This document shows, piece after piece, positions 1 through 64,000 of a stretch of DNA of 64,000 bases. Position 1 is the stretch's first letter; each line of letters starts with the position of its first letter. Source of the stretch: Callorhinchus milii (Eukaryota); the NCBI RefSeq assembly GCF_018977255.1, contig NW_024704742.1, forward strand, positions 81,098,001-81,162,000. The letters run 5' to 3'. Position numbers and translations under genes: made by a program. The notes beneath the pieces are model-generated. The model was not told the origin of the DNA and made no database searches. It worked only from the letters and a program-made list of their open reading frames with translations.

Positions 1-2619
1 AATCTTGAGAAGCATCTTGTGCTGGTCATTGATTGTTTAAAGTAAGTAATCTGAGCTGTTTTATTTTAATTTGGTACTTGTAAATGTTTTATCTTTTTTT
101 TGACTGCTTGATGCTAAACATTTTAATACTTAAATTATTATGGCCTTTAAATTTTCCACCTTTTCAATTATTCCGTGGTTACAGCAGAGACAGGAGTCAA
201 AGCATTTCATTATTGTCCCAGCCTCTACACAGTAGAGTCTCCAGATTGGCATTGTGTGACCATCAACGACAACAAAGTTACATTTGTATAGCGCCTTTCA
301 TGTCTAGAGGTCGTCCCAAGGCGCTGACCGCTCACTCACTGGCAGCCTGTTTGTTGTCGTTAGTTGTGATCAGCACTAAAAGGAAATGAACAAATAATAA
401 TAATAATAAAAAGTTACAATGGGTGTCAGCCTGGCTCACTTTCCTTATTTCAGGAGTTTCAGTTACACTGACAAACAATCTTCCCAATAAAATTGTTCAT
501 TCATTTCATTTGCCTGTAAAGGTTACATTGGTCCACAAAACACACAGTCACTACACTTCACAGTGAATCCTGTGAAGTGCTTTTGAGATGTCCTCCTGAC
601 CTGAAAGGCACTATATGAAATGAAGGATTATTATTAATATTTTTAATGTTGTGTTTTTCGATAAGGAATGAAACCAACCTTATACCAATAAGCGCAGGTT
701 CATGTCTTTTTGTGACAGCAATAATATGTCAACCAGTTAAGAATGAGGGATATCTCATTGCACATGACTTCTTGGATGCAAGCATGGCTGCACGTGTCTG
801 GGTTCTGTTTGCAGTCACGGAGTGCGTGTGGGTTTGTGTTTGTGAGTGGTTAGCATTTTTAGTGTACCCATGGCAATATGAAGCAGCATCAGTTCAGCAC
901 AGCCAAAGTCCGGGGCTAGAAATTAATCCAGGGGCAGACATCAATAAAAGTATACAGGGAAGCCAAGCTGTGTTCCTGAAAAATTCCCTGTGAAAGTCGA
1001 AAATTTAAAGCTACAATGCCTATATTGTTGCAGCACGAGTGTTCAATAAAATATGTTACCTCCTTGCCAGGAGCATGTAATGCATTCCCAGAGGCATTTC
1101 AGCAGTTGGAAACACTTCAGTCTGCCCAACGGTCGACTCAAGCTTTTTCCTTATAAGGCAATTTAATTCCTGCACAGTAGAATGACAAGAAGCCAAAGTG
1201 TCAATTCTGCAAGCAATAGACCACGGCAGCCTTTGTCTCTACAGGGGCCCAGGTTTGTTGTCCAGACCTGACTCCCGGCCTTTGTCCATGAAGCAGATCA
1301 TATTTGTGACTGCACCGCAAGACCACAAAACTGTACAACAACAATTCAGAATGGTATCTTGTTGCCTGTGACTTCTCTCTTGCCATCCAAACTGTACTGT
1401 GTAAAGTACACAAGGGCTTGACAATTCATAAAGTCTAATAGTAATCATAATCATTGCATTTAATATAGCACCTTATAATTTCTGAGCTGTACACTTCTGA
1501 GTTTTCTGGAAAGTGTAGTGACTATGCATAAGCAAATGCAGCAGCTAATTTGCGCACAGCAATGTTCCACAAAAAAACATGAGCTGAATGATCAATATTT
1601 TTTTATCTGAGGATTGTTGATCAGGACTCCACGGTCACCCGAATTTTAACGTCCACCTGAACAGACAGGCAGGACCTTGGTTTAACATTTCATTCCTAGG
1701 ATGGGATCTCTGACAATGCAGCAAACCCACAGCACTACAATGACATTACACAGAGTGCATAGAAAGCCTTTGCTGAACCTTAAATTGTGTTCCACAAAGG
1801 GCTAATTCTTTTTAAAATCTGCTATTTATTGATGGTAGATGTCCTGAAGTGTAAGCTCGTCACTTTGTAATTCTCCAGATCAACGTAGCCCATGACTTCA
1901 TTAATTTATTTATTGCTGTTGTTTTTAACTATTTTCTAAAGCTATTGCTGTTTGCTGGTTAATGTCGTTGATTAAAATGTGCATTTAGGCAAAGTGGCAT
2001 TATCACAACTAAGGATTGTTCCTTTCTAACCTTTAAATCCTACATCCTACAGATTTGCAAAACCACCCAGAATATTTAAGAGTAAATATAATACAGTGGG
2101 GCCTTCTTTAGTCACAATCTTCAAATGTTACAAAATCATCTTATATTATGATATCGCAAGGCCATCTCACCGTAATCCTGCTGCATGCTGTGAAATTGGT
2201 TGAGTGCACTTATGCCCCATTGGACACAACCAGACCTACAATTACTTATGGTATTGCATCACAGCAAAATACCCAGCGATATGGATTTGTCATGACGATA
2301 GCAAAAATCTGACGATATAGACTATTATTGCCTTTGTACCATCACCGGGTGAAGGGGAATGAAATCCAGGACTTCTGTGGTACAAATCGAAGTTTCTCCC
2401 CACATTGTGGCCAACAAATCCTTTGATAAAATTGGTAACTCACTCTTGGCTTTTGTAGGACATTGCTGTGCACAAATTTGCCTACAAAATACAGTCACTT
2501 CATTTCACAGTAAATCCTGTGAAGCACTTTGAGACATCCTTCCAATGTAATAAAGCGATATAGCAAATGCAACCATAATTATTACATGAACTAACTGCCA
2601 GAGCTGGTTGTGATGCATA

Positions 2620-2965
2620 CACTACAGGAGCTTATCACAAGCACTCACCTTGCAAGCAAAAGGACTTGGATTTGATTACCAGGCAGGGTGAAATGTTTGG
2701 CAAGTTTCCTTACTCCACACACTTCTGTTTACCTAGCAGTAAGTAGGACCCCAGTTGTTAATAGATTGGTGGATCGCTTTTCCGGGGGTAATAATGCCTT
2801 AAAAAATAATAACAATTTAGTCACTCAATCCACAATTGTTTTGGGACACTGCTGTGGACAATTGGCTGCTGTGTTTCGCCGAAAAATAGTTATTTCACAT
2901 TGCAGTGTATTCTGTGAAGCATTTTGATAAGGCACTCTATCAAATGCAAGGATTATTTTTATTAC
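2620..2965 (+). mobile_element. tRNA-derived SINE, long subfamily (extra internal segment)
   Basis: Same head and tail as the short subfamily, plus internal ctgtttacctagcagtaagtagg...ttggtggatcgcttttccggggg. Related copies at ~14752-14930 (+), ~23225-23535 (-) and ~62195-62443 (-). Confidence 0.8.
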
Positions 2966-2993
2966 TGTAAACCTCATTTAACCCCAGCAGGAG

Positions 2994-5715
2994 CAACAAT
3001 TACAACAACAAAATTACAGTTGTAAAGCGCTTTTCATGTCGGGAGGACTTCCCAAGGCAGTGGGGTATCAGGACCCGAGAGTAGGTGAGGAATGGCAGAG
3101 AGGTAAGAGGGTGGCTGAAGGCACGGTCAAAAAGGAAGGTTTTAAGTCGTGCCTTGAATGGACAAGGGAGGGAGAATGGCGAAGGGAATATGGGATGGAG
3201 TTCCAGAGGGTAGGGGCAGAGAGGCTGAAAGCCCGGCTGCTGATGGTAGAGCGGGTCGGGCGGGAGACACGGAGCAGGCTGAACGGAGGGAGAGGACAGA
3301 TTGATAGTGGGTCAGCAGGTCAGAGGTATAGGAGGGGGCACGACCATGGAGGGCCTTGAAAATGAGGACAAGGAATTTGAATTCTATCCTCTGAGGGATG
3401 GGAGTCAGTGGAGCCGGGCGAGGGTGGGGGTGATGGAGTCACAGAGCCTGGTGCAGGAGTGGACACAAGCTGCAGAATTTCTGGATGATCTGCAGCTTGT
3501 GGAGGGAACAGTTAGAGAGGCTGACAAGGAGGGAGTTTCCGTAGTCGAGCCTTGAGGTGACAAATGCGTGTATGAGGGATGAGGCAGGGTGGAGTCGGGC
3601 AATGTTGCGTGGGTCATGGATATGGGAGAGAAAGAACAATTGAGGGTCAAACAAGATGCCCAGATTCCTGACTGGCCGGTGAGGTGGAGTGTGCATCTAT
3701 GGATTCTGATGCTGACAGTGCCTGAGGTGCGGAGGCTCTGGCACGAGCCAATCAGGAGAACCTCGGTCTTGCTGACATTCAGCTGTAGAAAGTTGGCTCT
3801 CATCCAGGACTTGATGTCTGACAGACAGTCTGTCAGGACGTCAGTTGTCCTGGAATTGAGGGTGGAGGCAGAGAGATAGAGTTGGGTGTCATCTGGGTAA
3901 CTGTGGAAGTTGACCCCATGTTTGCAGATGATGTCACTAAGGGGGAGTTTGTAGAGGTTGAAGAGGAGGAGACTGAGGACAGAGCCCTGAGGATCACCAT
4001 ACAAGACTGTGCGTTGGCTGGAAGAGAAAGTGTTGGTAAAGACACATTGGAGACGGTGTGAGAGATAAAACCTGAACTATTCAAGGACAGAACCTTGCAG
4101 GTTGAGGTGAGAGGAGAGGCAGTGGAGGAGGATAGAGTGGTCCACGGTATTGAAGGCAGCAGAGAGGTCAAGGAGGACGAGAGACAGAGGGAGCCTTGGT
4201 CACAGTTAGACAGAATGTCATTTGTGACCTTGACCAGAGCAATTTCCGCTCTGTGAGCAGCACAGAAATCCAATTGGCGGAGCTTGTGAAGGGAGTGGAA
4301 TGAGCAAAGCTGGGAAGCAATGAGTCTTTCAAGGAACTTGGAAAGAATAGCGAGGTTGGAGATGGGCTGGTAGTTAGAAGGGAGGGATGGGTCCAGGGAA
4401 GGTTTTTCAGGATAGGAGTGATTGTAGCTGTTTTTCGGGGATGGGAACCCTGCTGGATCATAGGAAGAGATTGATGGTGTCAGAGATTAGAGTGGTGAGG
4501 CGGTGAAGCTGGGAGGAAAGGAGAGGGGTGGGGATATAATCAAGGGAGCAGGTGTTGTGTTTCATGCTGGATATGGTGGTGAAAAGATTAGGGGAGACAG
4601 GTTCGAAGATTTGGAGAGAGTGATGGGTAGGGGTCAGACTGTGGGGGAGATGGGGAGGGGGTGGTGGTTGAGAAGGCGGAGGCAGCTGAACGGATCCCCT
4701 CAATTTCGGACTCGAGGAAATACAGCATCTTCTCACAGTCAGACTTTGTGGAGAGAATAGGTGAGGCATGGGAGGGTAGACGGAGGAGCTGATTGGTAGT
4801 GGAGAAAAGGAGCTCGGGGTTATCCTTCACCTCAAAAATTATCTTGAAGTAGAAGGACGATTTGGCAGAGGCAAGTGCAGAGCGGTACGTTTTCATGTGG
4901 ATCAGGCAGATCTGCTGGTGGACAGTTAGATCAGATTTGAGCCAGGTGTGTTCGGTGGCCCGCACCTGACCCTTGAGGGAGCAGAGGTGGCTGTTGTACC
5001 AGGGTGAACTTTGTGAGTAAGAGGTAGTTCGGGAAGTGAGGGGGTCAAGGACATCAAGATTGGTGGAGAGGGAGTTGTGGAGGAGAGTGAGCAAGGAGGA
5101 TAAATCAGTGTGGGACATAGGCCAGATGGAGAGGAGTTCAGATGATTCCAGGGCAGCAGAGAGGATTGCGGGTAGACTTTTTTCCCTGGGCGGTAGGAGA
5201 TGGAGGTGGGTTTGGTGGCGATGGGGAGAGAGATTGAGGAGTTAAAGGAGATGAAATGGTGATCGGAGATGGCTTTGCTGTGATTGTGATATCCAAGCCA
5301 TTGAGCCCCAAGTAATCAACAGGTCAAGTGGGTGGCCATGAACGTGAGTGGCAGAGTGGATGTGGAGAGAAAAGTTGTGAGAGGAGATGAGAAAGGTGAA
5401 GACCAAGGAAATAAAGCAGGAGGGGGTGAAGTGAAGGTTGAAGTCGCCGAGGATGAGGAGGCGGTCAGAACAGAGGCAGAGGGAAGCTAGGAGGGTGGAG
5501 ATGTCAGAGATGAAGGTGGGGGATGTTTTTGCAGGGGCAATAAATGAGGAGAATTTTGAAGGAAAGATTGGCGGGATGGTAGAGGGTAAGGTGCTTGAAT
5601 GAGGGGAATAAGCCAGAGGAGTAAGGGATAAAGCAAGTGAGGTCCTGGAGATGAAGGCCACACCACCGCCATGATGGTTGGGACATGGGCTACAGTGGGA
5701 GCAGTCACCCTTCTG
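2994..5715 (-). mobile_element. L2-clade LINE, 5'-truncated and frameshifted ORF2 (APE endonuclease + reverse transcriptase) with 3' UTR and (GTT)n tail
   Basis: ORF fragments carry endonuclease motifs (HHGGGVAFI, LILGDFNLH, THVHGHPLDL), SPWYN, RT motifs ([21 protein letters not shown]) and [24 protein letters not shown]. The tail appears as caacaa repeats at ~2995-3010. Confidence 0.93.
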
Positions 5716-5874
5716 ATCATTATTAGACTCAGCAGCAATAATAGAAACTTTGAAAGATGTAATTTTAAAATATTTAGCAGGTCCAATTCTCAGGTTCGAC
5801 AAAAGATTATCAGTCCTTGATACGTTCAATACATTTAACCAATATGGGTCCTATAAAAGTGCAAACATGTATAC

Positions 5875-6125
5875 CACAACAACAACAACAAATTATATTT
5901 GTGTACCACCTTTCACATCAGGAGGATGTCCCAAAGCAATGGATACAACAACAACAAGATTACATTTGTATAGCAACTTTCACATCGGGGAGGATAGTCA
6001 GGGATCTGCACCCGAGTTGGTGGTTGGGATCAGGAGGGGAGGAGGGTGGCGAGGGTAGGGGTAGGAGAGTGACCGAAGGCATGGTTGAAGAGGATGATCT
6101 TGAGACAGGCCTTGAAGGAGGACTG
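5875..6125 (-). mobile_element. Two tandem L2 3' ends
   Basis: Two successive (CAA)n-ttacatttgta...tttcacatc(a/g)ggaggat units at ~5876 and ~5945, followed by L2 3' UTR. Confidence 0.8.
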
Positions 6126-7176
6126 GTTCTTCTTATTACCTCACCTGAATTCTGGAATTTCCTACAGTCATAGTCTGAAAATGTTAAATCCTTGGGCACT
6201 TCTCGAAAAGAGAAAGGAGTTTCTTCTGGCCTCCTGGCCACCAGACCTCCAGATAAAAGTGCTCATTGACTTGAAGGATGTTTGTGGGACAATGCTATGT
6301 GCAAATTGAGTTTCATGTTTGCCTACAAATACACAGTCACCTCACTTTACAGTAAAATCCTGTGAAGCTCTTTGAGACATCTCGACAACATGATAAGGCG
6401 CAATATCAAATCCAGGACTGTTATTATTATGTGATATTTATTATATGATATTTATATTTTTCTCTTCAACCGTGCCTTCACCTCCCCTCTCGATTCTCTA
6501 CCCCCTCCTCGCTCCCTCCCTTCCCTCCCCTCACCCTGACCATTTCGCCCCTGCTCGGGTCCCAACACAACTGTTCAGCGCCTTGGGACATCCTCCCGAT
6601 GTGAAAGACGCTCTATAAATGCAATCTTGTTGTTGTTGTTGTATGTGCAATGGGCTTGAAGCCAGCAATAACATACTCTGTGGTGAAGCTGGGTAAGTCG
6701 AGTCTGTTCATTAAAATAGCCGGTGTACCCGCTCTATACAGTTGCGTGCCGCAAGTTCAACCTCACAGGCTTCTTGGAATTCATCATGAAGAATGACTTT
6801 GAGGGAGGGGGAAACAGCTCTTCGGGTCCATTTGATATGAAATCAATATGACATGGACTGCAATTTACACTCCATTGTGTTTTCATCCCTTCCCAAAATA
6901 CACAGGATACACTTTACAGCATCGCCTCTGAAGCGCTTTGAGATGTCTCGATAACGTGATGAGGCTCTATATCAAATGCAAGGATTATCGGCTTTGAAAC
7001 TCTTTCCCTCAATCCCTCCATCTTGCCCACGCCTTCCCCTCTTTTAGATCACGACTAAAGACCTTCCTCTGCGACAGTGCTTACAGTCACCTTCTCCCTC
7101 CCCCAGCTCGGCGTCAGGCTCTACCTCTGTTAAGGGCTCCAATACCCTGCCCGCGTGAAGATTGCTATGTAAATGT

Positions 7177-7656
7177 AGGGTGAAACCTTGGGAAAGTTTC
7201 CTTACTCCCATTGGTCATTTTCAATCCACGGTTGTTTGTGGGACATTGCTGTGCGCAATTGGCTGCCGCGTTTTGCCCACAAATATACGGTCAATTCACT
7301 TTACAGCATATTCTGTGAAGCACTTTGAGACGTCTAGAAGACGTGAAAAGCACTATATCAAATGCTAGGATTATTATTATTAAATACAAGTTGTTGTCTG
7401 GGCAAGTTTCCTTACTCCATACGCCTAATAATAATAATCCCTCCAAAACCAAAAACAATAATAAATTGGTCATTTTCAATCTACGACTGTTTGTGGGACA
7501 TTGCTGTGCGCAATTGGCTGCCGCGTTCGCCCACAAATATACAGTCAATTCACTTTACAGTGTGTTCTGTAAAGCGCTTTGGGACATCCTCCCGACGTGA
7601 AAAGCGCTATATCAAATGCAAGGATTATTATTATTATTATTATAATTATCATTATT
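7177..7656 (+). mobile_element. Two tandem 5'-truncated copies of the young SINE (7177-7382 and 7398-7656)
   Basis: Both start within ...ttgggcaagtttccttactcca and end in (att)n. Confidence 0.88.
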
Positions 7657-8494
7657 GTTTATTTAAGAAATGCCCACAAAGTAATCAGCGAATGCTATCA
7701 AAAACCATTAAGTACCTCTGAGCTTACTTTGCATTAGTGTTCAAGAAATTCCCCTTGGATGTTTAGTTTATGGCAGAAGTTGAAAAAGGCTGTGGTGCCT
7801 ATGAGATTTTTTCAATCCAGATTTATATTGATGTCAACAGTAGGAATTTGCTGTCCTTTTTTTAGTCTTTGGAAAGCAGCTCCTGATTCTGGCTGCATTG
7901 GAATAATCTGTTCTGTGAATTAATAGCAGATTTAGAGAGAAAAAAATAGTGCAGCCAGAAAAAGGACAGCCTGAATATTTTTGGTGTGCTTCCTAATATA
8001 TACATTCCATCCAAGTCAGTTCCCACCGTTTCTTCCTGTTCATGCACCAAACACACAGACACAAAGCCTATGGCTGCAGTCTTTCTCCCTGTCTGTCTAT
8101 CTCTCTCTCTCTTTCCTACCCACATGCAGGTTGCTACCACACAAACCACCCAATGCTGAGGCCCCTGCAGTAACCCTACTCTAGGAGGAGCGAAGCGCGA
8201 GAGGCATGTCAAAGTGAAAGAATGATAGACATGCCAGCTATCCCTCTGCTCAGCTCAGCTCCTTTTCACTGCACATACATGGCCCGTGACAGCAGCACAG
8301 AGAAAATGCAGTCACATTACAGCTGAGGCAGCCACTGATCTAGTGACTGAGATGAACCTGGCATAAGCTTTACAGTACATCTCACTGGCAGTGACACTCA
8401 GCACACACAGAGATAGAGATATCTCCCTCCTTTTCTAACTTTACCTGAACACTGTGTTTTTTGGTGATTGCCTTGTTCTGTATCCCTCTTTTAG

Positions 8495-8540
8495 GATGGC
8501 AGAGGCTGAACTTCAAAAGCAAAGACTCCAAGCCATAACC
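8495..8540 (+). CDS. PALM2: Paralemmin-2 (PALM2/PALM2-AKAP2) coding exon A, MAEAELQKQRLQAIT
   Basis: Pyrimidine tract plus ttttag acceptor ending at 8494; exon G-ATG-GCA-GAG...ATA-ACC with ATG at 8496; donor gtaagt at 8541. The peptide matches the PALM2 N-terminus as I recall it (MAEAELHKERLQAIA). Confidence 0.92.
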
Positions 8541-9360
8541 GTAAGTCAATTCTCTTTTTCCTCTACTCGGTTGCACAACTTTTTTTGTTCTTATTTTAAC
8601 TCTGGACCATGTGTTTTGTGCCTCCATGAGCTTCCTTTGAAAGAAGTCGACAGGGGTCTGAAGCCACTTTAATTGATTGTTTGATAGCCTCCAAGAATCT
8701 ATGTTAGTTCATTAATTGACTGAAACACACTGTTGCCTGGTGTGTTGAATGGATCCCTGTCACTACTTATTCTGAATCTTGTGTTGGTTCGGTTATTGCT
8801 GTTGATGCTACTCGCCCCCAAATGTGCTTTTTTAAAAAATAAAAATGATGATTATTATTTTTTCATCGTAATTTTTTCAATGTTACCCAGAGACGAGTCG
8901 TGAAGCAAAAACCCACCAGGTTTCAAAAGAAAGTTTCTCTTCTCTCTTCCCCCAAACACAAAACACCTCAAATGTCCCCATTTGACCAGCAGGACACACA
9001 CAGAGTGTCTGACCTGAGCTGGACGCCTGTATATGATTAAACTCAGAGCACTGGAAAGCTCCTGATAGAAGTCACAGAATCAAACTGTAGGGTCAGCCTC
9101 AGACTTAACCCTTTGGGTACACATCACCAGCTTTCACACTCAAAACACTGATTTTCAATGGTTCGGTGTAATAGAATCAAGGACCTATACCACACTGCCA
9201 GGATATTGCTTAACCCTCAGAAGACAAATGAACAATGTAAGATCACTTTTGTTTGACTATCATATGAATTCTGTGCAAAAAAAACCACACACACACCTCC
9301 CACTCCCAGCATTATCAGGCATATAGAGAGGAGTCAGAGAGACCCATTTCATTTACTTAA

Positions 9361-9666
9361 CCCTTTGGGTATGGAAAATTATTCTCGACAATTGAAAAAA
9401 AACATTCTCTTTCATTTATCTGCTATTCCGACTTATTTTATTGTGTTACAATTCAAATCCGTGCATGTTTCTGTGAAGTATAATTAAGAGGTTTACCGAA
9501 GAGTGTTGCTTAATTCACATTATTTGATCAAACCACTGGAATGCATGACATTTGTGATTCGAGCAAAGATATGCGAATGTTGTTACTCTAGTTTTATTTT
9601 GTGCTCTTGCTCCAATATTATGCAATTTTAGGTTTGAGTTCCTTAATCACATTGGCACTCAAAGGG
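9361..9666. mobile_element. Candidate piggyBac-type MITE
   Basis: TTAA at 9357-9360 and 9667-9670 flank the inverted ends ccctttgggta ... cactcaaaggg. Confidence 0.4.
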
Positions 9667-12269
9667 TTAAACTTTTCTGCAGTGGGCACTGTAGCTGTGC
9701 ACTGCACTTTAAGAGATATTTGTTCCCCAGCAGGGGCAGGGGAAATTAACAGACAAAGAAAGATTTTTTTTTGCAGTGTATTCGTCCACTAGAAGTTGTC
9801 TGAGTTTCTGTTTACAGACTTTTTGACTGCAAATTGTGAGACCATTGATTTCTTTCCCCTTTGGTTACCCATCTCTGCACCAAAACCCCCACTCACTGAC
9901 AGACTGTCAGTCTGCAAGAGCTTTCATGTGCTAGTTGGCTAACCGTTTGAGGAGTAATATTTACTCCTGCTGTCCGAAATGACAGCCCTAGCTCGTGAAC
10001 CAAAGGATTTGATAGCAGCGAGCACCAACTAGGAAAGACGCTGAAGGGAGCAGAAACAGTATTAATTTGGACTTGGCACTAATAGTTAAGGATACAGCCG
10101 GGAAATGCCTGTATCAGGGGAACACAAGAATGGCTTCATTTTGATCTGCATTCTGATTTGTTTGCACAGATGATTTTAATTTAACTGCAGCTACTTTGTC
10201 GGATTTATTTATCTTAATCCAGTGAGAACAGTTACACATGGGAGGAGCTTCTGGCCTGTCTGGGAATGCCTAATAATAGCTGCTGCCATGATTGAGGCGA
10301 GGAGTGTTAGGTGAAGAAAGGGGGAGGAAAGAGGGTGGCGGGGAGGCGTATTGCCTGCAAAACTGAAAGTCGACCAAATGTCCTAAAGCTTCAGCTGTGT
10401 GACATTTGCAGGCTGGTGAGCATGATATCCCTTGTCTTTTAAGAATGTAAGAATTCAGTTTCTAGGTCCAATGGTTTTCTGGAAAACAATCCAATTGGGG
10501 GCACAGAAAATTTGTTTAAAATGCAAATATGGAGGCAAAATTATGACATTTTTAGTCCAGGCTTCTTTTTGAATGAGTGTGCCGAAGCTGCCCTGCCAGA
10601 TGGCAGCTATTCTCCCTTTGTTAAGTGGAGTCTTTACACCCACAGAGGCTGCCTTCAACTCTGCTCTTCACCTGGATCAACTTCACTCATACTGTGTTCA
10701 AGTCAATAGTCTCTCTTACGAACATCGCTTCTGATTTGATAAATTCCTTCGTGAGTGTCATTTGTTAGTTGTGAAAAAGTACGCGCAAAAGCATGCATAC
10801 AGAGGGAATTACATGTGTCCTTAATATATATTTGATAATATGTCCTGGCCAACATACCCCCAAATATAATTGATCGTTCACTTCATGGTTGTTTGTGGGA
10901 CATTGCTGTATAACAAATAATCTGCATGATTGTCCACAAATACAGTTACAATACTGTACAATAATTCTTGTGAAGTGCTTTTGAGACTTTTTGATGATAT
11001 GATATGTTGTTATATCAAATGTAAGGATTATTATTGTTATAATCAGCCATTCTGTGAACTTTTTTAAGGGCCTTATGTTTCCTCTGGGTGCATGTATTCA
11101 AAGTTAGTTTATATTGTATGTGGTTAGCACACATCGATATTGTTCTTGTATTCAGTAATTATACAGTAAGCACTCTTAAGATGTTACCTCATGTGAAGGG
11201 TATTATATATATGCAAGTTCTTGTTGTGTAATTGATTTTATATTATTTAGATTTATTTGCTGATGCAAAATAGAGGGTCCATTTTCAAAAGCAACAAAAA
11301 TTGAGTGGTTGGGACGATATGAGAAATATAGTAGTTGTCAATGAATGGAAGAGATTTTCATCTGAAGTTTTGATCAGAATTAGAGCACCAATGACAGCTT
11401 CATAAATACAACAATCGTATTCAAGTGGAGCACAGATCTGAGGAAGGAGAGTTCCAAACTGTGGATCTTGGACAATTTAGTGAACTATCATAAACACCCA
11501 GAATAGAATCCTTCTTCCCAAGTTAAAGTCTTTAGCTATGTGTCATCTTGCATGGTTTTAATCACTGGTATTCAAAACAGATTTTATTGTTTAGTCAAAA
11601 TCACACTTTTAAATCAGTTAGGAAAATAAAACAAATCCTCGTTAATCTTAGAGTATGGAGAGAAATCAGGTTAGGATGTCCTATTCCTGATCATCATCCA
11701 CTGATTCCTACTGATGATCACCATCCACCGATTCCTACTGGCTGGTGCATGCTAACCCCAAGAGTGAATAACAACAACAACAAACTTACATTTGTATAGC
11801 GCCTTTCACGTCTGAGTTCATACATGAAGAATACGACTTCAATGATGCACTTACTCGAGGGCTCCTACATCCCGAAATGAAATCAGGACAGGAGAAAAAG
11901 GAAGGAAATAAGATAATTCCAAGAGATGCAGCACACTCCAAAATCATTGGGGACAACCTTGTCTCCATCCCCTGAATGCCTCTATGCAGTTGGTATGCAA
12001 ATCAATAAAGTCCCTTCAATGATGAACTGAAGTGTACACAGAAAGGAGAAATGGGAAACGGAGATTGAAATTCCTAGTGTTCAAAACCATGCAAGATGAC
12101 ACCATTTCCGGTTCATCCACCGCTGGCTGATGCAGCACAGTAAAGAGTTTGTGAAGTTAACAGTCCATTCGGAAATAAAATCTAGAATAGGTTCTATCCA
12201 GTGAATCTGTCTTGTGTCAATATTGCCCAAGTCCATTTTGGACTAAATTCTCAAGTCAGTTGAGTTCAG

Positions 12270-12760
12270 ATTTCCAGAAATCATACTGAAGCTGTACAGT
12301 GCTCTGGTAAAGCCACAGATAAGAGTACTGCATACAGTTCTGGTCGTCACAATATAAACGGGGTGCCTAGGCACTTGAGATGGTGCAGAGGAGAGCAACC
12401 AGGTTGATTCCCATTGTTAGAGGAAAGAGCTTTGAGCAACAATTGGTTTTTCATCAGATCTTGTGAAGACATGTACTTCCATCACAAAGGGTCTTTGCAG
12501 AAGGATCTTTGAGGAATGTGAACTAAACAGTTACAGCAAGGAATCACGCCATTCGGCTCAAATATTCCATGCTGGTGTTTATTCCACATGAGTCGCCACC
12601 CCTCCTATTCCCCTTTCTTATAAGCCATCTATTTCCTTCTCCCTCATGTGTGCATCAAGTTTCCTTTTAAATATGTCGGTGCTTTCAGGTTCAACTACAG
12701 CTTCCAGCAGTGCATTCCACATTCTCACCACCCGCTACGTGAAGAAGTTCCTCTTCTTCC
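12270..12760. mobile_element. CR1 fragments: ORF2 C-terminal piece (+, ~12270-12440) and 3' UTR (-, ~12530-12760)
   Basis: ctgtacagtgctctggtaaagccaca...cagttctggtc...gtgcagaggagagcaaccagg resembles LYxALVRPHLEY..QFWS..VQRRATR; the reversed UTR has gcattccacattctcaccaccc. Confidence 0.7.
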
Positions 12761-13819
12761 ACCATTGTCCTTTTAAAAATATTATGTCTGTAGCTAGTCC
12801 ATGGCTAATCCAAGGCCAGCATAGAGTTAGTAGCCAATGAGGTATGGATATTATCATATAGCATGAGAGTTAAACTGATCTTAAAATTAAACTTAAACTA
12901 AATTTATAAACACTTAGCAGAGGCAAAAGATTGAACAATCATAGCATCCTGGGATTTGGGGGTTTACCTAGGGTGACCATTAAAAACAGCAATCTATTCA
13001 CTTTGGGAGAAAAAGCAATCTGCATCTAGATTTACTCTATTTTCTTTGCACTTCAAATCCAGAATTTCAAACTTGTTGAATTCATTCTGAACTTTGAAGT
13101 TTTTTTTGGTGGTACTTAAAAGAAATTTACAGAAAGACAACTTCAAAATTAAGGCTGTATTTACAAATCTGCCAAATTCTAAACGCTCTGAAATGTGCAG
13201 CGCCTTGGGACTTCCTCCCGACGTGAAAAGGTGCTTTATCTTTCATACAAAAACGAAAAAGAAAAATATGAAATCGAGAAAGCTGGTTAAATTCAAACCT
13301 CAATTATTCATCATATTCAAACGTTCTTAGAAAGGGGGGTGAGGGGGAGGGAGGGGCATTATAAGTGACATTCCATTGTATACATTAAACAAATTTAGGC
13401 AAAGTATTCAAAGTTACATTGTACAAGTTAGATCATATCAAGAGCAGGAACAAGACACAAAAGTTCGGCAGAAGTTTATGAATGTGATGTTTTATAAAAA
13501 GGCACTTCTATATTTTTCAGTCAATAAAAGGAGGTTGAAATTCCTCCAATTGAATTGGCCCGTGTGAAGGGTGCTATATATATGCAAGTTCTTGTTGTTG
13601 TTGGTCCATATTTGTCAGTACAACATAACCTTCAGGCGTTTAAAGAGGCATGTATTTTTCATATGTGTACTACCTCCTTTCCAGATGTCTTTTGGTCTAA
13701 ATTCCATAAGTATTCTCCAGTTTCGATCTCTCCTTCGATTTCCTTCCAGATTGCTTTTCTCATCATTAAGGTTTTTATTTCACTTTTGCAGCACTTCACA
13801 AATTAATTTCTCACTCTAT

Positions 13820-14105
13820 CCAGTCCTTACTTTAACTCATGGGAGGCCATATAGGAATGTGTGGCCTCCTGGAGAAGAGATTTTGGGTCATTGTCGTATC
13901 ATTTTACACGCCACAGTGTTTCCAGACCAGGCAAGCCCTTTGCCGTAGAAACAATCACTGTTTTAAACTTGTCTCATCTTTGTCAATCACTTCAATATTG
14001 GAGTGTGGGCAAAACTGGCTGAAGAGGAATAAGAATCAATTTTGATTCTTATGGACTATTCCACACACCGTGGGATACGGTCCGAGAAGCTACCACTCAT
14101 GAAGA
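13820..14105 (+). mobile_element. Probable decayed Gypsy (Ty3) LTR-retrotransposon integrase fragment
   Basis: Across frameshifts: VLTLTH / GGHIG...LEKRFW (like the HHCC zinc-finger region) and ILILMDYST...EKLPLMK (like YILVxxDYATRYPEAVPL). Confidence 0.5.
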
Positions 14106-17100
14106 CATTACCCTCATGAAGAGCACTATATAAATGTGAGTTGTTGTTGTTGCTTTGAGATATTTCCAATGAAATCAGGAATTATCTGATGCAGACACCA
14201 CAATGGGTACTGTATTATTGTATGGCGCAAACGCTGTTTGCCACCGATTTACAGTAGGGTGGTATATTGTTCAATAGCTGTTTTGCACCTATTGTAGGTT
14301 GTACTTTTGTAGGAGCGCTTTAAGGGAAGGCACAATTTCCAGGCTGTTGGGACTGACCAGTGTGCGACAACTGCTCTCAACTTAAAGACAACACACTTTA
14401 CATAATGACTTCATCGAAAGTAACAATGCTTGTGACACACATGAGATAAACAAGTGTAGGAAGATTTGTTGTAGAAATATGGAATTATGTAGAAATCAAA
14501 CTCTTTTTACAGACAGAAATGTCCCTTTAAGCAGTTGAGGGAGAGACATGCTTTTGACTGATTTATTCATGCATTTTTCTTCAGACATAGCCTTTCTAGA
14601 GTTTAGTCTCCCCCAGGACTCTGCCCTGGTCTCCAGGAAACCTTCCGGGCAGCTGTCAGACCAGTCTTCAAGCCTTCATGCTTGCACTAATAGGTAAAAT
14701 GTGTTTGTAATATATCACTCGTTTCCTTAACACCACACAATATACTACAACAGGGCAAGGCGAAACGTTGGGCAAGTTTCCTTATTCTGCATGCTTCTGT
14801 TCACCCAGCAGTATGTGGGAACTCAGTGGTAGTCTATTGGTGGGTCGCTTTTCTGAGGGTAATAATCCCTTTAAAAAAGTTTGGTCACTCAATCCACGAC
14901 TGTTTGTTGGACACTGCTGTGCGCAATTATTTGTCATATCACTAATGTCAAGAGGCATCAAGCACAACATAAAGTGTGGGCCACATGTAAACCACGTTCT
15001 TCCCCTTCTTACCCTCTATCGTCACATAAACTCATGGCGAGTTCTATCTCCTCGAGAATGCAATGAGATTGGTTTCCTTCTCCCCCATTTTCTTTGTTCC
15101 TCCTCTTGTTTCGAAGGCGCAGACTCCAACTGAGGTACAGTTTCACCTATAACCACCTATTATCATCTACACAGTTTTACCTATAATTCAGCTACATCTC
15201 CATGACCTCGCTCCAATGACCATACTTCCTGTATGAGTCTGAACTGTAATAAATTGTAGATCCCAAACCGCTGCTGCTGTTGAGAGCCTATCTGCAGAGA
15301 TTGCTGCAGTCTGTGTGATCAATTGCTAGACCAGGAAGTACAATTGCTCAAGTAGCCATCAGGTAAACTACCTATAATTCAGTTGCCAACAAACCAGTAA
15401 TTTCACCAGTCTTACCTCGCTGAGCTGCGGCAGACTATTACAAGTAGGTTCCTGGAAGAGAAAGATTTTTCTAAAAAGTTTATAATAATAATTCTTGAAT
15501 TTAAATAAACACCTTATCATGTTGAAACTTCTAAATGTGCTTCACAGAGTTTTCTGCAAGATGTATTGACACTTTAAATTTAATTTTAATTTTAAAATTA
15601 TTGTGTATGTTGTAGGTGAACATGGATGGCATTATGCTTGTAAGAATCTCCCACAAATAAACATGAAGTGAACGATTAATTTTAGCAAGAGGATTGTTGA
15701 TTAGGGCACTGGAAAACCTACTCTTTACTTTTGAATAATGCCATGGGATCTTTTAACACCATAAATGTGGGACATTCCTGTGTGCAAATTGGCTGCTATA
15801 TTCGCTTACAAAACATTCGCCTACAACAGTAGGATATCTCAAAGTGCTTTACATGAAGCACTTCAGGATATCCTACCGATGTGAAATGTGCTATATCAAA
15901 TGCAAGGATTACTATAATTAATGTTTCAGCACAAAAAGAGGTCATTGGTTCCACGAGAGGCTATGCTGGTGCCAACTCCTCCACAGGAGAGATTGCATTG
16001 CGTCCCTTTGTTAGGGAATGTAACACATGAACCAGAACGACCCACAGTGTACTGCAGCATTGGAGCCGCAGGGCTAGGCGTGTGCCTCTGCAAACTAAAA
16101 CAGCTACTTCCACCTCTGTATGTAAGTCGTGTGCCGGTCACTCATTCGTGAACATTCTGCACCCAGAGGGCTGAGATGCTTGCAACATACTTAAGAAACG
16201 TGTCTTAAAATTGTCATTTTTTTCAAGTGAGTGTTGAGATTCATAAACTATTGCAAACGTCAACTGGTTTTATACAGGCCGCCTGAGATTATGCTGTACA
16301 GCCATGGAGTTTTAGTTACTCCTTGCATTCAATGTAGCGTCTATAACATCTCAAAGCATTTCACAGGCAATATCCATGAAGTGCAGAGACTGTGTATTTG
16401 CAGATAAACAAGACAGCCAATTTAAGCTCAGCAATGTCTCACAAATGGCCGGCAAGTGAATAATCATTTTATCTGGGAGAATGTTAGCCAGAGCGCCAAA
16501 TGAAATACCCTTCTAAACAATCTGAAGAGGGAGGCAGGGCCATAGTTTGATGCCTCTTCTGAAGGATGGCATCTCTACGAAAACAGTGCTCCTCAAGCAC
16601 TGAACTACTCTGTAAACCTAGACTATCAACCTAAAGTTCCAGTGTGGGATTTAGACCCACAACCTTCTGCCCCAGTTTCCTCTTGATATCTGTATAACAA
16701 TTCTCAAATAAGAGAATAATCCAACAACGGGTCCAAATTTAGATTTGTTTTTAATGGCATCAAAATCTAAATTTTTGTGGTAATTTCTTATTAGGATAAT
16801 TATTTGAACTGCAAATATTCTCCAAATAAATACACAGCCCAGCAACGTTATTCTTGGCTTAAGTCAGGATTGTTTTGCAGTTTACGGTTGTGAGTTGATG
16901 AAATGCTCTCAGAAGACTCTGCCTCAGATATTCCTCCCTTCTTTCAGGGCAAATGAATCACATTTACTTTAAGACCTAGCATACTGTGCTCTGACATGAC
17001 CTCCACATGCCTGTCTGTCTCCGATTATACTTACATAGAAGTCCAATATACTCCCTGTGTAAATGCATGTGTACAAGGAAAATTATTGATTATTAGTTGT

Positions 17101-17278
17101 GCAATTAACAATCAATCCTTCTCATTGATTGTTAATTAGATATGTGGAATACCTGTAATTTTCTCTCTTCACACGAGGTTACACACAGTTTACAAATGGC
17201 GCATAATAGTCCCCACTGGTTTTACAGAATTCCAATACTGGTGGAGATGGGCTAGGATCTGACGAGATTAATGTTTCT

Positions 17279-17712
17279 GTAATAATAATAATAAAAATAA
17301 TCCTTACATTCAAAATAGCAGCTTTCATGTCATCGAGATGTTTCAAAGTGCTTCACAGGATGCACTGTAAAGTGCAGTGACTATTTAGTGGGTGAATGGA
17401 GCAGCCAATATGTGCACAGCGATGTTCCACAAGCAGTTATGAAGTGAGCGACTAATTTTATTTGGGGGATTGTTGCATGAACTGGGAGAAACTCCTCTTT
17501 TTGAATGGTGTCATGGCATCTTTAACGCTCACCTGAACCGGCAGATGAGTTTAACATCTCATCTGGAAGAACCTCACTGCTGACAATGCAACACACCTTC
17601 AACACTGTGTTGGAGTGTCAGCTGAGACTATAAAAGTTGCAAATCCCGGTGTGCGCCTTGAACCCACACCTTCTGGCTCTGAGGCGAGAGTGTTCCCAAC
17701 TGAGCCAGGCTA
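17279..17712 (-). mobile_element. Old Deu-domain SINE (SacSINE1/DeuSINE-like)
   Basis: The reverse complement shows a tRNA-like head gcctggctcagttgggaacactctcgcctcagagccagaagg, then gctgacactcca..., gttcaggtgagcgttaaagatgccatgacacc (Deu-like), and the shared 3' tail. Confidence 0.75.
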
Positions 17713-20287
17713 ACAACAACAACAAAATTACATTTGTATACCAAATTTTAGATTTACTCTGTATAGCATTTTAGAGTATCCAGAATTTCGCACATTGTTT
17801 AAGTTGGTTTGCTGCATTCTTAAACGAAATTACAGAAAATCTGCTTCAAAATGAAGACTGAATTTAAGAATTTGGCAAAATTAGGCTATTTGATCTTATT
17901 CTTTCAGAATACCAACCTTATCAACAATCTGAAGCACTTTTGAGATGTTCTCCCAATGTGAAAGGTGCTATATAAATATACAATTCTTGTTACCATTTTG
18001 CCATTGTGGCATGAAATTAGTTACTATATGAGTGGAGTATTCTGGCCTCAACCACCCTTTCTGGCAACTCATTTCAGCTGTCGATTACCCAATATGTAAA
18101 GATATGGTGTACAGTGTATGTCTGGTGTATGTCGTAATGTTGCCACTTGCAATCCAGAACCCATTTGTACCTGAATATATCAATGTATTGTTCGGAGTTT
18201 ACTTTCTTTATCTCAATTAGCATCATAAAATTGGCGTGTTATCCGGTTATAATCTTGGCTTATAAACAGCCTTTTCTCTACAGTTGAACAACATCTTGAA
18301 ACAACTAAGGACTCATTCACAGAACATCAACAGTAAATGACTGATTATTAATACAGCCTTGGGGAATATTATAATAACATTGTGAAAATGAACAGTAGAT
18401 TAGCAAATACTGTATAAATAAATGTGCTAAATTTGAAATGGCTTAGACGAATTCATCCTTAAACATCCAAATTTATGGGAGTACATGGAAACTTAAGATA
18501 TTAATCCAGGCAATAGGTCAAACAAATAGATCAGTTATTCCCATTGAAGCAAAATTATTTCACAACTAGCATAATTTTCTTATGTTTGCCTTCACTTTAC
18601 TTTTCTTCAAGGCCTGGGTAATGGAACCGATCTAAATAAGTGATTTAATTTCTTCTGTACTGGAGTCCTCACACCTATTAACCCAATCCTTGTCCTCATC
18701 TTGAAATTGTTCCAACCAACCTCTGTAACGGCTTTGAAACATTATCCTACCTGAAAGCACGATTAGGCAAGTTACTATTGGAAAGGCGTGAGTTGTATTA
18801 TTCACTGGCAGAAGACCTGACAGTGTAAACAGAAACAGAATTCAATAAACCCGAAGAAAGGTGAATTGCTACGTAATCTCAACAACATTCACAAAACCAC
18901 ATTATTGCAATAATTGGGGATAAATCATCGTTATATCTTTGCAAGCCTCACAAAAGGAACATGTGTTAAAGTATTAGTGAAAGCATAGTGTTGAGTCAAG
19001 TAGACCAGTATTAGTGAAAGCATAGTGCAAGGTTAGTTCTCTGCTCAGGCCTGTATTAACTGATATCTCTCAAAGAAATGGTAATTGTGCCACAATTGGG
19101 TTTACCATACCTGATTTTCAGAGGGATTAGTATATGTCACTGCAAAAAAACTTAAAAAGAATAGGTCAGAATTCCTAGGATAGTCTCACCTTCAAAAACA
19201 TCTGCTCCAGGATTATGTGCTTTATCCCATTCAAACTTGTTTCTGACCAACTCCCTTCTGTTTCTTTCATATATGAATAGCTTTACTTTTACCCAATAGA
19301 TCCATTATGTTTTTTCAGCTGTTGTGCACTAAGTCTGTAACATCTATGGTTGCCTGGTTACATAGTATGCTGCCCTTCAGTGAATGTTGGAGCTGTTGCC
19401 TTGATTTGGGTGGAAGAATCATCATTGCCGACTTCATACACTATTCCTGACAATTACAAGACAAGCTTTTTTTTCTAAATGTTTCCTATGGTAACACACG
19501 TTAGCAGGTGAAAGGCCTGAATCTCCACCTGGTCTTATCTTATGTTTGCCTTCACTTTAGTGGATTATTTGAGATATCCTCCAGATATGAAAGGCACTAT
19601 ATCAAATGCAAGGATTATTATTAGGGTAATTTTGATTTAGATTATAAGATTACATGGACTTGTGAAAAAAAATCAATTTAGTCTAAATTTGCAATTCTTA
19701 GCACTATTGTAATAGAGATGGGGGTTTCTCTTGGTGTTTTGGCCAACAATCCTGACCAAATAAAATTGGTCATTTACTTCATAGCTGAATGTTGGAGCTC
19801 AATGCTGTTCATAAATTGGCTACCAGGTTCAACCATAAATATACAGTCACTACACTTTACAGTATATCCTATAAGGCGCTTTGAGCTATACCAAATCATT
19901 GATATAGTGTGAAAGGATGATTATTATTATTGTGCCCTATACCCCGCCCCCCACCCCACAGACCTTATCACAATGAGGTTTGTGCACCTAAGGTGGAGCT
20001 CAGTGTTTGAGTGCAATTGTTTTATATAAAGGAGCAGTCCAACGTAGATGAGTTCAGGATACCAAGACTAGTAATGGTCCATTTATTGAGCCCAGGTTTA
20101 ACTTTTTTATTGGTTAATCCATCCCTGTATTTGTGTCGAGAGAGCAACAGAAACCCGAGTTTAAAGTCTTGTAGTGATTGTTAGTCAGAGATTCATAGAA
20201 CGAACAGCTCAGAAACAAGCCACTCAGCCCACGGGGTCTGGCTGGTGTTTACACTTTGATGTCAGTTTTGTTGCAATGGTAATCCAA

Positions 20288-20572
20288 GTACTGAGGAGGA
20301 TTACTACTGCAATAACACATCATTGGTTGAGCAAAGCTAACCTGTATCATAACAGTCTAAACCCAGCTCACGATCCTATTAGTGAGCGAATAATCGAACG
20401 CTTTGTGAATTCTGCTTCACAATAATAGGAAGAGCCGACATTGAAGGATCAAAAAGCAACATTGCTATAAACCCTTGGCTACCACAAGCCAGTTATCCCT
20501 TTGGTAACTTTTCTGACACCTTCTGCTTAACGCCCAAAAAGCCAGAAGGATCATGAGGACACACTTTCATGG
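20288..20572 (-). pseudogene. Decayed fragment of 28S rRNA (domain V peptidyl-transferase region up to the sarcin-ricin loop); not a functional rRNA gene
   Basis: The reverse complement reads ...GGTGTCAGAAAAGTTACCAAAGGGATAACTGGCTTGTGG...TTTTTGATCCTTCAATGTCGGCTCTTCCTATTATTGTGAAGCAGAATTCAC...GTGAGCTGGGTTTAGAC...CTCAGTAC. This is the conserved eukaryotic LSU sequence with scattered substitutions; only about 285 nt are present. Confidence 0.93.
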
Positions 20573-20789
20573 CTCCAATGAAAACCAAATTGGTCATTCA
20601 CTCCATGGTTGTCTGTGGGACATTGCTGTGCGCAAACTTACTGCCGCATGTCACTCATAAAGTATATAGTCTACCACTTTACAGTATATCCATTTTTAGA
20701 TGTCTTGACATTATGATAAAGCTCTATATCAAATGCAAGGATTATTATTATTATGTCTATATTTATACTGAAAATCTTATCCCTCATTC

Positions 20790-21400
20790 CGTAGAATCGT
20801 AGAATATTACAGCACAGAAGGAGGCCATTCATCCCCTTGGTGCCTGCTCTTTGGAAGAGCTACCGAATCAATCCCACTCTCCCGCTCTTTTATTGTAGGC
20901 CTGCAAAAAAAATTCAAGTAGTACCTATCTAATTCCTTTTGAAAGTTATTTTCGAATCATATCCTGTCTTTTTCCCCATTTCACTCAAATTTATTCTCTC
21001 TTAACAATGTGTCCAGTCGTTTTTTTGAAGGTGCGCATGTTTGGCACTCTGACGACAACTGACTGTGGCAGAGAATTCCACACTCCCACCACTCTCTGTG
21101 GGTACAAGCTTCTCCTAATCGTGTTCTGGGCCTCCCAGTTCTGATTGAAAAACTATGCCCTCTCATTCTAGAACAACACAAGTAATCTTTCCCTGTTCCT
21201 CTTATCCTCATCCTCTCATTACTTTTTATGGCTCTATCATTTCCCCGCAGTCTTCTGAGCGTCAAAGAAAAACGGCCCAGTTTATCAAGCCTTTCCCTAT
21301 AACTGCATTTTCCCTCTGCATCACCTCCAATGCCTTAACATCTTTCCTATAACAAGGAGCCATAAATGCACACAGTATTTCAAATGTGGCCTTATCATCG
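20790..21400 (-). mobile_element. CR1-clade LINE 3' fragments
   Basis: tagaatattacagcacagaaggaggccattc is the reversed CR1 3' end; peptide RMRGHSFSI...HREWW resembles the CR1 ORF2 C-terminus (TRGH...FF..RVV..WN). Confidence 0.75.
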
Positions 21401-21826
21401 TTAATCCATCAAAGTACATTTAAAAGTGAGTGAGTTTATTGACCTGAGGTTTTCCCATTAGGTCAATGCTCACAGGTGTTCTTTTGGATATGTGTGTTTC
21501 CTACATTTTATGGGTTCTTTAACTTGCTCTTGTTTTTAAAATACGTTTTTTATACTTTCTGTGGCAGAAACGTATACGCTTTCTGTTTCTTAAAGCTGCC
21601 ATTTGTGGCACCAGTGCAGCGGAGTGAGAGCAGCAGTTATGTGCTCCCAGGCCCTGCCAGTGTCAATCAAAAAACAGCAACTGATCAAGTCCAGCTCAGC
21701 TTGGTAACTGCCCAGAGCAGAGACTCTCCACTTTAAACTGAAACCCAACCATTCTGGAACCTGGGTGTGCATGCAAGAGGCCAACTTTGTATTTGTTATC
21801 ACCACTGTGGCAGTGTCAAACTTGCA

Positions 21827-22149
21827 GTGGAGTCCTGTAGCTCAGTGGTCAGAGCACTTGCCTCTCAAGCGAGAGACCTGGCTTTGATTCCTGGCAGGAT
21901 GAAACCTTCGGCAAGTTTTCTTACTCCACACGCCTGATAATAATCCCTCAAGAAAAAAAANCAATAATAAAATTGGTCACTTCAATGCACAACTGTTTGT
22001 GGGACACTGCTGTGCGCAATTTGACTGCCGCATTTCACCCACAAATATGCAGTCAATTCACTTTACGGTATATTCTGTGAAACGCTTTGAGTTGTCTAGA
22101 AAACTTGAAAAGCGCTATATCAACTGCAAAGATTATTATTATTATTATT
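21827..22149 (+). mobile_element. Full-length tRNA-derived SINE (short subfamily)
   Basis: gtggagtcctgtagctcagtgg head through to the (att)n tail. Confidence 0.9.
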
Positions 22150-22536
22150 AAAAATTTACATTTTCTGCTGAGGCCACAACAAGCAGCAAACAGCTGTTGC
22201 GTGTCTACGCAGACAGCTCAGTTATGCAGTGCTGTCCTTAACTTCAGCAACCAGGGTTACACTCCAGCCCAAGCTCTCCTCGTTTTCAACAGGCTTTAAT
22301 ATTTTATTTTAGCATTTTCTTTGTTTCTTGTGTTCAATAAGTGATATTTTGCTATTTTTCCAATAATTTACTGCAATTTCCCTCATTTTGCAATGTTAAA
22401 AATCTTTACAAAGTAGCCTGCTGATTACTCTGTGTCGGGGATTAGAATTGCAGGTGATAATGTGCTGATTTAAATGGCCCAAATTGAGTGCAATATTACT
22501 GCATTGTACTGCAGCTTATTTAATGCAATAGATTTA

Positions 22537-22999
22537 GGTGTCAGTCTGACTCATTTGGCAGCATCTCTAAATCACAAGATTGCTAGTTCAATACCTGTGT
22601 CGAGACTTTGACTCCCAGAGTCCAGGCTGACACGTCAAAGCAGTGCTGGAGGATTGCTGTGTTGTCAGACATAAGGCACCTGGGACATCAAACCAAGGCT
22701 ATGGCTGCCTGTTCAGGTGAATATTAAGATCTCATGGCACCACTTAAAAAGAGAAAGGAGTTTCTCCTGGGGTCTTGGTCAACAATCCTCTCGAGCAAAG
22801 AAAATTGGTCAGTTGAAGTTAAACGATAGCCACTTCATGGCTGTTTGTGGGACATTACTATGTCCAAATTAGTTTTGTGTTGACCAACTTTCACACAGCC
22901 ACTACACTTTACAAAATTCTATGAAGCCCTTTGAAACCTGTTCTTATCAACATAATAAGATGCTATATTAAATGCATGGATTATTTATATTATATTATT
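22537..22999 (+). mobile_element. Old Deu-domain SINE copy
   Basis: ggtgtcagtctgactc...ggctgacac...gcctgttcaggtgaatattaagatctcatggcacc...gagaaaggagtttctcctgggg. Confidence 0.75.
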
Positions 23000-23589
23000 G
23001 CATGTTTACAACATTGTATGCAAGACATGTTACTGTGGATTTCAGGATATTACTGCTGCTCCTCCACTGACTTAGATTTACGACTCATACCCCATGTCTT
23101 CCTCTTCACCACTGATGGTTGAACCTTCAGTGACCAAGAGTATTACACTGCTGTGTCTGCGGAGACAGCTGAGCACATGAAAAAAAAATGTAGCTTCTTC
23201 CTGAAGTTGATTGTCAAATGTAGCAAATAATAATAAATAGTAATAATGCTTGACTTTGATATAGCGCTTTATCACATCATTGAGGCGTCTCAAAGTGCTT
23301 CACATAATATACTGTAAAGTGAATTGAAACGTGGCAGCCAATTGCGCACATCAGTGTCCCACAAATAAATTATAATCATTTTTTAAAGGGATTATTACCC
23401 CCAGAAAAGCAATCCGCCAATTGACTAACAACGTTAGATAAACAGAGGCGTGTGGAGTGAGGAAACTTGTGTAAGGTTTCACCCTGCCCAGGGATCGAAC
23501 ACGGGACCTCTCACTTGCGAGGTGAGAGCGCTAATGTGAGTAGTGGCAGTTTGACGTTTACTTGTCTCTAGTAACAACTTTCCTGAATT

Positions 23590-23758
23590 GGCCGCCTCAA
23601 GACCCTCCTCTTCGACCATGCCATCAGCCACCCCCCTTTCCCTCCCCTCCCTTCTCCCCCCCGACCCCTGCCCGGGTCTGAAATGCTGTACACTGTCCAG
23701 CGCCTTGGGACGTCCTCCTGATGTGAAAGACCCTATACAAATATAATCTTGTTGTTGT
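23590..23758 (+). mobile_element. L2 3' UTR fragment
   Basis: ctcaagaccctcctcttcgaccatgcc...gtccagcgccttgggacgtcctcctgatgtgaaagac...ttgttgttg. Similar short L2 ends lie at ~6460-6641 (+), ~46525-46750 (-) and ~50640-51200 (mixed). Confidence 0.85.
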
Positions 23759-24046
23759 ACCACTTTGGATCTATGAATGCTTTTAATATTGTTTCAGCTT
23801 TCTCCTGTTACTGCTATATTTGTGGAGCTGGATGAATTATTGATTGTTACTTCTTCATTTTTAAGATAGAAGCTGCAAGTGAGTTTTGTAATAGAGGGAG
23901 TTATGAGCATCATATCGTATTATTATCCTATTATATTGTGACACTAAAAGATGAATGTCTTTTTACAAAAAAATGTGGTTAAAGGAACAGAAAAATTACT
24001 TATCAGCAACACAACATTATACATCTCTCTGCTTGGTCTGTGTTCT

Positions 24047-24720
24047 ACAACAACAATAACAACCTGCACTCATATCGTGCCCTCCACACAGGGTAGCGTC
24101 TCAGAGCGGTTAACAGTGGCGAAGCCTGACTCTGAGCTGGGGGGTGGGGGAGGTGGCTGTACAAACAGGAAAGTTTTCAGGTGGGACTTGAAAGAGGGGA
24201 GAGAGGGGGTAAGGTGGAGGGATTGAGGGAGAGTGTTGCAGAGTTTGGGGCGTAGTGGCTGAAACCACAACCTCCGATGGTGGGGCGGAGGGTGCGAGGG
24301 ACGAGCAAGAGGCCGATGCCAATCAAGCGGAGGTGCCGGGGGGTGATTGGGGAGTGAGGAAGTCAGAGAGGTAGGGAGGTGCCAGGGAGTGAATGGATTT
24401 GAACACAAGAATGAAGATCTTGAAGTTGATCCGTTTGGTGATGGGGAGCCAGTGGAGCCTGGCCAGAACTGGTGAGATGTGGGTACGGAGTTTGTTCCGG
24501 GTCAGTATGCGGGCGGCAGAGTTTTGAATGAGCTGGATCTTGTGAATGGTGAAGTTGGGGAGACCGGCGAGGAGTGTGTTTGAGTAATCCAGGCAGGAGG
24601 TGACAAACGCATGCACAAGGGTTCGGCTGCAGTGGGGTAAGGTATGGTTGGAGGCGGGCAATGTGGCAGAGGTGGAAGAAGGCAGTCCTGGTCAGGGACC
24701 GGATGTGGGTGAGAAAGTAC
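24047..24720 (-). mobile_element. L2 LINE 3' fragment (second subfamily)
   Basis: ORF 24323-24661 reads [15 protein letters not shown]...[10 protein letters not shown]...[13 protein letters not shown]; acaacaacaataacaac tail at ~24047. Confidence 0.9.
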
Positions 24721-25579
24721 AGTTGGGGGTCGAACCGGACGCTTAGGTCTTTTCGAGTAGTGCCATGGGATCTTTAACATTCACCTGAACAGGCAGATGT
24801 CAGTTTAATGTCTCAGTTTAAGGATGCACCTCTGACAACACCAACATTTTGTTGGAGTGTCAGCCTAGACTGGGGATTGAACTCACATCCTCCTGACTCA
24901 GAGGTAAGAGTGCTACCAACTGAGCCAGGCTGACGCCTACAGGGAACAATACAGCAATTGCTGTGTAGTGAAGATGGCTATATTTCACTATGCAATTCGT
25001 ATGATAAGCAGTCTTGAAGTCAATGTTAGAATTTGCAATAATATACTGTACATATCTGAGAATAATACTCTGAATAATTCATTTAACAGGATGGACTTTC
25101 CATCATTTTGTCCCAATATTTAAGTATATTTTGCCCCAGTTTGTATATGTAAATGTTGATTTTAATATGTAAATTTACATCTGCTTTGCATATCACAATT
25201 ATTAGAACCTATTTCAACAGATCTTCCAAAAGCTACACAATAACAGGATGTACAATATTTTATTTACACAATAATTTCTAACAAAGGACTACTTTGCTTT
25301 GTTCTGGATTAAATATTTATAAAGGTCTTAAACAGCCTTACTGTACAAAAGGAAGAATGGTTTAAGAGCATTGTAGAGGGTGAACAGTTGTTGACATAGG
25401 AAATCTTTCTCATTACATAGAATAACAGAATTCTATAGATTTCTGATTTTATAAAGTCCATTGTGGGTTTCAAGAGGGAATTAGACAAGTGCAGGATCAC
25501 CAAAAAGTATAAAAAAAACTCATCATTTCTTTAAGACATATTAGACATGATAATGGTATCACGACTTTTTGGTCACCCT

Positions 25580-25896
25580 GTATATGAAAGATAAAGGCTT
25601 GAAGGGGTATGGAAATAGGGGGAGAGTCAGCAACATTGAATGGGCAAGTTGCTCTGAGAGCAAGTGCAGACTTAATGAGCTGAATAGCCAGCCGCCTTCC
25701 ACATTGTAAATTTCTTTGATATTAAAGAATGATATTGCACGGAACCAGCCATTTGAGGCCAATTAGTTCATGCTGGCACCACACCTCCTATACCCCTTTA
25801 TTCCCCTCTCCCTATATAGGTATTAATTTTCCTTTGAAATACTTTAATTCTTTATGCTTCAACCAAAACTTCAGGTGATGAGTTCCAAGTACTCAC
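25580..25896. mobile_element. Two CR1 3' UTR remnants tail to tail (+ then -)
   Basis: gaaggggtatgg...gagctgaatagcc...ttgtaaatttctttgat followed by a reversed copy. Other CR1 3' ends at ~27260-27475, ~30300-30520, ~43770-44110, ~45320-45545, ~46150-46345, ~52560-52840 and ~53110-53245. Confidence 0.65.
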
Positions 25897-26225
25897 GTGG
25901 AGTCCTGTAGCTCAGTGGTTAGAGCACTCGCTTTGCAAGCGAGAGACCTGAGTTCAATTCCAGGCAGAGGGCGAAACCTTGGGCAAGTTTCCTTACTCCA
26001 CACGCCTAATAATAACCCCTCCAAAACAAAAAACAATAATAAAATTGGTCATTTTCAATCTACGACTGTTTGTGGGACATTGCTGTGCGCAATTGGCTGC
26101 CGCGTTCGCCCACAAATATACAGTCAATTCACTTTACAGTGTGTTCTGTGAAGCGCTTTGGGACGTCTTTCCGACTTGAAAAGCGCTATATCAAATGCAA
26201 GGATTATTATTATTATTATTATTAT
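25897..26225 (+). mobile_element. Young full-length tRNA(Ala)-derived SINE (short subfamily) with L2-type tail and (ATT)n
   Basis: Pol III A box TAGCTCAGTGG and B box GAGTTCAATTCC; anticodon arm CTCGC-TTTGCAA-GCGAG; tail tgtgaagcgctttgggac...gaaaagcgctatatcaaatgcaagg(att)n; flanked by the direct repeat tactcac (25890-25896 and 26226-26232). Confidence 0.92.
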
Positions 26226-28560
26226 TACTCACTACCCTCAACTAAAAGATGGCCTTGTAAACTCTCTTTCTAATCTGCCCTTGTCTGTTTTATATTTATG
26301 CCCTTGCTTTGGACTCATTAACAAGTGGAAACAGCCTATTAATATTAATCTCATCTTATCCTTTCATGATCTTTTTGGGAAAAGGACCAGATTTGACAAT
26401 GTCCACTGAGTCACTCCCATTACAAGCACACGTTGCTAGGCCTGGTCATTTTTTCTCACAAGAGGAAATCTTTCCTCTCCCTGCCCCCTCCAAGTCTCTG
26501 CATTGTCTCTCCCATACCATGCACTGGAGTTGTGGGTTAAGTAAGGTTAAGTAAAGCAATTATTGCAGGCAACAAACGGACTCAGTAACTCTACTGTGCT
26601 GAGAGAAACGTGCAATTATGTTATCTGCCCTGATATCAAGTACTGGTGGGCTTCACTTCAGAGTGAAGGGAACATCTAAGGCACTTTCTGTGCCTTGAGA
26701 ATATTCCCAGAATCACCTTTGAACTCCATCCCACAGTCTCTCTGCCTCGCCCCCTCCCTTGCCTCCTTTGACCCATTTCAAAACCCTCTTCTTCGACCTT
26801 GCCTTCGTTCACCCTCCTTCCCCCATGCCCTTCACCCTCCCCATTTCCCCCCCAGCTCGAGTCTGAAACACTGATTGGCCAATGCTCAGGGACATCTTCC
26901 CAACATGAAAGGCGCTATGTCATGTGCTTTATTCACAAATATAATTTTTTTAAAATCTGTATCTTGCTGGATCTCCAGAGCTCAGAAAACAGAAATCAAT
27001 AATATATTTTGGCATTATTTTTGGAATCTATTTTGCATTATTTTATTGCTTTTTAATGTTCTGGATTCAGTGATTTATCAGGTGTTACAGTAGGGCCTTT
27101 TTTAAAAAGTACTGAGATTATCCAATTAGTTACAAAAGTGCTGCTTGAAGCTTTATCCAGAGAATCACAAGCCAGTAATAGAGTCATAGTAATAGGCATG
27201 CCCTGGTCAGGGAAGCACTGCAAATGATTACAAGAATTTAGAGCAACTATGGGGAATGATCAAAGAGGGAGATAGGATGTGGAATGTCCTACCTGAACCA
27301 TGGTTAAGGTACAATTCGTATTAGCTTTTAAAAGGGAATTAGTTAAATATCTGAACATGTGAAATATAAGAAAAGCTACGTGGAAAAGGCAGGAGAATGG
27401 GACTAAATAATTAGCTCTAGCAGAGTGTCAACATGGGCACAATGACCTTCTTCTGTGCTGTTAATTCTATGAAGCGTTGTGCTTAGTTCTAACCCAAACA
27501 TTGAGGCTTCTCATGTGCATGACACTGGAAAGGAGGATGTCTCTTAATACAGCTGGCTTTGAGGGGCTGGGGGTGGGGGGGGGAGCTGAAGAGGGTGGGG
27601 GAAGGAAAAGACGACAGAAAGTGCAGTTAAAAAGGTAACTCCAGAAGGACTTCAGGATGGAGTACCAGAGAGTTGGGTCAGAATGGCTTGCTCACTCATG
27701 GTGGGAACGGTAGGGTGAGGGCATGAAACAGACCGATGTTCACTAAACACAATATGGAAGTCAATTTAAGGTGGTGTTGAGCATTGCAAGTCAGTGTATT
27801 GAGGGACGTGGAACCCTGCTTTCTTCCAGCTGTACTTTTCAATGCTGAAAATGGAAGTGGCAGCACAGTCTAAATATACATGCTTAGTCTGTCTGATTCT
27901 GGGCGATTTTGTGTAAACAGCTGTAACAATGAGCCCAATGCTTTACTGAAGAAAAGGTGGAAGGAAAACTGTTGCATTGAGTGAAATGTGAACAGATTTC
28001 TTTTGGTTTCTCCTCTGTCATGTTATATACATGGTAAAGTCCTGCTTGATAATGCAATGATAATAATAATCTTTGGATTTGATATAGAACCTTATCACGT
28101 TTTCGAGACATCTTAAAGCGTTTCACAGAATATACTGTAAAGTGAATTAACTGTATATTTTGTCAGCAGCCATTTGCACATAGCAGTGTCCCACAAACAG
28201 TCGTCGATTGATCGACCGTATTATTATCATAATTATTATTATTATGACTAGTATAATGGATTAGGAAGAAAACTGAAGCAACATTTAGTTTTCCCCATAT
28301 TGCTTTAACCCTTTTATTTAGTGTCACAGAATGAACTCACTGTTGACTTGAATAATAAAACATGCTTTGTTCGAGTTTCCCAATGATTTGTACGTCAGAG
28401 AAAATCTAAATTTTCAACGGTTAAATATTTTGAATTTCTTCGATTGAAAAAAGTCTCATAACTTTTTTGTGCATATGAGGACAAAACAAAGGCCATTAAA
28501 AATACCTCTAATAGGAAGCCAGTCAACTTCAGATTTAATATCTCTTATCTTTCTTCGCAG

Positions 28561-28641
28561 GAGAAAAGGCGGAGACAAGCAGAAATTGAAGACAAGAGGC
28601 ATCAGCTCGAGGATAAAATACTTCAGCTGCAGCATCACAAG
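28561..28641 (+). CDS. PALM2: Paralemmin-2 coding exon B (81 nt, phase 0/0), EKRRRQAEIEDKRHQLEDKILQLQHHK
   Basis: Acceptor tctttcttcgcag ends at 28560; donor gtagga at 28642; in frame with exon A; matches the paralemmin coiled-coil EKRKRQxEIExKRxQL. Confidence 0.95.
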
Positions 28642-31607
28642 GTAGGAGACTGGTGCCAGAGTTTCATGCTATAATTTCTTTCACAAATTCCACACAATCG
28701 GGCTCATTCATGGCACATGTAATACATGACATTTGCCAGTAGACTCAGTTTAATGCCAGCAAGAGAATTTTGTTCAGTTCAATTCACATCTCACGGCTTC
28801 TTCTGAACTATTCTGTTCCTTCGTGAGTTCAATTATTTCTTTTCTGGGGGCTGGGGGGAGAGGCAAATCTTCTGATTACTAGTGTAAGGATTTTGGAGCT
28901 GGAGAATGCCACATTATTCAATGTATTTTACTCGGTGTCAATTTCAAACACTCTCCAGTTCAATTACACTGCTGTCAGTTGCAGAGCAAAGTTTGCAGCG
29001 CTGTACCAACCAGGGCCTCCCAACAGACCCCAACCCCCCTGCATTTCAATCAGTTTTATGTTTTGGGCTTACGTCAACTAAGAAATTGATTGATACTGTC
29101 CAGGATTGTAACAGCCAGCACATAAAGAAAACATTTTTCTCATTAGACTGGGCTGCATTTGAATGCAAGTTACTAGATGTGAAAGCACAATTTTCTTTCT
29201 AACTGCACCACCTAAAACATGTATTGATTACAAATATCATGTACATAACGTCATTTTATGGAATCGCATACTGTGGATTCCTTAACTGGTTCCAAGTGGC
29301 ATTTCTTTTCATCAAAAAACACATCAATAGCTATGAAGCAGTACTTCACGGTTCACAGGAGGACATATTGATATCAAGCAAAAGCGAAGCATTGGAGTGA
29401 TCTATGGATTTAATTTAAATCCAATGAAGGTTCCAATAAATCAATTCAGCAGAAGGATTAAGCATGCTTAATGGTGGGACATCGGAGATGTGACTTTGTA
29501 ACAAATGGCTTGTAAATCAGTGGACTCTGATGAAAGAGGTGGACGGCACATTAAAGAGAAACTAATCCATGTTGAGACCCGTGTTGATTAGATCAAGTGA
29601 AAGCTATGACGGAATCCCATCTTTACTGGTGCTAACCTCAGTCATCCATCAAATCATCACTGAAGACTCTCTTATGAATTTGCATTGAGATCTGAAAAGG
29701 CAAGATTCAAGCCACTGCAGAAACATCTGTATTTGTCATCTCTAGGGATGAGCACCAAAGAAATTATCCATCCAAATCATGCCAATTCAGTCTTAATTGA
29801 AAAGGCATGTCATTGATCCAATTTGGACACGTTGGAAGATGCCTCCCCACTTTTTTAAACAAATAGGAATGTACTTTCACACAGAGGAACTACTTTCATT
29901 TTCTGTGCCTTTCCATTTTGACGCACACACTCATGGAGTTATTTCATTCTATTATAGACATAGATGATTAGTGTGAAGTACACTGTCATGATGCCTCATT
30001 CCTACTTATTGTTGACAGCTCAGCTTCTAAAGAATTACAGGTAAAAGGGAGCAGTAAAAGAAGTTTACAAAAGTTCACATCTTTTAACAGTGGTGGAAAA
30101 AAGCAATTAGCACACCAAGACACCAGTTCCAATTTTCATTCGTGCAAGAAGAAGCACAAAGTTGCTTTCTCCCTCCAAATAGATGCACTAAAGCAATGGA
30201 CTGCAGTCACCAGCATAAGTTCACCATAACAGTGGTGACCAGGATTGCTTAGCAAAGGATAGAGGTGAAATTCTCCACAATGCCAGCTTAGATTCCCAGC
30301 TCTTATACAGCACACAAAGAAGTAATTTGGCCCATAGAGTCTACACCAGGTCGCAGAGCAAGATGTACTTTTAATCCCCCTGACCTGCCCTATTTTTATA
30401 CCCTTCAAGACTTCAACGTTCAGGTACCCATTTATTTCCCTCTTCAAACCCACAGTGAACTCTGCCTCTACCATCTCACTTGGCAGGACATTCCATATCC
30501 CAACAACTCTCTGTTTGCAAAAAGATGAAAAACAGTTAAAAGAATATCTCAGAATGAGCTGCAATGAGCCCATTACATTTCTTTTATTGCATTGTTGGGC
30601 CATGCTCAACTGGCAAGGCATTGAGGCTTTCAATAATTCAGATGAAATCCAAACCAATGAAGTCACCATCATATGTAATTTGCATCTGGCATTTCTTTCA
30701 ATAAACTGTGAAGTGCTGAATCCCCACAAGCAATCCCCATGTCCCTATTCACACGCTTCCAACCATTTTTCACAGCTCCAGGGCAAAGGCAACCCGACAG
30801 ATGCCACTTTCAGTAGATCATTGCTTCAGATATCAGTGAGTGTTAATATAGGAATCCGACTTCTTTTCTTTGTCTTGTTTATATTTTGTACTTTTCCCTG
30901 TGACCTTTCCTTCACTTGTCCTGAAGGACAAGTTCTATCACTTCTTGTTGCCATTTCTTAGTGTGGAAAGCACACGTGTTTCTGGCACTGGTTGACATCC
31001 AGTGATGTGTGAGTTGAGCCTTATGTGTTTTGGCATGCAGAAATAATCTTGTTTGGGAGGGGTTAAATATTTTACAGACCTTGAAAAGACTCATTAAGCT
31101 GCCCTCTCTGAGTATCACTACATCTGTAATAACTCATATATTTTCTTGATTTGAGGGTACCACTCTCATCTTTGGTTCAGAGGGTTGTAAATTCAAGCTT
31201 ACATTGGTACTTGAATTTCAAGTCTAGGCTGACACTCCAATGCCATACTGGGGCAGAGCTGAAGTACCACAGGTGAGATGCTGAACCCAGCTGCCTACTC
31301 TCATCATTTTGAAGAGCCATTCTTCCCCACCCCATCTTTTTTTCCTCCATGAAGGTACTTCAGTTCTGTTAGATCTTTCTTGTTGCTCTTTTCTGAAATC
31401 CCTCTTTTCCTTCCCAATGCACCAACATCCCTGTAAAGGACATTGTGTGCCTTCAACAGTGATCGAAAGCAGGTTAGATTGACACACTTTGAGTTAAGGT
31501 GACAAAGATGAACATCTTCAGGATATAGCTTAGTATTTGATCAAGTTTGTTGGAAACATTCAAGGAACAATCATGAATTACACTGAAATCCACCTTTGCT
31601 ACTGAGT

Positions 31608-31910
31608 ATAATAATAATCCTTGCATTTGATATAGCGCTTTTCACATCTTCTAGACGTCTCAAAGTGCTTCACAGAATATGCTGTAAAGTGAATTGACCG
31701 TATATTTGTGGGCGAAATGCGGCAGCCAATTGTGCACAGCAGTGTCCCACAAACAGTCGTGGATTAAAAATGACCAATTTATTATTGTTTTGGAGGGATT
31801 ATTATTAGGCGTGTGGAGTAAGGAAACTTGCCCAAGGTTTCTCTCTGCCTGGAATTGAACCCAGGTGTCTTGCTTGCAAGGCGAGTGCTCTAACCGCTGA
31901 GCTACAGGAC
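31608..31910 (-). mobile_element. Full-length tRNA(Ala)-derived SINE (short subfamily)
   Basis: Same head, body and tail as the 25897 copy, reversed. Confidence 0.9.
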
Positions 31911-33221
31911 AGGATATCCTTTCTCCATGTGAAGCTGCTTCCCAGTATAATACAGATTACTTTGCATCTACTTACATCGTTGCAGATGCAGTGTATAGAA
32001 AGAACAGACAGACAAGAGGCAGGCAGACCACGAGAGAGAGTAAATCAGGCCAGGAGAGTAAATCAGGCTTACAGTCACAGGCCTCAATATGGACTATAGG
32101 CAGATCAACTTGTTTCCCAGTGAGAGAATAAATAAAACCTGCAAAGAAAGGCTTCCCTACGGACTGTGTATTAATTCAGTTTGTTAGAAAGTGAACTTTT
32201 TACAAAAACTAACCTCATTATGCATTGGCATTTGACCAGCCTGTTGAACAAATGGCTTTCACATTCCTTGAGTCTGATGTTCCACCTCCTCTTAGCCTGT
32301 TGGGACCACTTTGTCTTAAAATTTAATATCGCACCGAAGGGTGAAAAATTCCAAACTTCAGTTTTAATTTGGAAGCTGGTTCTTATTAAGATTTGCAGAA
32401 AACTTTGCTTCCAAATGAAACTTGAGAAGAGGAATTTTTCACAATTTTAAAACTTTAAGAATTTAAAATTCAAAATGGTCTCAAGGCTGTGAAATTTTAG
32501 GATAATGTCTTGGAGCACTTCCCAATAGTGCTGTCGGAAGAGATGAAGGGTGAGATAACGTAGGTGTGGTAAAAGAGAGGTTTTCAAGACATATAGAGAA
32601 GGACTGAGATGGAGGGTGGAAAGGAAGGAAGTTCCAGAGGTTTGGGCACTGTAGCTGAAGAATAGGGGCATGGAGAGGGCAGCAAACCCAAAATAGTGAA
32701 GCAGAGGGGCGATCACAGGAGTGGGGTAGATAAGCTCAGATACGCAGAGGTAGTAGGGTAATGGTGGACAACCATTTAGGTCGGCCAACAAAATCAAGTT
32801 TGTTCATTGAATATTTTTGGATTTATGCCTTAAAACTATTGATTCAACACAATTTACCAGGACTTTTGTGAATGTTTCGCTTGTTGACGTCGATATAGGC
32901 TACTTCCAGCCTGTGGGCCAAGGATTGACCACCACTGAGCGAGGGCATGGAGGGATTATAGGCGAGGACTGGAATAATGGGCATGCAAAGTTTGGTGAAG
33001 GTATTAGACCATTTAAGATGGTGAGGAATTGTGGAAATTTCTTAAATTCTATCTTAATTGAGAAGTCAGCTTCTTTTGAAAAATTGCAGAAAAATAGCTT
33101 TTAAGTTCAGTCTGAATTTAAGAATGTTTGACAGTTTTGCCCCATGTTAAATATTAAGACAAAACATTGCAGATGTCTGGAATTTCAAACCTCAGATCAC
33201 TATCTGTGGTCTTTAGCTTGA

Positions 33222-33389
<168 letters not shown>

Positions 33390-34330
33390 TAAGATAAGCA
33401 GAAGGGACACCCGTCCACAATAAATCCTTCAACAGTCACTTTATTAAAACGGTAACCTGGAATTTGAAAAATGTTGCAGCAGGTTTTGATCTCTAGGTTG
33501 ATGGTCATGGGTGTACGCATTTTTTGTTTGGTCAGCCAGATGTCTGATACACACGGAAATCCATCACCATGTTTACGTGCATCTTACTCTTACTGAGTAA
33601 CTGCTGAAATTCTGTTCCACAGATCCTTGCAAAGTCTTTGCAAAATAAATATGTTTAAGATTGAAGCTGACTAGCAATGGAATACAAGGCAGTCATTGAA
33701 TGTGGGTTCTGATAATTTGCTGAACGGTGAATATGAAACATGAATGGATTTTTAATGGGGCCAGTGACCACTGCACACTGGCAGTGGCTAGTGGATGCGG
33801 TCTGTGTCTCCTAACTGACAGCTACTTTCTCACCTCTTGTGGTAAATGATTCTTCGTAACTGTTTAGGTGAGGTTCTGTTCTGTGGTCCTGGATCTGGTT
33901 AACAACAACAACAACTTAGAGGTTTAAGTTAGTTAATGTGGCTGTTGAGCCTCAGCAAGCAAGACAAAAGCCAACGGTTAATAATGGTAAGAGTGAATCA
34001 GTGGGAGTGCTGCAATTGGCCTAAGAGCAGTGAGGGGATAGAGTGGAAAATCCACTGCTCATTATCATTCTCCAGCAGTTTACGTGTGCACGGGTCAGCG
34101 TAGAATGGGATCAAGCTTGGCTTTGATGAGCTCCACAAATGAATGACCTACTGATGCTGTTTAGGAACTTGATGACAGAATGGTCATTTTGATCTGGGTG
34201 TTGCAGGGCAGCTGCAATCCAAAACTGTACTTGAACATGAACAATCAGTTTCAGGAGAGGAAGGGAGAAAAATGGGGTGAGGGAAAGAAGTTATTCAATA
34301 AAAATGTGAAGTTAATTAAGTATATGAAAT

Positions 34331-34738
34331 GTGTTAGCTTGGCTAAATCGATAGAACTCTCATCTCTGAGTCAGAAAATTGAGGGTTCAAGTCCCATGTC
34401 GAAACTTTAAACTCGTATAGTCGAGGCTGGCACTACAGTACTGGGGGGTACACTGTTTTGTTAGAGGTGCCGTCCTTCAGATGAAGTGTAAAAAACGAGA
34501 TCCGCTCTCAGTCTGTTCAGATCCCATGGCACTATTTGAAAAAAGAAAGGAGTTTCTCTCAATGTCCTGGATAACAGTCCCCCAGATAAAATTTGTGATT
34601 CATTTCATGGCTGTTTGTAGGGCATTGCTACATGCAAATTGGTTGCCACGTTCACCTACAAGTACACTTTACAGTAAATCCTATGAAGTGCTTTGAGACA
34701 TCCTGCCGACATGAAACCAAATGTAAGGATTATTATTT
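34331..34738 (+). mobile_element. Old Deu-domain SINE copy
   Basis: tctgagtcagaa...gggttcaagtccc...gaggtgccgtccttcagatga...gatcccatggcactatttgaa. Confidence 0.75.
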
Positions 34739-35481
34739 ACTGTTACATCAATAAAGTCAAAACACAAAATAGAGAGAATGGATAAAAAATAGGAAAATTG
34801 TGAGAAACAAATCTTTAAAATTAATTGCTTTGAATTACGGGTTTGTGATAAAGAATGTAATAGCATCAGTAACAAAGCTTCTCTTGACATTTGAGCAGCT
34901 TTGTTAATGTGATATTGTTTTAGCATCAGTGAATGAGACTAAACAGCTTTTTCTTAAACTTGGCATTTCCAGAACAGTGCTCTAAGGGTTAAATGTGGAT
35001 ACTCACAGCACAGTGTCCAAGATGAATAGTTCATTAGCACGCTGCTCCCATTAATTCAATCCCATTAATAGCACTAATTATATTTAACCAAACTCATTCA
35101 GAGAATAAGAATATAAAATACGAGTGGGAAATTGAAAATCTGTCTCTGACACAGATTCAGAGGTCAGACAAAGATGCTCAGATCAGAGGTTCACTTACCT
35201 TAACAGAGCAATTGAAGGACATCTCTGTTTATTGAACATGTACAAGGATTGATTGATGATCTCGTTAGGTGCGAAATGAACGAACCCGACCACAACAGGA
35301 ATATCACAAATTGTGGTGAATTCTGAATTTACTAAAAATGAAATGTCAGCACTATTAAAATGTATCTTTTATTTTTTTAAAAAATGATCTTTTGTTGCTG
35401 ATGGAATAAGAACGGCAAACAGTAACTAGCATTTACACAGCGCATTTCAGTATGATTATACCTCAAAGCACTTTACAGAGG

Positions 35482-36420
35482 CAACAACAACAAATTGCAG
35501 TTATGTAGCGCCTTAATAATAATAATAATCCTTGCATTTGATATAGAGCTTTTCACGTCGGGAGGACGTCCCAAAGCGCTTCACAGAACACACTGTAAAG
35601 TGAATTGACTGTATATTTGTGGGCGAACGCGGCAGTCAATTGCGCACAGCAATGTCCCACAAACAGTCGTAGATTGAAAATGACCAATTTATTATTGTTT
35701 TTGGTTTTGGAGGGATTATTATTAGGCGTGTGGAGTAAGGAAACTTGCCCAAGGTTTCGCTCTGCCTGGAATTGAACTCAGGTCTCTCACTTGCAAAGCA
35801 AGTGCTCTAACCACTGAGCTACAGGACTCCTTGGGAGGATGCCCCAAGGTGTTGGACAGTCAAGTGTTTGCACCTAAGCTGGTGGTTGGATTCAGAAGGA
35901 ATGGGGTGAACAGGGGTGGGGATGGGAAGATGACAAAAAGTGCGGTCAAAGGGCAAGGTCTTGAGGTGGACCTTGAAGGTGATGTGGGAAGGGACTACAG
36001 AATGGAGTTCCGGAGACCAAGGGCAGAAAGGCAGAAGCACCGACCGCTGATGGTGGGAAAAAGTAGGTAGTGAGGAATACAGGGGTAAAATGATCAAAAG
36101 CACAGTCAAACAGGTTGGCTTTTAGAAGAATTTTGAAAGCAGAGTATGGGCGCAAAGCCAAGATTTTGGGAGAGCGCAAGGCCGTAGAGAGCAGGAGCAC
36201 AATGTCTGAAAGCTAGGCTGCCAATGGTGTAGATCATTCATAGGATGGGCAATTGGCCCGGGTGAGCTCAGCAGTGAGACTGCAAACCACAGGGGTAGGG
36301 TAGGGCAAGGACATAGAAGCATTTGAAAATCAAACAAGGATCTTGAAATCAATCTGCTGGGGAACAGCAATGGAGCCCGGTGAGGATAATGGTGAACAGG
36401 GGCACACAGAGCCTAACCCG
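35482..36420 (-). mobile_element. L2 3' fragments, interrupted at 35514-35830 by a young SINE
   Basis: Tail caacaacaacaaattgcagttatgtagcgcctt continues after the SINE as tgggaggatgccccaagg; peptide FKVHLKTLPFD. Confidence 0.75.
35514..35830 (-). mobile_element. Young full-length tRNA(Ala)-derived SINE, nearly identical to 25897-26225
   Basis: The reverse complement aligns by eye along its whole length to the 25897 copy with few differences. Confidence 0.92.
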
Positions 36421-37266
36421 AGAAAGGTTGCAGACTACACCCCCATGTTTAACATCGTTCTATAAAATTTCATTGTATTTCTTTAAAAAAATTGCTGCTG
36501 CTAAATATGGATTATATTGTTTTTTCCAAACCGAAACGTTTCCTCACACAGCTCATGTCTGCATGTATGTCACTCAGCACATCAGGCCAGCCCATCCACC
36601 TCGGTGCAATGCTATGCATTGTAGGAAGAGAGTCCCATCTTGCCAACTTGTAGTGGATGGGACCATAATAACTTGTCAGCACCTCATTATCCTGCATTGC
36701 AGGAAACCAGCTCTCATCACTCCTTTAAAAAACAGGCCAACATTATCGAGTGTGGCATGATTTCATCATCTGGTGCCATTTCAGCAGCAACATGGCAGAA
36801 GAATGGTGTTAACCCTTTCCGATGGGTGGTTTGTTGACAGGCCCACACTAGGTTGTTAAAGCTGCACTTGATTGAGGTTTCTCGGCACTTCAGTAATACT
36901 CAGCTGCATTAAGGATCATGTACTTGCCATCTCTAAAGCTCCTGTAATCACTCGGTTTCTCTAGTGAAATCGGAACTGGATTAGAAACTGTACATAAAGA
37001 TATTTAAAGAAGCCTTTGGCCACGGTGGCCCACTCTCCATAACAACCTTTTTTCACCCACTCCATCTCTGCCCTTGCTTGTGTGTTATTTATGAAAAGAA
37101 CTATCACGTTGATCGTGTTCACGGTCACTTCCCTAACCGTTTCTCCCTCACTGCTTAACTGACGTCCATCTCTGTGAACCACTCTGAAATATTCTCTACA
37201 TGAAGAATAAATACAATTTGTTATTATTGATCTTATAGTCCAGGCCGACTCTCCAATGCATTGCTG

Positions 37267-37705
37267 GGTACAACAACAGCGAATTACACTTGTATAGTGG
37301 TCTTCACATCAGAAAGAAGTCCCAGGGCGCTGGACAATCAGGGGCTTTGGGTGTTGGGTCAGAAGGGGAGGAGGGCAGGGGGGTGGGGCTGGGAGGGTGG
37401 CCAAAAGCACGGTTGGAGAGGAAGATCTTTAGATGGGACTTGAAGGAGGCAAGAGAGGGCGTGAGGCGGAGATATTGTGGGACAGAATTCCAGAGTATAG
37501 AAGCAGAGATGCTGAATGCCCGACCGCCAATGGTGAGGTGGGAAGTGTGGGGGACCTGAAGCAGGCCAGTGTCCGCCAAACGGAGGGAGCGGATAGGCTG
37601 CTATGGAGTTATGAGGTCAGTGAGGTAGGGGGGAGCAAGATCCTGAAGAGCCTTGAAGATAAGAATGAGAGTTTTGTACTTGATTCTCTGAGGAATGGGT
37701 AGCCT
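37267..37705 (-). mobile_element. L2 LINE 3' fragment
   Basis: Peptide GGRAFSISASILWNSVP...SFKSHLK and L2 3' UTR with acaacaac tail. Confidence 0.85.
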
Positions 37706-40700
37706 TACATTGATGGGTTTGTGGTCCTTCGGATAAGATGTCAAACCAAGATCCACCCACCTGGGAAATTGTTCAAGTGGACGTTAACGAATACGTGACA
37801 CTATTCACAATTTTCTCCCGTGTTATTTGCTAATTATTAATGAAAATCGTATGTTTCAACATAATGAGGTGCTATAAAAATACAACTTTCTGACACTCTT
37901 CAGGAATTTCCATGCAAAATGCATCTTTTGTGGCCTGAAATTCAACCCAGTCTTAGCTTGTGAGACTGTTTTGTGTTAAAATTTAGGTGGAAGATTTTTA
38001 ATTCGTTCTTTTTAAGAATGTACAAAACTGACTTCCAAATTAACGTAAAATTTTAAACATTTTCTACAATTCTACGTAATCTTAAATCTTGAAGCAAAAT
38101 GTACTTGACGACTAAGACTAGGTGGAATTTCAGGCCACTACTAAATAAAAGGCAGCTTTTATTTCGTTTTTTAAATTGTTTTGTGCAATATTTTTCTGAT
38201 CTCTTACTCAATTCCATTATTGGTTTTGCATCTGATTGCGATCCCACAGACCTGGTTTCTTCTGCGTGGTTTGGAGCTGCACATATCAGTCAAATGTTGT
38301 TGTGTCTACATCTTCGCTCAAATGTGCATGTGTCCATTAAGGAAGTGCAACTAGATAAATCATGGATCCTTGGCCTTGAAAAGGGACACTTCAGTGGGTC
38401 CTGGAGAGGTTCAGAGGCATCAGAGCAATTTTAGGATGGACACCAGGAAGTATATATTTAAACAGAGGTTAATAAGGAGGTAATAAATAATTAGAGACCA
38501 CAAAACTGACTTTCAGGAAAGGGCTTGATTCTGTAATGGGAAGGCGTCAGGTTGGATACTCTGGAAGGCTGAGATCAAATGAACCAAGAGGCCTTTTTTC
38601 ATCTGAACGTGTTGTGAACTTGTAAGGGTTAAAAGACTGATTTCCTACTTATTTGGTTTCTAAATGTTGATCATATCTGCTGTGGTTGGTTAAGTAACAT
38701 TTCCTGAATCTCACAAACGGTTGGTAGCCTGACTGTGGCGGTGGGGGGGTTGCTGAGAGGAATTGTCAACGTTCCTCTGTGTATGTCATGAATTCCTCGG
38801 GTTGTGCAACAGTCAGAGACCCTAACGGACATTGACCAGAGCCTCGCCCTCGTTACAACAATAAATTGGAGATACGTTGCTGCCACGGTCAATTTTTTTT
38901 ATTTTCAAGGAAGCTTCTTTATCTCATTTAATATATTTACTCTTTAAGAATAATGGATTGTAGATTTGAACAAAGGGAGTTCTAGGAGCCGGCATCAACT
39001 GGAAGTGCTTGTGGAATGAAATGCTGATCGAGTCTCATAATTGCAGACCCCCCGGTGATCTGTGAGTTTCACGTAGTCTAAGTGCGTTTTTCACGTATGT
39101 TTGCTTTTTCTTCAATTCTACCTAACTATGTTCTCATCCCTATTCCAGATCTCCTAGCAGCTTGTTGCTGAAGGTTGCATTGTTGATAAAAAAATTACTT
39201 ATCACAATTGGCTGCTACGTTTCGCTCACAAAATATACAGTCAATTCACTTTACAGTATATTCTGTGAAGTGCTTTGAGACGTCTCCAAGACATGATAAG
39301 GTGCTATATCAAATACAAGGATTATTATTATTATCACTTATTTCTGAAGTTTACATCTTGCATTCTTTCCCTCTTTCCCCTCCCCCTTCCGTCTCCCAAC
39401 GTACACATAATGTTAGACCCTGAGGCACTGAGGTAGGTCATAAAAATGCAGTCAATATGTTGCCTTTAACATTTACCAATCTTAGCATTTCTGTGCCTCA
39501 TTTCCTATCTGACCTTTGAATATAAAACACAGGAAAGGCTATTCTCAAGATTTTTTTAGCAAAGTGAACAAAAAAAAAGCAATGTATTTAAAAATTTTGG
39601 AAATTCGCAGCTGAATTGAATTCTCAGTTAAAATGCGGGGCGATGATGTTGGTAGCCGTTGGTTGACAATTACATCCAATTAATTGTCTTTGGGATTCCT
39701 CAGACGCAACAGTCAGGTTTGCCTACTCCGATTACTAGATATGGGGACTTTGGTGAGACCAGATTTGGCTGGATTCACCTCATGTCCCTCTCCAACCCAT
39801 AGTGAAACCTCCAAACAACTCTCGTTAGGCTCAGGAAATATACAATGTAAATGCTTCTCCAGATCTAGTAATTAGCATTCTCTATTTTCCCCTGGCACTG
39901 AATTCCTCAGGCTGTCCAGACTAAACTAAAGTTGTGATGGACAACACGTTGAAGTGCAAGATATATTGTTTTGAGCTTGGTACCAACCTTACTGACTTAA
40001 AAGTTTACATTAGCCAACAAAACACACACTCACTTCACGTTGCAGTATAATCCAGTGAAGCACTTTGAGATGTCCTGTATGAAAGGTGCTATACAAAATG
40101 TAAGGATTATTTATTAATAATAAATGCAGGGTAGCAAAAGGGTCAGGCCAGTGCAGCACAATATTGTCCACAGATTAGAACTGTTCTTTAAACTTGACCA
40201 GGTTGTAAACTGGATCTTGGGGTATACTTTATTAAGCTTGTCATTGAATGAGATGTCTGGTAAAAGAAATTCTCAGATCAGTGGTCTCTTGGAAACATCA
40301 CTGCACGTCTTTAGTGGTTGAATGTTGAAAGACTGTACGGTCGACTCTACGTTAACCATGTGCCTGGCCCTAGCTAAGAATTCCTATGTGTTACACCACT
40401 TCCTGGTGGCTCACACTGTCTGGAATTCCAGTCTTCAGAAAGTGTTTTTTTTTTATGAGTTCAATTGTTTTAATATTCGCTTTTTAAACCCGGTGATGCC
40501 AGTACATTGTGGCACAAAACATGATTAGAAGTTGGTGCATTGGTGCTCAAGTCTCAGCCTTAAGAATCATGTTGATTCTTGGTGGAACAGATTCTTAACA
40601 ATAAGCAGCAACATAGACACCGCACTGGAAAATTTCAGCCCTTTGTAATAGCGCTAAATGGAAAAATATCTGTGCTCATTTTTCATCTTGTCCCTGGCGC

Positions 40701-43700
40701 ACAGCATTTTTCAAATTAACTTAAGCTTAAATATAAAACTAAGGGTGCTGAGCCTACCCAAGAGTTCATAAAAATACAAACTTGATTTTAACTCTGTTTT
40801 CCTGGCAAACATTCCCCTTCATCCCCAAACTCATTTTGCTGTATAAGTAACAATCGTTATATTTCTACGGAACTCTTGTGTGAAGTGCTTTGGCGTGATT
40901 GGCATAAGGTATGGAGTGTGCAAGTGATATTTTACTATTTCGATTCCTTTGTGTTCTGAATTTTGTATTCTGCGTGCAATCTCATCCATTTATTTTGGAC
41001 TGGCTTTCCCAAATAACCTTTTTTTAAAAGGGATGTTATAAGAAGCAGACTTGATTCCCTGTGGATGCAGAGTTACTTGGCTGTTCGTAAATAGGTCTGT
41101 GGTTTGGCAGAATTGCAGTGATTGAGACCGCATAAAGTATTCCTTTCAAATAAAATGCATCTGTGAAGAACGGAAATGATTTAGCAATAGTATAAGCTAA
41201 GGTATTTAACAAAGCTAAATGTTAAAAGAATATACCTCATGGGATTTTTAGGTTTGCATTTCTATCAAGCCATTATCATCTGACATTTAGCTCCAAATGG
41301 CAAATGCGGTGGAAGTCCAGACCCTTAGTACATTTTTTTTTCTCTCCCTAGAGCACATTTTATATTGGAAAGATAGTTCATTATCTAAGTCTCTTTATTG
41401 AATGTGCCAATTTCTGAAAAAGAATGTCAGTTGCTGTTGGCCATTTTCAGGCTCAAATTTCTAATAATTTCAAAGATTGAATGACCCAATCTCATTTCCC
41501 TGTCACAATGAAGGTGCTAAATGCCTGATTGGGATTATTTTCTTCGTTCCGAGTTCACTATTACCTGCTGCATTTTAGATAATGAGTTAAATTGTGAAAA
41601 GGCTTGTGGGTGTTGTAAAATAAGGATGGAAAGCTTGTTAAAAATGTTTCTAATTGTTATTCAGTCTTGTAATCCTTGCATTTGATATAGCACCTTATCA
41701 CATCATTGAGATGTCTCAAAGTGCTTCACAGGATTTATTGCAAGAAGCTCTACAAGTTGAAGAACTGTTTCTGGAGAGCTGATAACATAATGTAATAATA
41801 ATGCTTACCACATTGTTGAAACACCTCAAAGCGCTACACAGGATTTTGCTGTAAAGTGTATTTGTGTATTTGTAGGTGACATCTCAGCCGTGGCAATGTC
41901 CCACAAACCTTCAAGAAGTGAATGACCAGTTTTAATTGGAGGATTGTCAACAGGATCCTGGGAGGAACTTCTTTGCTCTTTTTAAATAGTACTTTGGGAT
42001 CTTTAACATCCACCTCCACAGGCAAACAGGACCTTGTCCAAAAACTATAGTGGGACATCCTCCCGACGTGAAAGGCACTCTATAAACGTAATTTTGTTGT
42101 TGTTATTTCGTTGTTGTATTACATCATATTCCATTTTGGTTGATCACTGCTGAGGTTATATTTGTGTAATGCTGTGTACAGTCTTGGGCATTTTAACTTT
42201 TTGAAAGATACTTGATGTGTTGGAGAGGGTTTAGGGAAGTGCATCACAGATATTTTCTAGAATGGGGTCCAGTTATCAGCAGAGATTCAAAGAGTTAAAT
42301 TTATAATAATAATCCTTACATTCGCCAGAGGATGTCTCAAAGCACTTGATAGGATATATTGTAAAGTGTAGTAACTGTATGTTCTGTAGACAAATTTGTT
42401 CTCGCTACAGAAGAGGTTAATTGGGAAAACTAATGATAGTCCTGAAATGATGAGAGCCGCAATCTGTATTAGGGTAATGTAAGCTGGTAATTTGATTTAG
42501 ACTATGAACTGGAATAGAATAAATTGAAAATTGATAGTACTCTTATTGAGATAAATGGTTAGGCTTTATTTTTCATAAGATGGATAAACTTGCAGTAACA
42601 CAGGTTGCTGAACCAATTTAACTGTGTTTAAACAAATCTGAAAAGTATCTGATTGAGTACAATATTGAAGCTTACAGGGTTAGAGTCATGGACATTTGTA
42701 GAACCAATGGGACATTTGCCCTATCATGCCTGTGCTGGCTCTCTGAAAGATCTATCTATTTAGTCTTATTCTACTATTTCAACCACAACTTGGTTTGCAT
42801 GGGTAGTTACCTAGTACGCACTAATCTAATTCTATGTGACACCATGATTTTGTGCTACCAAATGGTCTTTTCTGATTCCATGCTTTATTTTGATTAAATC
42901 AATTGCTTAAATCATTTGCTTAACATGTTCACGTGACCAGCACTGGCTTCTTATTTGCTTTTGTTTTTTTACACCGCGGGTCATGGCCAAGTCCTCATGG
43001 ATTAGATGTGACACGTGTTTTGCCTACCTAACAATGTACTTCAACTTAAAGCATGGAATGGTACAGCTAGTTTAGTAATTGTAACATTATTTTTTACCAC
43101 AGTAGGCATGCCTGTGGCTTCTCTGCCTAACTGAGCATGGGTTTGTGTTAAATCGAGCACAGTTTTGTGCTAATGTGACTTTATATCCTCTGGGAACAGC
43201 ATTGTCCCACCTGATGTAGCTCCCTTAACTGATGTTGGAGGAAAGGGAACATAAAGTTATTATTTAGCTGGTCCACTACTATGATGAATGTTTACATTGT
43301 TGCCATTATCTATCCCTATGCCACTTAGTTGGACTTATTGTCATACAGAAACCATCATAAGAATTATCCTGGAAGCTTGATACACTTTTCCATTTGTAGG
43401 CAAGTAGGCACAGCAGTGTCCCACAAATAGTTGTGGTTAGAGTGACCAAGTTATTAGTATTATTTTCCTAATGTGTCGCCCTTTTTGTAAATTTTGTAAA
43501 TGTTTCTTTACAATGGGTAACTCTGCAAGTGATTGTTATTAATCCAATACTCTTCCTCATTTATACCACGTTTTAATATTGAAAATACTGTCAAAGAGCC
43601 AGACTAGCTCTACAATAGTGCTCTGGAGTACTTTGGACCCACCAGGCTCTGGAACTGGACTGGCGAGAGGGTTGGCTCATTTCTGATATTCCATTACCAG

Positions 43701-44367
43701 GCATGTTACCCTGGAGCCAGCTCAGCCCAAGGAGAACCCACTTACATAACCCTATACACCCCATAGCTTATAGAACCATATCAATGTATGACACAGCAGA
43801 GGGCACTTGGCTCATTATTTGGTGTTGGTATTTGCTCCTCCAAATAGACATCCATCCTAATCTCAATTCCTTGCCCTTTCCCGATCCATCTTTTGCCTGT
43901 GTTTATCTAATTCTTTATTAAATTGATTCTTCTCTATCACCCAACCTAACCAAATCTTTCCATCTCTGTCAACCTTCTGGGAGTAGTTCTTATGGAATAT
44001 GATATCCCTGAGTTCACTGCTCACAGGAAGAGGTTTCCTAATAATTATTTTAATTCCTTTCATTATCACAAATTGCACGTCTCGATCATTTCACCCCTCA
44101 ACCTTCTTTGCCGGAATGGACAAAGTCCAAACTGCTTCAGCCGCTCTCCATAGCTACTGTGCATCCTTCGATTTCTGGTATAAACCCTGTGAATCTACAC
44201 CACACCCTCTCCATAGCTTTCGTATACAGATTCGTCATCACTTCTTTACTTGGTATTCAGAGGAATACAAAACAAATTACTGTCCTACAAAAGATAAAGG
44301 AGGCGTGCAAAAATTGTCATAGCATTTTCCAGAAATGGCATTACATTGTGCACAATCAACAAGTAGA

Positions 44368-44520
44368 TATGTGTGTGTGCATGTGTCTCTCTGTATGCGT
44401 GCATGTGTCTATCTGTGCACTTGTGTGTATGTGTCTCTGTGTGTGGGCATCAGTGTGTCTCTCTGTGCATGTTCACGCATGTGTGTGTCTCTCTGTACAT
44501 GTATGCGTGTGTGTGACATG
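44368..44520. repeat. Degenerate (TG)n microsatellite
   Basis: gtgtgtgtgcatgtgtctctctgtatgcgtgc... Confidence 0.9.
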
Positions 44521-46789
44521 TTCATGAAAGAAACTGACGCATTAGAATCAAAATGATGCAAAACTGAAGGAGAATTTTTTTGTCAAAATAATCGAAGCAG
44601 ACAGATGTTTGACATTTGTAGATTTAGAATTGCCCTTGGGTCTCGTTTCTAATGGCTGAATGCAGTTGAAGAGTTAAAGAAATTGTGGCTTGTCGCAGGC
44701 AGAGCGAGCATGAAGTTAATAACTCAAACAGTTACCATGGCAATAGCATCCACATGATGGTACATTTGCAGGAATGTAATAACGTTGGGGTGGGCGGGCG
44801 GGGTGCGGATGGCGGGGGTGAGAGATGACAAGAGTTCAGTTCTAATCTAATGTTCCAACAGTAAAATTATTTTGATAGTTTTAAGGACAGTCTTCAGCTA
44901 ACCATTTAAAACTTATTATTATAACAATATAAAAACACAGGTAGCACCTTCCACCCTATTTTTGCCGCATCTAAAGTATTGGAGCCGCAGCGAAAAGGAT
45001 GGGAGAACATTGTGATTGTAATGACAGCTCATTTTTGTGGAAACATGGATTTCTGGCCTGTATATCAACACTCCTGCAGACAGAGAGGTCCATTTATTTT
45101 TAATACGTCTAGCAAATGCCATCCTTATCCTGACACCTACTGCAAAAATACATTAGCCCTTGGGACTGAGTGTAGTTGAAGAATCCAGTGGTGAACTTCA
45201 AGCTCAGTTTCTGAAATGCATTTTGTTCATTCACATTTCTGAAAAAAACACACAATAATTGGGGTTTGATGTTTTTGCAAAATAAGACTAAAATCCTTTC
45301 CATAACCTGGTTTCATATGTTGTTAGGATATGAAATGCCTCCCGGGAACAGTGATCGAGGCAGAATCTATATTAGATTTGAAAAGGGAATGAGATGGAAA
45401 TATTAAAAGGAGTAAACTACAGGGGTATGGAGAAAAGGCAGGTAAATGGGACTGAAAGGATTACATTTTAAAAAAACAGCACAGACATGATGGGCCAAAC
45501 GGCCTATTCCTGTGCTACAAATATCTTTGGTTTTATAGTTCTATGTCCTGAACCACTAAAGAAATATACGCTCTGTGTTTTTGATACAACTTAAAAATTC
45601 CCGGAGGTGAAATTTAACAGCCTGTAAAAGTTACAAACTGAGCAGCATGTGCTTATAATGGGGAAATCCCATTTTACATCTACACCCTCAGTGCCTGTAA
45701 CTTTTCTGACCAGCAGAAATATGTGCGTAAAGGTATTCGTTTGAACCTCCAGCTTCACCTTTTTCGTACAACACAGTCCTTGTGTTCAGGTCACGAAGGA
45801 CACTAATAAAATTGCCATTTTCTTATCAATATAAGTGATTGCTGTGGCTAGGAATGTTTTTGGTCCGCCGGGTAGCTGACACTTGCAGAAACTCATTATC
45901 ATATTAAAGTGTGGCCAATCAAACCGAAGTCGGACCCTGTTATAATAGTAGTTAGGGTCAATGAAATCGGACACCGGGTTATAAAGCCTGCACAAACGGG
46001 CACGTGTCAGCACTTCTAGATCAGCAAGTTGCAAATAGTGACACCAATAACGTCACTGAACCACGCATCTTAAAAAAAACACAGCTGCTCTCATTGATGT
46101 TTTCAATGGTTGCTGTGTTATTGGGAGGCTTCAGGTAAAGAGTTTGAGGTAAACAGAAGCAGACATTTTCAGTACAAAGGGAGGCCATGAGCTCGTCATG
46201 TACATGTCACTGTTGCCTATTTTTTATTAATTATCCTCATTCTCCAGCCCTCTCCCCAAATCGACCAATCTTCTTAAAGCTTAGGTGCTTATCCAGTTCC
46301 CTTTTGAATGTTCCTATTGATCCAGCCTCAACAGTTCCTTGCAGTAATGAAAATGTGAGCTTGCAATGTGATTTTCATCATTTGTATCAATAATCCTTGC
46401 ATTTGATAAAGCACCTTATCATGTTGTTTTAATGTCTCAAAGTGCTTCACAGGATTTAATGTAAACTGTAATCGCTGTGTATTTTTAGTGAAAATTATAA
46501 TGTACACTTCCAACATGGGCAATACATTTAGATTGCACTTTTCACATCGGGAGGATGTCACAAAGGCGATTCACGTCCTGGCTGGGCACCTAAGCCGAAG
46601 GAGGCGAAGGGGTTGAAGAAGGAGGGGATGGGAAAGATGACTGAAAGTGTGATCAAAGACGTGAGTCTTGAGGTGGACTTTGAAAATGGGAAGGCAAGGT
46701 CATTTGGAGGAACTTGGAAATGGAGGTCCAGAGGGCAAGAGCAAAATAGCAGCAATTCATCAGTACAAGGGCAGATGAATAAAGTAGTA

Positions 46790-48215
46790 GTCTTAGCAAC
46801 ACGAGGAACTTCACTCTGTAGTTTTTCACTGAAAATTCACTCCCATCTCTCACTAAAAATTCTCCTAATTTACCGCCCCCCCCAAATCCTCCCCCACCTT
46901 CATCTATGACATCTCCACCCTTCCAGCTTCCCTCTGCCTCTGCTTCGACCGCCTCATCATCCTAGGTGACTTCAACCTCCACTTCACCCCTTCTTGCTCC
47001 ACCTCCTCCGACTCCTTTCTCCTTTGCTCTCTCAACCTCTCCCTCCACATCCACTCTGCTAACCACATTCACGGCCACCCACTCCACCTGGTGATCACCC
47101 AGGGCCTCAGGGTCTCGGATGTCACCATCAGCAACAAGGCCATCTCTGATCACCATTTCATCTCCCTCAACCCTGGCGTGGAGGGTGCTATATAAATCCA
47201 AGTTGTTGTTGTTGTTATTATATCCTTCTCCCCACTGCCTCCAAATGTACCACCATCTTCTACCGTCCGTTGAAGAAGATCTCCCCGCCGTCCCTCTCCA
47301 CTGCCCTGTAGTCCTCTGAACTCCTCCCCCTCTGATCCACCTCCTGCACCAACCCATCCTCTGCGTTTATTCTCCTCCACAGCACCCTATCCACCACACT
47401 CGACGTCCTTGCCCCCCTCACCTCCTGAACAGCCTCCTATTTCCGATCCTCACCCTGGTTCACCAGCCACCTCCACTCGCTCAAGGGCCAGGTGTGGGCT
47501 GCTGAACGCACTTGGCTCAAATCTGGCCTAACCATCCAGCAGCACATCTGGCTGGACCTCATCAAGAATTACCGCTCCGCTCTCACCTTGGCCAAATCGT
47601 CCTTCTACTCCAAGTTAATCCTGGAGGCGAAGGGCAACCACAGGCTCCTGTTCCCCACCACCAACCGGCTCCTATGCCCTCCATGCCACATCTCACAGAT
47701 TCTTTCCTCCAACTCCCACTCTGAGGAAATGTTAGATTTCCTCGAGTCCAAAATCGAGGGAATCCACTCAGCTGCCACTTCCCCTCCAACTTCCACCCCT
47801 TCCCTATCCCACCCCCACACTCCGACCACTACCCATCCCTCCTTTCACACCTTTGAACCTGTCACCTGTCCTCTATCATCACCAGCATATCCTCATGAAG
47901 CCCACCACCTGCTCCCTTGACCTCATCCTCACCCCTCTCCTTAAGTCCCAGCTACACCTCCTTGCCCCACTAGTCACCGACATCACCAACCTCTCTCTGT
48001 CATCTGGCACTGTTCCTATCACCCTCAAAACAGCCAATATCACCCCCACCTTGAAGAAACCTTCCCTTGACCCATCACAGCTATCCAGCTACCGGCCTAT
48101 CTCCAACCTCCCTTTTCTGGCTAAGGTCCTTAAGAGAGCCATTACCTCCCAGCTTCACTCTTTCCACTCTCTCCATGAGCCCCTCCAATTGGGTTTTAGT
48201 GCTGCCCACAGCAAG
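46790..48215 (+). mobile_element. L2 LINE ORF2 5' part (endonuclease to start of RT), decayed
   Basis: Nucleotide similarity to the 2994-5715 element (ctcatcatcctaggtgacttcaacctccacttcacccc); peptides ERTWLKSGLTI, KPTTCSLD, YRPISNLPFLAKVL. Confidence 0.9.
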
Positions 48216-48754
48216 TTTTGTTGTATTTTGTTTTGGCAAATTCAAATAGCGCTATGTAATTTCCTAGTACTTTTTGTTTAAACTAATTACATAATATTTT
48301 TTATATATGTTTTTTATAGTTAAAGAATCTAGTATCCTGTGTCCCGGCCAAATGACACTGCAATGCTCTGGGTTAATCATCAGTTCAGACCTCTGACTTG
48401 TTTGGTTATTTAATTGCGCATCACCTAGAGCCATGTTGAGTAAATTATATTATCTCTTTAACAATTAACTTGCTTTGAATTTCAAATATCTTGTGTAATA
48501 GTTAAGAATTACTCTTCCTTGGTTTGTGAACTCTGGGGCAGGAAATGTAATTGCAATTCTGTATTTAGTCACCAATCCATCCTGAGACCTTGGGTGGAAG
48601 GGAGAAACAAGGCAGAGATTTTAGATTGCTCCATGGATATATCTCTTGTTCAGTTAACTACAGTGCATCATAAATGTTTGGAACAAAAAGAATCCCAAAC
48701 TATTTGTTTCTAGCTTCAATGAGGGGAAGTGAGAATAGTTTAGACTCAACAATA

Positions 48755-49060
48755 GGAGTCCTATATTCAGTGGTTAGAGCAATCGCCTCGCAAGAGAGAG
48801 ACCTGGATTCAATTCCTGGCAGGGTGAAATCTTGGGCAAGTTTCCTTATTCCACACGCCTAATAACAATCCCTCAAGAAAAAAAAATCAAAAAATTGGTC
48901 ACTTCAATCCACAACTATTTGTGGGACACTGCTGTGCGCAGTTGGCTGCCACATTTCACCCGCAAGTATGCAGTCAATTCACATTACAGTATATTCTCTG
49001 AAACGCTTTGAGACGTCTAGAAGATGTGAAGAGTGCTATATCAAATGCAAGGATGATGAT
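48755..49060 (+). mobile_element. Full-length tRNA-derived SINE (short subfamily), abutting the L2 3' part
   Basis: ggagtcctatattcagtggttagagc head through to aaatgcaaggatgatgat. Confidence 0.88.
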
Positions 49061-49782
49061 TCTCCCCCACATCCACGCCATGACCAACACTGCCTACCAC
49101 CACCTCCGCAACATTGCCAGACTCCGCCACTGCCTCATCCCTCATGCTGCCGAAACCCTGCCGAAACCCTCATCCATGCATTCGTCACATCAAGGCTCGA
49201 TTATGGAAATTCCCTCCTCATCGGACTTCCCAACTCTTCCCTTCGCAAACTGCAGATCATCTAAAACTCTGCAGCTCATGTACTCTCGCGCACCAGGCGC
49301 CGTGACCCCATCACTCCCACCCTCGCACAACTCGACTGGCTCCCCATCCCTCAGAGGATTGAATTCAAGATCCTCATCCTCACTTTCAAGGCCATCCATG
49401 GTCTTGCCCCCTCCTACCTCTCTGACCTGCTGACTCCCTATCAACTTGCCCACTCCCTCCGTTCAGCGGGCTCCGGTCTGCTCCATGTCTTACGCCCGAC
49501 CCGCCCTACCATCGGTGGTCGGGCTTTCAGCCTCTCTGCTCCCACACTCTGGAACTCCATCCCACAGTCCCTTCACCTCGCTTCCTCCCTTGCCTCCTTC
49601 AAGGTCGGTCTCAAGACCCTCCTCTTCGATCGTGCCTTCTTTCGCCCTCCCACCTCTCTGCCTTCCCTCACTCCTACCCCACCCCTCCCCCATGCTCGGG
49701 TCCTGACCCCTGACTGTCCAGCACCTTGAGACGTCCTCCCGATGTGAAGGGCGCTCTATAAATGTAATTTTGTTGTTGTTGT
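49061..49782 (+). mobile_element. L2 LINE 3' part (ORF2 C-terminus, 3' UTR, (GTT)n tail)
   Basis: HHLRNIARLR and [15 protein letters not shown]; ends gcaccttgagacgtcctcccgatgtgaagggcgctctataaatgtaattttgttgttgttg. Confidence 0.92.
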
Positions 49783-51853
49783 AATGTTATTTATAGATAC
49801 AATAAGTATATATATAAATAATTCTATATTTATATCATTACGTTTCAGTGAGGTAGTTGAAAAGCATTATGCTTCAATGATCCCTTCTACTTCTACAACC
49901 TCATAATTCACTCAAATTAACTAAACGGTATAATTTTAAGTAAACCTAAAATAATTCTGAATGTAGTGTTTGTTCTTGTTTAGTTCCTTGTTTCTCCACG
50001 TAGAAGCGCAGTTTGGGCACAATCACAATCTTTGTGGCTGTGGCTCTGGTTCTGATTCTCCGTGCCCTGACCTGGCAATTTATGCAGCTAATTGTCAAAT
50101 AGTTATAGCCCTTTTTGAGAAAATCCAGACCTTTCCATAGCAAACAAAGGTCCACTCTGTCATTATTTCTGGAGCTGAAATAAATCAATGCGAGCAATTT
50201 GTTGGGAATCTTGCTGGCAATCTAACACACAGGCCCACTCGGATAAGGAGGAAAACCTTTGAAGAGGAGGTTTCTTTGTTGTGGTTATGGGTTCATATTT
50301 GGCAAACAGAGTTTCAGCCCTGGTACAAGAAGCTTATCCTTTCTGGCAAAACAGGACATGAGCGTTATGGTCAGTGGTAAAAGGCTGTTGCTTTTTAAAC
50401 TGAGGGATTATGTGTGTTTGTATTTGTTCCCATAATCTCTTGGTGCTGCTGCCTTGCAAACCCTCAAAAGCAGTTCTACTAGAGTGTTGTATTTCTCGGG
50501 GCAGGAATAGAAGCTCACACCAAAGTGTTTTTCAAAAATTTAAATTTTTAATTAAAATTAAAAATTAAAAAGGCTTGGTTAGGAAAACATCATGGTGGGA
50601 ACATACCTTGTTTTAGCGGATCCAAGATCTCTGTCCTTACCTTCGGATTGCTCCATGGCCTTATCACACTCTACTTCTGTGACCTCCTGCAACTCTACAT
50701 CCGGCTCAACAAACAAATGCTTCATCCCCTCTGCCCCACCATTCTGCCACCGTTCTCTAGAACTCTATCCGGGAGTCCCTCTATCTTGTGCCCTCGCTCC
50801 CTCGCTCGCATTACACCTTTAAAGCCCATCTCAAGTCCTTTCTTTTCAACCTCGCTTCCCTCCACCTTTCTCAATGTCATCCTACCCCCCAGAGCAGGCT
50901 CCCTGTAAGCTCTGTGTAGTGTGCTAAAATGTCCATCTGATGTGGTAGGGGCTATATAACTACAATACAATTTTACATTCTATAGTACCTTTCATGTCAG
51001 GAGGTCACCCCAAGGCACTTGACGTTGCTATTGTTGTTGACAGTCCTGGCTTGGCACCCAAGCTGAGGGTGGGGAGGGGAAAGATGACTGATGGTGCGGT
51101 TAAAGAGATAGGTTTTAAGACAGATCTTGGAAGAAGTGAGGGAGGGAGCGAGTAGGAAGAACTCATGATGGAGTGCCAGAGAGTGGGGGCAAATAAGGTG
51201 AAAGCCCAACGAAATGTAAATTGTTGTTTTATTAACAGAAAATGATGTTATTACCTCTCTGTGCTGGCAGGATTTTCATTGCAGAGGTCCCATGTTTAGC
51301 ATGTGGGGATGGAATGAAACAAACCCAAGTCAACCTCATGGCTGTAGTGTCTGCCATTGTAAAATGTCTTTCTAATGCTCCCACAACCAGGCTAGATGGT
51401 GGCGCTAAGAATTAAAATAAATAAATAAATCAGCCGAGGTCTGTGATGGTCTTTGCTGCTCTGTCGCAGTCCGTTTCCATTAACTCCAGTGAAAGATTTC
51501 TTTGTGCTGCTCAATACCTCAGCTGTGTTGGGCAGTGTGCCAGATGTTCAGCTGATAGATCCTCTTTTATTCAGTGACTTAGGTGCAGAGCCCAAGGGTC
51601 AGACGTAGCCCACCATCAAGGTTGGGAAAAAACAGAAGACTGCCATAAATCAAGTTGTGGTTAGCTAGGTGACGCCAAGCTTGAGATTCAAAAACCTAAA
51701 GGCTGTAGGAGCAAGGGAAGACTGACAGATTCTGGCATGATATAATACACACTGTACATTTTGCATTTAATCCGCATGCAAGAGCTCTGTTAATGATGAG
51801 ATTTCCTTTTTACCATGTATGTTAAAAGCGAGTCTAGTCGTCCAATCCATCTC

Positions 51854-52200
51854 AGGTGTCAGTTTGGCTCAGCTGGTGGCACGCTCACTTTTGAGTACGT
51901 TTAAGCCACATGTCGGGACTTACATAGTCTGCGTTGACATGCCAATACAGTGCTGCATTGTTGAAGGTGAAATGTTAAACTAAGGTCTGCCTGTTCAGGG
52001 AGATGTTAAAGATCCCATGGTACTGTTTTGTCCATCCGCCCCTCCCCAGGTAAAATTGATTATTCATTTGATGCAAATTGACAGCTGTATTCACCTACAA
52101 CGTACACAGTCACTAACCATTAACAGTAAATCCTGTGAAGCGCTTTGAGGTGTCTTCCTGACATGAAAGGCCTATATTAAATACAAGGGTTATTATTATT
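51854..52200 (+). mobile_element. Old Deu-domain SINE copy
   Basis: ggtgtcagtttggctcagctggtggc...ctgcctgttcagggagatgttaaagatcccatgg and tail. Confidence 0.72.
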
Positions 52201-53391
52201 TATTGTTCCTTTGATAAGTTTGTTTAGTCGTGTTGCTTTGATGAGAAGTTTGACGGCATTTATTTTTGTTATGGAACTCAGTGGTGGCATCAATTCCATC
52301 TTTCCTTCATCCACTAATTGCAACTATCCTGATTGTTACCACTGTATTTCTAAGCACAAAGAAAATAGGGGAGACATTAAAATTTAGAAAGGAATATCTT
52401 CACTCAGAGGGTTGTAGAGTGCATTACCATTCATGGCCATTGAGACTGAATGAAAATAATTCTTCAAAGGACCTGGATAAGCTTAAAAACTCGAAAGTAA
52501 ATGAGCAAACTCACTTTATGCACATTGCCATTGAGAATTGTACGTAGTAAACTCAGGCCAATATTTTAGAATGGAACAAGATAGTATAAGAAACGATATA
52601 GGTTTAGATTTGGAAAAGGTAATTTCAGGACCAATAACAGAAAGTTTTTGTTCATTCAGAGGCTAATTAAAGACTGTACAGATTGCCAGGAAGGTTAGTT
52701 GAGGCCAGGACACCAGACTCATTTAAAAAGCATAAATTGATACTGTGATGGGAGGATTGATTATATTAGTATTCTGGAGAATGAGATCAGGTGGGCTGAA
52801 GGGCTTTCTTCATGCAAATCAATTTTGTGATCTTGTGAATGTATCTGTGAGTGGGATGGGGGGCAGGGGCAGAGAGGGAGGGGAGGAAACATCCACCCAT
52901 TCCTTCAGCCACAAAACGACAGCCACATAGTGCAAGGTATGAGAATGGATTTTTTCAAAACTGAACAGAAACGTAAATTTTATGTTAAATAAATCTCACA
53001 AAGTCAGGTTGTCAAATGCATAAAGATGATGGCTGTGCAGATAGCTTGGATTTAACACTGGTGAAACATCAAAAATGCAATGTCTAATTCTTGAAGTTTC
53101 CACTTTTGTTTTGCTGATATTTTCATACACATTTGCAGGGCTATGGGGTAAAAGAAGGGGAGTGAGACTAGTTGGTAGCTCTTTCAAAGACACAGGAATG
53201 ATGGACCAAATGGCCTCTTTCTATGCTGTAAGATTCTATGATATGAATCCAAATCATTTCTACAAATTGTATATATGGAAAGAATATGGGTCACAGGTCA
53301 ATGCATAAATACAAATTGGCTTTAATGCTAGCCCAAATTGCTTCCATCAGAAGTTATACCATCACTATAGGACATCACTGTGTATCTCATT

Positions 53392-53600
53392 ATCTCTTTT
53401 CTTTTCTCAATTTCTCACTCTAACTCTTTCTCTTTTTCCCTTGGAGTCTCTTTACTTTTTTCATTTCCTTTTTCTCAAACCTACTTCCTATTCTCTCTGT
53501 TTTGACTTTCTCTTTCTCTATTTCTGGTCTTTCAATTTCTGTCTCTCTTTCTCCGACTTCTTTTTGACTCACACTCTCACTCACTTTCTCTCTCTCTGAC
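53392..53600. repeat. CT-rich low-complexity tract
   Basis: About 200 nt of almost pure pyrimidines. Confidence 0.8.
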
Positions 53601-54892
53601 CTAATTCTAACCCTATAGTGCACCTGAAATAAACAGCAGTACAAACACACTTGCATCACAAGGCTTGGGTAAGATTTTGAGCCTGGTAACCTCACGTATC
53701 CCTGCAACTAAAAATTGTATTGCTAACATTACAGACCAACATTATTTCCACAAGGGAGTCATGGTGTGGATATGTGGACATACACATAGTCAGTGTGCAG
53801 ATATGAGGCTTTCTCCTATGTAAGAATGAACCTTGTGTGTTTACCCTAAGTTTATTGAGAGGTTACTTGGAGTTGATTTTTTTAAATTTCTAAGCCCAGT
53901 ATGCATTGCTTAACTTTAACTTTAATCTTTGTGTCTGGACAGTCACTAGCAACATATACATATGTGTGTGTGTATATATATATGTATTCCTATATATATT
54001 TCCATATATCTGTGCTCACATCAGTTTTGCACATTAACTACTAACAACTGTTTCTGCCTCATCTTTCATTCATTCTGACTCATTTACTGATGACCATATT
54101 CAAACCAACAGAAAATTGCTCTTTTCCTTTTATGTTCCCTCAAGCCACATTTCCTTTCTTCCTGGCAGAGAAAACGACAGCCCAGAAGCCTGCCTCTCTC
54201 CGTTTGCAGTTAATGCTTTCATATTTAACTTCTTCCTGATGTCTCTGTTTTCTTGATCTGTTTCTGCTTGGTTCACTTGTTTCCCCTCTTAATAAAGAAG
54301 CTTCTTCAGCTCGACCATTCCAGTTCTAACATTCAAGTCACTTTCTCTTTTAGATCAGCCTGTTGTTTGTTCCAAGCATTTTTCTGTTTTAAATTTAAGA
54401 TTACCAATAAACATTTTCAGTTCTTCCTTTCCATTCCACCTAGAGAGGGGTGGAGTAGGTTAATGCACTGTGACCTATAACATTGTATTTTATCATTTTA
54501 AGTACTCACAATAAATAACCACAGATCTGCACAGAGACCCTGTTACTATTCCTGTTTAATTTTTATATTTTTATATATTATATATATATGCATTAAAAGA
54601 AACTCCCAAAAATCATATTGCTGTCCATGGAATGATTTTAGCCTCACCCTACTATAATTTCTGTAAACTAAGCTTCATATCTTCTATGTTTAAAATTAAA
54701 TCAGATCCATTTCTTTGGTGCACACTAAAATTTGAGTGATCCATCAAAGTGTCAGTCCTTTACACACAGGACTTGGGAGTCAAATTAAATGGAAGCTATC
54801 AAAATGATCGCATAAATAATTCAGATCTGGTAGAACATACGGTGGCCAGTATTCAACTCTCTTACGACCCAGATACTGCCCTTTCTCATCTT

Positions 54893-55030
54893 TTGTGTGT
54901 GTGTGTGTGTGTGTGTGGTGCTTTATGTTTGTATGTGTGCTTGTTGTGTGCAATCTGTGCTGTGTGGTTTGTGTTTGTGCCGTGTGGTGTTCGTATTTAT
55001 GATGTATGGGTTGTGTGTGTGTGTGTATGT
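54893..55030. repeat. Degenerate (TG)n microsatellite
   Basis: tgtgtgtgtgtgtgtgtgtgtgtg followed by TG-rich sequence. Confidence 0.9.
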
Positions 55031-56744
55031 ATAAATAAGTGAGAGGGGAGAGGATACCATCAAGCTGAGACCATAGTTATTCTTTTCAGATCAAGCATGC
55101 CACCTTTTTGCCCATAAGCAAGTCCATAATTGCTTGAAGGTGGAGGAGGGTGTGGGGAGTAATTGCTTTTCAACATCACTAATGAGCCGGCTAATCCCAA
55201 ATGCACTGTATAGCAGATAGATACATTCCCAGCAAATTTCACCTAGGTTCCACTGCCTCTTGCAGAATATGCACCAAAGGTAAAAACTGGCTCCAAAATG
55301 CTTTTAACTCATCAAGTACTGATTGAGGTTTTATATTTATAAGAAAAAATATGCACATCGCACAATCTCCTTTCTTCTCCATGAACTGCTCCAGCCCCTC
55401 CCTACAACCAAACAAACACCTTCGCCTTCCGCCCAGGAAGAAAATTATTTCCAACTCCCTCACTTCTGCCCTTGAGTCCTCTGAACTCCTGTCTCTCTGC
55501 TGCCCTTGACCTTATCTCCTCTGTCACCCTCTTGCACAACTGCTTCACCAACATTTTAAACTCCCTTTCCCCACTACTTCCCACACCAACTCCTATATTC
55601 GCCTGGTTACGAAGGTCACCTCTGTTTCCTGCCCCTTCACCTACACCTTCCCCACCCATCATCAAATCAGATTCCCACCCAGTACTGTTAACCTCTTTGG
55701 TACGTTTTCCTGATATGAACGTTATTGCATAAATATTGGATTTTTTAATTTGTATTGCATAATGTGAAATGCTGGCATCCAAATTGTGGTATTCCTAAAT
55801 GCAATCTGTTGATTCATTATTGCCAGGAATAATTAAAGTACATTTTATTGACTGAAAATTGTTCTTACTGACAAATTTAAGACTGACATTTCCCAGCCTT
55901 CCTCCCTCGGATATACACACACGCACACTCTTCCAGAGAATGGTTTCAACTCACTCTTTTCAGGATTAAATTGTTGCTACGTTTGATTTTAATACAATAA
56001 GTGAATCTAGTTTTGATTCCTAATGCTAGAATTCCAATAACAAAAACAAAAGAACAAAATAATAAAGAACAAAATAATTTTACTTTCAAATTTGTCTGTG
56101 AGCCATTATCTGATGAAGTAGTGTAACTGGCAGCCTGCTGGATTACTTGTAGATAACACATTGGTCTAGGTTTTAAGCTCAGACATTAGGTGTCAGCCTG
56201 GTTCAGTTGGTACCATTTTCATCTTTGCGTCAGAAGATCGAGATATTTAACTCATACAGTTTTTGACACTATATGACCATGTCCAGGACACAGTGAGTTT
56301 CCTCCGCCATCTGCCTGAAACCCAACGTGCTTGCTCTTCATCGCACAGTGGTTAATGATCTTATAATGGGTTTCTTTCTATGTGTGTGATTTTTTAGGAA
56401 TGTAATTATTTTATTTGCGAGGTGGATTGGGTTGAAGAGGCAGAAAGTGTTTAGTATTTTGTTCCAACACTGGAAACAGTGGGAGCCAAACTCTGCCAAC
56501 AAGCTTATGTCCTGCTATCGTGTTAGTCAGTGGAAAGGGCGGGAAGGGACATTTTACAAATTGGATTACAAACAAAGCCTGAAACCTCCACTTTAGATAT
56601 CTTATTGTGCTTTTATTTTAACCACAGGCTAAAACTATATTTTACCGTGTAGAAAATGATCCCACAATGCACTTGTCATGAGGTTTCAGTTTCCCATTCA
56701 TAAAGGCTGGAGTAGTCTTCATTCAATGACCAGGCCTTTCAGAT

Positions 56745-57172
56745 AATAATAATAATAATAATCCTTGCATTTGTTATAACATCTTATCATGTCATTTGAG
56801 ACATCGAAGGATATATTGTAAAATCTAATGACTGTTTAATTTGTTGGCAAATGCAATAGCCAATTTGCGCACAGCAAATTATCCCACAAACAGCCATGCT
56901 ATGATTGACCAATTTTGTTTGGGGGATTGTTGGCCAGGACACAGCGAGAAACTCCTTTCCCTTTTTGAGTAGTTTCATGGGATATTTAATGAACAGGCAC
57001 AGGTGGGAACCTTGGTTTCACAGCTCATCCAAAGGACACCACTTCTGACAATGCAGCACACCCTCAGTGCTGAATTGGAGCGTCAGTCTAGACTACCTGA
57101 ATTAAAAGTCCCAATTTGAGGCTGGAACCCACAACCTTCTGTCTCAGAGGCAAAAATGCTACAAACTGAGTC
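56745..57172 (-). mobile_element. Old Deu-domain SINE copy
   Basis: Reverse copy from the (att)n tail to the ctcagtttgtagc head. Further partial copies at ~1440-1760, ~6180-6430, ~15485-15760, ~16320-16680, ~24760-24935 and ~41830-42040. Confidence 0.75.
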
Positions 57173-58880
57173 AAAGGTGGAACAAGGTAACAGGAAAGGG
57201 TAATCTTTGTCTGTACCTTTCTCGTGTATGCAAGCAGATGCACTGTCATACTGACTTTATCCCCCACTTCTCTTTCATACGTCCTATCTCATTACTTTAC
57301 ATCATTCTGTGTTGCTTTCTTCTCAACATCTGCATTGTTTTATTTTATTCTCTCTTCAGTTCCCCTTTCTCTTTCTCATTGCTCTCCGAGCCCACAATTG
57401 CATGGCAGAGGTAAGCCAAGCAATTTCAAGGGTATCATTGGAACAAACACCACAAAGTATAGTCACTACTCTTCACGTGGAATATTATGTCAAACCACGG
57501 GTTTAACCCATGTTGTCTGTCAGCTCCTTTACAGCAATTGCACCAGATCTTTCTCACCTTCTCCTCCACCAGGTAGACTGTAATGTACCAGATGTTTCTG
57601 TCACAAATGCTGACCACATTTTAAAACAAGACAACAATCTTTCTTCTTTCTAGCTTATGCTACTTCCAATTTTCAAGTTTTACGTTCTACACTGCTTGCC
57701 ACTGTACTTTATCTCCTACCATACATTTGTGACATTGTTGTGTCTTTTATGCTGCTCTTATTGAACCACACCAGAAAGTTAAGCAACCGTCTAAGACTTC
57801 CTGAGCATGAAGACTGGTCTCTAATGATAATAATACAATAATCCTTGCATTTTATATAATACCTTATCCCTTCATTGAGATGTCTCAAAGTGTTTCATGG
57901 GATATGCTGTAAAGCGGATTGACTCTATTTTGTGCACAAAAAAAATGACCTCACTATGTCTTCAGTGTGAAAACCCAACAGACCTTATGCTTCTAACATT
58001 CAACCAACATTTTGGGCATTTTGACCCAATTGTGAGCTTTGGTGTACTAGCTTTCAACGTTACAACCTTCAGTCTGGACTCATAAGACTGAAGCTGTAGG
58101 TTTGCTCTGCTCTCTGCTTGACTGTCTAACTCAATAACCAGCAGCACTAAGCCTGCCTCAGAGAACAACCTATGCACAGTGGTGAATTCAAAGAAGCTTT
58201 GTGCACCTCTTCTGCTCCCCTCATTAAAACACTGTGCTCAATGTCAGAGTGCTGTGCTCTTTTTGTACTCCTCACGTGCCTCATTAAATAGTTGGCTCCA
58301 CAGTGCCATGCTGCCCTAATCTACCACAGCTTTGGAATTGCTTACGGGATGTGGAGTACACATGTTGAGCATTGTTTCAGTGAATGAGGGAGCGCCAGAA
58401 CATTTTTTGCAGCTACCTATTATCTGTAAACTTTTTATTCACTGCCCGAGTAACAGTGTCTGGGCTGAAATCCAGTCTGAACCCTATTCTGTAAGCAGAA
58501 GCCGGGCTTTATCCCTTGTGTAGGGTCCTGCTGTGATAGTGCATGTTAGTCATAACTCATGGTGGGTAAGCCCGTTAGCTTGAGACCGTGGTTACTCCCC
58601 AGAGACCTAAAATTTCCCTGATTCCATTTATAGATAATTAAGTCATAAAACAGAAATGTATAATCCTGCAAAGTCTCAGTGCTTCTGGGTATTTTTTTCA
58701 AATTAAAACCATCTTAAGTATTTTGCAGGACACGTTTTACTTTATACTGAAACAGCATGATTTCTCACCCATTCACAGTCAACTGGAGAAATTCTGCACA
58801 ATGCCGTTTTGTAAACTCCTTCAGAATGTTTTATTGAGTGTTGTGGAACGTCCATTGATCCCATCATCTACTATTACTTA

Positions 58881-59183
58881 TGGAGTCGTGTAGCTCAGTG
58901 GTTCGAGCACTCGCCTTGCAAGCGATAGACCTGGGTTCAATTCCTGACAGGGCGAAACTCTGGGCAAGTTTCCTTACTACTGATAATAATCCCTCAAGAA
59001 AAAAACAATAATAAGTTGATCACTCAATCCGCGACAGTTTGTGGGACACTGCTGTGTGCAATTGGCTGCCGCGTTTCGCCCACAAATATACAGTCAATTC
59101 ACTTCACAGTATATTCTGTGAAGCGCTTTGAGACGTCTCGAAAACGTGAAAAGCGCTATATCAAATGCAAGATTATTATTATT
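58881..59183 (+). mobile_element. Full-length tRNA-derived SINE (short subfamily)
   Basis: tggagtcgtgtagctcagtggttcgagcactcgccttgcaagcg...ggttcaattcc head; (att)n tail. Confidence 0.9.
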
Positions 59184-62100
59184 ACAATAAACCTACTAAC
59201 CTATTAATGATGCCCAGAGTTTTAACTATTTTCACATTTATCCTGTCACTTTTCCTGCAGATGATTTATCTACCCTCAGTCAGTTACAAAAAAATCTCAT
59301 TCGTTCCATATCGCTCCATTGTCCCTCAAACAGATCATTTATTTCCTGATTATCAAAATGCTGCTTGCTCATTTCAAATTGTGAGAGATGTTGCTTTGCT
59401 TTGGTTTATTTCCCACCAAAATTCACCCAAAACATTCCAATTTGTGGGATGATCAATCTCATTGCACTCTGTGGCATGTTGCTGACATGAATTAGCTGTT
59501 GGGTTTGCCTACTTAAGTCACTCCACCACAAAGTAACTTACTGTGAGAAGCACTTTGAAATATTTAGACAAATTCCACCCAGATCTCAATTGACTATTTG
59601 TGAAGAATGTTACAGCCTAAAAGGTTCTTAAACAACTTAATTTTGAAGCCATTTTTCTGTAAGTTCTTTAAAGAACTACCCATAAACAACTTTAAGTTGT
59701 GACTGAATTCAACAACTTTTCAATTGTTGGTTGGTTTAAAATGTTGCATAAATAGAATAAACTTAGACCCAGGGGTAATTTCTCCCAAAGATGCTATGTT
59801 ATGTGCAAATATTCATTCCAGTAGTAGAAGTCTTCTACCCTTTTTNAAATTTCTCATCTCGAACTGTTTGGAGGGAAAAGTAAAATGCTTCCATCTCTCT
59901 GGCCTGATAGAAATGATGAGTTGATCGCCACTGGTACGATTTCAACAGAGAATTCGGGAGAAACTCTCTTCTCTCTTTGAGTAGTGCCATGGGACCTTTA
60001 AGTCCACTTGAACAACTGACTAATAATAACATAATAATCCTTGCATTTGATATAGTCCTTTCAAGACGTCTCAAAGCGCTTCACCGAATACACTGTAAAG
60101 TGAATTCACTGTATATTTTGTTGCGAAACGCAGCAGCCAATTGTGACCAGCAGTGTCCCACAATCAGTCGTCTATTCAGTGACCAATTTTTATTATTTAT
60201 TTTTATTTCTTAGACTTTGGTCAATGTCTCATCTGAAAGATGGCACCAGTGCAGCACATCCCCAGAACTGCATTGGAACATCAGCCTAGATTAAATCTTG
60301 GTAAGCTTCTAACGGAAAACGTTGAGAAGGAGAGACACAGACAGATCGAGGAAGAGAAAGGTTAATATTGGTGTTGTGAATAAGAGAGAGAGAAATAGCT
60401 ATAACAAGAATGTCCCATAGGTTGCTATATAATTGACCTAGATTTTGAATGGATCAGTGAGTGGAATTCCCTTAAATATTTTAGCAAAATTGTTTGGAGT
60501 TGGAAGGATAAAACCATTAATAACTCACAGTGACATGCTCTTTCGAACTTAAATGAATTGTTAATGATCTCCAAACGTTAAACATGTTAGCAGCTCTTTC
60601 AGCGTTTTTACACTGAGATCTTTCTCAGTATGCCACAGACTATCTGTCTAATATCATTACTTTAAATTTGTGACCACAATTGTAACATAAATTGAGAAAG
60701 AAAATAATAGTTCATATTACAAGGAGAGATTTGAAAGCTACATTTATTTTACTAGTAAGAAGATTAAGAGGGATATATTACAGCCCTCTGAGACGCTATC
60801 CTGGATGAAGAGCCCTATATAAATGCAACTTGTGATCCGAGCCATCAGCTGATTTTTCTCCAAGGCACAGTTTGCAATTTAGTCCACTGCTCATTGCACA
60901 GCAGCAGGGTTTCTGCCTCCAGTCTTTTTAGTTTCTTTTTGTCCTTCTTCAGTTGAGTGACGGTACCATTGCTGAAGGCTTGAAATTCTCCCAGCTCCTG
61001 CTGGTAACCCTCCAGGATTGCGAGTGACTGAGCTCGTTCTTCAAGCTGTTTGGCCAATTCACTAAACTTACTCCTTCCATCAATAAAACCTTTAAGGCAG
61101 TGATATCCAACATCTTTGGTTTGCCACAAAATAAAAGTTTCTTGATTGAATATTTCTTCATTTATGCCAACGGTAGGCAACCTTTCTAGTTTGAATATTT
61201 CTTGATTTAAGGCATAAATCTATGCTATTTTGTTATTTTTAGAATTAATGACCACTACTTTAAAGCTTTAATTTGGGACTACGCTACTTCAAGAAGCTTT
61301 TTTATGTTTGTCAACTTCTTTCTTTGTTGACGCTCCTCGTCCCAGCTTCCTGTGATTCTAAGATTTGTATTTCCACTTGTTTGGTACGTGACGGATAAGT
61401 CTCCACTGGAGCCAACAGATTTTTTCCTATAGACAGCTGGTCTTGTTGTTGAATAGTTTGCATTCCCACTGACTGATAGAGTCAGAAATTTAACATTGGC
61501 CTGTTCTAGTTTTGGTCCTGAGAGCTTCATTGCCCTTGGACAACCCTGAGTCTATATTCCATGAATTCGCTGTCAAAAAAAANTCAAAAGTAACAAAATT
61601 GGGGGAGGTGGACTGTGAAATACTTACCAAATTCCATATGAATATCTTCTGGCACAAACATTTTCACTTTAACAGAATAAAATATTTAATTATTCCTCAT
61701 TGACAGGTGGTGTTCAGAGCAGTGTTATTTTCTGATGTAGTCTATCTTTTGTGAGGTTTTTAACACCAGAGCTAATAAACAACTAGTAGATTTTGTTGTT
61801 AGCAAACTACAGGCTACTGTTCAAGGCATCATCATGACAGATGTGCTGCAACATTTGTTTGTGTGTTTCCTATTATCTCAGAGAAAAAGTATTGTTTTGC
61901 AAGCAAACCACATGTTGGTAAAATTTTCCATTTGTTTTATTACTTCGATTCTTTTATTTATCACTATTAAAGTCTGTGTATACAATTTATATTATTTTAG
62001 TATTTGGAATTGAAAGCTTTTTTTTCATTAGAAAAGGAACTGGTGAAAATGTTGCTATTGTAACATACACTTGGAATTGGGAGTGAGGAAGGCCTCTGTG

Positions 62101-62586
62101 TTGCACTGAGGGAGATAGGAATGGGGGGGGAGTTCAGAGATTGTGCTATTTTGAAGGGGTGACTGATCGCCCAGAGCTCTCTCGTTTTCTTTCTGACTGC
62201 GTACTTTATGGGCAAAAAGTGGCAGCCAGTTGCATACAGCTGTGTCCCCCAAACAGTCGTGGATTGAGTGACCGCATTTTTTTTCGATGGATTGTTAGCC
62301 CAGGACAACAATTTGCCAACCTGGTTCCTACTTACTGCTAGGTAAACAGAGACATGTGTGCCTAAGGTTTCGCCCCACCCAGAAATTGAACCCAGGTCAT
62401 CTTACTTGTGAGGAGAGCACACAAACCACTACACTATAGGACTCATAAATGCTAATAAAACACCAGCAAAAAGGATTTTGGGCATTTTATTAACATTTGG
62501 AAGTTGGATGTTTTTAAGAAATGCGGAAATAATCATCAATATTATGATTGATTTTTTTTCCCAAATATCCCCTCAAACTTAAATTT

Positions 62587-62899
62587 TAATAATAATAATA
62601 ACCTTTGCATTTGGTGTAGCGCTTTTCACACCTTCTAGACATGTCAAAACGTTTCACAGAATACACTGTAAAGTGAATTGACTATACATTTGTGGGTGAA
62701 ATGTGCAGCCAATTGCGCACAGCAGTGTCCCACAAACAGTCGTGAATTGAAATGACCAATTTATAATTTTTTTCTTGAGGGATTATTATCAGGCGTGTGG
62801 AGTAAGGAAACTTGCCCAAGGTTTCACCCTGCTGGGAATCGAACCCAGGTCTCTCGCTTGCAAAGCGAGTGCTCTAACCACTGAGCTACAGGACTCCAC
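62587..62899 (-). mobile_element. Full-length tRNA-derived SINE (short subfamily)
   Basis: Reverse copy with B box GGTTCGATTCC and A box TAGCTCAGTGG. Confidence 0.9.
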
Positions 62900-64000
62900 C
62901 CACTGAGCTACAGGATACAAAATGGCCTGACAAGCTGAGACCAGCTGGAACTTTGGGACTCCAATGGGACTTCTTTTCTAAATTGTGAGGTCTACATTTT
63001 GCTAGAGAATGCCAAGCTAAATAGAACACATATTTGCAAATATACCAGAGCTTCTATTCTTTTGCAAGCAATTCCCAATCCAGATGTAGCATTGAAAGGT
63101 CCAATACTGATCCAAGCATAATATTATCCCCCATTAGTCACCTTTTACTGTTTTACTTGTGGGTGAATCCCATATACCAGGGCTATTTTCCATTGTTACT
63201 GGAATCTACAAGTCCAGAGAGGCCTCTCTTTAGCCCTGGTTGAGCAGCTATGTCACGGTGAACTTAACACAAGGTAAACAGGAGGCTCTGGAATCAGAAT
63301 GTCAGGGCTTTCCTGGCACAAAATGACAACTTCATAACATCTGCAGCTTGGGCCCATTGAGTCATTCATTCATCTGCAACTGAATCTCAGTCTCCGTGGA
63401 CATAGCATACTTCACTAATGCAAAATGAAAACATTGATGATTTTGTTTCAGCTGAGGAGGTGTTAACGTGCTGAAGATCTGGTATTTACCACTACCATCT
63501 TCAGGGAGGAACTGGGCAATGGCCGACATTGTTCAGTTTGCTGCACAGTAAGAAGATGAGTAATAGATAATATAATCAGTGATTCACTGCTGTGCCTTTT
63601 AAATGTACAGTCTATAGTGGGAATTGCATGTTGAAGTGCGGGAATAAGAAGTGATCTGGATCGTTGGAATGCTGGTCTTGCACCAGGATCTTGTTTGAGT
63701 CAGGTATGTACCAATCTATAAGTAGCTAATCTCTTAAAGATCAAATGACTGTCTGGTAAAATGTGTTCCTTGCACGTCTGTCATCTGTGCATTCAACCAC
63801 TCCGTAACAGAACTGCAAAATACTCATAGAGTGTCGTCAAAACTTGTTTCATTGTAACACAGGTTTGCTTATAGAGCGGGTGCCCTATAGACCAGTGGGC
63901 AGATTCACACACTACAAAAAATGGCCAATTACCAGGTCATCCGATTGCTACTGACATCACTTCCTACCCACTATGTTGCATACAGGAAGTGATATTGACG

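Follow-up and report, generated by a model that had tools for sequence, protein, structure and literature searches.

A decayed 28S rRNA fragment, an inverted arm and a CR1 tail as the possible product of a single reverse transcription event

In the 64-kb stretch of DNA analysed (hereafter the window), a fragment of 28S rRNA was found to be followed by a short inverted copy of its own 3' end and then by the tail of a CR1-type LINE (Table 1). The best explanation for this arrangement, in which we place about as much belief as doubt, is that all three parts were formed by one CR1 reverse transcription event, during which the enzyme jumped templates onto a folded-back 28S fragment. The product was probably a single accident that left one dead copy, the count being based on one copy in 64 kb. 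The initial annotation had described the locus as either a one-off template-switch chimera or a member of an undescribed SINE family; the former is retained here as the best reading, while the latter received no support from the features that could be tested.

Table 1. Features identified at and around the 28S-CR1 junction (positions are those of the window)
Feature	Position	Strand	Basis and remarks
CR1 tail: final ~66 nt of the 3' UTR of a CR1-type LINE; two terminal octamers, of which one is exact and the other decayed	20185..20251	-	Profiles, alignment, octamer
Inverted arm: 29 nt repeating the 3' end of the 28S piece in inverted orientation	20257..20285	-	Pairing, shuffles, match to outside locus L001; may reach ~20250
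28S piece: decayed internal 28S rRNA fragment	20288..20575	-	Rfam RF02543; end point via L001 and the Rfam consensus
SINE: 5'-truncated copy of the common SINE of the window, with (ATT)n end	20576..20754	+	Profile; 17-18% from the family consensus
Spacer of 31 nt	20755..20785		Slight resemblance, below significance, to a CR1 3' UTR that would continue the tail
CR1 3' fragment separate from the tail above, comprising a decayed ORF2 end and a complete tail	20786..21420	-	Profile matches, alignment

In such an event, a CR1 enzyme would have primed at a nick near position 20185 and, having copied the terminal ~66 nt of a CR1 RNA, jumped to a 28S fragment at its 3' end, this fragment having previously folded back and been extended on itself by ~29 nt. 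Copying would then have proceeded through the short arm and the loop into ~290 nt of rRNA, with the end of the cDNA being joined inside an older SINE and the head of that SINE being removed in the process. Joining at such a position would account for the missing SINE head as well as for the absence of a long duplication. The resulting chimera would be promoterless and would not move again. LINE-1 ORF2p has been described to extend RNA hairpins, to copy DNA and to jump between templates (PMC10830420), the biochemistry cited here being that of the LINE-1 and R2 enzymes rather than of CR1. Among LINEs that require their own tail, RNA retrocopies have been described as chimeras carrying a short LINE tail, with duplications of 1-9 bp (PMC4476161).

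The 28S piece was identified on the minus strand by a match to Rfam model RF02543 (166.7 bits at 20497-20339), and a second comparison with Rfam gave 199.7 bits (E 5.7e-52) over an aligned block from ~20575 to 20321. Its other end, at 20288, was reached using an outside 28S-like locus, L001, with which it shares 33 of 36 positions. The ~285 nt of sense 28S initially annotated from 20572 to 20288 were thus confirmed, with limits of 20575-20288. The piece is 288 nt in length and corresponds to model positions ~2747-3035 of 3401, ending ~365 model positions from the 3' end of 28S. It spans what we take to be the peptidyl-transferase region, and its 3' limit falls just short of a GAGA loop, presumably the sarcin-ricin loop. 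Comparison with the Rfam consensus showed 19 substitutions and one gap in 160 positions (counted by eye), six of the substitutions being transitions of the CpG type. Decay of this extent (~12%) together with the CpG-type changes points to the piece being an old, dead copy.

L001 is one of three outside 28S-like loci (L001-L003) obtained from a metagenome scan, all of them short or decayed, with L002 and L003 being decayed 28S copies themselves. A viral scan for an outside 28S reference returned no loci, and five further loci from a genome scan (L004-L008) were discarded as chance, motif-only matches. L002 (MDSQ01132606.1) was found to be a decayed 28S piece lying in unrelated DNA and ending at ~390-395 of that locus, within 2-3 nt of the position at which the piece in the window stops. 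This break point was seen in one of the three outside loci, with L001 and L003 reading through it. As these loci were chosen by a motif just upstream, the stop in L002 does no more than hint at a recurrent 28S break point.

The initial annotation had also reported a ~30-nt inverted copy of the 28S end at 20285 to 20257, and this was borne out. The arms at 20265-20285 and 20298-20318 are complementary at 17 of 21 positions; when the pairing was scored against the final 58 nt of the 28S piece, 3 of 5000 shuffles did as well (P=0.008 against the whole piece, 2000 shuffles). Read on the plus strand, the inverted arm is sense 28S. It matched L001 as far as 20257, with 24 of 28 identities and a score of 35 that was reached in none of 5000 shuffles, and it scored 32 against L002 and 31 against L003, compared to 26 (17/21) against its own sense arm; the pattern used to retrieve the three loci combined both arms and so biases them toward a match with the inverted arm. 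Bases common to L001-L003 were found to be kept by the inverted arm where the sense arm had changed. The greater closeness of the inverted arm to the outside loci than to its own sense arm suggests that it was copied before the sense arm decayed and that it is likely to be of early origin. An alternative identity for the arm, as native downstream 28S sequence, was rejected (P=0.25-0.47). The decay of the inverted arm and of the 28S piece is about equal, at 12-14%, these divergences resting on 28-160 positions.

Between the arms, the loop consists of sense 28S that runs on without a break into the long arm, as would be expected had the template been read from the CR1 side. Two bases at the junction differ from the native 28S continuation. 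A present-day hairpin formed by the arms would be weak (-10.5 kcal/mol, with 17 of 200 shuffles equally good), and matches to microRNA families in Rfam had an E of about 2. Either self-priming of the RNA or a snap-back while this same insertion was being repaired may have produced the arm. In the 50 nt around the break, a self-priming hairpin was not the predicted fold of L001 (z=0.45), for which reason snap-back during repair is kept as an alternative for the arm.

The CR1 tail was identified using profiles from which the tail itself had been left out. A profile built from six other CR1-type ends of the window matched 20250-20188 (E 2.3e-4) and one built from eleven such ends matched 20264-20194 (E 9.8e-5), compared to a best match of E 5.9 or worse in the reversed window, which served as a control. 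Three of the training copies have upstream what we take to be an ORF2 C-terminal motif, and the label CR1 for these LINE ends is likewise our assumption. A Pfam search with the ORF2-like stretch of CR1-type copies returned no family. The tail ends in an exact TTCTRTGA octamer, as defined in PMC2612034, at 20200-20193, together with a decayed second unit; this octamer occurs 21 times in the whole 64-kb window. Judging from the profile matches and the terminal octamer, the tail is the 3' end of a CR1-type LINE with its terminus intact, in agreement with the ~65 nt of CR1 3' UTR end initially described. The likeness that had been noted to the CR1 end at ~12530-12585 holds for an 11-nt word that the two have in common but not for the pairwise score, which at 33.5 was not above chance (null maxima of 30.5-38.5 in 12 shuffles). 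For the age of the tail, no matching subfamily consensus was found, and the tail lies 30% from a mixed consensus.

Several features of the layout speak for a single CR1 event. The 28S piece and the CR1 tail share the same orientation, with the 28S sequence lying 5' of a 5'-truncated LINE end and with the 29-nt inverted arm between them. Only ~66 nt of the CR1 element are present, cut right at the junction. The chance of a rightly oriented CR1 5' end falling within 10 nt of a given point is ~0.002, a figure computed after the fact from the density of 13 CR1 ends in the window. Against a single event, no target-site duplication was found around the unit of 28S piece, fold-back and tail (anchored test, P=0.96; the free test was also null), and duplications sought for five, then four, unit definitions gave none above chance. 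The absent duplication says little, because the copy is old, because U6/L2 chimeras carry duplications of only 1-9 bp and because none of the seven young full-length SINE copies in the window was seen by eye to have an evident long duplication.

On its other side, the 28S piece directly adjoins at its 5' end the cut 5' end of a SINE that the initial annotation had not reported, this junction being as tight as that on the CR1 side. In the region from 19933 to 20581, which includes the far side of the CR1 tail, the head of this SINE gave no profile match with an E of 1 or less. An abutting headless SINE opens two rival explanations in which the CR1 tail lies outside the 28S event. In the first, which we regard as unlikely, a 28S retrocopy and a CR1 element were inserted separately, after which a double-strand break removed the DNA between them and snap-back repair made the inverted arm. 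Such a pile-up would not be out of place in this window, in which ~23.7 kb of the 64 kb were masked as repeats and most of the SINE and CR1 copies are fragments; furthermore, no duplication joins the parts, and the missing SINE head already demands a truncation or a deletion. Set against this, the inverted arm is free of the changes in the sense arm and would place the repair soon after the 28S insertion, a tail-less rRNA retrocopy would be a rarity in a setting in which LINEs depend on a tail of their own (PMC4476161), and a greater number of separate events would be required than for one CR1 event.

The second explanation, slightly less credible again, is that the 28S sequence came with the SINE, which would have inserted into an older, short CR1 element, with the other broken DNA end priming on the folded 28S fragment (twin priming) and giving the truncated SINE an antisense 28S head. 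Inverted snRNA/LINE-1 chimeras formed by twin priming have been described (PMC4476161), and the contact between the cut SINE end and the 28S piece is in keeping with this explanation. The best of the four duplication-like matches tested was also that surrounding fold-back, 28S piece and SINE, a loose direct repeat at 20237-20255 and 20752-20769 (P 0.10-0.12), and the spacer beyond the SINE, when joined to the tail, was better than random against two of four CR1 ends (P 0.04 and 0.05). Neither the repeat nor the spacer signal survives multiple tests, however, and the profile versions of the comparison of spacer plus tail with a CR1 3' UTR gave P 0.14-0.52. A long duplication would also be at odds with the young full-length SINEs described above (0 of 7), and 83% of primate 28S chimeras are in the sense orientation (bioRxiv 10.1101/2025.02.02.635956). 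In addition, the SINE, at 17-18% decay compared to 12-14% for the 28S piece and arm, appears to be slightly older than the 28S piece, these values being based on small counts.

A multi-copy family of 28S-headed, CR1-tailed SINEs, its master carrying the fold-back and relying on an outside promoter, is improbable. No second 28S piece was found in the 64-kb window by Rfam and motif searches, in contrast to ~60 pieces of its common SINEs. Scanning the sense strand of the chimera with motifs that we assume to be those of Pol III A and B boxes identified no A box, no B box and two T5 runs, whereas in the controls an A box was found in two of two SINE heads and a B box in one of two. The layout of a head plus LINE tail with an intact 3' end is that expected of such a family, and 28S-headed SINEs have been proposed in mammals (PMC4994717) and in the budgerigar (MeloSINE, PMC4844689), but, in contrast to SINE28 and MeloSINE, the piece described here stops well short of the 3' end of 28S. 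SINEU is a family that exists without Pol III boxes (PMC4494074), and high copy number with nearly identical structure has been used to separate a SINE from chimeric copies (PMC5786205). On a count based on the 64-kb window, a one-off is likely to be the better description than a new mobile family. A bolder version would make the chimera one copy of a cartilaginous-fish retroposon family, hitherto undescribed, that combines a 28S catalytic-core head with a fixed fold-back and a CR1 tail, and whose founder RNA broke at the sarcin-ricin loop, self-primed and was captured by a CR1 enzyme; it is given the least credence of all the explanations considered.

Read as the product of one CR1 event, the chimera belongs to an already described class, that of RNA/LINE chimeric retrocopies. 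The nearest likeness is to the 28S/LINE-1 chimeras of primates (n=18, median 269 nt, 83% sense), for which template switching or RNA ligation has been proposed (bioRxiv 10.1101/2025.02.02.635956). Both consist of an internal 28S fragment (288 nt here) in sense orientation, situated 5' of a truncated LINE end. Differences are the nature of the tail (CR1 here, LINE-1 in primates), the absence of a duplication here, and the position of the fragment, which by model position lies further 3' than the region favoured in primates (3636-4115 of 5035 nt). An inverted arm is present at the junction here, with no mention of one for the primate 28S chimeras in the sections of that source drawn on. U6/L2, U6/SINE and U6/RTE chimeras are described from platypus and anole, along with one unresolved U6/CR1 case from turkey (PMC4476161). 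These too have a truncated cellular RNA upstream of a short non-LINE-1 tail and small or no duplications; the donor here is rRNA, and an inverted arm is added.

SINE28 (PMC4994717) and MeloSINE (PMC4844689) resemble the chimera in having a 28S-derived head on a retroposed unit. Both are multi-copy and use the 3' portion of 28S, with the SINE28 loci shown ending at or near 5034 of 5035 (PMC4994717), whereas the piece here is internal and present as one copy in the window. SINE28 possesses A-rich tails and duplications and MeloSINE an RTE-derived tail, compared to the inverted arm, CR1 tail and lack of a duplication here. Assignment of the chimera to SINE28 was rejected on account of the model positions of its head (~2747-3035 of 3401), the absence of an A-rich or simple-repeat tail and the absence of a duplication. 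Snap-back junctions of R2 (PMC11371274) are similar in that a short antisense copy is found at the junction of a non-LTR insertion. In R2, the copy is made from the 3' end of first-strand cDNA at the 5' junction, whereas the inversion here is internal, at the 3' end of the rRNA piece, and therefore cannot be the snap-back step of R2. No 28S-headed, CR1-tailed element in cartilaginous fish was found in the literature searched (Dfam and Repbase being outside its scope), and the sections of PMC13343379 drawn on contain nothing on elements of this kind.

If the chimera is a one-off, all that it indicates is that the accidental copying of abundant cellular RNAs, as by the LINE-1 and L2 enzymes, likely extends to the CR1 enzyme. 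Accidental RNA copies of this kind provide the raw material for new SINEs, but no function is evident for them. What is unusual about the chimera is confined to the inverted arm, and should such arms recur at other rRNA retrocopies that end at the same loop, they would be genomic evidence that broken rRNA primes its own reverse transcription in the germ line. Should the junction prove to be multi-copy, it would represent a new type of 28S-headed SINE, for which the literature searched offers no earlier example with a CR1 tail.

Several other elements of the window were recorded. Two SINE families were identified, a young tRNA-headed one of ~325 nt (3-7% from consensus) and an older one of ~450 nt (15-20%), which have one ~185-nt 3' part in common (e.g. 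21827-22149 on the plus strand and 17282-17715 on the minus strand). The last ~55 nt of this common part are matched in turn by LINE fragment ends, for example that at 49714-49767. Two old CR1 3' ends, at 25580-25735 (+) and 25712-25896 (-), lie tail to tail with ~20 nt of overlap and directly adjoin a young SINE at 25894-26220. A 124-aa open frame with coiled-coil-like composition and no Pfam family was found at 60848-61219 (-), part of it (61093-61168) being repeated at 32754-32829, and it is possibly a decayed transposon ORF.

An N-terminal exon of the Paralemmin family was identified at 28558-28641 on the plus strand (PF03285, E 7.5e-9), this being the sole match above the curated cut-off among the 120 of 163 non-repeat frames that were scanned and the only sign of a host gene detected in the window. 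As this exon lies 8 kb from the 28S-CR1 locus, the latter is probably intronic to or upstream of a Paralemmin gene, and antisense to it. Among 14 indexed runs, six contained next to none of the 307 words sampled from 18500-21500 and four had small word shares, which are no evidence, while four large contig sets (four samples of one study) contained 0.65-0.73 of these words, indicating that the region exists in sequencing data.
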